Below are positions 1-64,000 of a stretch of DNA of 64,000 nt, one piece after another. Position 1 is the first letter of the stretch; every line of letters starts with the position of its first letter. Under the pieces are notes generated by a model. That model saw only the letters and a list, made by a program, of their open reading frames with translations. It had not been told where the DNA came from and did not search any database. Source of the stretch: Phyllosticta citribraziliensis (taxonomy: Eukaryota); contig NW_027117339.1 of assembly GCF_038025025.1 (NCBI RefSeq), forward strand, positions 124,001 through 188,000, given 5' to 3'. The translations under genes and the position numbers were made by a program.

Positions 1-764
1 AAAAGGTGCGCAGGATACCGGCGTAGATGAATCCACCCCACCAGTCACCCCAGCCAAGACCAGAAACCAGGGTGGGAAAGATGAGACTCATGAAGATGAC
101 GACCTTGATGTAGTGGCGGTGCTGCCAGACAACGACGGGGTCATCGTTCAAGTCGGAGATGTCGGTCCTGCCAATACGCTTGGGGTTTTGCTTCATGACC
201 ATCCAACCAAGGTGAGAGTACAACAGACCCCTGGAGCCGTTAGCTTCATGGTGCAACGCTGGTGATGTGGGAGAAAACATACTTGCGGACGGAGTAGGGG
301 TCCTTGTCGGTGTCGGTGTAACGGTGGTGAGCACGGTGGTCCCTGGACCACCATCTGATGGAGCCCTCGACGGCGCCGCCACCAACGGCAGCGAGGAAAA
401 TCTTGAGGGGAAGCGAGGCCTTGTAGGAGCTGTGGGCCCAGAGACGGTGGTAGCCAGCAGTGATGCCAAGACCGGTCCAGTAGTAGTAGATGATGGACCA
501 AACGAGCGTCTTGAGGCAGAGAGGAGTCCAGAGGGCGACCAAGAGACCGGTCAAGGGAACACCGCCGATGAAGGTGACATTGAGCCAGTTGACGTGCTGA
601 TACCAGTTTTCCCAAGTGATGGGGTAGTCGGTGATGTGCTTTTTGGTCGGGTCGTACTTGGGGTTGCGATTTGGCTCCGAGGGCTTGGCCATGGGCGAGG
701 GCTGGGTGGAAGAGAATTCAGGCTTGATGGCCTGCTCGCCGGCGACGGCCTGGTGGGAGGGCAT
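1..764 (-). CDS. OLE1: Delta-9 fatty acyl-CoA desaturase (5' part; gene runs off the left edge)
   Basis: ATG at 764 ([11 protein letters not shown]); [11 protein letters not shown] and [11 protein letters not shown] histidine boxes; GT-AG intron 231-282 with GCTAAC branch point joins DPYSVRK to [10 protein letters not shown]. Confidence 0.95.
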
Positions 765-3593
765 GTTGTGGAGAAGCAGCAGCTGTCGAAGCTGGCGGGG
801 GCGAGAAGTTGAGGACGGGCCCAGGTAGAGGTGTGTTGGTGAAAGGCGGGCGACGGGGGAGAGAAAAAGGGTCGCTGGGGAGGGGATTGGAAGGGAGGGG
901 AGAGGGAGGGCGAGCAAGTGCTTTTGAGCGGCATCAGTCAATGACAGAAGAGATGGGTGGTGTGTTTGCAGTTCCCCGGTTTGGTTTGCCCCAACCCCAA
1001 CCGCCGAGACGAAGCCGGGATGCAACTTCTCAACGGAATTGGCGCACGGACCACTACTCGTCCTCCATCGCTCCAGGTCCGGCTCTCTCTCCCGTCCACC
1101 ACTACTGTACCTATGTACCATCACCACCACCACCACCACTACATCACCGATATGCGCCGACGTCTGCTCCATTCTCCTCACTCGGCCGATATCCACCCAG
1201 CTTCCAGCCATCCACCGGCACCCATTGGATTCCTCCCCGCCCGCCACCCACGGCACCTCTCAGCCCTCAGCCCTCACCTCAGCCCTACGCCCGGCCATAT
1301 GCACATGTCCCTGTCACTCGTACCCGACCTCGGCTGACGCTACAAATGTACAACATGTTGTTGAGATCCATACGCCGTACTCTCTGCTTCACATGGCTTG
1401 CAACACACGCCTTCCGACTGGTCCGCTACACTTTCCAACGGCCGAATGCGCCACGCCACACCCACGACTCTCGTCCACTCCTCAACCACATGCAACCTTG
1501 CCCATCATCTGCCCGCCACCTGATACGGACGACCACTTGGTTGGAACTTGGAGTGTGTAGGCAAAGTCACAGCGACTTGATACTTGCACATGCTGCTACC
1601 CCGTCCCAAAATGCCGGGTCCTGTCCGAAGCCTCCCGACTCCGAAACGGTTGAACTGGAGGCTGGCTTGGCTGCTCCAGCTTGACCTCGTGTGCTACCAT
1701 CGACACTCTACATGACCACCTGTCCCTCCTGTGAAATCACGCTCAACCTCTCTTGCAATGCTCGTGCCCTCGCTCCTTGCGCCGTCGCGCCATCGTGGCA
1801 ATGGTCACGGCGGCGGCAACGGCACGGGACGCCCCAGCCAGCCTGCGGTCCGTCACGCTGTCGCCCCCTTCGACCGAAGCAAAATTCGACGGCCCAACGG
1901 CAACAAGAAACGTAGCCTTGACCACTCTATTCCAACCTCCGGCCGAGAGTGAGACTTGTCAAAACCGTCCATGACGCCTTTTATCAACAAAAACAGCATC
2001 TTGATCCGTTGACATGTCCACTTTGTTCATTTCCGTCAGGGCATGAACCAGGCCACTCTGACTCTGACGCTCTTCGAGCAACCGCCGCAGACTCATACAC
2101 CTCCAAACATGTGGCAGATTGTTCCACTCGAACCCATCTCCTTTGTCCAGAACCAAGTCCACCATCTCAAACTGCGGATGGTTGCCCAGGCATGGAGCAT
2201 GGCGTGACTTTCGGAGTCTCCTTTGCGATTGTCGAGCCCACGGTGATCAAGTCTCCACTCTAGACAGATCTAGCATCTCGTACCCAGCCACAGGTGGCTT
2301 GTGAGAAATTCAAGCGCAGAGCCGCACCGCCTGCTCCTGAGAAAACGCTGTTGCTTGGTTCAAGCTAAGCTGAAAATACATGGCGCGCCAGACTTTCTTC
2401 TCTCCCGCAAGGAACGCACTATACGGACGTAGGGTATCCGGATGGCGTGAGGAAGAAAGAGGCAGAGAACCTGGAATGCTTTACGGCCCCAGTTCCCGAC
2501 CAATGTCCCCCGACGTGCAAGAGGTCCATGGAAGACAAATTCCAAGCTGCCTGGGAGCTCCAGCACGTGCCGGCGGAGCAAGAAAAGGTACTGGCGACTA
2601 TGACGATGGGTAATCCATTTCGTCTCCGCAGTCTGCAACCCGCACTCCAGTCTGGCCCGCGGCGAGGGAGCTGCAGACCCGACCCGACCCCGGCTACCAC
2701 TCTGACCAATGGCCGCCCGCTCTCCTTATCAGCACATCCCACCACCACGACCGCACACAGCACTTTTTACCAAATGCTCTGCGCCTTTGCCTCCTTTCAG
2801 CACCTCTCAACCCTGGGTGGCTTCGAAAGGGTCGCCTTCCAGCAAGGCTCCGAAGCAGTCTTCAAGTCTATCTGCTAGCACACGACTGGCGCAGTCTTCG
2901 ACATATACCATGCGCCTCCATCGCTCAACCAACAAATACTGGCAGCTGAAGTCAATCCTCTTGTAATCAGTCGACGATCAAGCAGCAAAGCGCGCAGTCG
3001 GCCGCGTCCGAGCCGCGCTGTCTGCCGGTACGCGACAGCTTGGGGCGACGCTGGCGCTGATATCAATGTCTGACTCGGCAATCCAATCATTTCCGACGCC
3101 ATATCGATAGCATTCACCATCCCAGATGATATATGGGACCGGGGCCACGGACATGGGTCAGCAGAAAAAAACATCGACTACCAGTCTAGCTGTCTACATT
3201 TACACTGGGCTTCGAGCTTTGTCGTTGTTTGACTCTTGTCGGCGCACAACTCGAAATTCGACGTGCCAGCAAGCTACGCCTCGCTTTGCCTCGTCTCGAG
3301 CAAGCCGGCATTGTCAGAGGAAGCGCGACGCCTCGCCACGCGCCACGAGATCTTTGCACCACCACGGCTTACCCCACGGCCGACCTACCTGCTGACAAGC
3401 AATCTTTGACGACACGCGCAGCAACAACCTGGCCTCGCCGCAAAGCAGCTAGTTGTTCATTCCGGACTGCTGGTGGTATTTCTGGTTCAAGAGCTGTGCA
3501 ATTAGTCTGCTAGCCGAAGAGGTTGAAAGAGCACGGGTTCGACGTAACCCCGTTTCAAAAGTCGAAAGCCAGAAAGTGGGATCACGCTGTAAG

Positions 3594-5470
3594 ATGGGTG
3601 TCCTTGGCTCCGGCGGAAAAGGATGGAGAAGCGTGGTTGAAGGTATGAAACGGACGTTTTTGACCAGGTGAGTTTATTTTGCCATTGAGCTTGAATGCTC
3701 AACTGCCAGCTTCTAGACTGGATCGTCTTTACGAGTCCACTGACACTGTCTAGAGAAGGACTTCTCGGGAGCTACGACTATGGTTTTCTCTTCCGTCCAA
3801 ACCTACCCTTCATGCGACGGGTCCGCCGAGCGGCCCCCTTTTTTGGTCTCAACGACAGCATGCCTGTATTTCTGGCAATTCTGCTCGGCTTCCAGCACGC
3901 GCTGGCAATGCTGGCTGGAGTCATCACGCCGCCCATCATCCTTGCGTCGTCGGCCAACTTTACGACTGAGCAACAGCGCTACCTCGTCTCGACTTCTCTG
4001 ATTGTTTCTGGCATCCTGTCAGCCGTGCAAATCACGCGCTTCCACATTTACAAGACGCCCTACTATCTAGGAACGGGCCTCCTCTCCGTCGTGGGCACGT
4101 CCTTTTCCACCATCACCGTCGCTTCGGGTGCGCTGTCTCAAATGTACAGCTCTGGCTTTTGCCCGACGGACGCCAGCGGCACCAAGCTGCCTTGCCCCGA
4201 GGGCTACGGCGCCATCATCGGCACCGCCGCGCTGTGCGGGCTCCTCGAAGTCTTCATGTCGTTCCTGCCACCGCGGACGCTCAAGCGGCTCTTCCCGCCC
4301 ATCGTGACGGGGCCGACAGTCATGCTGATAGGCGTGTCGCTGATCCAGACGGGCTTCGAGGACTGGGCGGGCGGCAGCGGTGACTGCTTCAGCAACCCAG
4401 TGGGCACATCAGCACTCTGTCCGTCGACGTCTGCGCCGCGGCCTCTCCCCTGGGGATCGCCCGAGTTCATCGGGCTCGGGTTCCTCGTCTTCGTGACGAT
4501 CATCCTGTGCGAGCGGTTCGGATCCCCCATCATGAAGAGCACGGCCGTCGTCATCGGGCTACTGACGGGCTGCATCGTTGCGGCGGCGTGCGGCTACTTC
4601 GATCGCTCCGGCATCGACGCGTCGCCCGCGGCCTCGTTCATCTGGACACACACGTTTCCGCTGAGCATCCACGGGCCGCTGGTGCTCCCGCTCCTCGCCG
4701 TCTTCATCGTCTGCGCGATGGAGGCCATCGGCGACATCACAGCGACGTGCGACGTATCGCGGCTCCCCGTGCACGGCGCGACCTTCGACAGCCGCATCCA
4801 AGGCGGCGTGCTGGCCGACGGGCTCAACAGCATCATCGCGGCGCTGGCCACCATCACGCCGCTGTCCGTCTTCGCGCAAAACAACGGCGTCATCGCGCTG
4901 ACGCGCTGCGCCAACCGCGGCGCGGGCCTCGCCGCCGCCGCCTGGCTCGTCGTCATGGGCGTCTTCGCCAAGTTCGCCGCCGCCCTCGTCGCCATCCCCT
5001 CCCCCGTCCTCGGCGGCATGACGACGTTCCTGTTCGCCAGCGTCGCCGTGTCCGGCATGCGCATCGTCGCCACGGTGCCGTTTACGCGCCGCAACCGCTT
5101 CATCCTGGCCGCCGGCCTCGCGCTCGGCTTCGGCGCCACACTCGTCCCGTCGTGGTTTGATCGCGTCTTCCCCGACCGCTCGGGCAATCAGGGGTTGCAG
5201 GGCCTCTTCGACGCCATCGTGCTGGTGCTCGAGACGGGGTTTGCGGTCACGGCGTTCGCGACGCTGCTTCTCAACCTGATCATTCCGGAGGAGGAGCCCG
5301 AGGCGGACGAGGAGGTCGTCGTCCCCGTCGAGAGCGAGCTTGTTGCGGATGAGCACGAGGACGGCGAGGCGGGCGTTGATGTGGAGAAGGCGGGCAGTGT
5401 TGCGAAGGGGGCGAGTGGGGAGGTGGTGCAGACGCAGACGGCTGCCGGGGGTGCGGCGGGGAGTAGGTAG
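3594..5470 (+). CDS. Uric acid/xanthine permease, NAT/NCS2 family (UapA/UapC-like)
   Basis: Exon 1 MGVLGSGG...FLT, intron 3668-3753; GFQHALAM motif and NAT signature FAQNNGVIALTRCANR; many hydrophobic segments. Confidence 0.93.
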
Positions 5471-5769
5471 AAGAGACGGACGGAAGAGTAAGGCGAAATG
5501 CAAGTAAGAAAGAAAGAAGAGAGAGATGGGGTCCACGTAGATAGAGATACATAAAGTGCAGTAGTACATGGCATGTATAGACTGGTACGTACAGCAGAGA
5601 GACAGAGAGAGACATAAAAAGCACAAGACATAAGATCTCAATGACCCATTCCCATTAATTCAAGATGCTTTCATTGTGCTGCTTGCTCTTTTGCAATACA
5701 TACTGGTCCAACTACTCCTACCACCACCACAGCTCGGCTCACCACAGCGCAGTAACGACGACAATTAAC

Positions 5770-6930
5770 AATGACAGCAGCAGCAGCAGCAGCAGCAGCA
5801 GCGTACAACTAGCTACATAGGTAGATAAGTAGGTACCTCTGCTGCTCTGTTCGGCAATACCACCACCAGACATTGGCATCCACTTCCTGTGCCTGCCTGC
5901 CTCCCTCCGCGGCTCCCCATCCATCGCCCATCGCCCTTCATCTCATCTCATCTTAGACCTCCTACCTACCTCACCCAGGTACTCTGCCTGCTAAGTACTC
6001 ACCTTCTCCCCACCGCCGAACAACAACAACAGATCGACAACGGCGCAGAAAGAAGCGCACGGCGGGTGGCCCTTTCAATCGACAATCGATGGAAACGACG
6101 GAGGCCCCCCCCCCCCCCCCCCCCCCCCCCAAAGACAGAGGAAAAGTTGAAAGGGGCTTGCTTGGGACGAGTTACTACTACTGCTACTACCGTACTACTA
6201 CTACTACTACTTTCACTGCTACTACTGCTGCTACCTTACTACCGCCGTTACCACACCGCTGCTAGCATACCAATCAAACAACGCTCAAACGAGCACCACC
6301 ACCATCTCGGCCGCCACGACGAAAACAAAAAAAACAAGCCGTTGATTGAGTGGCCCAAGAAGACGGAAGGCGAAGAAGGGAAAAACGAAGACGAAGAAGA
6401 ATTTTGAGAAGGAAAAGAAGAAGAAGAAGAAGAGAAGTGGGAATAAGACGACGGACTACTACTACCACCACGACTGCTGCTGCTGTCGTCGCCGCAAAAC
6501 GACTTGAAAAGTGCCAAAAAGCACAGAAAAAGAGCCACTGCCTGACTGACTTGTAAACTAAGATCTCCCCCCCCCCATCCGTCCATCCGTCCGTTCGATC
6601 GTTTCGTTCGTGAGTGACATGTGTAGAGGTAAGAGAGAAGAAGAAGAAGAAGAAGAAGCGAAAAAGCAAAAAGGGGGGATAGAGAAGAGGAAGAGGAAGA
6701 AGAAGAGCCGCCTCGTCATCGCATCAGCCTCCGCCGACAACAACGACAACGACAACGAAGAAGTCGAAGAAGAAAAACAAGACTAAAACGCGGAAACCGA
6801 CTGCTAACCTCTCACCAGCCATCGCACGCAAGGATGCCTCCCTCCTACACCTCCGCGCTCTCCTCGCGAACAAAAAAAAAAAAAAAAAAAAAGCCGCAAG
6901 ACGGAAGGGAAGAAAAAAAAAAAACAAAAC
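5770..6930. repeat. Microsatellite/low-complexity cluster between convergent genes: (CAG)n, poly-C, (CTA)n, (GAA)n, poly-A
   Basis: (CAG)n ~5775-5802, C-run ~6105-6130, CTA runs ~6173-6240, GAA runs ~6415-6430 and ~6637-6658, A-runs ~6872-6925. Confidence 0.9.
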
Positions 6931-7287
6931 GACAACAAAGATGAGAAAAATGTCGTTGAAACAATGATTGCTTGCTCGCCGCACCGCGCCCTGCAATACA
7001 ACAGATTTCCGTCCGTCCGTTCGTTTGGTGGTATTGTCTTCGGTCACACCGAAAAAGACGTCGTTTGCGTCCATCCCATCCCATCCAGCATCGTCACGCC
7101 GCTTTTTGCGTCGTGATCGATTCGAGTTATAAGCATGCCTGCCTGCCTCTCTTTTTCTTTGTTTCCCCACCACACCCTCCCGCGCCTGTCGTGTTCTTGG
7201 ATGCGTTTTTGCTTGCGTGCTTGCTTGCAGAGAAGATGCCCAGCTTTTGTCGAATCAAAAATAAATGTCGCGCCCGATCTCCGCACT

Positions 7288-9415
7288 TTATTGCGTGGGC
7301 GACACCCACAGGACGAGCTTCGGACAGCGCGCAATGGCATCCTCCAACGAGGCGTCGTTTTCAATGGGATAGTAGATGCCATCGGCCTCGTCGCGGTACT
7401 CGATGAGCAATTCTTCTCTTAACGCATCCTTGCCTCCGTTCTCCAGCGCGCGGCGCTCCTGCAATTTCTTGTACAGGTCGCCGAATCGGAAGTATGCGGG
7501 CATGCGGATCACGACGCAGTTGTCCTCTTCTAGCCATACCTTGATCTTGTGCGCTCCGACGCCGGTGCCGCCTTGGTTGGAGCCCATGGAGGATTGGGTG
7601 ATGGCGCTGTTGTTTCGCTTCATGGGCGGTTGGGATTGGTGTGAGGGGTGTGACCCGTGCGACGCGTGCGATTGGTGAGGGTGGAGGGATTGCGCTTTTG
7701 ATACCTGGCGCGTGTGATTGCTGCCTCGCAGGTTTCCAGTCGACGACTGCCGCGAAGCGCCGGCCGAGTGATCTGTCGCCGACTGCTGAGACGCCCCCGA
7801 GAGCCTGTAGCCGTCGGCGCTTACAGTCGGGTCGATTTCGTAGTCGTCGTTCCGCGGTCTGAAAAACTGGCACACCAAATCCGAGCGTGTGACATGGGGG
7901 CCAAGCTTGAGCAAATTCTTGATGTAGTCGTCCAGATTTGCGCGCCGACCATTCGTAATGTTGTCGGTGACGTACGTGACCGGGCCCGGCATGTACGGCA
8001 GCGTCCTTTCCACCCCTTCTACCTGGCCAGCCTCGAGCGGGAACGCGTTGATGAGTTTGATTTGCAAGTCGTAAAAGTCTTGATATAATCGCGAGAGCTC
8101 CCAGCATGTGCCATCTTCCATTTGACATTCGACGATGAACCAGAAGATGTCGTTCGCAAAGCAGTACCGCGGCACGCTGGCGCTGACGGGCGCGGCGAGT
8201 TTGGGTTGAGGCTCGGGTTCGTGCGACTTGCGGTAGCCGTAGTTTTGCGCGGCGCTTCCGGCGCGAGAGTGAGACTGTGGACTGCGGTCAGCACACCATT
8301 GGCCATCTCTCCGAATCGCACCTACATTGCCGTTGTACCCGTTGGCGCCATTGCTGCGGGTGCTCGTCCTATCGGCGCCCTGCTGCGTTTGCGGCGTATT
8401 CGCATCGAGCTTACCAAGAGGGATGCTACCATTCTTGTATTCTGCCGCCATCTTCTTCCACTCCTCGACGCGGGGTACGCCAGCGGCGCGCACAGCTTCA
8501 TGCGGGTCGGGCACTGCCTGGCCGGTCGTCATGTCGCGAATTTCGATAAAGGAGACGGGAATGAGACCGGGGCCGCCCAGGCGCGTAATGGGTTTTGCGA
8601 CGAACCATTCCGGGTTGGATTGGGCGATGACGATGATGGCCTCGCCCTCCTTGGCTTCGAGCTCGTCGGGGCGCTCGGCCTTGAAGTCGTACATGACGAC
8701 GCCGTAAACCATGGCGCCGGTTCCCTTCATAGATTTGGAGATGCGCAGTGGTTTCGCGTCGTGCTCAGCCGAAGTCTTTTCTGCGTAGCCAGAGTCGTGA
8801 CCGGCGCTCGGTAGGTTGCCGATCTCAGCGACGGATCCGCCGCTGTCCCTGACGGTTTTGCCGACAATGTCAAAGTACTTTACTGGAACGAGGCCGCGGG
8901 TGCCGTGCAGCGGGTTGCATGCCTCGTACCAATCGGGGTCGTTTTCGCGGCCGACGACGTGCAAAAAGTCGCCTTGGGTGAAGCTGAGATAATGGTCTTG
9001 TTCGGGGGCCTGGTAATCGTAGAGAGCTTTAATGACCTGGGGGTCGCGATGGGTTAGCGAGAGTGGCAGTAATTTCGGAATTACGGTGCAAATCCCAGGG
9101 ATGGTGGTAAGGCTGGGCTGGGGGGTCGGATTGCTTTGGCTCGCAGTCGCAGGCAGTCGGCGGCGCGGCGGGCGGGCAGACAGGCATTGGCGAGGCTCTG
9201 GGAAGGTATCCGTACCTTTTTCGGTGGCACGATGGCTATGGCATCTTTTGGAGGAATGGAAATGTGCTGCGGCTTGAGGTCCGCTTTGTTGTCGCTGCTC
9301 TTGATGGATCTCCGGAACTAGGACTCGTGTCAGCTGGCGCACAGGGTCCACAGACCACAGACGACCCCTCGGCGGTGCGGTGGGTGGGCGCGCAGAGCGG
9401 ACTGACCTTCACCAT
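7288..9415 (-). CDS. BEM1: Polarity scaffold Bem1/Scd2 (SH3-SH3-PX-PB1)
   Basis: Spliced N-terminus MVK|FRRSIK...AIVPPKK|VIKALYDY; second SH3 YGVVMYDFKAERPDEL; PX-like LSRLYQDFYDLQ; PB1-like IKVW...IEYRDE; in-frame intron 8275-8325. Confidence 0.93.
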
Positions 9416-9597
9416 GGCGATTCGGCGTGAGAGGAGCGCTCCAGCGGGGTGAAGCAGCGACGAGGGCGACGGGCTGACGGGCGTGTAACGGTGAGAAGTG
9501 TGATGCGACGGGGCCGGACTGGGCGAGTACGTAAGGTAGGTAGCCTGGGCGAGGGAGGTGGTGGTTGGAGAGGTGGTGAGGGCGAGGAGGAGCAGAC

Positions 9598-9680
9598 CTG
9601 ACCAGACTGGACTGGACTGGCTGGCTGGCTGCTGGCTGCTGGCTGCTGGCTGCTGGCTTCTGGCTGGCTGGCTGGCTGGA
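9598..9680. repeat. (CTGGA)/(CTGG)/(CTGGCTG) simple repeat upstream of BEM1
   Basis: Visible tandem gactg/ggct/gctgg units. Confidence 0.7.
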
Positions 9681-10485
9681 CCGATGGGGCTTGGGGCTCT
9701 CGGTGCCGGTGCAAGGTTGTGGGCGCGGGCGGCGTCGCAGGCGGGCTCAGGAATGGGTGGCCGGGGATGGATGGATGGATGATGACACGAAGGAAGATGA
9801 GAGCGGTCTTCTCTTCTATCGAGTCCTCTTTGTTGCCGTCGTCATTGGATTGGGCGCAAATCAAGACTCCAGCAACGGCACCGAACCAACAAAGGCGGCA
9901 CACTCGCGCGCGCCTCGTGCTCCAAGCCACGGCGACACGCAACAATGGAATAAATGTATACACAGTCTGTGCGGCGATGGACCCGGCTCCACCGTTGAGC
10001 GACTCTCTTCCTACGCGCCCAACTGCACATGCGTCCGACGTCATGGCGGGGGTGCTCCATGTCCTCGCAATTCAAGACTCCAAGCCTGTCATTACTACTG
10101 CCTCTAACGTCTGACTACCCCTCTCCATTTGTCACCTCTGCTCAGTCCCTCGTCCGCGCATGACGCTCGGCTGCAACGGAAGCCCTCAGTTTCGGACAAA
10201 GCGACCCTCTACATGTCGACGTCGACATGCGCCAAGTCGGCCCAACCATCAACCTGATTGCGGCCCTTGACATCCGACGCACGCCTCACGCTCCATCGCC
10301 CGCCTGTCGTGGCTCCCACCCATGGGCCAAGCCACCAAGGAACGCCCTGCCGCTGCTAGCGGCGCTGACGCTGACGCGCATCCATCTCCCCAGCTTGACC
10401 CACTTCCGCACGCTACGGTCCGAGCTGCAGAGCCGCTTGACCCATCGCCATTCTATTATAGTCCTTCGTCGCAGGGAGCCCTCCT

Positions 10486-12125
10486 TCACATCTGACCCTT
10501 GAGATCGACGCGTCGGAATGCTTGCGCCTTGGCCTGCGCAAAGAGCTGTGCCGATTGCCCGCTGCTGTGGAACACCACCACGTCGTCGCTCTTTTGCTCC
10601 AAAAAGTCTTGCGCTCCCCGGTCACACAGAAACTGGAGGCAGTCTTGGAAGCTCTCAAACCCCAGCTCGTCCGTGAGGAATCTGATGTCAAGATGCGGTT
10701 TGTACCTGCCACGCGTCAGCTCGCGTCATCTTGCCACGCCCGACGGGACTCACGCTTTGCACATGTTAGCCAGGGCCGCCAGGCGCTCACGCAGGATGAA
10801 CATGTCCATCAGGTAAGCGCCCATGTTGGGCGTGTCGAGGTACAGTCTGAAGAATTTGTGGTAGTTGCCCAGCGCCAGAGCAGAGCGCACGTCGAGCGCG
10901 TGCTTGACTGCCGGCTGAGACTTGTCTGCAGAGGTTAAATCGGCCAGAACCTCGTTCATGTCGGTTCGGTTTTGCGTGTATATGAAGTAGAGAATACGAT
11001 ATGCCAGAAATTCCGCCGGGTGGCCGCCGAGATTCAGGGCGTAGAGTGCACGCAGCTGCGTCTGGCACTGATTATACTCACCAAGGTCGCCCTTTTCCAG
11101 CGCGATGCGCGCGTGGATCTCGTAGACCGTCACGGTAAACTCATTCTTGATGTGTTGAACAGTCAGGTCCTGGCGGAGCGACTTGAACTGGTCGCAAATG
11201 TACGCGTAGTTTCCTTCCTTTTTCCACTTGGCCTTGAGATGCTCCAGCGTCTTCTCCAGCACTGGCAGCGGACGAACCGTCTCCGGCTTGGGCGGGGCCG
11301 TCAGGCGAAGATATCGCTTTTCCAGGTTCTGGCAGATGCCGACGACCGGCCCGTCGTTGACGTCGCTTGGCGAGTCGTCGCGCGACGACGCGTTCCAAGG
11401 ATGCGGCGAGCGGGGTCCGGCCTTGTCGCTCTCGAATCGTTGTCGTCGTCTCTCCAGGTCCGTCATGTACTTACTTGAGCCGTTGGGAGGGCTGATGTGG
11501 TGGCGCTTCTCCATGCGGTCGGACAGGCTGCGTACTACGGGTGAGGGGGGTTCAATGCGATCTTCAATCCTTCGTTTGTTAGTTCTCCTCCACGGTGGCA
11601 ACGACTCATCATCAGCATTGGTAATGCCCTCGGGCGATTTGCGCTTCTTGGCCGAGGGGCCGTCACCGTCCTTCATGGTCTTTTCTGGGGTCGCATTGTT
11701 GTTCCTCCAGGGTGCTCTGTCAAGGTTGGCCGTCTTGGCTCGGCGGTCTAAAATGAGCTGTTGCGGCAGCGGGTGGCTATCCCAGTCGGTCGTGTACAGC
11801 GCATTTGCTTCGGTAGCCTCGGTGATGACCTTTTTGAGCGTCTTCTCTAGTTCTTCACGGGTGATGCCGGCTTGCATGGCCTCGGGGGCGAAGGAGCGCT
11901 GGACGTAGAGGCGAACAGATGGAGGCCACTTTGGGGGAGCAGAAGCAGGGGGTGGTGGGGCAGAGTCGGGTTTGTCAAACGAACGACGAGCAGAGACGGC
12001 ATTGTAGGCGGGCGCGGGGGCTGAGGGTCAAGTCAGCAGCGCGACGAACAAGGGCGCGTTGAGGACTTACGATTCATGGAAGGCGTAGCTCCAGCGGCCG
12101 GACGCCACGGAACCGAGGCGGACAT
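10486..12125 (-). CDS. SAC3/GANP-domain protein (Thp3/LENG8-like)
   Basis: LEKRYLRLTAPP, YICDQFKSLRQDLTVQHI, VYEIHARIALEKGDLGEYNQCQTQL; introns 12021-12070 and 10706-10753; C-terminus VDLKGQM*. Confidence 0.9.
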
Positions 12126-12384
12126 GATGTAGCAAAGGTGCGTACGCAGGAGAGCAACGAAGATGACAAGCCGGCGGGACAGTAAGAAGGTGGACGGTGA
12201 TGTGGTCGTGGGAGAGGGTAGGTGTTTGGTAGGAAGGGAGTTCAGTGGTGAGTCGGTGCGCGCCCGAAGACTCGGCCGGCTTAGCGAACCAAACGGCCGC
12301 GTCTTGGCGCTGACGGCACGCGCCCAAGGAAGCGGTCCGGGTCGACAGCTCTCGAGCTGCACCGCTGCGTCCAGTCTTCCTTCA

Positions 12385-14327
12385 ATGTTTCTTCACCAGC
12401 TGGACCTGACCACTGCCCTGCGTCCTGAGTTGTCGCCAGACGAGACGCTGCTCTTTGTCCAGGATGCCGTTGGCCTGTACCAAGGGTGAGCAGCGCACGC
12501 ACGCGACGCGACGTGAGCTTGACTAACCATCACCGTGTTGCTAGAAAGTACAAGCTGCCCAATTACCAGGACGGACACGCCTACTTGACCTCGCACCGTG
12601 CTTGTTATGTCGACAACAAGGAGCCTCGCAAACACTCCGTCGCCCTGAATCTAAAGGATGTCGAGAGACCCGAATTCTACGTGTGGCTCGCTCTGCTTGC
12701 ACATCCTTGACCGAATGCTAATGGCGCAACTCAGGCCGGCTTTTTAAAGTCATCTCCCAAGGTCACTCTGTATCCAAAGCCAAACAAACGCCCAAATCTG
12801 TCCTTGCGTGGTCCAGCGCATTCTCCCAGCTTCACCCCGTCGTCCACACCTCCGCGCCGTGGCAGTCCGCTGCGGCCAGCTCCTCCACCCCCACCAACCG
12901 CTTCTGCGACCTGGATATGTCCGATATGCTCCTTTTCCAATCCCGTTCCCTCCAACTTTGACCCCGCCATCGCCAATGCAAATACGCCGCTCCCCCCATG
13001 TCTGGCTTGTGGGCTCAAGCCACCGTTGGTGCACCTCATCAAAGCCGCCATAGCTGCCAACAGACAGGCCCAGCCAGAGACCATTCCCTCGCCCACAGCC
13101 GACCAAGATTCATTCGGTCGTGGCTCAGCAAACAGTGGCACATCGCCAAGGTCATCTGCCTTTCAATGTCCCAGATGCACGTTTCAAAATCACCCTTCCC
13201 TGTTGAGTTGCGAAATGTGTGGCGCCTCTCTGGTGACTTCAACGGACCCGGAGCTTGAATTTTCAAGACCTAGAAGATCGGATTCTCCAGCGCCAGTCCT
13301 CAGTGGAGCCCCACCTAGCGATGATGGACCGGAATGCATCAAGTTTTCGTTTCGAGCTGGTGGCGAAAAGATATTCTACGAGAGGTTGAAAAGCGCCCTC
13401 GTGCAGCGCAAGTGGCTGCTTCAAAGCGCCCCACCGGTTCCCAAGCCTGCCGACGATGGTGTGGCATCGGGAGTGGATTCGACTGGGCTTCCTATACGGA
13501 ACAAGGTTGTTGGCATCGCGGGTCTTGAAAGACGTGGTTTTGAGCAGCGCAAGAACAACGAGGTCATGATCGGAAATGCCTTTGAAGACTTGGAAGCCTT
13601 GATGACCTCGGCAAAGGAAATCATCGCTCTGGCCGAGCAATTCGCTGGCCAGGCAAACATCAATGGAAATGGAAACCCGGAGGCCAATGCGGTTCTCTCG
13701 CAATCCGCCAACGCCCTGGGTCTCGTCACGACCAAAGACATGCTGGGTTCCGGGTCGGACTCGTTGTACATTTCGGAACTGGCCAGGAACATTGCAGAAT
13801 TTCTCACCGATGACACGACGGGCGTACTCAGACGCGAGGGAGGCATCATGAGTCTAGTAGATCTTTGGGCCGTCTTCAACCGAGCTCGAGGCGGGGTGGA
13901 GCTCGTCAGTCCCACAGACTTTGAGAGGGCGGCGCAGATGTGGGACAAGCTCAAGTTGCCCGTCCGCCTCCGGCGATTCAAGAGCGGACTTTTAGTGGTA
14001 CAAGGACGAGATCGCACAGACGAAAAGACTGTCGCCAGCCTGCTCGGTTGGTTACAGGAGCTGCACTCGATTCCGCCCAAGGCAGAGGTCGCCTGGGACT
14101 GGTGTCACTATGGCCAAGGAGTCACAGCACAGGAAGTTGCCGAGAATTTTGGCTGGAGTGTTGGAGTCGCAACGGAGGAACTGGAGATGGCGGAGGAAAA
14201 GGGAGCACTGTGCCGAGATCAGGGACTCGACGGGCTGCGATTCTGGGAGAACTGGCTGGTCAAGCTACCGCCTGTCGAGGGTACAGATGCGCTGACCATC
14301 CATTTTCCCCAACCGGAGTATGAGTAG
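12385..14327 (+). CDS. VPS36: ESCRT-II subunit Vps36 (GLUE domain with NZF fingers, winged-helix C-terminus)
   Basis: MFLHQLDLTTALRP start; introns 12486-12544 and 12681-12734; WICPICSFSN and FQCPRCTFQN..CEMC fingers; AFEDLEALM, NRARGGVELVSP. Confidence 0.92.
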
Positions 14328-14551
14328 GCCTGGGCTGGAATCTGGAGTGGACCTGGACCTCAACCGGTCGCTCGCGTATCGACGGACGAAAGGCCGATGT
14401 CGGCGGCGTGGGGCCCCAGCTCACGACTCGCGCACCCGACTTTCAACTGTCGCTGAGAGCTCGTCTTTTACTAAACTTGCGTCACTCTGCCCACGCCTCG
14501 ACGTGCGGCTTCGTTCTTTTGACCTGCCTTTGGGGAGAGCCTGGAGCAGTC

Positions 14552-15558
14552 ATGAAGGAGATACAGACGCCTTTCTCGAGCCCACCGCGCCAGCAGTCGT
14601 TCCAAACACCCTCTACTGATGCTGCGCATGGCCCACAGGGTGGCGCCGTACAGGCCAACTCCAGATGGAACACTCGCAAGTTGGGCCTGAGGACGGGCTC
14701 AGATCTCCTGTCTGCCGCAAGTGCTGGCGGGTTGGTTGCGCCTGTCATCACCATGATTGATCGGTAAGACCCTGGTTGTCAACACCGGTTCAACCACCTG
14801 ACATCTCACCACCAACCAACGGTACTGACGTCTGTAGTGCCATCATAGAGAATGCCTCTGGCCGAAGCCCTCTTCTTCAATCGCTCCGCACGTCCCTGAC
14901 GACACTCCTGCTCCAACCGCAACGCTTCATCCTCTCCCGGCCCTTCTTCCTCATCTTCACCCTTTACACAGGCACCTACTTCTCTGCCAACACGCTCGAC
15001 ACCATCGTCAGCACGACCACAGATGCACCAGCGTCGACCGTCACCGCAGGCCCCTCCAAATTCGCCGCAACAAGCACCTGCAACCTCGCCCTTTGCCTCT
15101 ACAAAGACAGCCAGTTCACGCGCCTGTTTGGCGCCGTCGGCGCACCAGCAGCCAAGATACCCGCGGCCACATACGCGCTCTTCACACTGCGCGACTCCCT
15201 GACCATCTTCGCCAGCTTCAACGTGCCACCGCTGCTGGCGCCGCACATACGGCAACGAGTAGACAAGGCGACGGGGACGCTGGGCTCGGCGCTCCGCAAG
15301 CACGTCGACGCCGCCAGCGCCGCGCAGTTTGTCGCCCCGGCCGCCGTCCAGGTGCTCAGCACGCCGCTGCACCTCCTCGGCTTGGACTTGTACAACAGGC
15401 CCGCGGGCTCGGTGCGGTGGGCGGAGCGCGCCCGCAAGGTCGCGCGCGAGTGGGCGCCCAGCTGCCTGGCGCGCATCGGCCGCATCGTGCCGGCGTTTGG
15501 ATTCGGCGGCGTGGTCAACATGAAGGTGCGGCGGCAGCTCATGGGCAGGTTGGAGTAG
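14552..15558 (+). CDS. Probable conserved fungal membrane protein of unknown function
   Basis: ATG 14552, intron 14764-14837 joins VITMIDR to AIIENASG; coding-like codon use; STPLHLLGLDLYNRP and RIVPAFGFGGVVN segments look like a conserved fungal family (from recall, unverified). Confidence 0.75.
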
Positions 15559-16775
15559 AGCGCGGCGTGTTGCTGTTGGACGCTGTCGGAGCTGGCCATG
15601 GCCGGCGTTTTTCCATCGCCATTGATCCTTTTGCCATCTTGTTTTTCAAGCTCTTTTCTTTTGTCAGGTGTTTGGGCTTTTTCTCGTGGGAGACTCGCGG
15701 GGTCGGGGTGTGTGTGCTTGGACATCGCGCATTACCTGGTATCTATCTAGACGGTCATCAAAAAATTACCCGACATAAACGGGGCATGGGGTCGGCTTCG
15801 GACGGATTCGTTTGGCTACAACTGGAAGCATCCATCCATGCATTCATCCTTACATTCATCTGTCTATCTCATTACTTTGCTCTGGGTATCACATACTTAC
15901 TGCGTCAGCTTCAGTGGTCTTGTGGCGTTGATGACGGTATGGTAGGGAATAGACGGCAATGTAAAGCTACTATTTAGCGAAGAGAAGAGAAGAGAAGGCA
16001 AGAGAATAGAAATAAGGGATATAAGGAACGTGGAGCAGACTTTTTAGATGGAATTTGTCCAGTCTCCATGGATGTACAGATTTACGTGCGTGTCTGCTCG
16101 CTAGGTACCGAGGTAGTTGTCTGCCAGCTAGCTGCACTTCTCGCTGCTGCTTACATGACTTGGAAAGTATTAAAGGTTGAAGTGTTTGCTACATTCATTA
16201 GGATAATAATCTAAGTAATTTGAGTGATTCAACTTCTTTAGTCCCTTCTCTACGAGCTCTCAACAAAAACCTTTTCCTGGTGACCCCCTGATGAAAAATT
16301 GTGTTTTAGAAGCTACTTCTATTATGTGCACCTGGACCTTAAGCGATGATGGCAGGAATTTCTTTTTAGGGTTATTATATTGTCTGTCTGTACCTGATTA
16401 AGATTTTAAAAGGTTGCTCAGTCATTACCTAAAGTGGCTACTCGCGGAAGACTGTCTCGCTGTCTCATTGCTGCCCGCAGTGATCGCTGAACACTTGACG
16501 ACGTCGGCCTACTCACTGAATGATAAACGACGTCCGGTTCAGTGATTCCAACCTGCACGTGCAGAGATAGTGTCATTTTTCAACCCAGACTGACGCACAT
16601 AGACTGTGGGTTTGCTTTGCTCGTCTTGATGGTTCGGTAGCCCGCCTCCATATGGGCGCTTCTTTTGCTGTGTGGCCGAAAGGGGGAGTTCTGTCCTCGT
16701 CGCCCAACGTCGAAAGACAGACGGCATTGTAGGTGCAGGACGAAATGATTTTGCACAAATTCTTCTTCATCCGAC

Positions 16776-18232
16776 TCACGCCGTCTCCCTCAAAACCCTC
16801 TCCGTCATCTCCACACTCAACCCCAAGTAATGCCGCGGATCGCACAGCCGCTCCGCCTCGTCCCTGCTCAGTCCAACCCTCCCATCTTCAACCAGCACAT
16901 CTGCCAACGCCCGCCCCTCCTCCCGCGCCTTCGCACACAGTTCGTACACCAAGTCGTGCGCGACCTGGCGCCCCAGCCGCCCCGCAACGGCCATCATGAC
17001 CGCCTCACTGACGACGCCGCCGGCGGTGATGTCGAGATTGCGCGCCATAGCCTCCGGGCGGACCTCGAGGCGGGCCAGGACGTCCTCGGTGTGGCGGAGA
17101 GCGGCGAGCGCGAGGCAGCACAGCTGCGGCAGGACGATCCACTCGACCTCCCACGGGCCGGTGCTGCGCTCGTGGTCGGCGACGACGGCGCCGGCCAGCG
17201 CGGCGCTGAGCTGCCGCGCCGTCGCCGCGCTCGCCACCACGTACGCGCTGCCGATCGGGTTGCGCTTCTGCGGCATGGTGCTGCTGGCGCCGCGCTCCGG
17301 GCCCGCCGGCTCGCGCACTTCGTCGACCTCCGTCTGCATCAGCAGCGCCACGTCGGTTGCGAATTTGGCGCACGTGCTGCTCAGCAGCGCGAGGAAGGAG
17401 CCGCTCTCGCTGATGTTGTCGCGCTCCGTGTGCCAGGCGATTGGCGGCGCCGCGAGCGAGAGCGAGGCCGCGAGGCGCGTTTGGCATTCGAGGGCGAGCG
17501 TGGGCGGCAGTGTTGCGAGGGTGCCGGCGGCGCCGCTGAACTCGAGGAGCAGGACCCGCTGCTGGAGCGACGAGAGGCGTGCCCGGTGGCGCGCGAACGT
17601 CGAGAGCAGGCGCGCGAGCTTGAAGCCGAGGGTCTGCGGGACGGCTTGCTGGAGGTTGGAGCGCGCGGCCATGGGCGTGTGCTTGTGCTCCTCTGCCAGT
17701 CTCCTCAAGTGCTTGATGATGCTTTCAAGCGACGTAGAGACTAGCTCGAAGGTGTCGCGCAGCTGGAGCGACGTCGCCGTGTCCGTCACGTCCTGCCCAG
17801 TGATTATGACGGATTGAGACTAAAAGGAGAGTCCGGAGAGCGTACCTGCGTCGTAGCCCCCCAGTGCGCCCACTCGCCCAGATTCTTGCCGGGCGCCGAC
17901 GCGTTCGTCATGGCCACGAGCTGCTTGACGACAGGCAAGACGGGATATCCAATCCGCTCAGTCTGCGCGCGGAGCTCATCCCAAGAGTAGAGCTCAAGGC
18001 GGCAGTGTGCTCCGATTGCAGAGGCCGCTTCTGCTGGAATCTGAGCAGAGTCAGTAATTGCAACTTGAGAGACTCGAGGCGGACTTGCGATTCCCAATTC
18101 CGCCTGCACTTTGGCGAGGTGGGCCTCAAAATCGAGGTAGTAGCTTGTTCGCTGCTTGTCGGACCAGATTGCCGCGCATTCAGGGGTTGAGAGAATGTTG
18201 CCAAAGATGACGGAGTCGGTGACGGAAGTCAT
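16776..18232 (-). CDS. Fumarase/adenylosuccinate lyase superfamily protein, 3-carboxy-cis,cis-muconate cycloisomerase (PcaB)-like
   Basis: SSTMPQKRNP signature, HWGATTQD, DHERSTGPW; GC-AG intron 18041-18088 and GT-AG intron 17793-17845. Confidence 0.85.
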
Positions 18233-19291
18233 GCTGGACAGACTGGAAGAGGCTGTATTTTCGAAATTACGACCAGGAGGACCGAGACTGATGAATGCCA
18301 ATTGCGTGAGTGCTTCACAAGCATAGTCTTGTTAGTATGCAAACAAGACTTGAGGGTCTGAGAACTATGAAGAGGTTGGCGGCTTTTCGGTTGAAGATTC
18401 AAGCAAAGACACAACCTAGTCCGGATCATCAAAACACCAGGACTCAGGTCTGACGATAGATAGGCTGCCGTGTCTTGTTTGATAGAGCGCTCTGGTTTGA
18501 GGTTGTCGAGTGCGGGGAAGTTTCCCGGCGGGCGACGGTAGTGCGAAATGACGTAACAGCTTCCACCAACTTATGAGGTGGCAGTCTTACACACTCTACG
18601 AGTCACGAAGATGGCTGGGACTTGACTTTTGTGAGGTAAAGGAGAAATTGACCTCACGACGAGCTTATACCGGGCAATCTCCTGCGTCAAGTCAGCGGCT
18701 CCACTCCATCTGCCCAAGAATTAGCAAACCTTGAGCGAGTCCAAGCCACAACTGTCATGAATCATCTTGTTGGATTGAGGGGAGAATCTGTATTACCGCC
18801 TACAGATAACGGCACGACGACCACCACTTGTACATCTTCCATCGTTCTGACCCGGTGAGTGGGTCTAGCGGCGCTCCTTCTCCCCTTGGCCAAAACATTC
18901 AAAAAGAAAACCACATGATACAAAAATTAAGTCAAACAGACCGGACAGACATTTCCCATCCCGTTACTCCGCCGCCGCCCACAAGGGTCAAAGTCAAGTA
19001 GAGTCCCCTCCTTTTCATTCCTCCCGCGGTTCAAAAACATGCGAATGAGGTAAGTGGTGGAATTTTCATTGAGGAGACATGAGCAGGATGGCTTGTACAG
19101 AAGAAGGGGAATAGGGGAGAGAGGAGGGAGAAAGACGGAGGGGAAGATGGATATTCTACATGACGACACCGGCCTGCTGCGAAATCGCCAAAAGCCCTGA
19201 CCCAATATGCATGAGCAACATCGCTTTTTTCTCGACGCAAACGAACAAGATGAGAAAAGGTAGAAAAGGCAGATCTAAAACAGAAAATCGT

Positions 19292-21408
<2,117 letters not shown>

Positions 21409-22148
21409 TTTGTCGTGATTCGCCTCAACAATGGAACAGTCGCAACGAAGCGATTCGAGTCGATGACGAGGGAGGGGATTGAACGGGAGGGTTGGGGGTA
21501 TAAAGTGATGATGGAATGGGATGGAGCAGTGAGAGGAAAAAGTTGATCGGTAGAAGAGCTTCGAATGACGGCGGCCGGGGAGCACGGGCCACCGTCGGCA
21601 AGCCGGAGCACCCACCAGCACCAGCACCATCTCGACCACCCAGCCTGCCTGTGCCCACTGGCTGGGCTGTCTCTCCACGGCGATGCATTCAGAGGAGAAG
21701 GCTGTCAAAAAATAATATCTCATGAATACATTCAGCACACACCACTGGAGTCAAAAAACACTCACCATCCATCCCCCCACCGCCTGCACGTGAGGCCGTA
21801 CAGTAGCTCACCTCACCTCCCACGTCCTCCACACTGGACTGACCTGACTGCTCGATCGCCCGCCAATGTCAGAGGCAGCCAGAGCTTCCCTCTTTCAATC
21901 ACCTCCTCTCACTCACCCACCTCACTCGTCCCGCTTGACCTCCGCTGCTGTCCTCGCCGGCAGCCTCCTTGATCTTCGCCTCCTTCGATCCTCCGCGTCC
22001 TACATTACCGCCCGTCCCGTCCCTCTGCTTGCCCCAGGTGACGTATGAGGTGCGCTGCTGGTTGCCGCCGCTCTAGGCCAGTCGCGCCAGTTGGACATGA
22101 CAGTCTGCAAATGTTACACGGCCCTTTCTGAGCCATCCACTTTGCAAC

Positions 22149-24814
22149 ATGGCCGTTGACGCCTTTCTGTAAGCCCTGACCTCGTCGCTCTCGCCGTCGC
22201 GTCCTCTGTTTGCTGATCCCGCCCTGCCCGCAGCTTTCGCGACGCAGACTCCCTCGTCCTCCCGCGAAAGTCCTTCTACCCCGTCTCCATACCCGTCGCC
22301 CACTACCAGCTGCGTCATTATACTAGCTGCAGCACTCTCAACGCCAACGACGTCCTCTTTTATGCCAGCGGCCCCGACGTCTACGCCCTGAACACGGCCA
22401 CCCGAAAGCGAACCCACATTGCGACTCTTCCATTCGAGACGAGATGCACCGCCTCGGGCCACGGCTGGCTCTGCCTTGGCGGCGAGGATGAAGGCCACTT
22501 TGCTGCCATTAAGCTTGAAGGCGCCACTTCTACAGCCGCCGACGTGGATACGCTCTTGCCCATACACTTTGGCAGCCGCCGCTCTGCTCGTCCCCAGGGC
22601 CCGTTCCTCGAGACGATAGGGGGAGAGATAGTCAACTCGATATCGATACACAAGCTCCCCGGTGAAAACGGCGCCGACGATGAAGCTGTCGCTGTTCTCA
22701 CCAACAACGACAAGACGGTGCGCGTCTACAGCTTGACCCGTGGAAAGGAAGATGCAGTCCTGGATCTCCCCTTTGCGATGAACCATGCCTCAATATCTCC
22801 TGACGGCAATATCATGGTCGCTGTAGGAGACTACCATCAAGCCTACTTTTTCCAGCGCATCAAGCAACGGCACCCCTCTTCGGGCAAGCTAAATCCTCGT
22901 GTCGTCTCGACGCCACCAGGCTGGACCAACATTTGCGTCGCGCAGCTTCACGTGCCACCCTCGTTGAGCACCACAGGTTACTTCACAACGGCGTGGTCTC
23001 CTTCCGGGCACTTGTGCGCTGTCGGCTCTGAATGTGGCTACATAACAGTCTTTGACGCTGACTTGGTCAAGAAGTGCTCCTATGGGGAGGATGCGATCGT
23101 CAAGGTCGTTCGTTCGACGAGGCCCGACACTTCTTCTGGTCCAGGCGCCGTCCGCACCATGTGCTTTGCGCCCCAACCATGGGACCTGCTCATCTGGAGT
23201 GAAGACCAAGGGATCGTCTGCGTTTCCGACCTCCGGAGTGGTCTTTTGACCAGGCAGGTTCTGAAATTGGAACCGAAGGAGGAAGGACTTGACAAGATTG
23301 AGGCACCGTTGACCGACTTTGAGTCTGCCATGGCGAGCGACAACGAGTCCAGCGGATATAATCCACAAGAGATGTTGGAGGAGATTGAAAGAAGGATCAG
23401 GCAGCGAATGGCCTACTGGGACGACGAAGCCAACATCTTGTCAGCTCTCGAAGGTGGCGGCACCGGGCCCTCGAGATTGTCCGATTCGGATGACCAGCAG
23501 CACCGACCTCGACGGCCACCACCGGCCACGGCTGCAAGGCGGACCACTGCTTCGGCAGAAGATGGCAACACCTCGTCTGCCGAAGAAAACAACAATTCCT
23601 CTGCCGAAGACAGCCGCACCTCTTCTGCCGAGCCAAGCTCACCAGCTGCCGAGCGGGCATCAGGTTTGCGGATATCATCATCGGACACATCCAACCACGC
23701 TTTGGCGCTGGAGGAGCTCGAAAGGGCCAACTATATAAGGCTTCGTCTGGCACGGGCCGAGGCGCAGGGTGAGAGAGTTCCAGAGCATGATGCGCTCGGG
23801 CGGATGATAGAAGAGTACTCTCGCAGGCATAGAACACTTGGCTCGGGAACCGGAGCAGATGCTCGGTCTACTGACAATTCTCGTGATCAGGCCCAGCGCC
23901 GGCGGGCTGGAATTAGCGATCAAGGTCTCTCGATGCTGGAAGATGCGGGAATCTACACTCCAGGTTACGCACGACGAAGTCGAGGTGCTGCCTCGAGCGA
24001 TAGACTCGACAACGACTTGACCACACAAGAGAGCAGCATCCTCGATGCCTTGACCCGCCGCAATCGGGAGCTGCAACGCATCGCGTCAATTCCCCGCAGC
24101 ATCAACTACCCCTACAACCAGCCAAGCAGCTCTGATTCGGGAAATCGAAACGAAGTATCGAGCGAAGACTTTCCTCCCTTGGCAAGTACCAGCAGTGGAA
24201 TTGCCAGGTCCACGAATACCCGACACGAAAATCTCATCAACGAATTGCATCGGGATCTCCTTCGCAACAGCGACCCAGACCCTCAAGGGATCAATCCGCG
24301 ACAGATTACCAACACGGAAACACGAAATGGTGCAAGTGGCAATAGGAGCGGCAGCAACAGCAGGCTCAGTGCATTAATCAGTACTGCCGGCGGATCTAAT
24401 GGCAACACCAGCAACTCGTCGTCGGATGCCTGGCGTACGATAGAGGCGGCCATGTCACGAAGCCCAGCTCCACCAAGCTCGCGCCCAGCAGGGCCTTCGG
24501 GACAAGGGACAGGGACGCTACGGCAGCCAGACTTGTTGCTGGAGATGGGCCGGCTCCGGCAGCTGGCACGCGCACGCGAGCGCATACGCAGCATGCAGAA
24601 CAACATGCAGGTCGACGAGTATGGTATTCGGGTTGGCCTGCTGAGACGCGGTGGCACGGGCGGGCGGTACAATCCTGCGTTTGGAGTGCGCACTGCGGGC
24701 CTGGCCATGAGTTCGGATGGAAGGAAGCTCTTTGCAGGGACCGAGGAGGGCATTTTCGAGTTTGAGATTGACGTGAGGAACCGCAAGGCCTGGGGCGCTG
24801 TACAGCCCAGGTAG
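22149..24814 (+). CDS. WD40-like / DUF2415 protein
   Basis: MAVDAFL|FRDADSLVLPRKSFYPVSIPVAHYQLRHY (intron 22169-22233); NNDKTVRVY, FTTAWSPSG, GAVRTMCFAPQPWDLLIWSED; terminal blade TAGLAMSSDGRKLFAGTEEGIFEF. Confidence 0.8.
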
Positions 24815-25557
24815 GCGACGACGGAACGAGAGCGACTGTTTCTTTGCGTCACCCATCTCCTGCTTTTTGACTCTGTTGGCGTCTTTCTTTCCAAAACTGC
24901 TCGTTATATCCCTTGTAGCATTTTTCTTCTTGGTTGATGCAGAGCACACCTTTTCTAGTCGGACGGGTTGGTCGGCGTAAAATGTCTCTTCTCAGTACAG
25001 TACATAACCGTAGTCATGTTGTGAAGCTTTTAATTGCACTAGCATCAGTGTTGCTCAAAACTATGGATCTATGATTGACCGGTAAATAAATTATATCTAT
25101 CCTTGGTGTTGAGCTGTCCACGTCGAGTAGCATTGTAGCTGCACCCAATAGCGAGGCCGGTGTTGTGGCTGAGAGTGGGTGGGCGGCGGGCCACGACCTT
25201 TTGGGCGCCGAGCATGCAGCGACTTCGGAGCCACGCCTTCTGACGCCATCGCCGACAAATGAGTCGCGCGAACCAGAACCCCACGATTTGCTCCACCGCT
25301 GAGACGAGCCAATTGCCGCTCTTCTCGTACCTGCAGCGTCCTCTTCTCCACGTCCAGTCCCTCGATTCTCCTTCCAAAAACATACCGCTCATCGATTCTG
25401 CCCTCCGCCACGCCCTACTCCGACCAGAGGCTTTTACCACGACCGACACTGCCTTTGTCCGCTCGACGTCGCTCTTTGACCTGTCCGTTGGCCCTCTCCC
25501 TTGCCTCGACTGGCTCTTGCCCCCGGCCGTCCATCTATACTGGAAGAGATATTCGAA

Positions 25558-27075
25558 ATGGCCTCTCCCCCGAGCAGCGAGAAAAAGGGCCCTGCTTCCA
25601 AGCTGGCCCAGAGCGTAGACTTGGATGGACACAACTTGCCCCCCAGCCCGGCCCCGAGCAGCCCCCACAATGGCAGGAAATATGCCCTGGCGACGGAGCT
25701 GGTGTACACAGAAGGAAACGATCAGTACAACTCGAGTAGCATGCCCATTTACCAGGTATATTCTCTACGCCACCGAGCGTCGGCGGTCAGAAAATCAGGG
25801 ACAAAATATTGATGACTCAAACAGACCGCGACCTTCAAGCAAGACTCTGGCAGCGGCGGCGGTGAGTATGACTACACGCGCTCCGGAAACCCCACACGAT
25901 CGCACCTCGAGCGTCACCTGGCCAAGATTATGAGCGCCCGGCGCGCCCTCGTCGTCTCTTCCGGCATGGGCGCTCTGGATGTGATTACGCGCATGCTGCG
26001 GCCCGGCGACGAGGTTGTGACTGGCGACGACCTGTACGGCGGAACGAACCGACTTCTCAAGTACCTGTCCACTCACGGGGGCATCATTGTGCACCACGTC
26101 GACACGACGGACCCGGAAACCGTCAAGGCCGTCATTGGTCCCAAGACGACCATGGTTCTCCTCGAAACGCCCACAAACCCGCTCATCAAGGTCGTCGACA
26201 TTCCAACCATTGCGTCGGCGGTGCACACGGCCAACCCGGCTGCCCTTGTGGCCGTTGATAACACGATGCTCTCCCCCATGTTGTTGAACCCCCTCGACAT
26301 GGGCGCCGACATTGTCTACGAATCTGGCACCAAGTACCTATCTGGCCACCACGATGTGATGGCTGGCGTGCTCGCCGTCAACGATTCCGCAATCGGCGAC
26401 AAGCTATTCTTCACAATCAACGCATCCGGCTGCGGTCTGGCGCCGTTCGACTCGTGGCTGCTGATGCGCGGCATCAAGACGCTGGGCGTGCGCATGGAAA
26501 AGCAGCAATCCAACGCCCAGCGCATCGCCGAGTTCCTGCAAAACGAGGCCGGCTTCCGCGTCCGCTACCCGGGCCTCAAGTCGCACCCGCAATACGACCT
26601 GCACTGGAGCATGGCGCGGGGCGCAGGCGCCGTGCTGTCCTTTGAGACGGGCAACGTCGACGTCTCGGAGCGCATCGTCGAGAGCGCGCGGCTGTGGGCC
26701 ATCAGCGTCAGCTTTGGCTGCGTCAACTCGCTGATTTCCATGCCGTGTCGCATGAGCCACGCCAGCATCGACGCGAAGACGCGTGCCGAGCGCAACATGC
26801 CCGAAGACCTGATTCGCCTGTGCGTCGGCATCGAAGACCCCGAGGATCTGATTGACGACTTGAAGAGAGCGGTGCGTCTCCCTTTTTACATCCTTGTCTG
26901 ATTGTAGTGCTAATACTTGGTGCAGCTCGTCCAAGCCGGCGCCGTCAAGGTCACGCTCAACGGCATCCGCGCCCTCGACGCAAACGAGGCTGCCGTCGAG
27001 AGCGACGTCGCAGCCGGCCAACAGATTGCGGCCGACGGCTTCAAGGAGCCCGAGGCCGCGGGCACGTCGCAGTAG
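25558..27075 (+). CDS. Cystathionine beta-lyase (PLP-dependent Cys/Met metabolism family; MetG/Str3-like)
   Basis: YDYTRSGNPTR, LETPTNP, VDNT, ESGTKYLSGHHD PLP-lysine motif; introns 25756-25824 and 26872-26925. Confidence 0.92.
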
Positions 27076-27559
27076 GCCATTTCCCTTCCACATCGAGCAG
27101 TCTTTGGCCCATGCAGACGCGACTACGGCATCTGGCCAGCCGTTGATTGCAAAGAGAGTTGCTGAGGACGTCGGTCGTCCGGCAGGCTGGCATGCGGCAG
27201 GCAGCAGGAGGCAGCTACAGAGCTAGTGCCGCTTCCGCTCTGGTGGGTGGTGCTGTCTGAGAAAGTGCTTGGCCGTCTCGACCGACATCATTCAAAAAAG
27301 TGCCCCTCTTAAAAACGAAATCTTTCCATGACGCGGAAATGGCTCGCGTGGGTGGCGTGGTGGCTGCCACCGGATAGCAGCCGCAGCAGCAGCAGCAGCA
27401 GAGATGGTGCCACCGGAAACATCATCAAACAGTTTGACGTATGTCCGTGTGCGCGGTCAAGACGGGACGCGGGTCGCGGGTGCGGTGGACAGATGGATAC
27501 GGCGAATGGCGTGAACGCATTACTTGACATTCCACAATTTACACGACATGATCTCTTCC

Positions 27560-27628
27560 CCCCTTTTTCCTTTTTCCTTTTTCCTTTTTCCTTTTTCCTT
27601 TTTCCTTCTTCCTTCTTCCTTTTCCCAT
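27560..27628. repeat. (TTTTTCC)n heptamer microsatellite
   Basis: Direct tandem units downstream of the lyase gene. Confidence 0.8.
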
Positions 27629-28352
27629 CTACATCGATCCCTGTGGCGTGGCATCAAACAAGCTGGGCAAACAGGCAGAAAAGACGGCAGGCAGGCAGGC
27701 ACAAGGAGGGAAGAAGGTAGGCGCTAGAGGGAAGACGCGTTTACCTGTGAAATGGGTGGGTGGGTGAATTGAGGCGCGGCGAGGCGAGGCGTCTAGATAA
27801 GCAAATGGAGGATTTATTTTGTGCTTGTGGCTGGGCTGCGTTAGGGGGGGATGAGTGGTGTGGCGTGGCGCGCTGTATCTGCTGTATTTGCTTGCTGTAT
27901 CTATATCTACTATACTCGCTGTGTATATATGAACGGATGTAATAGATGTGGGCCAAGCATCGGTTGTTCGACCGTATCTTCTTCGCGCCCGCCTGCCTAG
28001 TCTTTCCTTTTCCTTCACGTGGCGTACCGTGTTTTCCTGCTTGGAAGTTTTCTGGCCGGCCGCTGGAGAAACGACAAGGTGTCTAGAGAAGAGTAGGGAA
28101 GAGAAGAGTAGGGAACAAAAGAGAAGAGAAGAGAAGGTCCAGTTCTCCCTTAATATGAAGTTTTAGAGACCTACCACCCGTCCGGAGATCACGCAGGATC
28201 CCCTTATCCTATCCCCTCATCCCATCTCCCCATACCAAAAAACGCCAGACGGCATAGTCTCCCTTTAGTCTTCCTCGCCCCTTTTCTTCTCTCACTTACT
28301 CCTCTCACTTACTCCTCTCACCACTAAAGCCTCCTCAGATCCAACGCTAGAA

Positions 28353-29236
28353 TCAAGCTGTCTTGACGTGATCTGTGACCTGGAAGAGGTCAAGCTCGCG
28401 GCAGAGAAGTGGCACAAGTTCAATCGGCATACACCTGCTGTGCTTCTTCTCAAGCTTCTCCTTGATTAGAACATGCATGTCTTGGTGGACATTGCCCTTC
28501 AGTTTGTCCATGAGCTTGACCGGGCAATTTCCATGTTGGGCGCCGACTCTTTCCAGCCAGCCGTCGAGGGAGGACTGGCCACCGGGCCGTTGATCGTTCT
28601 GAGGCACCGTGTCGGTGGCAGACTTGGCCGCTGAGATGATGAGGCTGCTGGGAATATGAGGCCGCTGGGAACATGAGGCCGCTGGGAACACGAGGCCGCT
28701 GGGAACACGAGGTCACTGGGAACATGAGGCCGCTGGGAACATGAGGTCGCTGGGAACACGAGGCCGCTGGGAACATGAAGCTGCTAGGAACATGAGGCCG
28801 CTGGGAACATGAGGTCGCTGGGAATATGAGGTCGCTGGGAACATGAGGTCACTAGGAACATGAGGTCGCTGACGTCCTTAATCGGCAGGTACCGATCATC
28901 TCGCGCCTCGGACTCCTCGTCAAATACCATGGCGAAGAGGTTGCGCAAGCGCGAGTTGGATCTGCGATAGTCCGTCGGTCTGCCCCAGGAAAGACCCAGG
29001 GTCTTCAGTCCAGGTAAGAGCTTCTTGCCCTTCAACGGGTTGCTTTGTAACCTTCTGGTACTAGTTGGACCATTGAACATCTTCAGCAGGTAGCTGGATG
29101 CCCGCCTCTCACGGCTGATCCAGATTGAATCATCGCCGGCGGTCATCCTGATCCGTCGTGGGTTTTCGACGAACTCCACGCTGATGTTCTTGTTTTCGAA
29201 CCTGCCTTTGAAGGTCTTGATCTCGAGTCCGGCCAT
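28353..29236 (-). pseudogene. Orphan gene copy A, interrupted by a 17-bp VNTR
   Basis: N-part MAGLEIK...NPLKGKKLLPGLKTLG and C-part ...SLDGWLERVGAQHGNCPVKLMDKLKG... lie in different frames on either side of the array; both parts align by eye with copy B. Confidence 0.7.
28641..28871. repeat. 17-bp minisatellite, 13 units plus a partial, consensus GAGGYCGCTGGGAACAT
   Basis: Units read directly with exact 17-nt period from 28641. Confidence 0.97.
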
Positions 29237-29299
29237 TATTAGACAAGTTAGTATGGGGAAGTAAGAATAAGGTTGAAGATTATTTAATATGGGTGGAAG

Positions 29300-29600
29300 G
29301 CGGAGAACCTAACACTTTAGGAGAAGATACGGGGGGTAGAGAACTAGTTATCTAAGGGGAACGCACAAGAGGTGGAGAACTAGACACTTTAGGAGAAGAT
29401 ACGGGAGAGGTAGAGAACTAGTTATCTAAGGGGAACACACAGGAGGTGGAGAACTAGCTACTTATAGGGAACACATAGGAGGCAGAGAAGAAGGCCTTTC
29501 TAGAGAAGGTATAGGAGATAGAGAAGTGGAACTTGAAGGAGAACACATAGGAGCCGGAGAACTAGTTACTCCCAGAGAACATGCGGGAGGCGGAGAACGT
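29300..29600. repeat. Degenerate 18/36-bp minisatellite with GRGAAS core
   Basis: GAGAAC at 29303, 29339, 29375, 29413, 29449, 29557, 29593, with GAGAAG/GGGAAC at the intervening half-periods. Confidence 0.85.
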
Positions 29601-30512
29601 CGACCAGGACGCCGCACATCTGCTTCGGCTTCGGCTCATACTTCTCGGAGCGGCGACCGGAGGCGGCTTTAGCGATCAGGTGGGTCTCGTAATCGGCCAT
29701 GATGACCGGCATGAATACTGTCTTGAAGACGTCGTTGAAAGACGTCTCGTCTCTGGTCATGTCTGGGCGACCAATCGAAAGCGGGTTGTCGCCCATCGGC
29801 TTCTCGACAACGGCATCCTCTTCTTTCTGACCGGCGACAAACTCGCCGTGGTCCCGCTTCCGGCCTCTGGTCTTCGGCTTGGTCTTGGGGCAGTCGGGGT
29901 AATCGCCCTGCACCCATGCCGTGAAGACCACGGTGTTGTCGTGGTCGGCAGCGATGAGTCTCATCTCGCCAAGGAGCTGCTCCAGCGCGTCGTCTGACAT
30001 TTGACGTCCGTGTTGCTCTTCCAGCTTGGCCTTCAGCCTGGGCTTCATGGCGTCAGGCACGTCGCCCTTGCGGGCATCCATCATGGTGATGGGAGAATTG
30101 CCGGCCGTTGCCAGCCAAGGCGCGAGCGTGTGGTTGCCCGGAGGCGGCGGCGGAGGCTGAGCACCAGGCGGAGGGGGCGGGAGAGGCTCGGGCTCATCGT
30201 TGCGCTCATGGTGGGCTCACCGAACATCTGGATCCAGACTTGCCGCATCGTGTTATAGCCTTTTACGGTGTCGATCGAACGGTTGAGCGTTACGCCCAGC
30301 GCCTGGAGGTGCGGCACGAGCGTGTAACCCTTCATGGGGTTCTTTTCCATTCGGGTGATGGACTCGGCACCAAAATAAATGTACGGCTATGGCTTGCCGT
30401 TGCGCTGCATGGTGATGAACATGAAGTGACCTTCTTCGGTGAACTTCATCCGCTTGGATTGGCGGATGCCCTCCATGGGCGGGTTGTCCCGTTTCTCGAC
30501 GTAGTTGGCCAT
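29566..30512 (-). pseudogene. Orphan gene copy B (paralog of copy A) with a premature stop and a frameshift
   Basis: MANYVEKRDNPP...NGKP*PYIYFGAESITRMEKNPMKG (TAG at 30387-30389); frameshift near 30210 before HERNDEPEPLPPPPP...TLAPWLATAGNSPITMMDARKG. Confidence 0.72.
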
Positions 30513-30574
30513 ACTGTCAGGAGAAAAGCTGGAGGAGAGCCTGAGGCGGGATATCAGTAACTGCAGCTGCTAAT

Positions 30575-30740
30575 GGAGATCTAGGTTCAAGAAGAGGAGA
30601 AGTGCCCGCTTACGGAGAACACGTAGGAGCTAGAGAAGGCCATAGCTCGCAGAGATCTAGATTCGAGAAGAGGAGAAGCGCCGACTTATCGAGAACACGT
30701 AGGAGGTAGAGAAGGCTGGCATGGCCCATGGAGAACATGT
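30575..30740. repeat. Two ~76-bp direct repeats with GAGAAC/GAGAAG cores between divergent ORFs
   Basis: GAGATCTAG..GAAGAGGAGAAG..CTTA..GAGAACACGTAGGAG.TAGAGAAGGC at ~30575 and ~30651. Confidence 0.85.
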
Positions 30741-30871
30741 CAGACACAGCGTGGGATAACCATGTAAGGACTCAATAGACTGCCGTGTTCTAGCATTGGA
30801 TCCGAGGAGGCTTTAGGGGCAAGACGACGAAGCCAGAGAGGAAGAGGGCGAGGAAGACGAAGAAGAAGACA

Positions 30872-31471
30872 ATGCCATCTGGCCACCATAGCACCTCGAG
30901 CAGGCCCCACAAGAGGGCCAAGCACGATTCAGAAAAACGCCACGTCCTCGAAGACCTCGTATACAATTCACTCACACCAGTGGTTGACGGCGAGCTCGAG
31001 AAGCTCAGACTTGTCCAGGAGGCGACAGGCGATTTCCTTAGTCCACTACAGTTGGACTTTGGAGCCCTTGTTGGTGAGCTCCAAACCATCATCAAGGAAC
31101 GCCAACAATTTGCGAAAAAGACTGGAGACTTTGCGGGCGCCTTTAAGGACGTCGAAGCCATCACCACGACGCTTGCTCAGTGTTGGGCTGAGAAGGCTAG
31201 AATCAGGAGATCCTTAATGCTCTCCGGATGGGGTGACAGCTCTCCGGAACTTTCCCTTAAAGGAGAACTAAATGTTCTCCTCTCTAGAGAGAGCGCCAGT
31301 TCTCCGGAACTTCCCCTTCAGGGAGAACTAGGTGTTCTCTTCTCTAGAGAGAGCGCCAGTTCTCCAGAGCTATCCCTTAAGGGAGAACTAGTTGTTCTCT
31401 TCTCTAGAGAGAGTGCCAGTTCTCCACAACTTTCTTTCAAAGGAGAACTAGACCTTCTCTCCTCTAGATAG
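30872..31471 (+). CDS. Hypothetical protein, basic N-terminus, helical core, C-terminal 20-aa repeats
   Basis: Intact 199-aa ATG-started ORF; RPHKRAK NLS-like patch; SSPELSLKGEL.VL.SRESA-type unit x4. Confidence 0.5.
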   Translation: MPSGHHSTSSRPHKRAKHDSEKRHVLEDLVYNSLTPVVDGELEKLRLVQEATGDFLSPLQLDFGALVGELQTIIKERQQFAKKTGDFAGAFKDVEAITTTLAQCWAEKARIRRSLMLSGWGDSSPELSLKGELNVLLSRESASSPELPLQGELGVLFSRESASSPELSLKGELVVLFSRESASSPQLSFKGELDLLSSR

Positions 31472-31476
31472 AGCAC
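31237..31476. repeat. 60-bp tandem repeat x4, internally palindromic
   Basis: Exact 60-nt period over four sequence lines; units contain AGTTCTCC-N16-GGAGAACT, GAGAAC-N5-GTTCTC and TCTCTAGAGA. Confidence 0.95.
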
Positions 31477-32324
31477 TATTTCCTAAGACGCAAAATTTTG
31501 CCGTCGCTAGTTGCGTAAAAGAGGAAGAAGAGACGCCGGAGCTTTTTTAAGACTGCGCCGTGTAGTGTTATCCTCACCCATGTGTGGCATCATTCTGGGA
31601 TCCTTGCTGCCGGCAAGAAGATTCGCAAACGAGAATGCAGGTGGCTCAGTGCGTGGTGACGACTGCGGCCCCTTCCCCTTTGCTGGTACCTATTCCTTGC
31701 TTTGATTCTTTTGGGGCGACATTATGGTCTTTGCCGAGGCGCCCGAACTGGAGTGCTGCACCGGGATGAGCGGACATTTCCATGGCCGATACGCGGCATT
31801 TTACTTCTTCTTCTTCTTTTCTTTCTTCATTCGATTTTAGAGAGCGACATTCTACGCTTCGCAGAACCACACGAGATGGGATGATAAGAGATGAGCGGGC
31901 GATTCGGTGGTCGACATGCGGCAAAAATCCATTTTTTTCTGATTTATTTTCTGGTCCCTGCAAAGTAGCTAGCACTCTACATTTGCCTCTGCCTTCAAGT
32001 GCAACCTCAGGTGGCTGTAGTTTTCAGATGTGTTAAGACAGGCAAAGGACTTTTAGAAAGAAAATGTCTTGAATAGTGACGGAAGAGCATCAAAAGTGCC
32101 ATTTTCCCGAACGCATTGCGCTGAAATTGCCAGTCACAGCGTGGAGAACTCGTTGATTCGGGCGGAGTGCGGACAAGGAGCATTCGACCGACGTTGCGCA
32201 GCGCGGCGAGGAGCGTTCAAGCCGCAGCGCAAAAGAAGACAGGGAGTTCTTGAGCTTTGTCGGGTCCAATGCCCAGGATCTGCGAGTGGGATTGTGAGCG
32301 GTTGCACGCCCCGACCTCTGCATT

Positions 32325-32831
32325 ATGCTCAGCGACCGTCCCAGCCAGTAGGAACTCGACCCTTTCGAGGTCACCGTAAGTTGATCGTTAGAACGTCAGA
32401 GACGAATAAAGCTGAGTACCGGTCTAGCACGAGGCCCCCTCCCACGGAACACTCCTCACCGAGCAAAAGAAGCGCACCACCAACACCGCCATCCTGGCCA
32501 TCAATATCAAGGCCGAGACGTTCAAGATGGAGACGCTCGTAAGTTTTGTTGCCAGACTTCGAGAAGATACTAAATTATCTCGCAGGACCAGATTGCGCTC
32601 TCGAGGCTTCTGGACATGAAGGATGTTCTGGACAAGCTGGTCTTGGAGACTGGTATTCATCAGCATTGCTTTGGCGAGCTGGGCGGCATTCTCAATGTCG
32701 CCGCAACCAGTGACGTTCCTGACGCCAGCGGCTGTGACATCAAGGAGGCTCCCAGGGGAAGCTTTAGGACGTACCTGAGGGGCCTTCATTGCAGACATAT
32801 ACTCTGCGATCAAGAATCCAGACTAAGATAG
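32325..32831 (+). pseudogene. Three-exon orphan gene with a premature TAG in exon 1
   Basis: ATG 32325, TAG 32349-32351; GTAAGT..TAG intron 32376-32426 and GTAAGT..CAG intron 32539-32585 splice in frame to HEAPSHG...METL|DQIALSRLLDMKDVLDKL...SRLR*. Confidence 0.6.
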
Positions 32832-33248
32832 TGGATTAAGCTGCACTCTCAAAGCCATCTGAGAAAGTACCAACTGAAAATCTGAAATCGCAGGGCGAAG
32901 AGGGGAAAACAAAAAGGAGAAGCCCTTTCTTTGACCCTTCTCTGGCAGATCCGCCAGCGCTCTACATCTTGCCTTTCCGATAATCAAGCTAAAATCCACA
33001 ACAAAGAGCTGTTCTGGTGGTCGCCGCATGTTGACATGAAATTTGCAAATACAAAAATCAGACTGGCGAGCGGAAACTGTTGGAAAACAATACAATATAA
33101 ACGAGAGGAAGGAGAGCAGTTTGTCAGGGCCGGCAGCGCAAAAGCAGAGCGGAGCCCAACAAGAAGGTATGATCGGATTGTGCTCCACAGTCTGGAAGTG
33201 TAATCCCCAAGCCAGCCCACGCGTGGTGAGGGTTACCAGACTGGGAAC

Positions 33249-33850
33249 CTAGTCCTCATCTTTGTCCCAACAGCCGTACAAAGACAAATGTGCCTCGAAG
33301 TCCTGGCTGGTGGCAAAGGCCTTGCCACACGAGCACTCCCAGTACGCGACTTCGACCGTGCGGAGGTGCTTGACGTGCTGCAGCCACTTGTCGTGGCTGC
33401 ATGCCTTCTTGTCCCAGAATTTGCCACAGCTGTGGCACTTGATGGCCGTATCTGGCGATGGGAGATTGGCGAGCGCGGTGAAGAAGGGCTCGCAATGTGA
33501 TTCGATGCCCAAGGATCGTGCCATGGACTTGGCATCATTGATCGACGCCAGCCACCATGTTGATCTCCCGCTCCTGATCGCGTGCGCCGATGGGTAGTCG
33601 GCCTTCAGTTGGGCTTGAACCGTCCTAGAGTGACCTGCAAACTTTTGGCCAGAAGGAGAGTGGAGATATGAAACGAAGAAGTCGCAATGCTTCAACTCCC
33701 CCTTCAGGCGGATAGTCTGGCGGTAGTCGCTGTTGTATCGGAGGGCGTGGTAGTTTCTGTTCTTTGAAATGATTGGTTTCCTTTGCTGATAGGGTCTGTT
33801 CTCGCCATCCTCCACGTTCTCACCGTGATCGTTGGTGTCGTCGAGGAGGG
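33249..33850 (-). CDS. KilA-N/APSES-like domain plus Cys/His zinc-finger protein, copy 1 (5' end uncertain)
   Basis: WWLASINDAKSMARSLGI resembles the APSES terminal W.PL..A..LA...G helix; CHSC-x17-HVKH and CSC..H..C fingers; aligns with copy 2. Confidence 0.55.
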
Positions 33851-33859
33851 AGGGAGGGA

Positions 33860-34440
33860 AGGGGGGGTTGGAGCAGGGGAGAGTAGAGAGGGAGGGAGAG
33901 AAGAGGATCGAGTGTGTATGCAAGGAGCATTCATCTGGTGAGGCGTATGCGGAAGGCTTTTAATGGCTTCATCGCCCTCATTATCCTGCTCAGAGTCCCC
34001 GGCCTAGAACAGTCGGGGGAGAGGGGGGAGGGGGAGGAGAGAGAAGAGAGAAAAGAGAAAGAAACAGCGTATATGTGCAAGGAGCATTCATCTGCTAAGG
34101 TGCCTGCGGAAGACTTTTGATAAAGCCATCGCGCTTGACATCCTGCTCGGAGTCCCTGTCCAGGAGAGTCGGGGGAGAGAGGAGAGAGAGTCTGTGTGCA
34201 TGGAGCATTCGTCTGCTGGGGTGTCTGCGGAAGGCATTTAATGGCGTCATCTCCCTCATGATCCCGCTCGGAGTCCCCTACCCAGGACAGGAGGGGGAGG
34301 GGGAGAGAGGAGAGAGGAGGGTGAAAAGAGAAAGAAACAGCGTGTGTGTGCAAGGAGCATTCGTCTGCTGGGGTGTCTGCGGCAGGCATTTAATGGCGTC
34401 ATCTCCCTCATAGTCCTGCTCGGAGTCCCCTGTCCAGGAT
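33860..34440. repeat. Four 120-160 bp tandem modules (GA-rich tract plus conserved ~75-bp core with GGAGCATTC)
   Basis: Cores TGCAAGGAGCATTC.TCTG...TGCGGAAG...TCCTGCTCGGAGTCCC anchored at 33924, 34081, 34202, 34354; minus-strand reading DSEQDYEGDDAIKCLPQTPQQTNAPC repeats. Confidence 0.9.
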
Positions 34441-35490
34441 AGTTGGATGGTGCAGAAACACGCATCCAAGATGCTGGGCTTTCTGCCTGCAGCTTGAATG
34501 CTCCCTGTTACCCCCCGCCGGAATCCTCGGGCAAGACGATCGAGACCCGGTTCCAGTCATAAACGCGTCCCCGCATCGACATTCGCGGTAAGCGAGTTCT
34601 TCCGGTGCAAATCTACGGTCGTGTTGAATGTGCCTTGTCCAGTTCTTGAAAGGCATTTTTGTCTTGTCCCAGCTCAGGCGACATTGACCGCATCGTATTT
34701 TCTGGTCGGCAGCAGGACGATTGGCGACTGCTTGAAAAAAGTGTACACATTGGCTTAGTATACCAAGCTTCTCGGCATACGTACGGGCATCCTGAAGAGG
34801 TAACAGGATTATCGACTGCGTGCCCTTCTTGAGCAGGAAGCGCTGAGGGAAATCCTGCTCAAGCTGTTGTCTGTCGACATCAGCTGCTGAAATTCCAGCC
34901 ATCTTCCACATGAAGGTGGCATAGCAATATCCTTCCTCAATGTGGGCAATCAATCGCTTTGTTGTCGGAGGATCGCTGGAAAGCCTCATGTATATGTTGC
35001 TGGGGTTTTGGTAGACGAGAGGTTTCGGGGGTTCACCACCGCTCGTGGTGCGCTCTTCGATACGTTGGGTGTTTACCTGGGAATCTAACAGCTCGTCCAG
35101 CTCCTTGTCGTTGTATTGGGCGGTGACTTTGTCTTCAGCAGCAAGTGCTGCTGACCTCCGGGCCCTCTGTTCATATCTCGTCACTTCTGGTTGGACGGTG
35201 GCTTTCCTCTTCCGCCTTGGCCTTTTGCTCGCGGGTTCCGTTGAGTCAATGGGTTGCGTAGGCAGGACGAGCTGTTCTGCTTCCTGGACCTGGGCTGCCG
35301 GTGGTGGGATAGCACTTTGTTTGGCGGCTTGGTCTCGTCTCTGGGGCGCTTCACATGCCCGATCAATTTGCTCTAGAGCAGTGTGTAGCTCTTCTTCCTG
35401 CTCCGATGCGTAGTTACGGATGAATAATCTTCGTGAGGTCAGAAACCTCCCGGCTCCTCCTCGCTGGGGATCCAGTGGACTGTCATATTT
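34408..35490 (-). CDS. KilA-N/APSES-like domain plus zinc-finger protein, copy 2 (ends uncertain)
   Basis: EGYCYATFMWKMAGIS and LLPLQDARTYAEKLGI match the APSES ..NATQILKVAG and WIPL..AR.LA...GV pattern; CGQC..HIQH and CRC; KRPRRKRK NLS-like patch. Confidence 0.6.
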   Translation of the reverse strand, partial: KYDSPLDPQRGGAGRFLTSRRLFIRNYASEQEEELHTALEQIDRACEAPQRRDQAAKQSAIPPPAAQVQEAEQLVLPTQPIDSTEPASKRPRRKRKATVQPEVTRYEQRARRSAALAAEDKVTAQYNDKELDELLDSQVNTQRIEERTTSGGEPPKPLVYQNPSNIYMRLSSDPPTTKRLIAHIEEGYCYATFMWKMAGISAADVDRQQLEQDFPQRFLLKKGTQSIILLPLQDARTYAEKLGILSQCVHFFQAVANRPAADQKIRCGQCRLSWDKTKMPFKNWTRHIQHDRRFAPEELAYRECRCGDAFMTGTGSRSSCPRIPAGGNREHSSCRQKAQHLGCVFLHHPTILDRGLRAGL

Positions 35491-36200
35491 ATGGTGGGAG
35501 GGAGGCAGATTAGGGAGAGAGAGGAGGAGAGAGGGAGGGAGAGAGAGAGAGAGAGAGTGTGTGTGTGTGTGTTTAGGGAGCATTCATCCGCGTATGCGCT
35601 GGACAGGATTCGGGGTAGCAGTGGAGTAAAGCCGCCGCGCAGAGCTTGCAGGCTTTTCATCTTTCTGGCAGGAGCTTGAACGCTCCCTGTCACGGGGCGC
35701 CACACGGATTGAATGATTCTTGAACACTACTCTCTTTCAAGCACGAAGGCTTCCTGTAAGTACGAGCATCGTCGTAGCGTAAACATGTGAACGTATAAAC
35801 CTCCGATCTTGCAGAATCCTGCAGCTTCGCGAAGGATATTGTGTCGCCTCTAGGCCTAGAGGCGTCTGCCGTCCAGCTAGAGATCCAACGGCAAGGATTT
35901 CTTCGCTTAGTTTGTCGAGGCGGGAGAAACGTGATCATTTGAACTATCCATTCCCGACGATCAAATCGAATGTGGCGAGCTCGCAGAGGTGTTGATATGT
36001 CCCTTGTGTGAAGACTGTGGCAAACGAAAAAGCGGGAACAATTGAACAATGGCGACGATTTGTCGAAAAGTTCAGGGGCTCAGCCATAATGATTGTCAAT
36101 GACGAGGTTCTCTTCACGAAGATGGATGGTTCTGAGAGACCGGGGACTTCTATAGTCCTTGAGATATCGCCGATTCGAATAGCTCGCGAGCCGAACTGGA

Positions 36201-36560
36201 TCAATTCGAAGGGTAGCACTTGTTCCACCGCGGCTGTCCCTCTACACTGTCCTGTACATTCTGACAGCGGCGGGAGCATTCGTGCGGTTGAAGAGGTGCG
36301 TCTGGGGAGCATTCAAGCTCTGTCTCGCTCTGTCTCGCAACAGTGGACATCAGGGCGTAGTAGTTCCCATTCTTCGAAATGATTGGCTTGCCACGTTGGT
36401 GGGGTCTACCCTCCTCCTCTTGGAATTCTTCATCATCAATGCTGGTGTTTTCGTTGCCTGGATCAAATGGGTCATCACTATCATCCCCGATGCCAAGTAG
36501 CTCGTCCTCTCCAGTGGCCTCATACTGGTTTGCAGTCTGCTGTTGTGCCACTAAAGCAGC
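36201..36560 (-). pseudogene. Truncated third copy of the KilA-N-like family
   Basis: GRPHQRGKPIISKNGNYYAL vs copy 1 NRPYQQRKPIISKNRNYHAL, also similar at DNA level; similarity stops after this; same upstream GA-tract/GGAGCGTTC module. Confidence 0.6.
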
Positions 36561-37630
36561 AGCTCTGGTAGCCCTGCGGTTGGTTGGGAGAGAGAGAGAG
36601 AGAGAGTTTGTGTGTGTCCAGGGAGCGTTCGTCCAGTTGAAGGGTAATGCCTCTGCTGTATGATGCCCTGTAGGCCAAGTGACTCGTCCTATCTGGTGGG
36701 CTTGTACTGATCTTCGTAGGTAGGGTGTATTCCGTGGCTGCGCGCTTCTGTTTTTGGCGTGGATCTTTGCAGCTGTAGCGGCAGTCTGGTTGCCCTGCGG
36801 TTGGTTGGTGTATCTCCTGGGTGTCTTTAGTACCAGGCGTAGAGAGGTCGGGATAAGGAGGAGTAGCGTTGCTAAGAGTTGTATCTTGACGCCTCCTTTT
36901 GCTGTCTGCGGCTTGGATTTGGGTCCGGGCCGGGAGAGATAGCGTGACTTGAGTCTGTCGAGGGCTCAAAAGTGAGCCGCCAGGGAGTATTATGCGCTGG
37001 ATGGGTGCCCTTTGCTGCTTCGAAAATTTCGCGGCTTCTCCAAGCCCGGAATTACTCTGCCATGTGGGTTCCAGATCTCGAATCTCGAATGCTCCTCCCG
37101 CGTCCACCGTGGGAACAAACGGAAAAACCCCCCTGTACGCCTTGTCGGCTCTCGGCTGCTTCCTGGCCATTCCAGTATTTACCAGCGGAGCATCCCTGGT
37201 AAAGAGGTTCTCCTGGAATAGGCATTTCATCCACAACGATCTCCGTCCCCTGTGGTAGTGTTCGATGGACCACGCCGAGGGCATGTCAGGCACTCGCACT
37301 CCTGGACTCCTTGTGGCTTTTCCCATTCATTGGATGACTTTGGGTCCCTTGTTCGTTTTCTGGACATGCGAAGATATCGAGGATGACCAAAAAGGAATTG
37401 AGTGAGTTTTTGTTTTTGTCCGGTCCCCAGGGTATGCGAGTCTACGATCCGAGCCATGGGAAAGTCGTCAAGTGAGCCAGGGTTCATCAAACCCATCCAC
37501 AACACAAGAACCAACCCTCCAAACATCAACAGCGAGCAAATCAACAAGCACAACAACCTTACCCCAACAGCCGCCCTCGCTCTCTCACAAGCCGAGGGCC
37601 GCGCAGGTGGTCAAGGCGCCGCCAGACACG

Positions 37631-37638
37631 TATAAAAG
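37631..37638 (+). promoter_or_regulatory. TATA box upstream of the 157-bp duplication
   Basis: TATAAAAG followed by a CT-rich stretch. Confidence 0.4.
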
Positions 37639-37678
37639 GGCGATTCTCCTCCGCCCAACTCCTCTCCTTTGCAACAAC

Positions 37679-37992
37679 AACATGATCAGCCGCGTGAAGG
37701 TCCCCAGACCTGATGGCTGTGACACGCGGGTCAGGGCTGCCTCCCCCAAAGCCTGGGCGGGTGGGAAACCCCAGCGACGTTGGTGCCGTACCCGGGCGGC
37801 ACTGACGCGCTGGGGGGCATAATGCTGTGAATGTGAACATGATCAGCCGCGTGAGAGTCGTCGGACTTGATGGCTGTGACACGCGGGTCAGGGCTGCCTC
37901 CCCCAAAGCCCGGGCGGGTGGGAAACCCCAGTGATGTTGGTGCCGTACCCGGGCGGCATCGACAAGCTGGGGGGTACAATGCTGTGAATGTG
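37679..37992 (+). repeat. 2 x 157-bp tandem duplication, candidate structured RNA
   Basis: Copies start at 37679 and 37836 and differ at 15 positions; several self-complementary stems. Confidence 0.9.
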
Positions 37993-38728
37993 CTTGCTTG
38001 CTTGACTTGACCTTGTGCGTTTGGAGGTGGCGACGCGAGGGCGATGGAGGAGAGAGTGTGAGAGGGATGGAGCGGAGTCTCGAAGCTCGAAGGCAGCTCC
38101 TCTGATCGTATGTCTTGAGCGGATGTGCTTTGAGTTGGTCGGTGGTCGAGGGATTCGAGCAACAGGTGGACTCTGGTATTCAACAGACGTTAGGGAGCGT
38201 TTCTCCTCCGCCTTCAGACTTTCCATGCTCTTGTCACCTGGCAAATCAGTCCACGGCCGCAGCGTCAATCGCTTGTTCAACGACTCTTCATCTTCGCTTC
38301 AGAAAGTACTGCTCGAGGCCTGACTCCGTGATGACTACAGGCCCACACCGACTGACTGAGAAGCAGGGTCGCATTCGATGAGAAACCCCCATAAATTGAC
38401 GGCCATCCGCTCACAGATACACGAAACGTCTTGCGTCGGTCGTTGTCTCCCGCTTTTGTAGACGGCCGGGATGGCGTGCTCAGTGCGTTGCCGGTGAGGC
38501 GGGAGCGGGTCCGCTGCTCGATTCAGCGAGGCGGAGAGCTCTGGCCGCCGTCACCAACAACGTCATTTTTCATGCGTATGGTGAGAAGGCAGGAAGCCAG
38601 GTCATTCGCATCGCATTCCTTGATTTGGCGACTTCGATTGGTGCGTTGATTTATAGGCACGTCGGCCGGTCATTCTGAGATGTTGAGCCAAAGCTATCTG
38701 CGTGCGCTTGCTGCATCAACTCAACACC

Positions 38729-39661
38729 ATGGCGACATTTACGTATGACCTACCTTGACGCTCGTGGCTGGACTGCCGTCGAATGACTGACTTGAGTAGT
38801 AAAGACTCGTACGCCCACGGCACCTATGCCGCTCTCCGCCCGGCCTACCCTGATCATCTCTACGACAAAGTCATCAGCTACCACGAGGGACCGCGCACCA
38901 CAGCTCTCGACCTCGGCTGCGGTCCCGGCATCGTGACGCGAGCCGTGGCGTCCACCTTCCTTACCGTGACGGGCGTCGACCCATCGCCGGGCATGATATC
39001 GCAGGCAGAGCAGCTCACGGCACGCGACAGCTTCCCCAACGTGCGCTACCAACACGGCGCAGCCGAAGAGCTCAACTTTGCGCTCGACGGCAGCGTCGAC
39101 GCCGTGGTGTCGGGGGAGGCGGCGCACTGGTTCGACTACTCGCGGCTGTGGCCAGAGCTGCACCGGGTGCTGCGGCGCGAAGGCACCGTCGCCTTTTGGG
39201 GCTACGCAGACCCCGAGTTCGTCGACTACCCGCGCGCGACGGCGATTCTCAAGCGCTGGACCTTCTCCGACGACAAGGATGCCTTGGGCCCGTACTGGAG
39301 CCAGCCCGGGAAGAGGATCGTCGAAGGATTGTACCGCGACATTGTGCCTGACCCGCGGTACTTTGGGGACGTGCAGAGGATCGAGTACGAGCCCGGCACG
39401 TCAGGCCCGCGCAGCGGTAAGGGTGAAGTGGTGCTTAGTCGGACGGCAACGGTGGAGGAGTGGAAAGAATATATGCGGACGTGGAGCGGGTGTCATGCGT
39501 GGCAAGAGGCGCATCCGGAGCAGACCAAGAGGAGCGCGGGCGGGCCAGGCGATGTGATGGATGCGATATACGACGAGATGATGGAAGCCGAGGAGTGGAA
39601 GGCAGACCAACAGCTGGAGCTGGAGTGGGGAACGGGAGTGGTGATGGCTCGGCGGGTGTAG
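38729..39661 (+). CDS. SAM-dependent small-molecule methyltransferase (Tmt1/Crg1-like)
   Basis: MATFT|KDSYAHGTYAALRPAYP (intron 38743-38799); ALDLGCGPG, GVDPSPGMI, EAAHWFD, LGPYWSQPG. Confidence 0.85.
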
Positions 39662-40162
39662 GTGTAGGTGTAGGTTTAGCAGTCGGTCGGGTGTTGACTA
39701 GCAGGCGGTGGCCATAGCAACGGCCCTTGACCGCATAATGGACGCAGCGCCATGGACTGCTAGACTGTCATGTCAGGTCGCATTGTCCGAGGATTGTCCC
39801 CTACAACACCTCTCTCTCCATCTCTCCCCGGCCTCCAGAATCTCGCGGTGTTGCAACTCCAGCCTTTCCCCATATTTTTTGCGCGTCATAGTCGCATTCT
39901 ACAGCAGCCGACATCAAGAATGGTAGGCTTCCGCTCTCGGTCCCTGCCCTCCGCTCAAGTGCATGCCGCCCCCAGCAACCAATGAAGCAACCCCTCGTCG
40001 CTCACCACTCTCGCGCCCGTTGCGTTGCACAACAACAATCAACAAGCGCCCGCCTCTCCACTCTTCTCCTAGCACTCACTCACTCATCACCGTCCCTGCC
40101 TCTCTCTTTCCTTTCCAGTCTGCATCTCTTTCTCCGTCTCCGTCGCATCCCTCCTCTCCGTC

Positions 40163-40808
40163 ATGGCGTACGACAGCTCACAAGGCCAGGCCTCGACCAA
40201 CTACAAAGAAGCGTTCCAGCTCTTCGACAAGCGCGGCAGCGGCCGCGTTTCACTCGACTCGCTGGGCGACCTGCTGCGCGCCTGCGGCCAAAACCCCACC
40301 CTCGCCGAGATCAAGGAGCTGGAGAAGACGGCCGGCGGCGACTGTGAGTTCGCCCAAACAGCCCCTAAACCCACCAATCCTCCTCCAACTCCGCGCGAGC
40401 AAGGCCCAACTAACACAACTCTTTCGCGGGAATTCAGTCGACTTCGACACGTTCAGCAAGATCCTCAACCGGCCCGGCGGCTTCCGCGACCCGGGCGACA
40501 TCGACGAGTACTGCCGCGGCTTCGAGGTGTTCGACCAGAACCGGACGGGCTTCATCGGCGTCGGCCAGCTGCGCTACATCCTGACCAACCTGGGCGAGAA
40601 GATGAGCGACGACGAGGTCGACGAGCTGCTCAAGGCCGTCGACACCAGCTCGGGCGAGATTGCGTACAGAGGTGAGGCTGGCCCATTGCTATTACTACCA
40701 CCAGGAAGACGGATGATGGAGAGCCTGAAGGATGGATGGATAGAATGCGACTTTGTGCTAACGCGCCCTGCTCCGACAGATCTCGTCTCCACGATCCTCG
40801 CAAACTAG
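40163..40808 (+). CDS. Myosin light chain (Cdc4/Mlc1-like EF-hand protein)
   Basis: YKEAFQLFDKRG, LRACGQNPT, FEVFDQNRTGFIGVGQLRYILTNLGEKM; introns 40344-40437 and 40672-40779. Confidence 0.93.
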
Positions 40809-41671
40809 GCTGGCCGGCCGGTTGCCGCGTGGCTCTACCCACCCTACCACAAACACACACACATCCACCTCCTTACTCTCACCAACCAACCAGACCACCT
40901 ACAAACCGACTGCCACCTCACGGACGGCGTGCGCGCGAGCGGACCGGGGCGGGAGCAACACACATCTAGCGGGGCTGCTTTTGACGGGGCGTTTAATTGC
41001 GAATTGATTTGATTTGAATCGAATGGAAGTGGCTGCGAAAGGAAAGGATACCATTGTCCTCCCGCCTTGGCCTACTACTGCTACACAGATAGCTACCCAT
41101 CACACCTCTGGGGCCGAGAGGGAAAGGGGGAGACGGGCTTGAATTATTCCACAACGGACCTTTGCTCCTGTTGTTGTTGATGTTGCTTTTGCCGTGCAGA
41201 TACGGAGAGGATAGCTTATGCAGTTATGCCTTTTTGAAAAACTACAGTACTCCTGAATGCCTACGACTCTTCTTTCCTATGTCAAGTGATTTACTTTTCG
41301 GGGCTCTCTGTCTGCCATGTCATGTCTATCTAGACGGCTAAGGTACGGTGCTCGTGGGCTATATGTGCGCGTATCCCATCCATGGCCCGTTCTGTTCACA
41401 CGCTGTCCTGTCCTGTCCTGTCCCGCCGCTCGCCATGCTATCCGTTCATGATGCTCCGCTGCAACAGACGCCTGCTTGCTTGTTTGATTGCTTGGCCCTG
41501 GTGCTCTGGCTCCGCGCTGTGTCGTGTTCTGCCTGGACGCAGCGTGCGGCGATCTACTGGACATGACGGAGCTAGTGAGGGCGCGGCGCTGTTTGTAACG
41601 TCGAGCAGTCCAACGCGTACGGTCGCGCCGCCACGATGTTAATCGCATGCACCAACCCCTCTATCCGTATC

Positions 41672-42268
41672 TCAAACAACCTTGCCCCGTCCCTGCCCCT
41701 GCCCCTCCTGCTCCCCCTCCGCCTCTCCTCTCCTGCCCCCAGCCATCTCCTCCGTACTCAGCAAGCCGCCGGGCAACAGATACACGACATTGTCTCTTCG
41801 TCCCGTCCTCGCCTTATTGCCCTCAGCCGGGGCACCAGCAAACTGACTCCAATCCAACCAATACCCCACCACGACGCGGCAGCGGGCGCAGCGGGCGCAG
41901 TATCGCTTCTCCAGGCCGTCGGGCCGCTGAATCACGAGCGGCGTGCGGTCGGGTTGCAGGGAGAGCGGGAGGGCGTAGTGTGGTGAGGCTTCTGTCTGTG
42001 CGTCGTCTGCTTCTGTGGTGGTGGGCGGGCTGCCGGGCAGCGGGAGGATGAACGCAGAATCGGAGGAGGAAGCTTCGGGGGAAGAGGCAGAGGCGGAGGC
42101 GCCGCGGCGAGGGATCAGGGCGAGCGGCGTTGTGCTGGCGAGGAGGAGCTGCGTGCAGAGGCAGTGGTAGGTGTGGATTTGTGCCGTGTCTGCGGGCGCG
42201 GGCGCGGGGGTGGTGGTAGTCGTGTCGTGCGCTGGTTGTGGTGGTGCGGCGGCGGCGGTCGTTGACAT
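41672..42268 (-). CDS. STEEP1/CXorf56 (UPF0428)-like zinc-binding protein
   Basis: IHTYHCLCTQLLL, IQRPDGLEKRY..RC.RC...VGY, VYLLPGGL.STEEM. Confidence 0.7.
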   Translation of the reverse strand: MSTTAAAAPPQPAHDTTTTTPAPAPADTAQIHTYHCLCTQLLLASTTPLALIPRRGASASASSPEASSSDSAFILPLPGSPPTTTEADDAQTEASPHYALPLSLQPDRTPLVIQRPDGLEKRYCARCARCRVVVGYWLDWSQFAGAPAEGNKARTGRRDNVVYLLPGGLLSTEEMAGGRRGEAEGEQEGQGQGRGKVV

Positions 42269-42568
42269 TTTAGGATGATGAAGCGCGGGCAGAGGAATTG
42301 GGGAATCTGATGGAGGGCTGGAGTGTGAGTTGAGCTGAGTGGGATGGTGGTGTGTTGGAGTTGTAGATGAGGAAATCCTGTAGGGCTGAACTTCCGTCCC
42401 ACCGCACACAGTCGCGTCATCCTCCGAGCAAACGCGTCCACCCATTTCTTCCCCACACATAAACACACCAATTCATCGACCTCTCTCCTCAGCTCTACTC
42501 AACCCCCACGAAACCCTACGTCTCGACACCCAACGCCCCATCTCCAGCAGACGAACCCCATCACCACC

Positions 42569-43159
42569 ATGCCACCGCACCCGCTCACAACAACGCCCCT
42601 CCACTTCGGCGCCTTCCCCATAACGCCGCAAATCTTCCACCTCACGCCCCTCAGCTTCGCGCTCGTGAACCTCAAACCGCTCCTCCCAGGCCACGTCCTC
42701 GTCTGCCCGCGGCGCGTCGTCCCGCGCCTCTCGCAGCTCTCCGCCGCCGAGGTCAGCGACCTGTTTCTCGCCGTGCAGCGCGTGTCGCGCATGATCGAGC
42801 GCGTCTACGCCGCCGACGCGCTGAACGTCGCGATTCAGGACGGCGTCGCGGCGGGCCAGAGCGTGCCGCATGTGCATGCGCACGTCATCCCGCGGAGGAG
42901 CGGCGATATGGACAGTAGGGGCGGCGGGGATAGGGTGTATGAGATGTTGGAGGGGGAGGAGGGCGATGTGGGGGGCGCTTTGAGGGAGGTGGAGAGGACG
43001 AGGAGAGAGAGGGAGAGCGATGGGAAGAGCGAGAGCGAAGGCGATGGGAAGAAGAGGGCGTTTGCGAAATCTGATGCTGAGAGGCTGCCGCGGAGTCTGG
43101 AGGAGATGGAGGAGGAGGCGCGGGGGTTGGCGATGGAGATGGAGAAGGAACTCGATTGA
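42569..43159 (+). CDS. HNT2: Bis(5'-adenosyl)-triphosphatase, FHIT/Hnt2 HIT family
   Basis: FALVNLKPLLPGHVLV and QDG..AGQSVPHVHAHVIPR histidine triad. Confidence 0.9.
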   Translation: MPPHPLTTTPLHFGAFPITPQIFHLTPLSFALVNLKPLLPGHVLVCPRRVVPRLSQLSAAEVSDLFLAVQRVSRMIERVYAADALNVAIQDGVAAGQSVPHVHAHVIPRRSGDMDSRGGGDRVYEMLEGEEGDVGGALREVERTRRERESDGKSESEGDGKKRAFAKSDAERLPRSLEEMEEEARGLAMEMEKELD

Positions 43160-43622
43160 TCGAGGTCTGTTTCAGGGACGTCTCTTGCTTGTCCTCTGCT
43201 CTATCTGGCCCCCTTGCCGGTCTGAGAGTTGGTGAGTCTGCTGGTGTGTCGTTGCTGTCCACGCTGCTTGATTTTCTTGACTAATGCTGAAGGAGAGGCG
43301 ACGCGATAGATTTGGAGTAGACTCTCTTCTAAGACGACAACCGTGAAGATTTTCCGAAATCCACATCAACAAGCAGCCGATCAGCATGAGAAGACGAAGA
43401 TGATGGGAGAAAAACCCTGCTTCGCCCAGCCTCTCGTAAAAGAAGGTGGTTCAAGACCCCGGAGGCAATCCATCCAATGGCAAGATGCCGGCGTACATTG
43501 CCTGCAGCAATGCAGCAAAAGGACTAGCAAAGAGAGAAAGAGTATTAAAAGACTATACTATACGACTACAACTCAAGCGGCAAAGGCAGCGCAATCCCCA
43601 TACGCTGTTCGCGCAAGTTGCC

Positions 43623-45401
43623 CTACAACTGCTTCCGCAGCTTCTTACTTGCACCACCACCGTGCCCACCACCACCACCCAACAAATGCGCCCCACCACT
43701 CCTACTCTTGCCCATCCCCAACTTCTTCCGCGCGACCATCTTGACAGCCACAACAACGCCCCTGACGCCGCTGGTCTTCTCCTGCTCGCCGTCCGCGCTC
43801 GCGTTCTTGGCTCGCGTGCGCTGCCACACGTCGTTGCCCCTGTCGCGCAGCCACGTCTCGCCGCCGCCGTACCACCCGCGCAGCCACTCGTACCACGCGC
43901 GGTCGTAGATGCGCCAGAACTCGTCTTCCGTGTAGTACGCGTTGGCGTACAGCCACTTGAAGCCTCCCAGCCGCGCCACCGTCGCCTCGAGGTCGCGGTT
44001 GAGCTCGACGAACTTCTTGTGCTGGAGCGGGCCCGGGCCCCAGATGCCGAAGTTGAGGAGCATGATGGGCTCTTCGCGCTGTGAATCGACTTGTGTGTCG
44101 GAGGATGCAGGGACGGATGATGTGGCCGCCGCCTCGCCCTCAGCGTTGTCGGTGGTGTCGTTACCGTCCGGCTGTTGCGCTCCCCGTGTCGTTGTAATGC
44201 CGCCCCAGCCCTCGCGCTTCTCGTCGAATTCGACCGGCTTGTCCAACACGACCTCGCGGCCGACTCTAGCGCGCAGCGGTACCGTGTGTTTGCCTTCTAT
44301 GCGCAGCGGACACAGCCACACGGGCCAAATATTGGTGTTCTTCTCATTCCACGTGGTCAACTCCTCGACTCTCTCCCTGTCAAACGGTATCGCGACGTCC
44401 TGGATGATGTACTGCGTCGTGTAGCGACTGGCATTGAGCGCGGCGTACATGGGCCGCGTGTGCATGAGCGGGTCCAGAATCGCGCGCATCACGCGGTTGA
44501 AGGGCGTGTGGAAGCGGCGAAAGGCGTAGCGGCCGGTCCAAAAGGCGCCGCGGTCATAACGGAAGAGGTAGTCGACGAGCGGCACCATTTCGACGTGGCC
44601 TGCCGCTTGCTTGTCGCCAGCTACTGCCTTGGAGGCTTTGCACATCTTTTCGGCGTGCACGTAGAACCAGGGGTCCATTCGCCCTGAAAAGGTTTGTATC
44701 GGCTTCTGCTTGCTTGGTCGACGGTCTGTCAGTCGGCCGAGCATGATGACCGTCTTTCCAGGCGCAAATGATATGCCATCGATGTAGTCGACGTCTGCCA
44801 TGTGGATAGCCTCGTCGATAAAGCGATGGACTTCCGCCATCCCGTCAAGCCTAAAGTACTCCAGCTCAACGTAGTCTTTGGCGGGGATAAGTTGGATTTC
44901 AAACAGCGTCGTCACGGCCACGGTGCCATACGTGCCGGGCAAGCCTTTGAACAAATCCGCATTCTGCGTAGCCGACGCGCGCCGCCTCTCCCCGGTCATC
45001 AGAATAACGTCGACCCAATTGACAGTGCGGTCAAAGAAGCCGTACTTCCACGACGAGCTCTCGCCCGCCACGCCCATGTACCCGCCGCCGACAGTGATGC
45101 CGGGAAACTCCATAACGACGGGCGGGATGAGGCCCACTTGCAGCGTCGCCTCGACCAGCGTGTCCATGGGCACGTTGGCCTGGACGACGGCAACCCGCCG
45201 GTCTGCGTCGACCTCGAGCACGTGGTTGAAGGCGCTCATGTCGATCATCTTGTCCGGGTCGAATTCCACGATGCGCGTGCTGTTGGTCGACCCGTGGTAG
45301 ATGCGGAACGTCTCCTTGCGCTTGTGGAAGTCGGCGACCTGTGCCGCGACCGCGGCCGCGGCCTGCTTGTGCTCGGACATTGCCGCCGTGTTTGATGCCA
45401 T
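43623..45401 (-). CDS. FAD-binding oxidoreductase, Delta24-sterol reductase (DHCR24)-like
   Basis: FRIYHGSTNSTR, PPVVMEFPGITVGGG..G.AGESSSWKYG, DYLFRYDRGAFW, WPVWLCP, KWLYA. Confidence 0.85.
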   Translation of the reverse strand: MASNTAAMSEHKQAAAAVAAQVADFHKRKETFRIYHGSTNSTRIVEFDPDKMIDMSAFNHVLEVDADRRVAVVQANVPMDTLVEATLQVGLIPPVVMEFPGITVGGGYMGVAGESSSWKYGFFDRTVNWVDVILMTGERRRASATQNADLFKGLPGTYGTVAVTTLFEIQLIPAKDYVELEYFRLDGMAEVHRFIDEAIHMADVDYIDGISFAPGKTVIMLGRLTDRRPSKQKPIQTFSGRMDPWFYVHAEKMCKASKAVAGDKQAAGHVEMVPLVDYLFRYDRGAFWTGRYAFRRFHTPFNRVMRAILDPLMHTRPMYAALNASRYTTQYIIQDVAIPFDRERVEELTTWNEKNTNIWPVWLCPLRIEGKHTVPLRARVGREVVLDKPVEFDEKREGWGGITTTRGAQQPDGNDTTDNAEGEAAATSSVPASSDTQVDSQREEPIMLLNFGIWGPGPLQHKKFVELNRDLEATVARLGGFKWLYANAYYTEDEFWRIYDRAWYEWLRGWYGGGETWLRDRGNDVWQRTRAKNASADGEQEKTSGVRGVVVAVKMVARKKLGMGKSRSGGAHLLGGGGGHGGGASKKLRKQL

Positions 45402-45846
45402 GCTCTTTTCGTTGTGTTTCTATATCTGAGATGGTGGGAATGGTGGGCTGAGAATGAGCGGCGTTGAGTTTTCCCCCAGCGTGACACGAGCGCTAATGTA
45501 ATGCCGGATGATTCCTAATGAATATCCTGAGAACGAACGGAAATGTCGGTAAGCTCGTGTGAACAAAAGACCAAGAATGCTGTCGAGCAGTGGAGATGGA
45601 GCGATGGCATCCGACTGGTTGTTGTTGATGGCTGGGATGACTGGGCAAAGTGGCGTAGACGTGCTTGCGCGTACCGTGAGTCGCGACTGCGGTGGGGTCC
45701 CTGCTGTGCCTGCAAGTCCGACGTCATCCATCACCAAACGGTCAAGTGGAATATCACGTAGAAAGAATTGCATTTTCAAATTCCATCAAGCGTCGAAGAC
45801 GCCTCAACTCCACGCAAAACCAACACCATGAAATGCAGCGAAAGAC

Positions 45847-47844
45847 TCAAACATAGACAACATCCACAATCCTGTCCAGCAAAACCTCCCACGGCCTCTT
45901 CCCAATGATGCGCACAAAGTCTTTGCTCTTGCCATCGCCCTTGGCTACCCGCTTCAGCTCATCCTTCGCAATCGTGACGCCGTCCTTTCCACTCATCTTG
46001 TTCATTTCGCGCCACTCGCGCTCCGCCCTTTGCGCAACCCGCTGCGTCACCACATCGTCCTCGTCCACCTGGTACAAGTCGCACTTGTCGCAGACCGAGC
46101 AGCGCTCGCCCGGCCGCTCGCGAAAGTGCGGGCAAAAGTGGCCGTAGCCCTCGCCGGTGCCAATCGGCGCGCGGCAAATGTAGCACATGGAGTACCCGCA
46201 GGGACAGAGGAGCTTGTTGCAGCCGGAGCTCTTGACAAAGGACATGTGGCAGCGCGGGCAGGTCCGCTTGACGGCGTTGGAGATGGCATTCTCGACGTGC
46301 TGGCGGAGCGAGACGAGGGCTTTGGCGTGGCAGGTATGCGGGTCGCGCCATTCGGCGGTGCAAGAAATGCACGAGTCGCGGCCGCAGGCAGGGTTTTGGC
46401 AGCGGAACCGTTGTCCCATCCGGCGGCGGAGGACGCGTGCTTTGGAGTGTCGGAGCGGGGCGAAGAGGCTTTTGCGATTGAAGTTGGTTGTGAGCTGAAC
46501 GGCTCCAATGGCGGCGATTGTCAAGAGGACGAAAAGCGACAAGAGGGGAGAAAGGAAGAAGGACAAGACTGCTACGACGCACCCCCCAATTAGACGGACG
46601 AATTTCCTGGCCAACAAGGATGATGGAACAGGGAGTCGGAGCCGCAGAGACATGTCGTCAACTTCGGCATAGTGGCAGAAAGGACAGTGAGTCAACGGTA
46701 GTTGGCTCTTGATTAGGACGTCGGTGGCAGCTCGTTGTTGAAACTTGGAAAAGGTTGTTTGCCCGTCTGGCTCTTCCAATAGAGCGCGCTGTAGCGACTC
46801 TTGCGGTACAAATCCCTGGCAACTGCCACCGGCCACGGGGGCGATGCAGTTGAGGGTGTGCCGCTCCAAGCTGATGCTTCGTGCCCAGCCTTGACCGTAA
46901 AGAGCTTCGTTGATCGCGAAGCGGACGCAGCGAAAGCAGATCCAGTGGCCGCTGGAGCTGCAGACGGTCATTTGCTCAAAAGAGCTAGACGTGAAGCAGC
47001 ACTGGCAATAGTACATTTCGCCGGCCGACTCCGCTTCGTCGTCGTTGATGGAATTCGCGAAGGCACGGTCCTCTTGCAACTGCTCCTTGGTTTGCTTGGC
47101 CAAGATGGGGGCAACTAAAGTGTGGTAGAGTTCCTTGTTGAGCTCGGTGCTGCTGGTAGCGACGAGCCGAGGAGCAAGCGGTCCCCCAACGCCTGGGTCC
47201 GCCTTTTGCCATTGAATCAGAGGATGGTCGTCTTCCGAGGGCACCTTTCTCCTAGTAAAGAAGCTGGTGACTGAAAACCTCCAAGACTTGGACGACACGG
47301 CCAACAGTGCGGGGCGCGCTCGAGAGTACGAGTAGTTGCTCTCGGCCAAGACGGCCTTGATCGTAGAGTGACTCAACCCCTTGAACTCGGCATACAGCGC
47401 CTCCTTTGCCGCAGTCTTGTAGACTTCGCCCCGAAACTTTTCCGTCGTGGGCAGTCGGGCGCTAGTATCGCTCTCTTCAACCTCGAGCGGCGGCGCACGA
47501 TGCCGACCCCGCACCCACTTGTCCTGTTTCTTCAAAAGAGCTTCCGTGATTACGTGTAGGCGGCTCTCCTCGGAGAAGCTGTCGAGCATCTCGCGGAAGA
47601 CTTCTGGCTGGACATGAGGGAAGACGGAGGTCAAAATGTCCAGCTGCGAGTTGAGCTCTCTCAAGCCGGCGTCTTCTTCTTCGTCCTGGGCGAGATCGGG
47701 GTCAAAGGTCGGAGGTGAGTCTGCTGCGAGCCACGGAATGATGCTGGCGCTGTTGCTGGCGGAGCGCTTGGGAGGGTCGACAAAAGTGCCGGAGCGCGAC
47801 GACAGCAAGCCGTGTTTAAACGGGCTTGGGATTCCGGCAAGCAT
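45847..47844 (-). CDS. RBR-type (RING-IBR-RING) ubiquitin ligase with CUE-like region (RNF216-like)
   Basis: CQCCF..C...H.IC..C, CPFC, C.NP.C...SC..C, KRTCPRC..SFVKSSGCNKL.C.CGY.MCYICR; start codon uncertain. Confidence 0.82.
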   Translation of the reverse strand: MLAGIPSPFKHGLLSSRSGTFVDPPKRSASNSASIIPWLAADSPPTFDPDLAQDEEEDAGLRELNSQLDILTSVFPHVQPEVFREMLDSFSEESRLHVITEALLKKQDKWVRGRHRAPPLEVEESDTSARLPTTEKFRGEVYKTAAKEALYAEFKGLSHSTIKAVLAESNYSYSRARPALLAVSSKSWRFSVTSFFTRRKVPSEDDHPLIQWQKADPGVGGPLAPRLVATSSTELNKELYHTLVAPILAKQTKEQLQEDRAFANSINDDEAESAGEMYYCQCCFTSSSFEQMTVCSSSGHWICFRCVRFAINEALYGQGWARSISLERHTLNCIAPVAGGSCQGFVPQESLQRALLEEPDGQTTFSKFQQRAATDVLIKSQLPLTHCPFCHYAEVDDMSLRLRLPVPSSLLARKFVRLIGGCVVAVLSFFLSPLLSLFVLLTIAAIGAVQLTTNFNRKSLFAPLRHSKARVLRRRMGQRFRCQNPACGRDSCISCTAEWRDPHTCHAKALVSLRQHVENAISNAVKRTCPRCHMSFVKSSGCNKLLCPCGYSMCYICRAPIGTGEGYGHFCPHFRERPGERCSVCDKCDLYQVDEDDVVTQRVAQRAEREWREMNKMSGKDGVTIAKDELKRVAKGDGKSKDFVRIIGKRPWEVLLDRIVDVVYV

Positions 47845-48782
47845 GGCGGACGGCGTACATCGGATCTCGCAGGGACGGAGGAAAGGGAGGTCGAGGGGGC
47901 ATGGTCCGGAAGGCAATAGAGGAATGGCAGGCCAGACGGTTGTCGTGGGGAGATGTTGACCGACTTTCGGGGCTCCGGGGATGTATGCGGGAGATCGTCG
48001 CCCGGGGTGCGTCAGGTCAGGTTTTTGCTCCACCCGGTCCGCAGCGCCCACCCTCCACCTCTCATCCTCACGGCAGTCCTCAGCTCAAGGAAACACAGCA
48101 TCAAAACACCATCCACGCTTGCCGTCATTGCTGACTCGACCTGTCAGCTCAGCCCGCTCGACAACCCGCTTCCTGCGTCAGCCGTCGAGGCCCTCATCGG
48201 TACCTTGAGCCGACCAAAGCCATGACGGCTGCTAGCTTCTCTCGGACTCGCGACGACCCGTACTGACACCAAAGTCCCCGCCTGCTTTGGCCCAAAATCA
48301 GATGCCGCATCATGCTGAGTGTCAAGCGCTGCCGTCAACATCTGCCAACCCCCGCTTCACATGTACTTCTTGGCGGCCACCCCTCCCGCGGGAGATACCA
48401 CCAGTCTCCACCATCAGCAAGCCACCAAAAATGTTGAAACATTCTCCGCACAGGCCAGAAGCGCGCTAGCACGCCTGTCTGTCATGCTCAACGATGCCCA
48501 TGGGTGGTGTCAAAGGAATGCATATGCAAGAGAGGTACTATCGACAGTGTATGTACAGAGTGGCTACTGTGAGCCTAGAGTTTTGTACGTTGTGTGGATT
48601 ATGATAGAAAAAAAAAGTCATTTGCCTCGTTCGCCGCCGCATCAACTCGTGAGCCTTTTTACATATAAGTGGGTGCCAGATTGACCCACGCCAGAGCTCT
48701 CCTGCAATCACTATTCTCCGTGATGGATATGTACACTGTTCAAGTCAGGCAAAGCTCTTCAATTGATGATTAATACTTACGA

Positions 48783-49427
48783 TTACTTGACCTGGGGAGG
48801 GCCCTGTGGCAAAAAGACCGTCTTGGTAACGGCAGGAGGCGGACAGCCAGGGGGCACGATTGGCGCCGGAGCTTGAGCCGGTGGTCCTTGAGGTGCCGGC
48901 TGGACTGGGGGAGGTTGCTCCGGCGGTGGCTGAGTAGGCGGCGACGCTTCTGGCGGAGGAGCTGGTTGCGGCTCGCTTGGAGCTGGAGCTGGCGCGGGAG
49001 CGGGAGGAGGTTGAGCAGGAGGGGGTTGCTGGCCAGGAGGTGGAGTCTCGGCCGGCGGTGGAGCACCGGGTGGAGAAGCTGGGGTAGTTGGACCAGCGCC
49101 AGTGTCCGGGGGAGCCGTTGCAACACACTTGCAGAGCTCAATGGCTCCAGACGAGACCTTCAAGGCCTGGTTGACGTCCTGGTTGCAAGCCTTCAAGACA
49201 CACTGCGTGATGGTAGGGTTCTTCTGGACCTTTTCCGAGTTGGAGCAACCGCAACGAAAGTCGGAGACGGGGACGTTGACGCAGCCAGCATCCTTTTGCG
49301 CTGAGAGCAAGCACTCCTGTCCGCACTGAGGAATGAGGGACAAGGCCGAGGAGACGCAGGCCTTTTGCGCGTAGGTTTGCGCCGCAAAGGCGGCCAAGAG
49401 GCCCGAGACCAAAGTGAAGGTGCGCAT
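48783..49427 (-). CDS. Secreted CFEM-domain protein with Pro-rich tail
   Basis: Signal peptide MRTFTLVSGLLAAFAAQTYA; IPQCGQECL..GC..DFRCGC..CVLKAC..LCKC CFEM spacing. Confidence 0.85.
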   Translation of the reverse strand: MRTFTLVSGLLAAFAAQTYAQKACVSSALSLIPQCGQECLLSAQKDAGCVNVPVSDFRCGCSNSEKVQKNPTITQCVLKACNQDVNQALKVSSGAIELCKCVATAPPDTGAGPTTPASPPGAPPPAETPPPGQQPPPAQPPPAPAPAPAPSEPQPAPPPEASPPTQPPPEQPPPVQPAPQGPPAQAPAPIVPPGCPPPAVTKTVFLPQGPPQVK

Positions 49428-50159
49428 GGCGGTGGTCAGAAGACAGCGGCTGCTTGAGAAGATGTGCTACACCAAAGTGATGGTGCTTCTGGCCGTTGAG
49501 CAAAGACGTGCATACTTGACAAAGAGTACAGGTCCATCTTATATGCCGTGGACGAGGGTCTCAAGGCACATGTCGCTCGGTGATGCCATTCGACGCTCAG
49601 TACCCAATGCTCGACCTTCTCTCCGCGTCTCCACACGTCCCACCTGATTCCTAGGCTCGGTAAGAGGGTCAGCACGTTCTACACAACATCCAGGCCTGGA
49701 GATTCGGGCATATTCAGGAACTGCCTGATTAGTTTGTGCCCAATGCAGCCATGACGTTGCATCACGATCTCCTGCATACAGTCCTCGGCCCCGCTCCTGA
49801 GGCGCACATGGAGCCCGTGCCTTTGAGAAACGAAACAGGAAAACACCATCACCTTGCGAGCAGAAACAGATGAAGACTAGGACGGAATAGGAAAGGCGGG
49901 TAGCGGCAACGTTGCGTGCCTGCAGATCCACTGTGGCGTCTGGGGTTTTCAAAATGCGGGGAAAGCTTGTCAATATCTCGGTTGCAACATCAGTGCACAT
50001 GTAAACTTTGGACTTGGTCTATTCCTCTTGTGGTAATACGTAGGCCGTTGTTGACATGAGTCCTCGCAACGATCCCGAGAATACTCCTCACGGTACCGGG
50101 ACGCGAGTCACTCGCTTGTAGAAAGTTGACTCTGCGGGACGGGAGTGTGCCCGAAAGGC

Positions 50160-51357
50160 TTAGTCGAGCTTGGCAAAAGCCAGCTCATACGCCAGAGCAA
50201 GCGTGAGCTTTGCATGCTGGAGCATGTGATCAAAGCTGAGGTACTCGATCTTGTCTTCGGTCGAATGAATCTTCTTGTCAGAGTATTGAAAGTCGCTCTC
50301 AATGACAAAGGCGGACGGGTACCCCGCCTTGCTTGCGCTAGCATGGTCTGAGCAGGCGTAACCGCACTTGGTCAGGACGTAGGGAATGTCACAGTAGGAC
50401 GTGATGACCTCCTTGATGAATTCCGTAAGGCCCGCGTCGACAAAGTCCGTGATGACGCCGACCGACTCGGGCTCTCCGGCGTCAAGAGTCCCCTGGACGT
50501 AGCCCGTCATGTCCTGCTGGAGCATCGCCTTGATCTCTCGGCCTTCCTTTTGATACGATTGAAAAATGGCAGACGAGCCCAAGAGACCACCCTCTTCAGC
50601 GGAGTACCAGTGGAACTCGACCGTATTCTCGCCCTTGCCCGTGGAAATGTCCTCCGAGTTCAGCAGCGCCCTCAAAGCTTCGAGGATCGTGACGGTGCCA
50701 GAACCATCATCGTCGGCGCCCGGAGCGGCCAGGATCGATGGGAGGAAGAGGTTGATGCTGTCCTGGTGAGCGCCAATGACGACCGTCTTGTTTGTTTTGC
50801 CCGGGATGGTGGCGATGATGCTGTTCTGTCCCCATGGGTGCTCAAAGTGTCTGACGCTGGCACCGTGTGCTAACGCACCAGCATCGGCCAAGGTCTGGTT
50901 GACCTGTCCCAACAGCCACGCCGATGACTGTGCGCCATATTGCGACCGATAGTAGCGAGTGTGGAACGAAGTAAACTTTTCCAGGTGCTTGCGCATTTGC
51001 TTCTTGTCCAATTCTCCCAGCAGCGGCTTCACCTGGTCCTTGTAGGCCGTCTTGGAAGGGAAGGTGACGTTGGTACGCTCGCGGACTGAGAAGTCCTGGT
51101 AATTCGTAATGTCGAAGAAGTTTTTTCCATTCTGGAGGGTGTTAGCTTAAGCAAGGCATATGTAAGCAAAGCGAAAGACTTGCCCTTCTCAACTCCCACT
51201 TCTCATCCTCCGTTACCCATTTGGTGTCTCCCGGAGATAGCTCCACAAGGTAGCGCTCGACCTGATCCAGCTGTTGGAGAGGAGCTTGGTCATCGCGCAC
51301 CACGACAAGCGCAGTCGCAGCGGCGACGAAAGTCGAGAGAAAAATGGCAGATTTCAT
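50160..51357 (-). CDS. Secreted leucine aminopeptidase (M28, Lap1-like)
   Basis: Signal peptide; [43 protein letters not shown] intron 51132-51183. Confidence 0.93.
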
Positions 51358-52477
51358 GGTTGTTGTTTGGAGGAGGCTGGGGAGAGAAGGCGACGTGCGC
51401 AGAGGTCATGACGATAGCTCGGGCGCCGGGTGGATGACGCACCCCTGTCGATTGTTCAACCAGCCAACTGAACGCCGCTACACAGCACCTTATCGCTCAT
51501 CACCGCCGATCTATGCACTCCACGATCAATACGGTCTATGTACACTCGTCTCTACATTTCCCCTGACTACGAAAGCAAGCCTTCATCGTTTGTTTATTGA
51601 TCAGATTGTCGCGGAATGCAACAATCCAACCGCGCACCAAAGACCAGGAGGAACAAAAAGTGTAGCTTGTCTCGCATCATTGCTTTTGAAGCCTCCAAAG
51701 GATGTGGTCCTATTCCAAAGAGGTTCAAGCGTGCTCAGCCGGCGCCGGCGAACATGTCGTCTGGGGTAATTGGCTCGGGGGTTTCAGCTTGTCGCAAGCA
51801 TCGCGGAGCACTCGGCATGGATTGCTCTGTCGATTTGGCACTCGGTAAATGTGTGTAGATATAAAGAGGGCATAAGAGCCATGATATCAGTGCCATATGC
51901 GCTACCTCTGCTTTCTACCGTGCCATGGCCCTGCTTATGTCAAGTTCAGAATAGCGTACAGATCGCACTCGCGTGACGAATCCGAGGAGAAGAATACAAG
52001 ACCATTACAAGGAAATCCAAGCAGAAGTGATACTCGCTCTTCCAATAAAGAGAAGAAGTAGTCCTCGATACATGCTGTATACATACATGTACATGCACGA
52101 CCGGAACCCTGCCAGGGACATGGCCCGAGCTTGTGCGGCGGGTGCAACCAGAGCTCCGCCAGCCTGGCCGCGTCTCCAAACCACTCCACTCACACTTGAC
52201 CTCGTTCACCCGTCACCTGTACATCGCCTCTGCATTTGATCATTTTCCAGTACAACCATTCTCATCCCCGCATCAAGACGCCCGTTGGGGCCGCGAATCC
52301 TTCAAGCTGGCGGGCTTACGATCTCTTAGGCTAGCTCTCCTCTACCTCATCCTCTTCGCCCTCACCGTCTTCGTACTGGCTTCCTCGCGCTTCGGTTCCC
52401 GCCTTCAGGCCGTCCTGGGCAACCTCTCGCCCACGCGCTTTGGATACCAACCCTCGAGGCCCTTGACCAACGTTACA

Positions 52478-54809
52478 ATGGCTCCCTCCAAGTACAAGAA
52501 GCCTCCCCAGGCTCCCCCAAAGTTCACCCCCACCCCGCAGTCCCTCCTCGACGACACCAAGAGGCTGGTACGATGCGCCGACCACCTGACAACGCTACCA
52601 ATCGCTAATATGGACAGCTTGACCAATCCCGCAAAATCCAAGATGACATTGTCGCCCAAGTTCCGCCCGAGAAGGCCACCTTTTCCAACGTCTTGCTCCC
52701 CGTCGCCCAAGACGACGACCAGATGAGCCTAGAGTCCCACATCCTCGGCTTCTACTCTGCCGTCTCGACCGAAAAGGCACTTCGCGATGCCTCCAACGAA
52801 GCCGAATCCTTGATGGACAAGTTTTCCATTGAAATGAGCATGCGCGAGGACTTTTACAACCTGTTGGACGCCGCCAAGAAGAGAAATGAGAAGCTCGACC
52901 CCGAGTCTCAGCGCCTGCTCGAGAAGAACCATAAGTCGTACATCCGCAATGGTCTGGGAATTCCGGCGGGTCCGAAGAGGGACCGCTTCAAGGAGATCAA
53001 GGACCGTTTGAGCGAAATCAGCATCGCTTTCCAAAAGAATCTCAACGAAGAAAATGGAGGCCTGTGGTTTACTCTGGAGGAGTTGGACGGTGTGCCAGAT
53101 GACGTGGTCAATAACCTGGAGAAGGGCGAGGGCGAGAACGAGGGCAAGGTCAGGCTTACTTTCAAGTATCCCGACCTCTTCCCCACCCTCAAGTACGCCA
53201 AGAATGAAAACGTCCGTCAAAAGGTGTTTGTGGCAAATGAGAACAAATGCAACGACAACACGGCGCTCTTCAAGGAGGCCATCGTCCTCCGTGACGAGGC
53301 TGCCCGTCTGTTGGGTTACAACAATCACGCCGAGTTCAGGATTGAAGACAAGATGGCCAAGACGCCCAAGACTGTCACCGACTTTTTGGGCGACCTCCGG
53401 ACCCGTCTTGCCCCTGGTGGCCTTGAAGAGGTCAAGAAGCTCCTCGCCTTGAAGAAGGAAGATGTCGAGAGCCGAGGCGAGAAGTTCGATGAGCACTACT
53501 ACCTCTGGGACAATCGATACTACGACCGCCTGATGCTGGAGAAGGACTACAAGCTTGACCAGACCAAGATTGCGGAATACTTCCCCCTTGGAACCACGAT
53601 CCGCGGCATGCTTGGTATCTTTGAAGAGATCTTTGGTTTGGTTTTTGTTGAAATCACTGGAGCAGACCGTGACGCCATTTCTGAAACTGGCAAGGGTTCT
53701 GACATTGTCTGGCACAAGGACGTCCAAGTCTTTAGTGTCTGGGACGATGATGGTGAGGGCAGCGGCTTTGTCGGATACTTGTATCTCGACCTGCACCCGC
53801 GCGAGGGCAAGTACGGTCATGCCGCCAACTTCAACTTGCAACCCGTAGGTCTCGCACATTCAACGTTGAAGTGGGCCAACTAACACCGAGCAGGGCTTCA
53901 TCCAGCCGAATGGCAGCCGCCGCTACCCTGCAACTGCCCTCGTCTGCAACTTTTCCAAGCCGACGCCCAAGAAGCCTAGCTTGCTGAAGCACGACGAAGT
54001 CGTCACCCTCTTCCACGAACTGGGTCACGGCATTCACGATCTCGTCTCGCGGACGACTTACTCTCAATTCCACGGTACCAACACTGTCCGTGACTTTGTC
54101 GAGGCGCCTTCCCAGATGCTTGAAAACTGGTGCTGGACTCCCTCGCAGCTCAAATCTCTGTCCAAGCATTACTCTTACTTGTCCCCCGAGTACAAGGCCG
54201 CGTTTGAGGAAAGTTCCAAGGAGAGCAGCCACCCCCCCGAGACGATTCCGGACGACCTCATCAACAGCCTGATCAGCACCAAGCACGTCAACGACGCTCT
54301 GTTCAACCTCCGCCAGCTCCACTTTGGCATTTTTGACATGACGGTCCACACCCCTGCGAGCCATGATGACATCAAGGCCCTGCCAGTCTCCGAGACCTAC
54401 AACCAGCTCCGAAAGGAGATTTCCAAGCTGGATGGTCCCGAGGAGCTATCGAGCAAGGATGGCAAGAAGAACTGGACGTGGGGCCACGGCCAGGCCACCT
54501 TTGGCCACTTGATCGGTGGCTACGATGCTGGCTACTACGGATACTTGAGGTGAGTTTTACTTTTCCTTCCACTCTTTGCATCACGCACAACTAATGCGTC
54601 TTTTCCACACCAGCTCCCAAGTCTACTCGGCAGACATGTTCCACACCGTCTTCGCCAAGGACCCGATGAATGGTAAGGAGGGCCGGCGCTACCGCCACAC
54701 GGTCCTCGAGCGCGGCGGCTCGCAGGATGAGATGGACACGCTCGTCGACTTTTTGGGCCGCAAGCCGAGCACCGAGGCTTTCTACCGCGAGCTGGGTCTT
54801 TCGTCGTGA
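52478..54809 (+). CDS. M3 metallo-oligopeptidase (thimet oligopeptidase/MepB/Prd1-like)
   Basis: FHELGHGIH zinc motif, DFVEAPSQMLENW, GYDAGYYGY; introns 52568-52617, 53845-53893, 54550-54613. Confidence 0.93.
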
Positions 54810-57800
54810 GCCTTTTTTGCTTCTTTTCGTTTCTCTCTGGAGTCTCGCCTATCTAGATTTCAAGAGCCGCGATAAAATGATTGATGTTTTGCGTGGAAAG
54901 GACGTGGAAAGGAACCTACTTGCGTCGCTTGCATGTCTTGTGAGCTGTTGGTGCTCATGCTCCCACAGCGGTTGTCGGAAGAATTGAGACCTCCCGGGTC
55001 TAGCCAGCAGCGCAACAATCCACGGCTCCGAGCTGCGCGCACCTGCAACGGCGGACGGCTGCTCTGCTCCTTGGGCGTCGCTGTAACAGCGGACGAATGC
55101 CCCTTCAGCGTCGGTATCATGGCAGATGAATACTCCCTGGGGCCAACAATCGCAGTAACCGCCGTCTCATTTCTTCCGACACCCTCTGTGCTCTGCTGAA
55201 TGCATGGTTGTGTCGTTAAGGCTGGATTCCCGCCGACTAACTAACTTAGAGGCAGAGTGCGGATGGCACTACGTCTGGGTGTACTGTATAGAACTGAGCG
55301 CTGACCCGGCCGCCAGCCAGCCAGCCAGCGTCAAACGATCTAGCTACCTAGCCCTTACCGCGCGGCGCGGCGGCTGCGTGCGGGCGGACCCGTGTAGATC
55401 CACAGAAAGACGTACGTATTGGATCATATCTGGCATAGCGCTCCGTGCAAGTGTTTACTTGTACGGGTTACATGGCCAGCGCGGTGGTCATCTACGAATC
55501 TCCTTGTGCCAGCAAAGACGGAGAGGAAAGAAGGGGAGAAAGTGGAAGTGGGGGGAATACCACTCCAGTCCCGTACAGTCCACCATCAACACCAACGCTG
55601 CAATAAGTGACCAACACCTTCCACAGTACGGTACCGTATCCTGATGACCAACGGTGCGGTGTAGTGGTGCTGCTCTTGGAAGAAATACCCAGCTACCTAG
55701 AGCATTCTTGCGCCCGCTTCCGCTATATAGGCGTGGCCCCTCCGTCCGTCTCTACTACCAGTCTGTTCGTTTGCCTGTGAGTCTGCTGGCCGCCCCAGTG
55801 CGGTGGCTACTATGCTGAGCGCCCTGCGGAGCGGACGGATGAATTGTGTTAGTGGAGAAGAGTGAGGAGAAGGAAAAGGAGGAAGAGCAGCAAAGAAGTG
55901 TCACATTGGCGTTGAAGAGATTTGAAAAGACAAATATGCGAGTGACCGTCAGGTCTTGAGGATGTGTGGCCGGGAGCGGAGAACGAAGAATGAGCAACTT
56001 GAAATTCGAATGTGATGGATGGGAAAAGGGGAGTGTGATGCTGCTTATCACTGAGCCTGTTGCGGATCCAATTTCTTACGTTGAGCAGGCGGGGGAATCC
56101 GCTCCATAAGCTCGCTGTTAACTGCTCCTATCATTCGGTCTCCGAGACTTTTCGGTCGTATCTTTGCCTTCTCTTCCAACGAACATGCAGGCACGGATCA
56201 AATGGTCAAATGGTCAGGGGGTCGGATAGGGAGGTACAGCGCAAGTGCGTTCGTCCTGGTCGCAACGCAGGCGATAGCAGCTTGAACGGTGACAGTGTTT
56301 GTCAACATCTGGGACTTAAATACAAAGGGCTCGAAATAAATGTCAAGTCGGCAAAGTAGTGGCGAGGAGCAGACGAGCAGGGGCCATTGCGGCTCGCAGA
56401 CCGAATCCGGAAGAGAGCTCTCAACGGCTCGATTTGCCATACATACTGTCCGGTCGTCGTGAGGTTCTGAGCTTATACATGGGGGATAGCGACGGTACGC
56501 AGGGAATAGTCAGCACGTGAGTTCAAGCCGAGCATGGGGCCCCCTGGCCCGCGGTGTCCTGTTTGGGAGAGCGGGACTAGCCAGCCAGCCAGCTGCAAAA
56601 CAAACATCAATCTGTGATCTTGTCCTGAGTCTCTCCTCACATCATTCCGTCTTATTTTTCCTCCGTCGAGCCAGGAAGGACGACGCATCGGTCATGGTGC
56701 ATACGACGGAACGGGAAGTTTTTGGTCGACAGCGCGCGATCATTTTGCATGCAGCAGCTGTGTGTATGTACTGCACTGTATGTGAAAAGTGAGGTCAGGA
56801 AGCATGCATGCAAGATCGACGGCGTAAGTCGCCTTGGCGCCATCTGCACGTCGCCAGTCGCGTCTGTTTCGAATTTCAAAAGTTTCGAGTAGGTCGTCCG
56901 CCCGCCCTCGTCCCCACCCTAACTTCTTTCATGCGGCTTGCTTGGTGTCGTATTATCTTTTTGAGTGGATTGTCTCGTGCCACGTCCCCGAAACAACCTG
57001 TCTGCCTCGGTACAATACCTTACCCACAGACCTGACACGACACCCGCGCGCCCCGTGTTGTGGGTAGGTAGGCGGCGCGCCGTGCCACACCACGACGCGT
57101 GGATAACGTTTCACGAAGAGCCACTTGTAGGATGTCATCTGCCGCCGCGCCGCGCCACACCACCACGGTTTACTGTGCCGCCTGCCGTCGCCAGAAATGG
57201 CTTCACAGCAGCAGCGCCCCGGCGGACGCTTGCGTTCCTCGACCGGCAAGGAGATCCAAGGGGACGGCGGAAATTATGAAAAGGAAAGAAACCTAGCCGG
57301 TCCATTGCATAGGTGCGGAAACGCGAACGGAAACGGTTCCGATCCGAAACTTCGACGCGCACGGCGCTTGGGGGCGCGTTTGGCAGTGGAGAAGGAGGTG
57401 ATGATGGAGAAAAGCTACCTATGCAAGGTCAGTCTTTGGACTCAGGGGCAAATGCGAACGATTGCGAAGAATCAAAAGACAGTGCTGATCGAAGATGTGA
57501 ACGACTCAGACAAAGGTGCTGGATACTGAATCCAAAATCTCTGGGCGGTGGGCCCGGCTGTGACAAGTGAAGAGGGGGTCGAAGAGGGACACTGTCCATG
57601 CACAAGCAAGGTGAGGTGGTCTGTGAGACATGGCATCTTCAGAAAGCCGCATTCAATGCGCATGCAGAGCGCAGGGCAAACTGCTTCTCCGCGCATCGGA
57701 TTTCTGGGGGTCAATCTGAAATCATGCTTCAAAGTTGTGCCGACCATCATATCCCGGCCATCGGTGCTTTCCGACGATATTTTAACGCGCAGCTGCTCGT

Positions 57801-60800
57801 AGGTGCTTCCTTGCGTCGTCTTTCCAAGTTTGTCGAGCTTGAGCTTTTCTTGCAAGGATGCCTCCGATCGTTGATTGGGTGCTTTGCTGCCGGACCCTGG
57901 TCCTACAGCCTCTCATTGAGCCCCGAGTTCCAAACCTACCCTTGCGCCTTTCACAAGACCATGGGGGGCCATGAATGGGGCAAGTGATGATTGTTGTTTC
58001 ACTGGCTGCTGTGAGTATTTTGGTTCCGGTTCGACTGAAAGCACGTTGTGGCTTCGTGGCGCCTCTTCGGTGGCTACTTTTGAACGGACGAGAAGGAGTG
58101 TACTCTCTGCTCAACACCATTTGCCTTCCATGGCGGAATAAATGCCCCAGGCACAGGCCGGGACAGCCGGTCAATGACTTGTCCCCGTCGAATCCAAAAA
58201 CTCTTTCCTTTTCCTGATGGCGGGCGACGCCACAGCGGAGAACATGTATTTGTACAGTGTTTTGGCACGGGAAGACGGCGTTGCCGTCTGGATTGAAACG
58301 ACGTCAGACGCAGCGGGTAGATCTACGATTTGGAACGTCAAGCCCCACATGTTCTGGTCTTATACGGGTCCGTTCCAGTTTTCTGTCACGTCGAAGCATT
58401 AGTCAGCCGTTCACTCTGCCGGGATATCTGCCTTTGGACAGAAACACTGTCAGCAGGGGCCTCAGACTGCGTCTCGCTTGCCATCAACTGCTCAGCTTCT
58501 AACCTCTCAGTTGGCGCAAAATTGACAGAAATCCAAAGAGAATCCATCCACCAAAATTTCTCTGTCGCATCACTAAGCCTTACGACGGAGAGACCGCAAC
58601 ACTTCAGCATACTGACCGAACTATGAAGAGGAGGAGCCTGGATAAGCCATGGACGCATAACTTAGACCCCAGATTCTTCTGTGGCTATCTACAAACTCGG
58701 TCAACCCACCCCATCTTATGCAGCTTTGATGCCGCCAGTCATACCACCTGCGTTGTTTACCAGAAACACGCATCGAGGCGCGCTAGCAGCCAGGACTCGA
58801 AACGTCGTCGGAAAGAACTCCATGCGGAAAAGATCTTGGATTGAAGCTGAATATGGGGCGGGAAAGCCGTCGTCGACCCGCGGCAATTTTGCACAACCTC
58901 CGCCAACGAGGGGCGACCCGCCGCGATCCAGTGGGGAGGAACTTTCGAACCAACAGCCACACCGCCATCTCCCGGACGCGCCATATACATGGCAGGGTAC
59001 TTTGTGACCAGGGCATTGGCGTGAAGATTGTTGTGAAGCGCGCAGTCCCTCCTGTTGGAGACATGGCTGACCAAGACGGCGCGGTCAACTCCGAATTTGA
59101 TCGAAGAAGGGGACCAAAACCGCTGGAGAAGCCCAGCAAATTCCGACGATGGGGATCTTCAGAGGTACGTAAACGCTTCTCAATTACCGCGGCTAGCTCG
59201 CTTACGCCAGGCCAGATCTTCAATCTTCTTGGCAACAACAGCGGTCAGATACGGCGGAACGGCCCCAGAGCTCTCTTCTCCATGCCTCAACCGCCGCCTA
59301 TCGGTCATATTCCCGCCGCACGAAAAGAGTCGGCTGGTGGGCCTGTTGGAAAATCTCCAAGACCTGAAAAGCCGCCATAAGAGTCGGCCTCCACCATGGA
59401 CCAGAAGAGTAACGTGAAGCGAGCCGAAAAGAAATGTCGTGCTGTACAAAGTCCAGGCGGAAGAGGGACGACAGCCCTGCGGGAACCAAAACAAGGGAAG
59501 CGGCTAAGGTACCCTGACGATACGTGCGCGGATAGATGCGTTCCAGCTGGCAGGTATAATTGACGCGGCGTAGTAGCGGCTTGGGCCGGGGAAAGGGGGT
59601 GACGCTCCCGTTGGATCATCGCGCATAGGTTAGATCTGTAGCTCCATCTCAAGAGCGACCAGTCGAAGCGACTCCCTGTGGCTCTTGCCGCACAAAGAGT
59701 AGAGATCTGCACACATTGGAGGTCGTGGCTGGGTGAATGGCAGTAGCTCCGGGTCCACTTTGCGATGGGTCTACACCTAAACCGAACAAATCTGAGAAAT
59801 TATCGATCAAACGTGTCTCAATTTTCCGGCCGACAACCTCGTGATGCATCGTGTCGAGTCTCGTCTGCCCTTGGTGGCCGTCTATTGTGCAGGATACCGC
59901 TGAGGCTGACTTCAGGTATTTTGGCCGTCTGCAGCCTCAGCTCTCTAGGATCCAAATCGTGTACGGAAAGCCATCGCCGTGCCTCATGGAGCGCTGAAAC
60001 CGCTCGTTCGTGTCGGTCGCAGCGGCTGAGCTGCGGAGAGCACGACATTATTCCTGGCTCATGTGTCCGTCCGTTCGACCCACGTAGCTGCTTTGCGACG
60101 GCTTTTTGCGATGGCTATACGGGTTCGTAAAGGAGGCCCATCTCCACGCTTCATGTGTACCCCAGGCTGTGACTCCTATTTCCAATGCGGATTTGAGTGT
60201 CCGTAGAGAAAAAGGGCATGGCTGCTGCAGGTGGGATTGAGACCAAAGTCCGTAGTTTCCAGTGTCGAATGAGGTCCTGACGATGCCTAGCCTTGCGTTA
60301 CGCAGTTGAGGAGATCGGTGTAATAAGCGTGAAAGGGTGGCTGACGTGCAGCATGATTACTTTTCATGTCTTTGTGGGGCCGGAGGAGCGTCTGCTGAGG
60401 ATCCAAGTTGGGCAGCGTCCCGCAATCGTGTAGCACCAAGGTATTTGAATGGTCGGAAAAGAGGAGGAATGGCGGTCTGTCCACGATTTGGCGTTGTTGT
60501 CGTCGAATTGCACAACGCGGCAGGTGCAGAAGGCAGTCTGCTGAGGAATTGAGGTAGTTTGATGAGCCTAGACGTCCACCGGTCAGCTCTCATCAACAGC
60601 CCGGTTGTGAGGTGGTTGTGTAGCGCCACGATTCCAACTCCGAGGTGTTGCAAAGATGGCTTACCTTGCCGTTGACCTTCAAATCTGCACCTTTGCCTTG
60701 CTGAGGACGGTTTCACTCTCGTGAAACGCCTTGGCTGCAGCAATTTGCACGTCGCCAGATTGAGAGTCTTTTCCCTAGGGGGATGACGGACTGCATAATG

Positions 60801-63189
60801 CAATCTTCACGCTTGTGCCTCATGCCGCCAAGCCGGAGCTGTTGAAGAGAACCGTCCGTTACACCGAAAGACAAGGTAGGTATGAGTAGACGCAGGCCAT
60901 AAGACGGTGCACCTCACAGTGGGGTTGGGAAGCGAGGCATCTGGTTTGCACCAGGAACGATGCGAAGCGTTGGCTCTGCACTGAATAGGAAGAGCTTAAG
61001 GAGACTCGAGTTATGTCGAGGCGGTATAATCACGAGATGAGCTCGGTCACAAATTGACCATGTAGGACGGGCACAAGCCCTCTCACGCCTCAACGGCGTG
61101 TGCAGAGATGCAGCCACAGTGAGTTAGTAAGCGACGCCCAAGCAAGTCCAGCCTAATTGAGGTCGGCCTCCAGCACTTGTTGCAATTGTCCGAATTGTGG
61201 CAGCTAGAGCAACTCGATAATCACCTCATAGGGGAATGTTCGGAGAGACAATGGCTCAACTCCGAGGGGACTGTTGGATCACAGTCCATGGGTGCATTCA
61301 ACCAAGATGTACTTCACACTGCATCAGTTCTTGTTATTGTTCATAGTAAACTCGTGCCTGTCGGAGCAATCAATTACTTACACGCACAGTCGCAGCGTGT
61401 ACCTGCGCCGGTAGTCATAGTGACTTTATCGCTTCGAATTTTTGGATAAGTAAACAGCGGAAGTTGCTCAACGTTCCAAGTAATCCACCTCCCGAAAAAT
61501 CAGATTCTGGAGCTGGAAATTCTCCTTGTTCAGCCAATCAAACAGTCTTGCCATTGGTGTATTGCTGCTCCTAAACTATCGAAATTGGTACTTGCCGAAT
61601 TTTAAGCTTAAATGCGAAGCATATGACATGGAAATTGGAGTTGAGACTGAGTGTTCCCGCCCCTCTCCGCATTCCCTTCGCCACACGACAACACTTCAAC
61701 ATTAAATGATTCAGAGCTGGCTGGCATTGGTGAGCGGGCAATCGGTGTTGTTGAGCTTTGCAAAGTGGTAAGTGCAGCGGAGCGTGACAAATAGGCATCT
61801 GGATGAGTGGGCCCGGAGCAAGAGCTGAGGCAGAAGGGGTCGAATCGACGATTCCTCGACGGCGAGCAACAATTGTCTTAAAGGCCCGATGGAGCCCCGT
61901 ACGTTTCTCCGATGTGATGGCAGGCGCAGAGTCATTTGGCCTGCCTCTTCACGGACGGACGTTGAATATGGCATGTTTATTCGTGCTTCTGTTCCTTGTG
62001 CCCTCATGGCTGCATCCTGGTCAAGGGGGTAAACTCTCAGGCTTCGGCTGACGTCGAGTGCTTCTCGTAGTGCGGTCCAGGAGGCATACCACAGCGCCCA
62101 CGCAGGAATCCGAATCCGAGAACGAGAAACGCGATAGGAAGTAGGTGCGTCATCTGTCCAATCCAAGGGTAACTGCGACAGCCATTTGTCGCGGCACTTC
62201 GGAGGTGGATCCTCTCTCCCTCGCTGTGGCAGAGGGGCAGGTGGTTTTCCACCGAGTTGGAAGTACCTAGCAAAGTCCGCGGCCGATCGAGATGTGTCTA
62301 CAGACTAATTGCTGCATGACTCCTCCAGTAGGATCCACGTAGAGATGGCTGCCCCAATTGCATCGTGCGTGGGAAAAGCCCTGGCATGGGTCGTGGAGCG
62401 CAAAACCACACAGCAGGGGCACCCGCATGAGCCCTGGCAACGTTTTGAACTCGGCTAGACTGTCATCCTTTCAGGCGCTGCGCCGTGTGAATGCACCTCG
62501 CAGAAGTTCAAGCGCTCGAGACGAGCGAACCTGGGATGAGAATGATTGGCTGCCACCCGCCGAGCATCAGTGCCAGGCCATCTGAGCTATACAATCTTCT
62601 GCACAGCCCTCGGGCCTCCCAGTGCAACGTCTGTTATGCAGTGGATGCATCCAAGCAGACGGAAATCTCAGAGGCTTTGTTCATCAGGACGGTAGTGGCG
62701 TTTCCTACGGTTTCTCCGGATTGCTCTGGGAACTACTGAAACAATTAGCAAACCACGCCGAATGCTCACGATGAATGGTCAGGAGAGCGGTTACAATCCC
62801 ACAGCTGCCTCTAGAACTGGCTACGCCCAGGGATCTTACTTCTGAACATTCAGTCATGTGACCGGAGCCTCATCCTCCTCCCCGATTCTTGCGTCACGGC
62901 TGCTACATAAAAACCCTTGAGCGGCTAAGCTCGGTCCTGTGCGCATTTGCTGTAAGGCAAAAGTGGCTTCCATTCCCAATCTTGCGTCAGCCGCGCGCCC
63001 ACTGTATCCGTCACGTTGCCCAAGGCCAAGTATTTGACATACCTACGGCCACTGTTCGGGCTACCCATCCCTACTGGTGTAGACTCTTCGACTTTTACCT
63101 CCCTGTGGGCCTTGGCCCAAGTTTAAACCGTTCCCTTGGATGGACACATTACTCTGAGTCAGCCCGCCGTGTTAGATTCTCTCTTGGCC

Positions 63190-64000
63190 ATGAGCGCTTT
63201 CCGTCCCATTCACCCTTCTCCCAACTCCCCGTTGTCGCAGCCTGCCATAGCACACGATTCTTCATACTCAGACCGCAACGCCCAACGAGATGGAAGCACC
63301 GATGAACAAGAGACTGGCAGTGTCCACAGAGCCCGGAAACGCCGCGCTCCAGCTCACGTATCTCGAAATGCGTGCACGAACTGCAAAAGTGCCCGTGCAA
63401 AGGTAGGTTGGCCTGTTGGAAGCACGAGACCCAAGGCATCGCTGACGTTTGGTCCCCTTGACTGCAAACAGTGCGATGGACAGGACCCGGATCCTTGTGG
63501 AAGATGCATAGCTCGTGACATGAAGAACCAGTGTCGTTACGAAATGCATGTCAAGCAGGTCAAGGAGGACATGGTCCGGAAGATCAAGAGTCTGGAGCAG
63601 CAGAACGCCAACCTTCAGGGCTCGATGAACGAGAGGGAGGACCAAATCGAAGCCATATTCGATGCCCTGAAGACCAGCGACCGAGGTCCCGAAGCGTTGA
63701 TCCGACTGCGTGCGGGCCAGTCCTGCGAGGAGATGGCTTCGTGGCTGGGTGCCTGCTCAGTGCGAGACGTTGGAAGAGCGTCCCCCGGCTCAGAGACCAG
63801 AATGTCGGACATTGTCGAGAATTACGAGTCGTCGATGCGGCTCAACTCGCCTTGTCAACCGTCCTACAGCGGGAGTATCTTGCAGTGGACGTCGGTCACT
63901 AGCGATCCCGGACTCCTTCAACACCTCACGTCCCTGTTCTTTTCCTGGGTGCACCCGGTCCACATGCTTTTTGATGAAGAATGCTTTCGAGAAAGCTGCG
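63190..64000 (+). CDS. Zn(II)2Cys6 transcription factor (5' part; runs off the right edge)
   Basis: MSAFRPIH...RKRR..SRNACTNCKSARAK|CDGQDPDPCGRC......QC after intron 63403-63471; coiled coil; WTSVT...HL.SLFFSWVHP middle region. Missed by the supplied ORF track. Confidence 0.88.
   Translation, partial: MSAFRPIHPSPNSPLSQPAIAHDSSYSDRNAQRDGSTDEQETGSVHRARKRRAPAHVSRNACTNCKSARAKVGWPVGSTRPKASLTFGPLDCKQCDGQDPDPCGRCIARDMKNQCRYEMHVKQVKEDMVRKIKSLEQQNANLQGSMNEREDQIEAIFDALKTSDRGPEALIRLRAGQSCEEMASWLGACSVRDVGRASPGSETRMSDIVENYESSMRLNSPCQPSYSGSILQWTSVTSDPGLLQHLTSLFFSWVHPVHMLFDEECFRESC

Follow-up and report, generated by a model that had tools for sequence, protein, structure and literature searches.

The 64,000-nucleotide stretch of DNA analysed here (the window), from the citrus-leaf fungus Phyllosticta citribraziliensis, harbours an island of about 10 kb whose genes are fast-changing and partly broken. 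Upstream it is flanked by a Cys/Met PLP enzyme gene ending at 26901 (Pfam Cys_Met_Meta_PP match at 25930-26898, plus strand, E 4.4e-120), and downstream by a methyltransferase gene starting at 38783 (Methyltransf_11 match at 38783-39658, plus strand, E 1.6e-22). None of the 113 stop-to-stop ORFs of at least 55 aa between 27900 and 38700 rose above threshold in any Pfam family, which agrees with the claim of the first-pass annotation that no conserved gene lies between the lyase and the methyltransferase; the sole row at E<=0.01, MEKHLA, is sub-threshold (17.2 bits versus a cut-off of 23.7). Instead, there are two paralogous families, A with two copies, both broken, and B with three, of which B1 carries the whole domain set, B2 part of it and B3 a remnant (Table 1); tblastn across the 64-kb window revealed no copies of either family elsewhere. 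The same annotation had described two internally duplicated families, several disrupted frames and at least six different tandem repeats, and all of this was borne out: B1 and B2 are 31% identical and A1 and A2 30-36%, the frames of A1, A2 and B3 are broken, and nine tandem arrays occupy 28085-37992, versus seven small ones in the remaining 54 kb. The six arrays of the window with a period of at least 13 and a TRF score above 200 all fall inside the island. Its GC content (0.50-0.57) is slightly below that of the flanks (0.56-0.62), GC3 of A1N, A2 and B1 (0.71-0.80) is host-like (0.62-0.82 in the flanking housekeeping genes), and no clear RIP signature was detected, 17 of 18 1-kb bins being free of it.

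Table 1. Coordinates of the island's features, counted from the first nucleotide of the window
Feature	Position	Strand	Basis
C' remnant, gene C partly copied in inverted, degenerate form	28063..28363	-	inverted repeats, blastn
A1, orphan family A, broken	28353..29236	-	ORFs, A2 comparison
Motif array upstream of A1	29298..29600	+	TRF, direct repeat D3, motif hits
A2, orphan family A, pseudogene	29566..30512	-	ORFs, A1 comparison
Motif array, divergent A2/C promoter region	30576..30740	+	TRF, direct repeat D7
Gene C, 199-aa orphan ORF	30872..31474	+	ORF call
Gene D, small spliced orphan ORF	32376..32831	+	read from sequence
B1, complete family-B domain set	33249..33923	-	ORF, alignment, model
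Four copies of family-B 5' module, upstream of B1	33894..34443	-	TRF, direct repeats D2, D10
B2, 391-aa ORF	34408..35583	-	ORF, alignment
B3 remnant	35690..36634	-	tblastn, repeats, frames
E, orphan ORF, first exon of annotated P0001	36835..37284	-	tblastn of P0001 on window
157-bp x 2 tandem duplication, intergenic, before methyltransferase gene	37679..37992	+	TRF, direct repeat D5

Gene copies, lesions and motifs

In the A/C sub-cluster (about 28.06-31.5 kb), the two A genes match each other in their N-parts (30% identity, E 6e-10) as well as their C-parts (36%, E 5e-10). The N-domain ORF of A1 (28784-29236) enters a 17-bp x 14.5 minisatellite (28626-28871), within which it meets an in-frame TAG at 28784-28786, and its C-domain (28353-28712) lies in a different frame; the frame could be restored by 28 GT..AG pairs, none of them with a consensus-like donor, and similarity to A2 extends beyond the A1 stop as far as 28248 (tblastn). 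The lesions of A2 are a TAG at 30387-30389 and a change of frame that falls between 30138 and 30210. A search with its C-part gave no homologue, and neither a relative nor a fold was detectable for family A. Gene C, for which the Pfam scan likewise gave no family, ends in 80 codons made up of a 60-bp x 4 array with GGAGAAC in both orientations. Its inverted partner, C', has kept its 5' region and, on the 3' side, the motif array, and has lost most of the body, as seen from the inverted pairs I1-I8 (28063-28177 with 31298-31465 and 28265-28363 with 30777-30861; 73-83% complementary) and from blastn (28244-28352 versus 30883-30788, 72.7% over 110 nt). Of the arrays between these genes, the one upstream of A1 consists of 36/74-bp units with GGAGAACTAG and GRGAACAY and overlaps the A2 3' end, and the one between A2 and C (76 bp x 1.9) carries GAGAACAC. 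Further on, gene D has two canonical introns of 47-52 nt (GTAAGT...TAG, 32376-32427; GTAAGT...CAG, 32539-32585) and GGAGCRTTC twice upstream (32177 and 32210); each unit of the 157-bp duplication near the methyltransferase gene contains a long hairpin.

Family B occupies about 33.2-37.3 kb. B1 and B2 align over 183 aa (E 3e-27), and the same 5' module, GAYGAAYGCTCC-(CA)n-(CT)n, precedes every B copy. Upstream of B1 the module unit comprises about 80 conserved nucleotides ending in GAYGAATGCTCCWTGCA, followed by a CT-rich tract, and TRF resolves repeats of 273 bp x 2 and 121 bp x 2 there. B1 lacks an in-frame ATG upstream of its domain. The start ATG of B2 sits within the motif, in a leader encoded by the CA/CT repeats, and an inverted motif, GCTTGAATGCTCCC, is found at its 3' end (34496). 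B3 consists of an acidic N-part and 'GKPIISKNGNYYAL', followed by stops in all three frames; it has its own 5' module (36588-36634) and extra motif copies at 36273, 36306 and 35678. All 13 window copies of GGAGCRTTC lie in 32177-37095 (1.74 expected; none of 100 shuffles reaches 13), and GAAYGCTCC modules are co-located with the family B genes; GGAGAAC occurs 25 times (10.5 expected), 19 of these in the island. Because tandem duplication multiplies copies, part of this enrichment is due to the arrays, in which four GGAGCRTTC copies out of 13 and the majority of the GGAGAAC copies are found.

Predicted fold and distribution of family B

The AlphaFold model of B1, built from a 12-sequence alignment, has a pLDDT of 68.7 (medium confidence; 65-86 over residues 11-115). 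Compared with 48,161 PDB representatives, it best matches the DNA-binding domain of Mbp1 (1bm8_A, Z 10.9, rmsd 2.6, 89 of 99 residues, at 12% identity in the structural alignment; 1mb1_A, Z 10.4), followed by Bqt4 (5yc2_A, Z 9.0; 6a6w_A, Z 8.4), the N-domain of baculovirus Orf22 (Z 6.4) and Swi6 (Z 4.9), with unrelated folds beginning at Z 4.0. Foldseek, too, places 1bm8 at the top (prob 1.00, TMt 0.67), with an E of only 1.4e-2, and retrieves the PCG2-DNA complex (TMt 0.63); it yielded no match at E<=0.001. B1 is thus predicted to adopt the Mbp1-type fold, a beta-sheet with a winged helix-turn-helix. For family B, the fold supports the term 'KilA-N-like' of the first-pass annotation and Pfam does not, as neither KilA-N (PF04383) nor APSES gave a row for B1, B2, B3 or the 12 alignment members at E up to 1 or up to 10, within the limits of HMMER filters that discard most matches above E ~0.1.

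In B1 the predicted domain is followed by two C2H2-like fingers, the ligand pattern (Cys-x2-Cys...His-x3-His) appearing twice in tandem in the family alignments. Finger 1 (C-x2-C-x13/14-H-x3-H) occurs in B1, B2, P0002, P0003, P0006, P0007 and P0009; finger 2 (C-x-C-x12-H-x5-C) in B1, P0002, P0006, P0007 and P0009, and it is degenerate in B2, which thus has only finger 1 next to its APSES-like domain. Pfam zf-C2H2 gave nothing above its gathering score (best E 0.42-0.84, ~11 bits versus a cut-off of 25.2), the family profile reaches the consensus zinc finger 1mey in the PDB at a suggestive E of 0.11, and UniRef names the annotated protein P0001, discussed below, 'C2H2-type domain-containing protein'.

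How widely is this family distributed? When 1.84 billion representatives were searched with the family profile, 11 matches reached E<=0.001, seven of them named Phyllosticta proteins, three unnamed and one a spurious animal fibronectin-like protein. Family B is low-copy and, in that search, was found only in Phyllosticta. In P. citrichinensis, given as the closest relative of P. citribraziliensis in an excerpt of PMC9073689, protein P0004 is collinear with 36215-36138, 35663-35576 and 35409-34861 at 55-75% identity, the second match including the translated motif. The order B3 remnant, motif, B2 is therefore present there in strongly diverged form, and at least that part predates the species split. 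The core of the 5' module has been kept ('TRMNAP' in P0004) with coding parts diverged to 30-55%; the P0004 tail also has 4-mers in common with the minus-strand translation of 29538-29589.

Family B is, like the fungal KilA-N factors (SBF/MBF: Mbp1, Swi4, Swi6; APSES: StuA, Efg1, Phd1, Sok2; Xbp1; Bqt4), fungal and predicted to bind DNA, and its N-domain has the same predicted fold. These factors fall into four subfamilies with characteristic C-terminal parts, such as ankyrin repeats, according to an excerpt of PMC4862756, whereas family B proteins, at about 190-230 aa, are small and bear two C2H2-like fingers. In addition, family B was found in one genus only and is tandemly multiplied and decaying, unlike the conserved single genes of the known subfamilies, and it departs from them in sequence, to judge by the Pfam result and the low identity to Mbp1.

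A proposed birth-and-death cluster and its alternatives

We put at roughly 50% the probability that the island is a native, Phyllosticta-restricted and rapidly turning-over birth-and-death cluster that includes putative transcription-factor genes, rather than an identifiable mobile element. Within it, sub-cluster B would descend from one gene, triplicated in tandem, for a small putative DNA-binding protein with a very divergent APSES/KilA-N-type winged-helix domain and two C2H2-like fingers, each copy duplicated along with its 5' module. Sub-cluster A/C comprises two copies of the orphan two-domain gene A and 1.5 copies of gene C, likewise an orphan, and among them lie five arrays built on GRGAAC(AY). 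Of these copies, A1, A2, B3 and C' would be dead or dying, B2 would have lost its second finger and B1 would retain the full set. Microsatellite and minisatellite tracts may drive the unequal recombination that makes and deletes copies. The 5' modules may be cis-regulatory or leader elements, which would explain why they are still recognisable when the proteins are only about 30% identical, and their co-location with the family B genes suggests that they could be bound by B proteins, in auto- or cross-regulation. The first-pass annotation had spoken of DNA-binding proteins beside arrays of candidate sites, and the predicted fold, the fingers of B1 and B2 and the module before each B copy fit this description. 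With lineage-specific orphan clusters of other fungi, the island shares genus restriction, the lack of Pfam domains, tandem copies about 30% identical, pseudogenes next to intact copies and a structural difference from the sister species. Unlike them, it has in family B an assignable, if modelled, DNA-binding fold and a conserved motif-bearing 5' module per copy, which makes a regulatory link testable.

Or is the island non-functional debris, with all of its ORFs dead and motif arrays that are ordinary minisatellites or duplication leftovers playing no role in binding or regulation? The majority of copies are broken, none of the five simple ORFs looked up in the protein collection was present there, an array whose 17-bp period is not a multiple of three has expanded within A1, and tandem copies inflate the motif counts. 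Moreover, with B1 devoid of an ATG and B2 starting inside a repeat-encoded leader, the entire cluster may be dead. Against this, B1 and B2 have long open frames in which, at no more than 31% identity, the zinc ligands and the positions that form the fold are conserved, as they are in relatives from two other species, GC3 is still high, and the 5' module is recognisable in all three B copies, its core surviving in P0004 despite the coding divergence. We regard pure debris as improbable, at something like one chance in five.

Somewhat less probable still is a decayed mobile or virus-derived insertion that brought in KilA-N-type genes together with binding-site arrays and later lost its mobility genes. 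In poxvirus and entomopoxvirus N1R/p28-like and giant-virus KilA-N proteins, a KilA-N-type N-domain precedes a C-terminal module that binds zinc. Family B resembles them, by analogy, in this order of domains, and a weak fold match to them was obtained (prob 1.00, TMq 0.37), but its C-terminal module is C2H2-like, not RING, and it has no sequence relative in IMG/VR. All viral fold matches to B1 have E > 0.001 and TM-scores of 0.37 or less on the query, the B1 fold being nearer to fungal Mbp1/Bqt4 than to any viral model. In favour of a viral source, the excerpt of PMC4862756 describes the KilA-N fold as a hallmark of viruses and a viral transfer as the likely origin of every fungal KilA-N family. 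Scans of IMG/VR with B1, A2C and A1N, which detect close relatives only, and of PHROGs (E<0.01) returned no relative, and the 113 ORFs contain no capsid, polymerase or packaging ATPase domain. As to transposons, the island arrays would on this view be comparable to the subterminal repeat arrays of some of them; CACTA/En-Spm, Ac/hAT and the P element are DNA transposons with subterminal binding-site arrays. With such elements and with fungal Starships the island shares short motifs in both orientations near segment ends and predicted DNA-binding proteins, and inverted motif-rich copies (28063-28363 and 30777-31465) bracket the A/C sub-island; the decay of all copies, the many minisatellites and the slightly lower GC also suit an insertion. 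Unlike them, it has no transposase, tyrosine-recombinase 'captain', reverse transcriptase or integrase (none in the 113 ORFs at E<=0.01), and its borders show neither sharp terminal inverted repeats nor a recognisable target-site duplication. The repeat search of 26900-38800 found no pair, direct or inverted, that encloses the island from about 28.1 to 38.3 kb, its sole long-range pair (I12, 19 nt, 79%) being chance-like, and the inner inverted copies represent a degenerate gene copy whose termini are not sharp. The host-like GC3, the partial collinearity in the sister species and the paralogues at about 30% identity, which imply either old duplications or very fast sequence evolution, also speak against an insertion. 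Mobility is thus not supported. The first-pass annotation was right about the missing enzymes and terminal repeats, its decay (both A copies and B3) and its DNA-binding proteins near candidate sites fit the observations, and its selfish or mobile module found no backing.

Least probable is the public annotation, in which E, the N-part of B3, B2 and B1 serve as exons of a single gene with two tandem APSES-like domains: P0001, a 563-aa protein annotated from this window (three NCBI accessions and one UniRef entry, counted on two contigs), maps onto it exactly by tblastn (37284-36835, 36551-36411, part of B2 and 33776-33252), and B1, having no ATG of its own, may require an upstream exon, but the model cuts B2 mid-domain (after 'LQDART'), omits its helix and finger, passes over the 5' module of each copy and needs introns of about 0.28, 1.04 and 1.02 kb, the longer ones far exceeding those of gene D, whereas B1, B2, P0002 and P0005 are each complete units alone; P0001 is a chimeric stitching of E, B3, B2 and B1.

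Within the birth-and-death cluster, a more speculative step would be to see in family B a fifth, undescribed, Phyllosticta-only branch of the fungal KilA-N/APSES proteins, a KilA-N-finger fusion recognising its own GAYGAAYGCTCC(W)TGCA modules, which we consider doubtful. A KilA-N domain, either captured or diverged to an extreme degree, would have been joined to the two fingers found in a conserved, Q-rich protein of Phyllosticta (the P0006/P0007 type), and gene and binding site would duplicate and evolve jointly as a self-referential unit. If true, the island would offer a natural system in which to follow a transcription factor and its site as they co-diverge or die.

Gene content and disruptions of the island

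The island, which extends from about 28.1 to 38.3 kb between the genes for a Cys/Met PLP enzyme and a methyltransferase, lies in eukaryotic DNA whose GC per kb varies from 0.50 to 0.69 across the window and in which canonical GTAAGT...YAG introns are seen. The first-pass annotation had recognised neither a conserved gene nor a transposase, reverse transcriptase or recombinase in this interval, and a Pfam scan of its 113 stop-to-stop ORFs (at least 55 aa, 27900-38700) bears this out on both counts: none of the 113 gave a family above the cut-off, those three kinds of enzyme included, and a sub-threshold MEKHLA match was the only row at E<=0.01. The 1.5 kb separating the island from the methyltransferase gene holds a 157-bp x 2 tandem duplication (37679-37992, 90% identical), each unit of which forms a hairpin of ~45 nt on the + strand (z -2.0 and -2.4) that is retained in both copies although several positions differ, and that has no Rfam match.

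Genes of the island and its flanks (window positions)
Feature	Position	Strand	Remark
Mitochondrial-type Hsp70	19295-21256	-	flanking housekeeping gene
DUF2415 protein			left flank, housekeeping gene
Cys/Met-metabolism PLP enzyme	25930-26898	+	E 4.4e-120
A1	28353-29236	-	family A
A2	29566-30512	-	family A
B1	33249-33923	-	family B
B2	34408-35583	-	family B
Class-I methyltransferase	38783-39658	+	right flank
EF-hand protein			right flank, with methyltransferase gene

Two paralogous families and several disrupted frames, both noticed before any database search, are confirmed. A1 and A2, the copies of orphan family A, are 30% identical in their N-parts (E 6e-10) and 36% in their C-parts (E 5e-10); B1 and B2 share 31% identity over 183 residues (E 3e-27), and B3, a remnant of the same family with stops in each of three frames, still aligns to B1 over 44 residues at 48% identity (E 5e-6). 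No further copy of either family was found within the 64-kb window. The frame of the A1 N-domain enters a 17-bp minisatellite of 14.5 copies (28626-28871), which has expanded within the A1 linker with a period that is not a multiple of three, and ends at a TAG (28784-28786), the conserved C-domain lying in a different frame; among 28 frame-restoring GT..AG pairs none has a donor near the fungal consensus. A2 is interrupted by a TAG at 30387-30389 and by a change of frame between 30138 and 30210. In family B, the sole in-frame ATG of the B2 ORF falls within a GGAGCRTTC-type motif, and B1 has no in-frame ATG 5' of its domain.

Positions 28063-28363, where the island begins on the left, correspond to both ends of orphan gene C (30777-30861 and 31298-31465) as a degenerate, inverted copy, 73-83% complementary, and the A/C half can therefore be read as C'(-) A1(-) array A2(-) array C(+), where C' is this remnant. 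Gene C itself is an ORF of 199 aa whose final 80 codons are made up by a 60-bp array. Gene D (32376-32831) is a small orphan ORF with two canonical introns of 52 and 47 nt; its start is probably at 32527, or alternatively the first intron lies within the 5' UTR, and two GGAGCRTTC motifs stand ~200-350 nt 5' of it.

Motif arrays and the modules of family B

The earlier claim of multiple tandem repeats also holds, TRF finding nine arrays in 28085-37992 as against seven small ones in the other 54 kb, and all six arrays of the window with a period of at least 13 and a score above 200 fall in the island. The five arrays of the A/C half have GGAGAAC/GRGAACAY in common: GGAGAAC matches the window 25 times (10.5 expected; largest shuffle 19), with 19 of these matches in the island, and GRGAACAY 22 times (8.7 expected), with 18 of them in 28667-31339. 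The 17-bp unit within A1 shares the GGGAACAY core with the intergenic arrays and keeps a single orientation throughout.

The B half has a different motif, GGAGCRTTC, all 13 window matches of which fall within 32177-37095 (1.74 expected, at most 5 in 100 shuffles), and it occurs in two contexts, given here as they read on the minus (coding) strand. One consists of GAYGAAYGCTCC with TG/CA-rich and CT-rich tracts behind it and directly precedes each B gene, B1 having four copies of it within a 273-bp x 2 array and B2 and B3 their own; the other, GCTTGAAYGCTCCC, is found at 32210, 34496, 35678 and 36306, two of these four sites being inverse-oriented and placed at the 3' ends of B2 and B3. The 5' module of family B (the GAYGAAYGCTCCWTGCA module) and the GRGAACAY arrays are candidate binding sites. 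TGCA, which yeast APSES factors bind as a core (PMC4862756), follows the motif in the four copies upstream of B1 and precedes it at 34496, which, TGCA being a 4-mer, is no more than a hint toward an APSES-type candidate site. A 19-nt module pattern run against metagenomes gave six single matches, which we take to be chance because what they have in common with the island is at most 21 nt and none of the six codes for a protein of the family.

Predicted fold and relatives of family B

The first-pass annotation had called genes of the island KilA-N-like, a label that stands for family B at the level of fold and finds no counterpart at the level of Pfam profiles, in which the N-domain has no match. 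The AlphaFold model of B1, at pLDDT 48.3 with a 2-sequence input, reached a mean of 68.7 with a 12-sequence alignment (65-86 over residues 11-115). Compared, independently of Foldseek, with 48,161 PDB representatives, it matched best the APSES DNA-binding domain of Mbp1 (1bm8_A, Z 10.9, rmsd 2.6 over 89 of 99 residues; 1mb1_A, Z 10.4), followed by Bqt4 (5yc2_A, Z 9.0; 6a6w_A, Z 8.4), the N-domain of baculovirus Orf22 (4ye7_B, Z 6.4) and Swi6 (2xfv_B, Z 4.9), the first unrelated folds appearing at Z 4.0. Since Mbp1 and Bqt4 are the top structures, the label is supported by fold. Foldseek likewise placed 1bm8 first (probability 1.00, TMt 0.67, E 1.4e-2) and the PCG2-DNA complex next (TMt 0.63), but no match reached E<=0.001, so that the ranking agrees and the significance does not; viral models, which include poxvirus N1R/p28-like and KilA-N proteins, were weaker, all with E>0.001. 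The C-terminal module of family B aligns as two C2H2-like fingers; the family profile matches a consensus zinc-finger structure at E 0.11, and UniRef applies the label 'C2H2-type domain-containing' to P0001, the protein annotated at the locus, and to P0020/P0021 of the P0007 cluster.

The KilA-N-like label finds no support for family A: hhalign against family B gives a probability of 0.3%, and the family-A profile retrieves nothing meaningful from the PDB, FtsH (E 0.36) being the only match. A word-index search with the A2 C-part found no homologue, and the ESM Atlas returned for it only unnamed clusters (0.93-0.94, low recognition (1747)) and a Helitron_like_N cluster at 0.88, a match that the Atlas search itself rates as often due to chance; both were set aside.

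B1 had no homologue by word-index search, and the same search with a 12-sequence alignment of the family returned only three proteins, all already known. HMMER with a B1+B2 profile against 1.84 billion representative proteins gave 11 hits at E<=0.001: seven named Phyllosticta proteins, three unnamed ones and a spurious one, the weakest (P0011), which is a fibronectin-like animal protein. The Phyllosticta hits come from P. citribraziliensis, P. capitalensis, P. citrichinensis and P. citricarpa, the last with P. paracitricarpa and P. citriasiana members. A metagenome scan found no relative of the B2 protein, and the ESM Atlas no usable match to the B2 domain. Of the hits, five (P0001-P0005) extend over the N-domain; what P0006, P0007 and P0009 have in common with the family is only the C-terminal cysteine/histidine module, which they carry behind Q/A-rich regions. 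These Q/A-rich double-finger proteins occur in P. citribraziliensis, P. citricarpa, P. paracitricarpa and P. citriasiana, on other contigs. The finger pair of family B may have come from conserved proteins of this type.

The fungal families derived from KilA-N comprise SBF/MBF, APSES, Xbp1 and Bqt4 (PMC4862756), and the small family-B protein, with a KilA-N-type domain joined to two C2H2-like fingers, is not among these four; a literature search for a link of Phyllosticta with KilA-N or APSES found nothing relevant. The most interesting element of the island would be a form of the APSES/KilA-N fold that is new to the literature and confined to Phyllosticta, predicted from a model, joined to C2H2-like fingers and multiplied in tandem together with its module.

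Probable origin of the island and proposed joint turnover of genes and motifs

The island is most likely a native, genus-restricted cluster of genes undergoing birth and death. That it decays, and that predicted KilA-N-like DNA-binding genes stand beside motif arrays, had been claimed at the outset, and the broken frames, the fold and the motif enrichment agree; the further proposal of a selfish or mobile module finds no support in the analyses of this window and is the less likely reading. An element of mobile or foreign origin might be suspected from the KilA-N fold, which as a whole is of viral descent (PMC4862756), from an island GC slightly below that of the flanks and from the inverted, motif-rich copies that bracket the A/C half. 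However, no hallmark domain of mobility or of viruses occurs among the 113 ORFs, and no repeat pair lies at the island borders, as the first reading of the sequence had already held for terminal repeats. A tRNA scan of the window and an Rfam search of 26900-38800 (E<=0.1) gave no match, IMG/VR scans with B1, the A2 C-part and the A1 N-part, which detect close relatives only, gave none, and a PHROGs search found no relative at E<0.01. GC3 of the N-parts of A1 and A2, the A2 C-part and B1 (0.71-0.80) stays within the span covered by the housekeeping genes on either side (0.62-0.82). By the two thresholds applied, the RIP indices of 17 of 18 1-kb bins do not stand out; the one bin past both (29001-30000; TpA/ApT 0.98, (CpA+TpG)/(ApC+GpT) 0.90) is the richest in TAG-bearing arrays and was not accepted as RIP, its values being probably an effect of the arrays because GC stays at 0.53.

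The sister species argues in the same direction. P0004, from P. citrichinensis (also spelt P. citrichinaensis), the closest relative of the endophyte P. citribraziliensis (PMC9073689), is collinear with the B3 remnant (36215-36138, 73% identity, two stops in the window copy), the 5' module of B2 (35663-35576, 75%, including 'TRMNAP', the translated motif) and the N-half of B2 (35409-34861, 55%). The B3-B2 part of the island is therefore older than the species split, and the segment appears to have diverged strongly for such close relatives. The last 45 residues of P0004 have 4-mers ('LPHVLW', 'LLQVP', 'PMCS', 'SSPP') in common with what the array at 29450-29590 encodes on the minus strand. This suggests, as a lead from one gene model, that the B2 N-half of the sister species lies near a GGAGAAC-type array, so that the structure of the interval would differ between the two species. 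P0001, 'uncharacterized protein J3D65DRAFT_673902 [Phyllosticta citribraziliensis]', is composed of 37284-36835 (orphan ORF E, whose sole use is as its first exon), 36551-36411 (the acidic N-part of B3), mid-B2 (~34801-35373) and 33776-33252 (B1). This mapping therefore needs three introns of ~0.28, 1.04 and 1.02 kb and splits B2 within its domain; judged by these parts, the 563-aa model is probably an annotation chimera of four units.

For the native cluster, the duplicated unit would be a gene with its 5' module. The (CA)n and (CT)n tracts and the arrays of 17- to 76-bp period are likely substrates for unequal exchange or slippage, which would both multiply units and destroy them, as the 17-bp array within A1 may exemplify. 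B1, B2 and B3 still resemble one another in their 5' modules while the proteins have drifted to 31% identity, and the module core persists in the sister species, which argues that the modules are constrained; most simply, they would be promoter or leader elements. The B proteins may bind them.

For Phyllosticta genomics, the probable chimera and the apparent difference in interval structure are a smaller, practical point, and if the whole island were dead it would merely illustrate, as many loci do, how genes turn over within a lineage. With a conserved motif module of its own beside each copy, the locus offers a directly testable case in which a transcription factor and its site would duplicate and decay jointly. 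Should the B proteins function as DNA-binding factors, the fungal KilA-N/APSES fold would reach past the four known subfamilies, and family B would be a genus-specific, fast-evolving form of it that profile searches miss, an instance of regulatory-protein diversity hidden among 'orphans'.

Follow-up and report, generated by a model that had tools for sequence, protein, structure and literature searches.

What kind of protein is encoded by the tandem cluster at positions 33249 to 36560 of a genomic region of the citrus-leaf fungus Phyllosticta citribraziliensis, and where did it come from? A first-pass annotation had proposed a family of genes joining a KilA-N/APSES-like domain to zinc fingers, possibly derived from a virus or a mobile element. 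We analyzed the whole 64-kb stretch of DNA around the cluster, referred to below as the window, and all coordinates are counted within it.

Layout of the copies and repeats

The three copies are all located on the minus strand. Copy 1 is a stop-to-stop ORF of 236 aa (33249-33959) in which the APSES-like domain is complete and both zinc fingers are present; it matched the family HMM with an E-value of 1.2e-75. Copy 2 is an ATG-to-stop ORF of 391 aa (34408-35583; E 1e-76), in which a linker is followed by the APSES-like domain, finger 1 and then, of finger 2, no more than the first two Cys. Of copy 3, only a remnant is left (36351-36479, within an ORF at 36201-36965), composed of an acidic stretch and the motif GKPIISKN. 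In a single BLASTP comparison, copies 1 and 2 were identical at 56 of 183 residues (31%; E 3e-27), showing that they are paralogues, and tblastn of the copies against the whole window gave E-values of 5e-25 and 8e-24. The earlier claim that these two copies can be aligned was thereby confirmed, the strings quoted for them being present at their places on the minus strand, and the common motifs WDK, HxxH and AY.EC.CG.AF are real.

Copy 3 had been described as retaining just the N-terminal KPIISKN motif. This description holds, as the remnant aligns with copy 1 over ~44 aa around GKPIISKN (21/44 residues identical; E 4e-8), and the corresponding DNA is 77% identical over 56 nt (33742-33797 vs 36352-36407). 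A scan of every six-frame piece of the window with the family HMM recovered copies 1 and 2 alone (E 1e-75 and 1e-76, respectively); copy 3 gave no match (E 35), and neither a domain nor a finger was detected in any frame 3' of the remnant. These data indicate that the locus contains two full paralogues and one short remnant, rather than three full copies. A string DDARTYRK was also seen near 35760, which could be chance.

A tandem array of four units, each of ~121-157 nt, lies between copies 2 and 1 (33856-34446), every unit carrying GAATGCTCC and, after it, a CA/CT-rich tract. The head of these units is also present upstream of copy 2 and, in a form with one mismatch, upstream of copy 3, and the 3' end of copy 2 extends into the repeat head. 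The 9-mer GAATGCTCC was seen 10 times in the window, as compared with 0.69 expected, and none of 100 shuffles reached 10. All 10 exact copies (8 minus, 2 plus) are confined to a 5-kb span (32177-37095), with none in the other 59 kb of the window.

Predicted domain, zinc fingers and relatives

The predicted APSES/KilA-N-fold domain is located at 33468-33776 (minus) in copy 1, where it covers model residues 8-110 with six strands and four helices (pLDDT 75-91), and at 34723-35025 (minus) in copy 2 (pLDDT 71-84 in the core). Two template-free AlphaFold models were obtained, model 1 for copy 2 from a 2-row alignment (pLDDT 56 overall) and model 2 for copy 1 from a 10-row alignment (pLDDT 76.3). 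Structures were compared by VIA Z-score across 48,161 chains without Foldseek, and in addition by re-alignment of Foldseek's top chains. Across the 48,161 chains, model 1 was closest to Mbp1 (Z 8.5 and 8.0; rmsd 2.7 Å over 77 aligned residues at Z 8.5; identity 17-18%), followed by Bqt4 (5.8 and 5.5) and the next unrelated chain (4.2). According to the tool's own note, chance arrangement typically takes the best Z to 7-8 in models that lack a clear Foldseek match. Model 2 was led by Mbp1 (Z 10.6 and 9.6) and Bqt4 (8.5 and 8.0), the next being the N-domain of granulovirus Orf22 (PDB 4ye7; 6.0) and Swi6-N (4.3), and then 3.8. The best match of model 2 to Mbp1 aligned 89/99 residues with an rmsd of 2.6 Å, and re-alignment of Foldseek's top chains gave a Z of 10.6 to DNA-bound PCG2 as well, with 100/113 residues aligned. 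The ten best entries in this re-alignment were all Mbp1, PCG2, Bqt4, the Orf22 N-domain or Swi6-N.

In Foldseek searches against the PDB, Mbp1 was returned for model 1 with a probability of 0.93, and the top 8 rows for model 2 were all Mbp1, Bqt4 or PCG2 (probability 0.93-1.00), all matches of both models lying above E 1e-3 (best E 4.7e-3). Foldseek against viral structures (BFVD) also gave no match at E<=1e-3, and its leaders were poxvirus N1R/p28 and proteins named KilA-N (E 1e-2 to 2e-2; probability 1.00). On the basis of the VIA Z-scores and the consistency of the top rows, we predict that the N-terminal ~100 aa adopts the APSES/KilA-N fold, closest to the DNA-binding domains of Mbp1 and PCG2.

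The domain is followed in copy 1 by finger 1 (33357-33443, minus; C-x2-C-x16-H-x2-H, with C121, C124, H141 and H144 of the 182-aa piece) and finger 2 (33270-33341, minus; C-x-C-x12-H-x5-C, with C155, C157, H170 and C176). Finger 1 of copy 2 (34612-34698, minus) has the same C-x2-C-x16-H-x2-H pattern (C118, C121, H138 and H141), its ligands being invariant between both copies. All four ligands of finger 1 are present in 8/8 aligned sequences, with a family spacing of C-x2-C-x15-17-H-x2-H, and those of finger 2 in 7/7, 7/7, 7/8 and 6/6 aligned sequences. The predicted secondary structure of the C-terminus is two short strands and a helix, twice (pLDDT 57-78 there), and in the model of copy 1 the helix of finger 1 spans residues 135-147. 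Searches for known fingers gave weak matches. Copy 1 finger 2 matched Pfam zf-C2H2 with an E-value of 0.84, below threshold, and the zf-C2H2 scores among the three window ORFs and nine relatives were 10-11.6 bits against a cut-off of 25.2 bits. The C-terminus of model 2 weakly matched fingers of BCL11A and CTCF (Z 2.0-2.9) and, in Foldseek, those of Kaiso and CTCF (E 0.1-0.7; probability <=0.35). The zinc-finger part of the earlier proposal is borne out by these two finger-like Cys/His sets in the C-terminus, the ligands of which are kept throughout the family.

The linker of copy 2 includes a basic stretch, KRPRRKRK (35203-35226, minus), which may be NLS-like and has the counterpart KRKRK in a P. 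citrichinensis relative. The domain-plus-finger pieces are basic, with pI values of 9.1 and 9.2.

A search of 1.84 billion representatives returned 11 matches, and all named relatives were from three Phyllosticta species only. In P. capitalensis, the domain and both fingers are contained in two proteins with an initial M, P0003 (221 aa) and P0012 (246 aa), indicating that the family exists as separate genes elsewhere. P0006-P0008 consist of the two-finger module alone, and P0004 stops after finger 1. Three proteins were judged not to belong to the family: P0009 consists of 2448 aa of repeats and matches just profile positions 20-82, P0010 has repeated C2HC fingers and matches finger 2 only, and P0011 is a repeat protein matching positions 73-103 only.

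Coding state and origin of the cluster

Inspection of the translation revealed no in-frame ATG 5' of the domain in copy 1. A C-rich tract at ~33860-33880 is a possible site of an assembly indel. In copy 2 the frame is open from an ATG, but finger 2 is missing its last two ligands (His and Cys). An intron of 38 nt joining an ATG in the motif to the frame of copy 1 was considered and rejected, because it is too short and would delete a stretch conserved with copy 3. Since each copy is defective in this way, copy 3 being a 44-aa remnant, and since the P. citrichinensis relatives P0002 and P0005 lose alignment partway, the family may be decaying rather than functional, and this partial decay limits the weight of the finding. 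In the extreme case, all three copies would be dead relics of a once-functional family, from which no protein is made; the location of the cluster within ~12 kb without any Pfam match is also in line with this. However, there are no internal stops in the 236-aa frame of copy 1 or the 391-aa ORF of copy 2, and the zinc ligands are retained family-wide. Between species, moreover, the domain is better conserved than the linker, since the window sequence and the P. citrichinensis relative are identical at 45/57 positions (79%) at the start of the domain, as compared with 58/130 alignment columns (45%) in the upstream linker. P0004 likewise ends after finger 1, suggesting that a variant with a single finger may be viable. 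We regard the death of all three copies as a real, if minority, possibility.

Fungal KilA-N/APSES proteins are reported to trace back to a single ancient acquisition, probably viral (PMC10375492, PMC4862756, in the available text of both). A recent capture of the Phyllosticta family from a virus or mobile element, independent of the ancient SBF/APSES acquisition, would account for its restriction to three named Phyllosticta species and for its escape from the Pfam KilA-N model, which the available text of PMC4862756 reports as specific for fungal SBF and APSES. Such a capture would also agree with the tandem amplification and many repeats at the locus, and with a layout like that of poxvirus N1R/p28, in which KilA-N is joined to a zinc-binding RING (PMC3185573, available text). 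We nevertheless consider it unlikely. Neither a transposase, an integrase or a capsid nor any other hallmark of a virus or mobile element was found in the 64 kb, and the exhaustive profile search of the 1.84 billion representatives, a library without names, returned no relative from a source named viral. The GC content at the locus (0.53-0.55) is not distinctive as compared with that across the window (0.52-0.62), and structurally the family is closest to fungal proteins (Z 10.6), viral ones reaching only Z 6.0. The element- or virus-derived origin raised in the first-pass annotation is therefore unsupported, given that the locus is surrounded by housekeeping genes and that nothing encoding a transposase, an integrase or a viral protein is nearby. 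The locus lies between a gene for a Cys/Met PLP enzyme at ~25.8-26.9 kb and a methyltransferase gene at 38.76-39.66 kb.

It is more doubtful still that the APSES match is a low-information AlphaFold artefact or a generic winged-helix resemblance, and the family an unrelated orphan zinc-finger protein. What speaks for this is the absence of any profile similarity. Pfam KilA-N (PF04383) gave no row at E<=10 for the three window ORFs or nine relatives including P0001, a null that excludes only a clear KilA-N match, since HMMER filters drop most matches above ~0.1. PHROGs gave no KilA-N/APSES match at E<=10 for six proteins, the ESM Atlas gave no usable one, and the PDB profile search at E<=10 returned no KilA-N/APSES, but only two C2H2 chains, to whose tandem fingers the family profile aligned with E-values of 0.4-0.8. 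The model alignments are shallow (2 and 10 rows), the Foldseek E-values exceed 1e-3, and the identity in the structural alignments is just 8-18%. On the other side, Mbp1 comes first for both models, which were built from separate paralogues and separate alignments, and the match extends over 89/99 Mbp1 and 100/113 PCG2 residues, N-terminal strands included, beyond a helix-turn-helix. Ordinary winged-helix proteins are found at Z <=3.8, outside a top ten made up entirely of Mbp1, PCG2, Bqt4, the Orf22 N-domain and Swi6-N. Taken together, the KilA-N/APSES-like assignment stands as regards the predicted fold, for which the structural similarity is clear, but not as regards sequence, in which no tool reports KilA-N/APSES.

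The deposited protein P0001 (563 aa), annotated as 'C2H2-type domain-containing protein', is 100% identical to the window pieces 37284-36835 and 36551-36411 and then runs through ~35406-34780 and ~33776-33252, part of it being 100% identical to copy 2. Its mapping onto the window implies introns of ~283, ~1000 and ~1000 nt. Introns of ~1 kb are atypical of filamentous ascomycetes. That the copies are exons of one gene, made of the N-terminus of copy 3, the first half of copy 2 and most of copy 1, would agree with this deposited model and with the missing start codon of copy 1, but is very improbable, as it needs two such introns, cuts the predicted domain of copy 2 mid-way after LQDART with the loss of the last helices and fingers, and is at odds with the stand-alone genes of 221-246 aa in P. 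capitalensis. The deposited model splicing all three copies is probably a prediction artefact, and this annotation, probably a fusion of three units, should be revisited.

We consider it fairly likely that the locus is a tandem cluster, generated by local duplication, of a Phyllosticta-restricted and fast-diverging family that combines a linker, an APSES/KilA-N-fold domain and two zinc fingers. A full protein would comprise a linker that is disordered and bears a basic NLS-like stretch, a predicted winged-helix/beta-barrel domain of ~100 aa of the APSES/KilA-N type, and, in a row, two zinc fingers of the beta-beta-alpha type, the first C2H2-like with a long spacer and the second C2HC. Its role, though putative, is most likely that of a nuclear DNA-binding transcription regulator, in which the APSES-like domain and the fingers may read DNA together. 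The duplicated unit of ~1.1-1.2 kb would have contained the repeat head, GAATGCTCC, the CT-rich tract and the gene, and its copies would now be in different states, with copy 2 open from ATG, copy 1 startless and copy 3 a remnant. A more speculative proposal, to which we give little credence, is that the family represents a fifth, unrecognised class of fungal KilA-N-fold proteins beside SBF/MBF, APSES, Xbp1 and Bqt4, arising from a separate capture of viral or mobile KilA-N in or near Phyllosticta and its fusion to a fungal two-finger module, with GAATGCTCC as the protein's own binding site; if the last were true, the cluster would be self-regulating or would assist in its own amplification.

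A genus-restricted family of the same predicted fold that is invisible to Pfam suggests that Pfam-based surveys undercount the superfamily, and its fusion to zinc fingers suggests that the superfamily keeps producing new architectures. The family may serve as a test case of whether the KilA-N/APSES fold entered fungi more than once.

Comparison with known KilA-N-fold and zinc-finger proteins

SMRC (Swi4/Mbp1/Res) proteins carry ankyrin repeats C-terminal to the DNA-binding domain. The Phyllosticta proteins resemble Mbp1 and PCG2 of this branch in how the N-terminal ~100 aa are predicted to fold (Z 10.6 to both), in the placement of the domain towards the N-terminal end of the structured part, and in that this piece is basic. 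They differ in that the structural-alignment identity is 9-14% for the copy 1 model and 17-18% for the copy 2 model and the Pfam KilA-N model misses the family, as well as in their small size (221-391 aa) and their restriction to a single genus. The domain is followed by two zinc fingers instead of ankyrin repeats; Pfam at E<=10 showed no ankyrin repeats in the three window ORFs or nine relatives, and the proteins end 70-80 aa past the domain. The view of the first-pass annotation that this is not a classical APSES factor agrees with these results, the architecture being unlike that of APSES, Swi4/Mbp1, Xbp1 or Bqt4. The fungal KilA-N/APSES factors are described in the available text of PMC10375492 and PMC4862756 as a small conserved set of four subfamilies, with ~5 genes per Pezizomycotina genome.

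Bqt4/MtgA, the KilA-N proteins of the inner nuclear membrane, form the second-best structural group (Z 7.7-8.5; 95-98 residues aligned). Proteins of the Bqt4 type have a coiled coil and, at the C-terminus, a transmembrane helix (PMC10375492, available text), whereas the C-terminus of the Phyllosticta proteins consists of two zinc fingers. The same text reports that the KilA-N domain of Bqt4 shows moderate, unspecific DNA binding and mediates protein contacts (PMC10375492). A shared fold is no proof of DNA binding.

As in poxvirus N1R/p28, an N-terminal KilA-N-fold domain is followed by a zinc-binding module (PMC3185573, available text). In contrast to N1R/p28, the predicted module in Phyllosticta is not a cross-braced RING but two sequential beta-beta-alpha fingers with four ligands each, no similarity exists at the sequence level, and the gene is located in a cellular genome among housekeeping genes. 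No significant RING match was obtained with Pfam in the family, zf-RING_4 being reported with an E-value of 1.1 in 1/9 proteins (P0003). Among the titles and abstract openings of the literature, we found no description of a fusion of KilA-N to C2H2 or other zinc fingers in fungi.

Classical C2H2 fingers have the spacing C-x2-4-C-x12-H-x3-5-H. Finger 2 of the Phyllosticta family shares with this class (PF00096) the pattern C..C...F.....(L/F)..H, but begins with C-x-C and ends in Cys, and is thus a C2HC finger, while finger 1 departs from the classical form by its spacer of 15-17 residues and its terminal H-x2-H.

Copies and the deposited gene model

The product of the central ORF matched part of P0001, a 563-aa protein deposited for P. 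citribraziliensis, at 100% identity, which places the window in this Dothideomycete fungus. The first-pass annotation had described this region as a tandem gene family, and the strings that it quoted are all present in the sequence. We found three minus-strand units, copy 1 (33249-33959, a 236-aa stop-to-stop ORF), copy 2 (34408-35583, a 391-aa ATG-to-stop ORF) and copy 3 (ORF 36201-36965, a remnant). Copies 1 and 2 showed 31% identity over 183 aa (E 3e-27), and the family HMM matched both of them among all six-frame pieces of the window, at E about 1e-76 each, with no match elsewhere in the window. Copy 3 had only 21 of 44 residues in common with copy 1, around GKPIISKN (E 4e-8), and its HMM value of E 35 was no match. 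Sequence comparison thus confirmed the tandem family, with the correction that it comprises two full paralogues and one remnant.

The start ATG of copy 2, at 35583, lies within the motif GAATGCTCC and is, on translation, the sole in-frame ATG upstream of the N-terminal domain. Copy 2 carries the basic stretch KRPRRKRK and, past the C-x-C of its second zinc finger, enters the repeat between the copies, so that the final His and Cys of this finger are missing. In copy 1 the domain and both fingers are complete; no in-frame ATG was found upstream, and the nearby ATGs within its GAATGCTCC motif belong to the two remaining frames and precede a C-rich tract. In an alignment with the P. citrichinensis relative, 45 of 57 positions were identical at the start of the domain, as compared with 58 of 130 columns in the linker upstream, suggesting that past constraint acted on the domain.

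P0001 maps onto the minus strand in four pieces (37284-36835, 36551-36411, ~35406-34780 and ~33776-33252). It thereby combines the N-terminus of copy 3, copy 2 and copy 1, in this order, with intervening introns of ~283, ~1000 and ~1000 nt, and it interrupts the predicted copy 2 domain mid-fold. It is very probably a chimeric artefact of gene prediction.

Predicted fold, zinc fingers and possible role

Sequence searches for a KilA-N/APSES domain were blank. At E<=10, Pfam listed KilA-N for none of three window ORFs and nine relatives, PHROGs gave no KilA-N/APSES match and the ESM Atlas no usable one, and the PDB profile search returned solely two C2H2 chains (E 0.4-0.8). Template-free AlphaFold models were obtained for copy 2 (model 1; 2-row alignment, pLDDT 56, core 71-84) and copy 1 (model 2; 10-row alignment, pLDDT 76.3, domain 75-91), the latter comprising four helices and six strands. 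Both were compared with 48,161 chains in a Foldseek-free scan, where a best Z of 7-8 often arises by chance. Model 1 matched Mbp1 at Z 8.5 (rmsd 2.7 Å, 77 aligned) and 8.0 and Bqt4 at 5.8 and 5.5, the next unrelated chain scoring 4.2. For model 2 the best matches were Mbp1 (Z 10.6, with an rmsd of 2.6 Å over 89 of 99 residues, and Z 9.6), Bqt4 (8.5 and 8.0), the N-domain of granulovirus Orf22 (6.0) and Swi6-N (4.3); the next score was 3.8. A second structural comparison brought in the DNA-bound PCG2 of Magnaporthe, likewise at Z 10.6 (100 of 113 residues aligned). Rows 1-8 of a Foldseek search with model 2 were Mbp1, Bqt4 or PCG2 only (E 4.7e-3 to 6.3e-2, probability 0.93-1.00), with no row at E<=1e-3; in a viral structure library, poxvirus N1R/p28 and KilA-N-named proteins ranked first, again with no match at E<=1e-3.

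Since models of two different paralogues agree, almost the entire Mbp1/PCG2 domain is covered and a clean score gap separates unrelated folds, we consider it highly likely that the N-terminal domain adopts the APSES/KilA-N fold. Homology to the KilA-N/APSES superfamily is likely too, with somewhat less confidence. At the level of predicted models, the KilA-N/APSES-like assignment made earlier is supported.

The C-terminal fingers have the forms C-x2-C-x15-17-H-x2-H and C-x-C-x12-H-x5-C, and the eight zinc ligands were kept in 6/6 to 8/8 sequences, counting for each ligand those that cover it in the alignment. Model 2 predicts a helix and two short strands for each finger. Matches to tandem C2H2 fingers were weak in both structure and profile, and the Pfam zf-C2H2 scores (10-11.6 bits) were far below the threshold of 25.2.

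The paralogy, the narrow family, the conserved Cys/His sets and a predicted APSES-type fold are established. We propose that the proteins may enter the nucleus via the basic stretch, bind DNA with the two fingers and the APSES-like domain together, the latter by its winged-helix face, and act as transcription regulators. Alternatively, the APSES-like domain might mediate protein-protein contacts, as reported for the KilA-N domain of Bqt4 in the excerpted text of PMC10375492.

Repeats, surroundings and origin of the cluster

Copies 2 and 1 are separated by four tandemly arrayed units of 121-157 nt (33856-34446), each carrying GAATGCTCC ahead of a CA/CT-rich tract; the unit head also occurs upstream of copy 2 and, with one mismatch, upstream of copy 3. 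All 10 occurrences of the 9-mer GAATGCTCC in the 64-kb window fall within a 5-kb span (32177-37095); 0.69 would be expected in the window, and a count of 10 was reached in 0 of 100 shuffles. One-mismatch variants GAACGCTCC are found at 32218(-), 36630(-) and 35678(+), and a longer subtype AGCTTGAAYGCTCCC at 36314(-), 32218(-), 34496(+) and 35678(+). The excess is partly due to duplication of the gene units together with their 5' ends, which does not explain the copies in inverted orientation and in otherwise diverged flanks. The 9-mer may be a relic of these duplicated ends, or a cis-element. A unit of ~1.1-1.2 kb could have been multiplied by unequal crossing-over to enlarge the cluster, which would at present be partly decaying.

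Two other tandem repeats, at 37679-37992 (157 nt x 2, 90% matches) and 30576-30716 (76 nt x 1.9, 87% matches), flank the locus, and a further one occurs at 31237-31474 (60 nt x 4, 84% matches). The last lies within the plus-strand ORF 30794-31468, which gave no Pfam match, and encodes a ~20-aa peptide repeat, SSPEL.LKGEL.VL.SRESA.

GC content across the window was 0.52-0.62, and its ORFs are fragmented in intron style. Among window ORFs of at least 170 aa (48 of the 83 were scanned, shorter ORFs overlapping longer ones being omitted), Pfam recognised ordinary housekeeping families, including xanthine/uracil permease, SH3-PX protein, SAC3, Vps36, adenylosuccinate lyase, Hsp70, Cys/Met PLP enzyme, methyltransferase, HIT, FAD oxidase, CFEM, and M28 and M3 peptidases. 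Between ~26.4 and 38.7 kb no tested ORF had a Pfam match; this also held at E<=0.1 for another 21 ORFs of 122-272 aa (five already among the 48). This ~12-kb stretch (~26400-38700), flanked by the Cys/Met-metabolism PLP enzyme and methyltransferase genes, is an orphan, repeat-rich island inside a housekeeping region. The suggested viral or mobile-element origin found no support, as neighbours are housekeeping genes and the window ORFs scanned showed neither a transposase or integrase nor any viral hallmark.

Relatives and comparison with known systems

Word-indexed searches of 5.8 billion proteins (2 matches from 323 candidates, 4 from 2654 and 1 from 8000 scored) returned only Phyllosticta proteins: the window's own P0001, P0002 and P0005 from P. 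citrichinensis, and P0003 and P0012 from P. capitalensis. When 1.84 billion representatives, a library that gives sequences without source names, were searched exhaustively with an HMMER profile, 11 proteins came up at E<=1e-3. Five of these (P0001-P0005) have the N-terminal domain. The similarity of P0002 and P0005 to the family fades partway along, which could reflect decay or poor gene models. Since P0003 (221 aa) and P0012 (246 aa) begin with M and carry the domain and both fingers, the normal form of the family, judged from sequence, is a compact stand-alone gene. P0009-P0011, partial or repeat matches to the profile, were set aside as non-members; P0011 matched weakly (E 7e-4), by a 'DA..A..LGI' helix only. 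This 475-aa protein is made up of ~57-aa repeats with 'FEDARAYV..LGL'.

Three further matches, P0006-P0008, end in the two-finger module after low-complexity, Q/A/P-rich N-termini, and lack the APSES-like domain. The module is, on this distribution, an independent evolutionary unit, which suggests that the full architecture arose when two separate modules were fused.

Four fungal KilA-N subfamilies, SMRC (Swi4/6, Mbp1, Res), APSES, Xbp1 and Bqt4, are distinguished in the excerpted text of PMC10375492, whose authors call the five KilA-N proteins of a Fusarium genome typical of Pezizomycotina. Unlike these subfamilies as described there, the Phyllosticta family is without their accessory domains and has two fingers added, in agreement with the earlier view that it is not a classical APSES factor. 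Fungal SBF and APSES proteins, detected with the Pfam KilA-N model, have been argued to be monophyletic, from one transfer, probably viral (PMC4862756, in part); the Phyllosticta family is missed by that model. At the level of titles and abstract openings, we found no description of a fungal fusion of KilA-N with a C2H2 or other zinc finger. The models suggest that a much-studied transcription-factor fold has a hidden offshoot specific to this lineage, although the partial decay of the copies tempers the weight of this finding. The arrangement resembles poxvirus p28, in which, according to the portion of PMC3185573 concerned, KilA-N is followed by a zinc-binding module; in p28 this module is a RING, whereas in the Phyllosticta family it consists of two fingers.

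Follow-up and report, generated by a model that had tools for sequence, protein, structure and literature searches.

Two tandem 157-nt units upstream of a Tmt1-like SAM methyltransferase gene may represent a lineage-restricted hairpin RNA module, encoded on the + strand and carried in an upstream non-coding transcript of that gene, a reading to which we assign a probability of roughly 0.45. Directly in evidence are the repeat, its hairpins with an asymmetry between the strands, substitutions between the copies that preserve pairing, a unique TATA box, relatives of the unit in other organisms and contig coverage of the locus.

Within the window (the whole 64-kb stretch of DNA analysed), Tandem Repeats Finder (TRF) delimited one array at 37679-37992 (period 157, 2.0 copies, 90% matches, 0 indels, score 523), confirming the 157-nt tandem unit that an earlier note on this DNA had described (Table 1). 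The tandem repeat is certainly more than chance. In an ungapped alignment of the two units 142 of the 157 columns were identical, and the 15 differences (unit positions 20, 21, 25, 26, 28, 32, 76, 97, 100, 124, 125, 129, 130, 140 and 142) comprised 13 transitions and 2 transversions. As the same note had observed, ten of the 15 fall into two clusters (positions 20-32 and 124-130); a clustering of six differences within 13 nt was matched by 331 of 20,000 random placements. Searches of the window with blastn (word size 7) and with covariance model R1 revealed no further copies, the sole extra match being the reverse strand of the hairpin (E 0.068), and an exact 21-nt core pattern was found in none of the stretches of the metagenome, viral and prokaryote contig collections. 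The CTTG run that follows the array has no denser counterpart elsewhere in the window, both strands considered.

Table 1. Features of the repeat locus and the downstream gene (window coordinates).
Feature	Position	Strand	Remarks
TATA box TATAAAA	37631..37637	+	42 nt before unit 1; putative promoter
Unit 1	37679..37835	+	TRF, ungapped alignment, covariance model R1 (193.8 bits)
Hairpin 1, unit 1	37698..37711	+	5-bp stem, variable 4-nt loop
Long hairpin, unit 1	37769..37815	+	7 bp, bulge, 12 bp, 6-nt loop; -38.3 kcal/mol, z = -7.4
Unit 2	37836..37992	+	TRF, ungapped alignment, R1 (190.5 bits); 15 differences from unit 1
Hairpin 1, unit 2	37855..37868	+	same 5 pairs kept
Long hairpin, unit 2	37926..37972	+	-32.8 kcal/mol, z = -5.6
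Run of five CTTG motifs	37993..38015	+	directly 3' of unit 2; 8-nt repeat (TRF)
Tmt1-like SAM methyltransferase gene	38730..39661	+	ATG 38730, stop 39661

The tandem unit is also present in two related organisms, in which contigs from sequencing runs X4 and X6 bridge the unit junction, and whose sources may be very close relatives of the source fungus. One X6 contig covers 37737-37896 across the junction, copy 1 hairpin included, with only 2 differences in 160 nt, compared with 5-12% substitutions in the downstream intergenic contigs of the same run (substitutions plus gaps: 10+4 in 203, 20+15 in 168 and 18+3 in 179 nt). The junction-proximal parts in X4, on the other hand, carry at least 13 substitutions and 1 indel in ~122 nt, which is about the flank rate (among the differences listed, with those within ~30 nt of contig ends set aside).

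On the + strand both whole units fold more stably than shuffled sequences (-77.8 kcal/mol, z = -2.9, and -74.7 kcal/mol, z = -3.3; 0 of 200 shuffles as good), whereas the corresponding z-scores on the - strand are -1.3 and 0.05. The advantage over shuffled controls expected of a structured RNA, as proposed earlier, thus holds for the whole + strand unit and for the long hairpin; it does not hold for positions 1-90 (z = +1.1 with 168 of 200 shuffles as good, and z = -0.5 with 51 of 200). The excess folding stability of each unit comes entirely from its one 47-nt hairpin, and because positions 1-90 are no stabler than shuffles, the proposed 157-nt global fold gives way to two hairpins, one long and one small. 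The long hairpin (unit positions 91-137) is a single stem-loop per unit with ~19-20 pairs, several of them G-U, one bulge of 1-2 nt and a 6-nt loop, and accounts for 0.84-0.89 of the ensemble. In unit 1 it is the most stable of the 31,978 windows of 47 nt scanned over both strands, and in unit 2 its - strand counterpart reaches only -19.8 kcal/mol (z = -2.1). Under DNA folding parameters the strand asymmetry shrinks, as expected if RNA were the selected form. A search of the window for antisense targets of the hairpin arms returned one site (40489, 2 mismatches in 20), about the chance level.

The differences between the copies respect this pairing. The consensus structure has 50 pairs, none of which is broken by the 15 differences; ten of the differences sit in eight pairs, two of them doubly compensatory (21-32 and 100-129, the latter a C-G to U-A change in the long hairpin) and six changed on one side, where pairing is kept only as G-U on the + strand. 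One pair of the copy 1 fold, 98-130, exists neither in copy 2 nor in X4. Among random mutants drawn with the observed substitution spectrum, the RNAalifold energy of -73.8 was matched by 8 of 300 on the + strand versus 83 of 300 on the - strand, 9 of 400 and 1 of 150 did as well in two other + strand runs, and two or more compensatory pairs arose in 20 of 300. Preservation of RNA structure therefore exceeds chance modestly, at a calibrated significance of ~0.02-0.03 obtained from two copies plus fragments of relatives. As a control, nine copy pairs from five other arrays were analyzed: five pairs from four arrays (D8, D4 twice, D2 and D3) lacked such a signal, and in the 60-nt array at 31237-31474 a hairpin is also kept, on both strands.

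Hairpin 1 agrees with the earlier description, which had its pairing maintained through substitution: the copies disagree at six of the 14 positions and all five pairs hold, via changes from G-C to A-U at 21-32 and from A-U to G-U at 20-33. Two further variants occur in X4 contigs (putatively assigned to units), both with 5 of 5 pairs and one with 21-32 back to G-C and 22-31 as G-U, so that the stem is kept in four of four variants. Other stems that the note had listed also exist, ACAU/AUGU and CAGC/GCUG around GAU/UGA in the copy 1 fold and the consensus, and CGCGUG/CACGCG in the copy 2 fold. As a conserved structure, however, the closing stem with its GAU/UGA loop fails, since X4 changes at 5, 146, 151, 152 and 155 break its pairs. 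The suggestion of selection on RNA structure is therefore upheld in part: i) by the pair preservation; ii) by the + strand z-scores; and iii) by the hairpin 1 stem, though not by the global fold, the closing stem or the loop-loop contact considered below. Selection-like preservation of + strand RNA pairing is supported.

The TATAAAA reported at ~50 nt upstream lies on the same strand as the units and is the only occurrence in 64 kb, both strands considered (128 kb of strand sequence). Between it and unit 1, a C/T-rich tract is followed by a CAACAAC leader (37638-37678). The methyltransferase ATG, which is preceded by 20 ATGs, is 740-1050 bp downstream of the repeat. The methyltransferase gene has a 57-nt GT..AG intron (38743-38799) and matches Pfam Methyltransf_11 (1.6e-22) and the trans-aconitate 3-methyltransferase of PDB 3g5t (4.5e-42). 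Two runs from two studies, X1 and X2, each hold a contig that skips this intron; X1, X2, X4 and X6 are not on record as RNA, and their contigs show neither strand nor ends. X1 contigs span 36900-39300, the sole breaks being overlaps inside the repeat, and one of them links 37881-38742 to the spliced gene, a contig that proves neither a single molecule nor its strand. One X2 contig (37606-37804) covers the TATA box itself, which misfits a start downstream of it, barring a contribution from other transcripts or from DNA. Stretches of X2 and X6 lacking coverage, like all depth values, were kept out of the evidence. A methyltransferase-guided search of metagenome contigs matched 35 stretches, none of them a relative.

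From these observations we infer where transcription starts and on which strand, as well as any processing of the product and any influence on the gene next to it. The two units would form the 5' end of a + strand non-coding transcript of RNA polymerase II, with a start roughly 30-50 nt downstream of the TATA element at 37631. The 157-nt unit would be the module and RNA secondary structure the selected feature, the putative parts being the very stable 47-nt hairpin and a 5-bp hairpin with a loop free to vary, while the other ~90 nt appear conserved in sequence with no detectable structure. Because of the 20 AUGs before the methyltransferase start, such a transcript would offer no translatable leader and would therefore act as RNA. 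The long hairpins would most likely be double-stranded RNA sites that are bound or cut by a protein of the RNase III or Dicer type, and the outcome may be small RNAs or a short upstream transcript with a defined end over the Tmt1-like promoter region.

Two known systems resemble this arrangement. Fungal hairpin small-RNA (miRNA-like, milRNA) loci are described, in the accessible text of PMC9757828, as intergenic, non-transposon foldbacks without secondary stems or large loops and without an Rfam RNA; their defining mark is a pattern of stranded small-RNA reads that pair as a duplex on the stem. The units here likewise are intergenic, non-coding and without an Rfam family (copy number being judged within the window), and each has one stem-loop lacking side stems and large internal loops. 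Further likenesses to the milRNA loci so described are wobble pairs that mark one strand, a putative Pol II-type promoter, two hairpins in an array, and perhaps conservation of the hairpin in related genomes, although the relatives here may be very close. On the other hand, the candidate foldback of 47 nt (19-20 pairs) is at the short end for milRNA precursors, and ~110 nt per unit outside the hairpin are conserved in sequence. The second system is repression by an upstream transcript, of which SRG1-SER3 is a case. Upstream non-coding or long undecoded transcript isoforms (LUTI) repress the downstream gene, according to the accessible parts of PMC8153250 and bioRxiv 10.1101/2023.04.27.538572. 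The locus may share with the LUTI cases a distal TATA promoter, here a putative one ~1.1 kb before the coding start; it has the upstream AUGs and a contig joining the repeat to the spliced methyltransferase (not proof of one molecule or of its strand). LUTI cases are not known to depend on a repeated hairpin module.

The main rival is a neutral minisatellite-type duplication in a repeat-prone region, which we regard as possible though doubtful. Under this explanation the hairpin would be an incidental imperfect palindrome that may have favoured replication slippage, and pair preservation would reflect a small sample and transition bias. The locus lies in an 11-kb gene-poor stretch without recognisable genes; six distinct arrays occupy 27.5-38 kb with inter-copy identities of 71-96%, bracketing the 90% found here, so that duplication is commonplace in this stretch. 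The flanking ORFs belong to no recognisable family: Pfam returned nothing for a 206-residue - strand ORF across both copies or for 12 other ORFs at 27.2-38.7 kb, and in Atlas two upstream ORFs had no usable match (scores of 873 and 2019 versus 2300 for known families). Neutrality would also accommodate the limited significance of structure preservation, the unstructured 5' 90 nt and the X4 unit edges diverging at roughly the flank rate. It fits less well with six observations: i) the hairpin is the extreme of all windows scanned; ii) copy 2 keeps it on the + strand only; iii) the hairpin 1 stem persists in every variant despite the differences between copies; iv) X6 is nearly invariant inside the repeat; v) a unique TATA box stands just upstream; and vi) a similar signal is missing from five control pairs drawn from four other arrays. 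If the neutral explanation were correct, the locus would serve as a caution that two-copy "compensatory" patterns reach only p ~0.02.

It is unlikely that the repeat acts at the DNA level, as duplicated GC-rich, partly palindromic factor sites (GGGCGG-like, CCG..CGG) that serve the Tmt1-like gene or a divergent transcript as a tandem enhancer or promoter module. The unit GC content of 63-66%, the identical inter-copy runs of 43, 20 and 23 nt that are not RNA-structured, and the position relative to the methyltransferase ATG agree with such a role. Promoter tandem repeats that raise expression occur in fungi, and those upstream of cyp51A confer azole resistance; like them, the present repeat is a tandem duplication in the 30-160 bp range upstream of a gene. 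Here, however, the duplication lies behind the TATA box and not across it, occurs under three organism labels and shows pair preservation of the RNA type. Moreover factor sites need no G-U-compatible changes, whereas the six one-sided changes pair only on the + strand; in two pairs, 12 and 29 nt apart, both members have changed; exact inverted repeats of at least 9 nt are absent at the DNA level; and the strand asymmetry shrinks under DNA parameters.

Somewhat less probable again is a new lineage-restricted class of modular structured RNA, a short Pol II transcript of two 157-nt modules (in relatives perhaps more), in which a conserved, unpaired 5' core would bind a factor or metabolite and the stable and the variable hairpin would be the scaffold, with cis control of the Tmt1-like gene. 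To our knowledge TPP is the only riboswitch class known in eukaryotes, and such a module would be a riboregulator of another type in a fungus. For filamentous fungi only a small number of structured non-coding RNAs have been described, with 15 and 17 motifs in two systematic screens (PMC5640933, PMC8216456); the accessible text of these two reports ties no motif to Tmt1-type genes, tandem units, methyltransferase or aconitate, and titles and abstracts on Phyllosticta non-coding RNA mention no such element.

A pair of box C/D-like snoRNA genes is very unlikely. Box C is RUGAUGA and box D is CUGA; in both copies AUGAUCA lies close to the 5' end and GUGA close to the 3' end, at the places expected of C/D boxes. 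These agree at 6 of 7 and 3 of 4 positions and pair as G.A, A.G, U.U, C-G and A-U beside a 4-bp terminal stem, and the tandem layout behind a TATA promoter fits fungal snoRNA genes and their arrays. However, neither box is perfect and X4 preserves neither (U to G in box C, GA to AG in box D), formation of the 4-bp stem leaves no 3-nt bulge, the internal 135 nt greatly exceed the interior of usual C/D RNAs in length and in pairing, and no Rfam snoRNA family matches at E <= 10.

The self-cleaving, satellite-like multimer held by a loop-loop contact, as the earlier note had imagined, is hardly tenable. Like satellite and retrozyme RNAs (hammerhead, Varkud satellite), the locus has head-to-tail units of ~150 nt and a complementarity, 3 nt long in copy 1 and 4 nt long in copy 2, that can be drawn between loop 1 and positions 124-128. 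The supposed distal loop (positions 123-130), however, is a loop in no computed fold: these positions make up the 3' arm of the long hairpin, and the partner bases 124-128 are paired inside this -38 kcal/mol stem (0.89 of the ensemble). Nor do the two loops appear to change in step, since in X4, with contigs putatively assigned to units, loop 1 is UUCG or CCCG and the sole observed partner segment is still that of copy 1. No ribozyme family of the Rfam 15 release matched, even at E <= 10 in 36500-39000 or at gathering scores over the window; Rfam gave only two chance-level matches in the former interval (SAM-SAH, E 2.7; U6atac, E 8.3), neither of them a ribozyme family and neither within the units, and 0 matches over the whole window at gathering scores. 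A hammerhead-like CUGAUGG..GAAA departs from the invariant core of that ribozyme, and its CU is paired in hairpin 1. In addition, the locus is nuclear and GC-rich, with two copies only in 64 kb and none in the viral, metagenome and prokaryote collections. X1 contigs run unbroken across every repeat position in a run that also holds spliced sequence, so intact sequence exists, from which absence of cleavage does not follow. The ribozyme reading is thus unsupported.

Equally remote is a pair of small protein genes of 46 and 31 codons, with start codons at 37682 and 37839 preceded by a promoter and leader of canonical fungal type: the TATA box, C/T tract, CAACAAC leader and an ATG with A at -3 would suit it, as would a peptide with a variable stretch between conserved parts, but every difference in the AUG frame except position 129 (ACG to ACA) alters a residue or a stop codon, an early TGA appears in copy 2 and the TAA disappears from it, the Arg/Gly/Ala-rich composition of the peptides is what GC-rich non-coding DNA would give, and the overlapping 206-residue ORF has no relative among proteins of 113-361 residues. 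A protein-coding repeat was likewise rejected, the period of 157 not being a multiple of 3. Other classes were rejected as follows: i) tRNA-like genes, 0 by ARAGORN; ii) a telomerase RNA template, 0 CCCTAA in 34-40 kb; iii) a bacterial-type terminator, 1 site versus 1.6 expected, bacterial promoters and terminators being irrelevant here; and iv) an H/ACA snoRNA, for lack of both an H box and a pocket in the 3' hairpin (judged by eye against the consensus).

If the hairpins are selected as RNA, the repeat would be a non-coding RNA locus that is unannotated and equipped with a promoter, in a genus with citrus pathogens among its members. Next to a metabolic methyltransferase gene, it would provide a test case either for a small-RNA precursor of the hairpin type or for a regulatory transcript made upstream.

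The tandem organization claimed in the earlier note was borne out both by Tandem Repeats Finder (array at 37679-37992, period 157, 2.0 copies, 90% matches, 0 indels, score 523) and by a gapless alignment of the two copies, which differ at 15 of 157 unit positions (20, 21, 25, 26, 28, 32, 76, 97, 100, 124, 125, 129, 130, 140 and 142; 13 of the 15 are transitions). Six differences fall within 13 nt, a clustering matched by 331 of 20,000 random placements. The stems listed previously were found in the folds and consensus of the units, and the TATAAAA upstream of the array was confirmed. On the other hand, the search for additional copies yielded none: neither blastn (7-nt words) nor a covariance model built from both copies detected a third unit in the 64-kb window. 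A 20-nt stretch at 40489-40508, inside an EF-hand protein gene, has 90% identity to positions 112-131 of unit 2 (apex and 3' arm of the long hairpin described below), with a blastn E-value of 0.026, about chance level.

Whole units were folded against 200 dinucleotide shuffles each. On the + strand they were more stable than the shuffles (z = -2.9 for copy 1 and -3.3 for copy 2, with 0/200 shuffles as good in each case); the - strand gave no such excess, with z = -1.3 and 0.05. Taken separately, positions 1-90 did not exceed shuffles in stability, with z of +1.1 (168/200 shuffles as good) and -0.5 (51/200). Positions 91-137 fold as a single long hairpin (19-20 pairs, 6-nt loop, no side stems); in a scan of both strands in 31,978 windows of 47 nt (energies averaging -9.4, sd 4.7), that of copy 1 ranks first. 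Comparison of + and - energies indicates that the copy differences spare the + strand hairpin and harm its - strand counterpart. Elsewhere, very stable local folds cluster on both strands at 17153-17240 (the lowest at -34.8 kcal/mol per 47 nt), in GC-rich sequence open in several frames (ORFs at 16749-17819).

Features of the repeat and its downstream gene (positions within the window)
Feature	Position	Strand	Remarks
TATAAAA	37631-37637	+	sole match in window, both strands
Unit, copy 1	37679-37835	+	
Unit, copy 2	37836-37992	+	
Long hairpin, copy 1	37769-37815	+	-38.3 kcal/mol, z = -7.4
Counterpart, copy 1	37769-37815	-	-31.6 kcal/mol, z = -5.2
Long hairpin, copy 2	37926-37972	+	-32.8 kcal/mol, z = -5.6
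Counterpart, copy 2	37926-37972	-	-19.8 kcal/mol, z = -2.1
Five CTTG motifs	37993-38015	+	23 nt, directly 3' of unit 2
Methyltransferase start ATG	38730	+	from spliced contigs
Methyltransferase intron	38743-38799	+	57 nt, GT..AG; skipped in contigs of two runs, two studies

The RNAalifold consensus of the two units contains 50 pairs, none of them broken by the 15 differences. Ten differences sit in eight consensus pairs: two pairs are altered on both sides (21-32, G-C to A-U; 100-129, C-G to U-A) and six on one side, all six staying paired solely via G-U and on the + strand only. The other five lie outside consensus pairs: three in loop 1 (the 4-nt loop of hairpin 1, a small 5-bp hairpin in each unit) plus positions 76 and 130. 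Since the consensus was picked with both sequences in view, it was calibrated on copy 1 sequences mutated at random with the same 15 types of substitution. The consensus energy (-73.8) was matched by 8/300 mutants on the + strand and 83/300 on the - strand; mutants were as good as copy 2 on the copy 1 fold in 9/400 (+) and 97/400 (-), and as copy 1 on the copy 2 fold in 38/400 (+) and 29/400 (-), while at least two compensatory pairs arose in 20/300. With two sequences, the significance of pair preservation is about p = 0.02-0.03. Nine copy pairs from other arrays served as controls in the same mutant test: five (arrays D8, D4, D2 and D3) gave no signal (z near 0; 20-123 of 150 mutants as good, + strand), and four from the 60-nt array at 31237-31474 kept their hairpin on both strands, with only 0-3 of 150 mutants as good for several pairs. 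Thus the method itself does not account for the pair-preservation signal.

The five signal-free control pairs argue against a neutral minisatellite, the main rival reading and one we hold somewhat less probable than an RNA element; the repeat-prone surroundings speak for it. From 27.3 kb (past a Cys/Met PLP enzyme gene) to 38.7 kb, about 11 kb, none of 13 ORFs tested belongs to a Pfam family, and GC at 27300-38700 is slightly lower (50-57%; window, 57%). This one stretch contains six distinct tandem arrays (periods 17, 36/74, 76, 60, 121/273 and 157); tandem duplication is common in this neighbourhood, which raises the prior for a neutral origin. Among these arrays, the 60-nt one (4.0 copies, 84% matches) has a strong hairpin (-30.2 kcal/mol at 31321-31367) and shares a GAGAAC-type motif with those at 29298-29589 and 30576-30716. 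Copies in the 273-nt and 121-nt arrays at 33866-34443 are spaced by exactly 157 nt (33866 to 34023, 33904 to 34061); blastn found no similarity of these arrays to the unit, and judging by sequence the shared spacing is probably coincidence. A regulatory duplication acting at the DNA level appears improbable: DNA parameters narrow the strand gap in hairpin energy (-21.0 vs -19.5 and -14.4 vs -10.3), and the DNA holds no exact 9-nt inverted repeat because several hairpin pairs are G-U.

Evidence on relatives and transcription comes from contigs only, of runs from four studies. In run X6 (organism C), a contig at 37737-37896, which spans the boundary between the units and takes in the hairpin of copy 1, has 2 other letters in 160; downstream intergenic contigs carry 10 substitutions and 4 gaps in 203, 20 and 15 in 168, and 18 and 3 in 179, and a coding contig 1 difference in 131. 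More diverged copies of the unit are carried by run X4 (organism B), for which two contigs were inferred from the positions of listed differences and their distances to contig ends: the first (~37582-37741) has the TATA box unchanged plus the start of a unit, and the second (~37777-37898) crosses a unit junction. Each of the two contigs has a variant of hairpin 1 with 5/5 pairs kept (G-U, A-U, G-C, U-A, C-G with loop UUCG; G-U, G-C, G-U, U-A, C-G with loop CCCG). X4 changes are also listed at unit positions 5, 146, 151, 152 and 155, and position 130 becomes G; the X4 changes break three closing-stem pairs and the G.A/A.G core. Among the listed X4 differences, loop 1 is altered and segment 124-128 retains the copy 1 sequence; if both contigs belong to one unit, the kissing contact proposed between the two loops does not covary.

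Downstream of the array lies a gene for a Tmt1-type SAM methyltransferase (Pfam Methyltransf_11, 1.6e-22; best solved relative 3g5t, yeast trans-aconitate 3-methyltransferase, 4.5e-42), with closest database relatives in Phyllosticta citrichinensis (96% identity) and P. capitalensis (81%). These identities place the window in a Phyllosticta-like Dothideomycete, and its GC of 57% suits a filamentous ascomycete. One contig each of X1 and X2, runs without RNA label, skips the GT..AG intron of this gene. According to these spliced contigs, the first exon is 13 nt long and the intron has a CTGAC branch site; the listed ORF (ATG at 38783) begins within the intron. Two X2 contigs abut at 39065-39071, and X4 shows a 68-nt skip at 39016-39085 with non-canonical ends; these breaks within the coding region may reflect an isoform or branching in the assembly. 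Contigs of X1 span 36900-39300, interrupted only where the two units share sequence, and one connects 37881-38742 with the spliced gene. Data sets that contain processed transcripts thus also contain the repeat, in contigs that give neither strand, ends nor a single molecule. An X2 contig spanning 37606-37804 includes the TATA box, so that a start site behind the box would require a contribution from other transcripts or from DNA.

A C/T-rich tract and then a CAACAAC leader connect the TATAAAA (one match in the window vs a mean of 1.01 in shuffles) with unit 1. The + strand is indicated by three independent features: this unique box, 42 nt ahead of unit 1; the difference in folding between the strands; and copy differences that wobble pairing tolerates. 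The CTTG cluster is the only site in the window, on either strand, with at least 4 per 30 nt, and resembles, as a lead only, Nab3-type termination motifs of budding yeast. On the - strand, a TATAAA at 38651-38656 faces the repeat from 75 nt ahead of the methyltransferase ATG and may drive an antisense or divergent transcript.

Known RNA classes fared poorly. At the unit ends, AUGAUCA and GUGA adjoin a 4-bp stem and look like boxes C and D in which one G-C pair is flipped; the boxes are imperfect and not kept in X4, making a C/D-like snoRNA very unlikely, and H/ACA was rejected as the long hairpin has no pocket. The ribozyme suggestion found no match to the units in Rfam 15, which at E <= 10 returned only two chance-level matches in 36500-39000 (one close to the units and one farther upstream, neither inside them) and none at gathering scores in the whole window; the CUGAUGG..GAAA string departs from the hammerhead core and begins with U in copy 2, and we give a ribozyme almost no weight. 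Searches for tRNA-like genes and a telomerase template found none, and term searches in passages of two screens for structured fungal RNAs (PMC5640933, PMC8216456) revealed no motif that neighbours a Tmt1-type gene or occurs as tandem units. A small ORF is equally implausible and the repeat is non-coding: its period is not divisible by 3, in the frame of the AUG at 37682 every difference except position 129 alters an amino acid or stop (copy 2 gains TGA at codon 32 and loses TAA), products in all frames of 37600-38740 are short and Arg/Ser/Pro-rich, and a 206-residue - strand ORF spanning both copies has no Pfam family and no relative among 113-361-residue proteins of a 5.8-billion-protein collection.

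Our tentative reading, at a probability of roughly 45%, is that the array forms the 5' end of a Pol II non-coding transcript of two hairpin modules. The transcript would run on the + strand, each module comprising one selected long hairpin and one small hairpin with free loop sequence. A form reading through to the methyltransferase would not be decoded, since 20 AUGs precede its start from 37665 on. Judged by structure and context, the long hairpin is a candidate under the criteria used for fungal hairpin small-RNA loci in PMC9757828. The evidence for a structured RNA element is suggestive and thin; if real, the array would add a lineage-restricted case to the hairpin or otherwise structured non-coding RNA loci that lie next to genes, not a new category.
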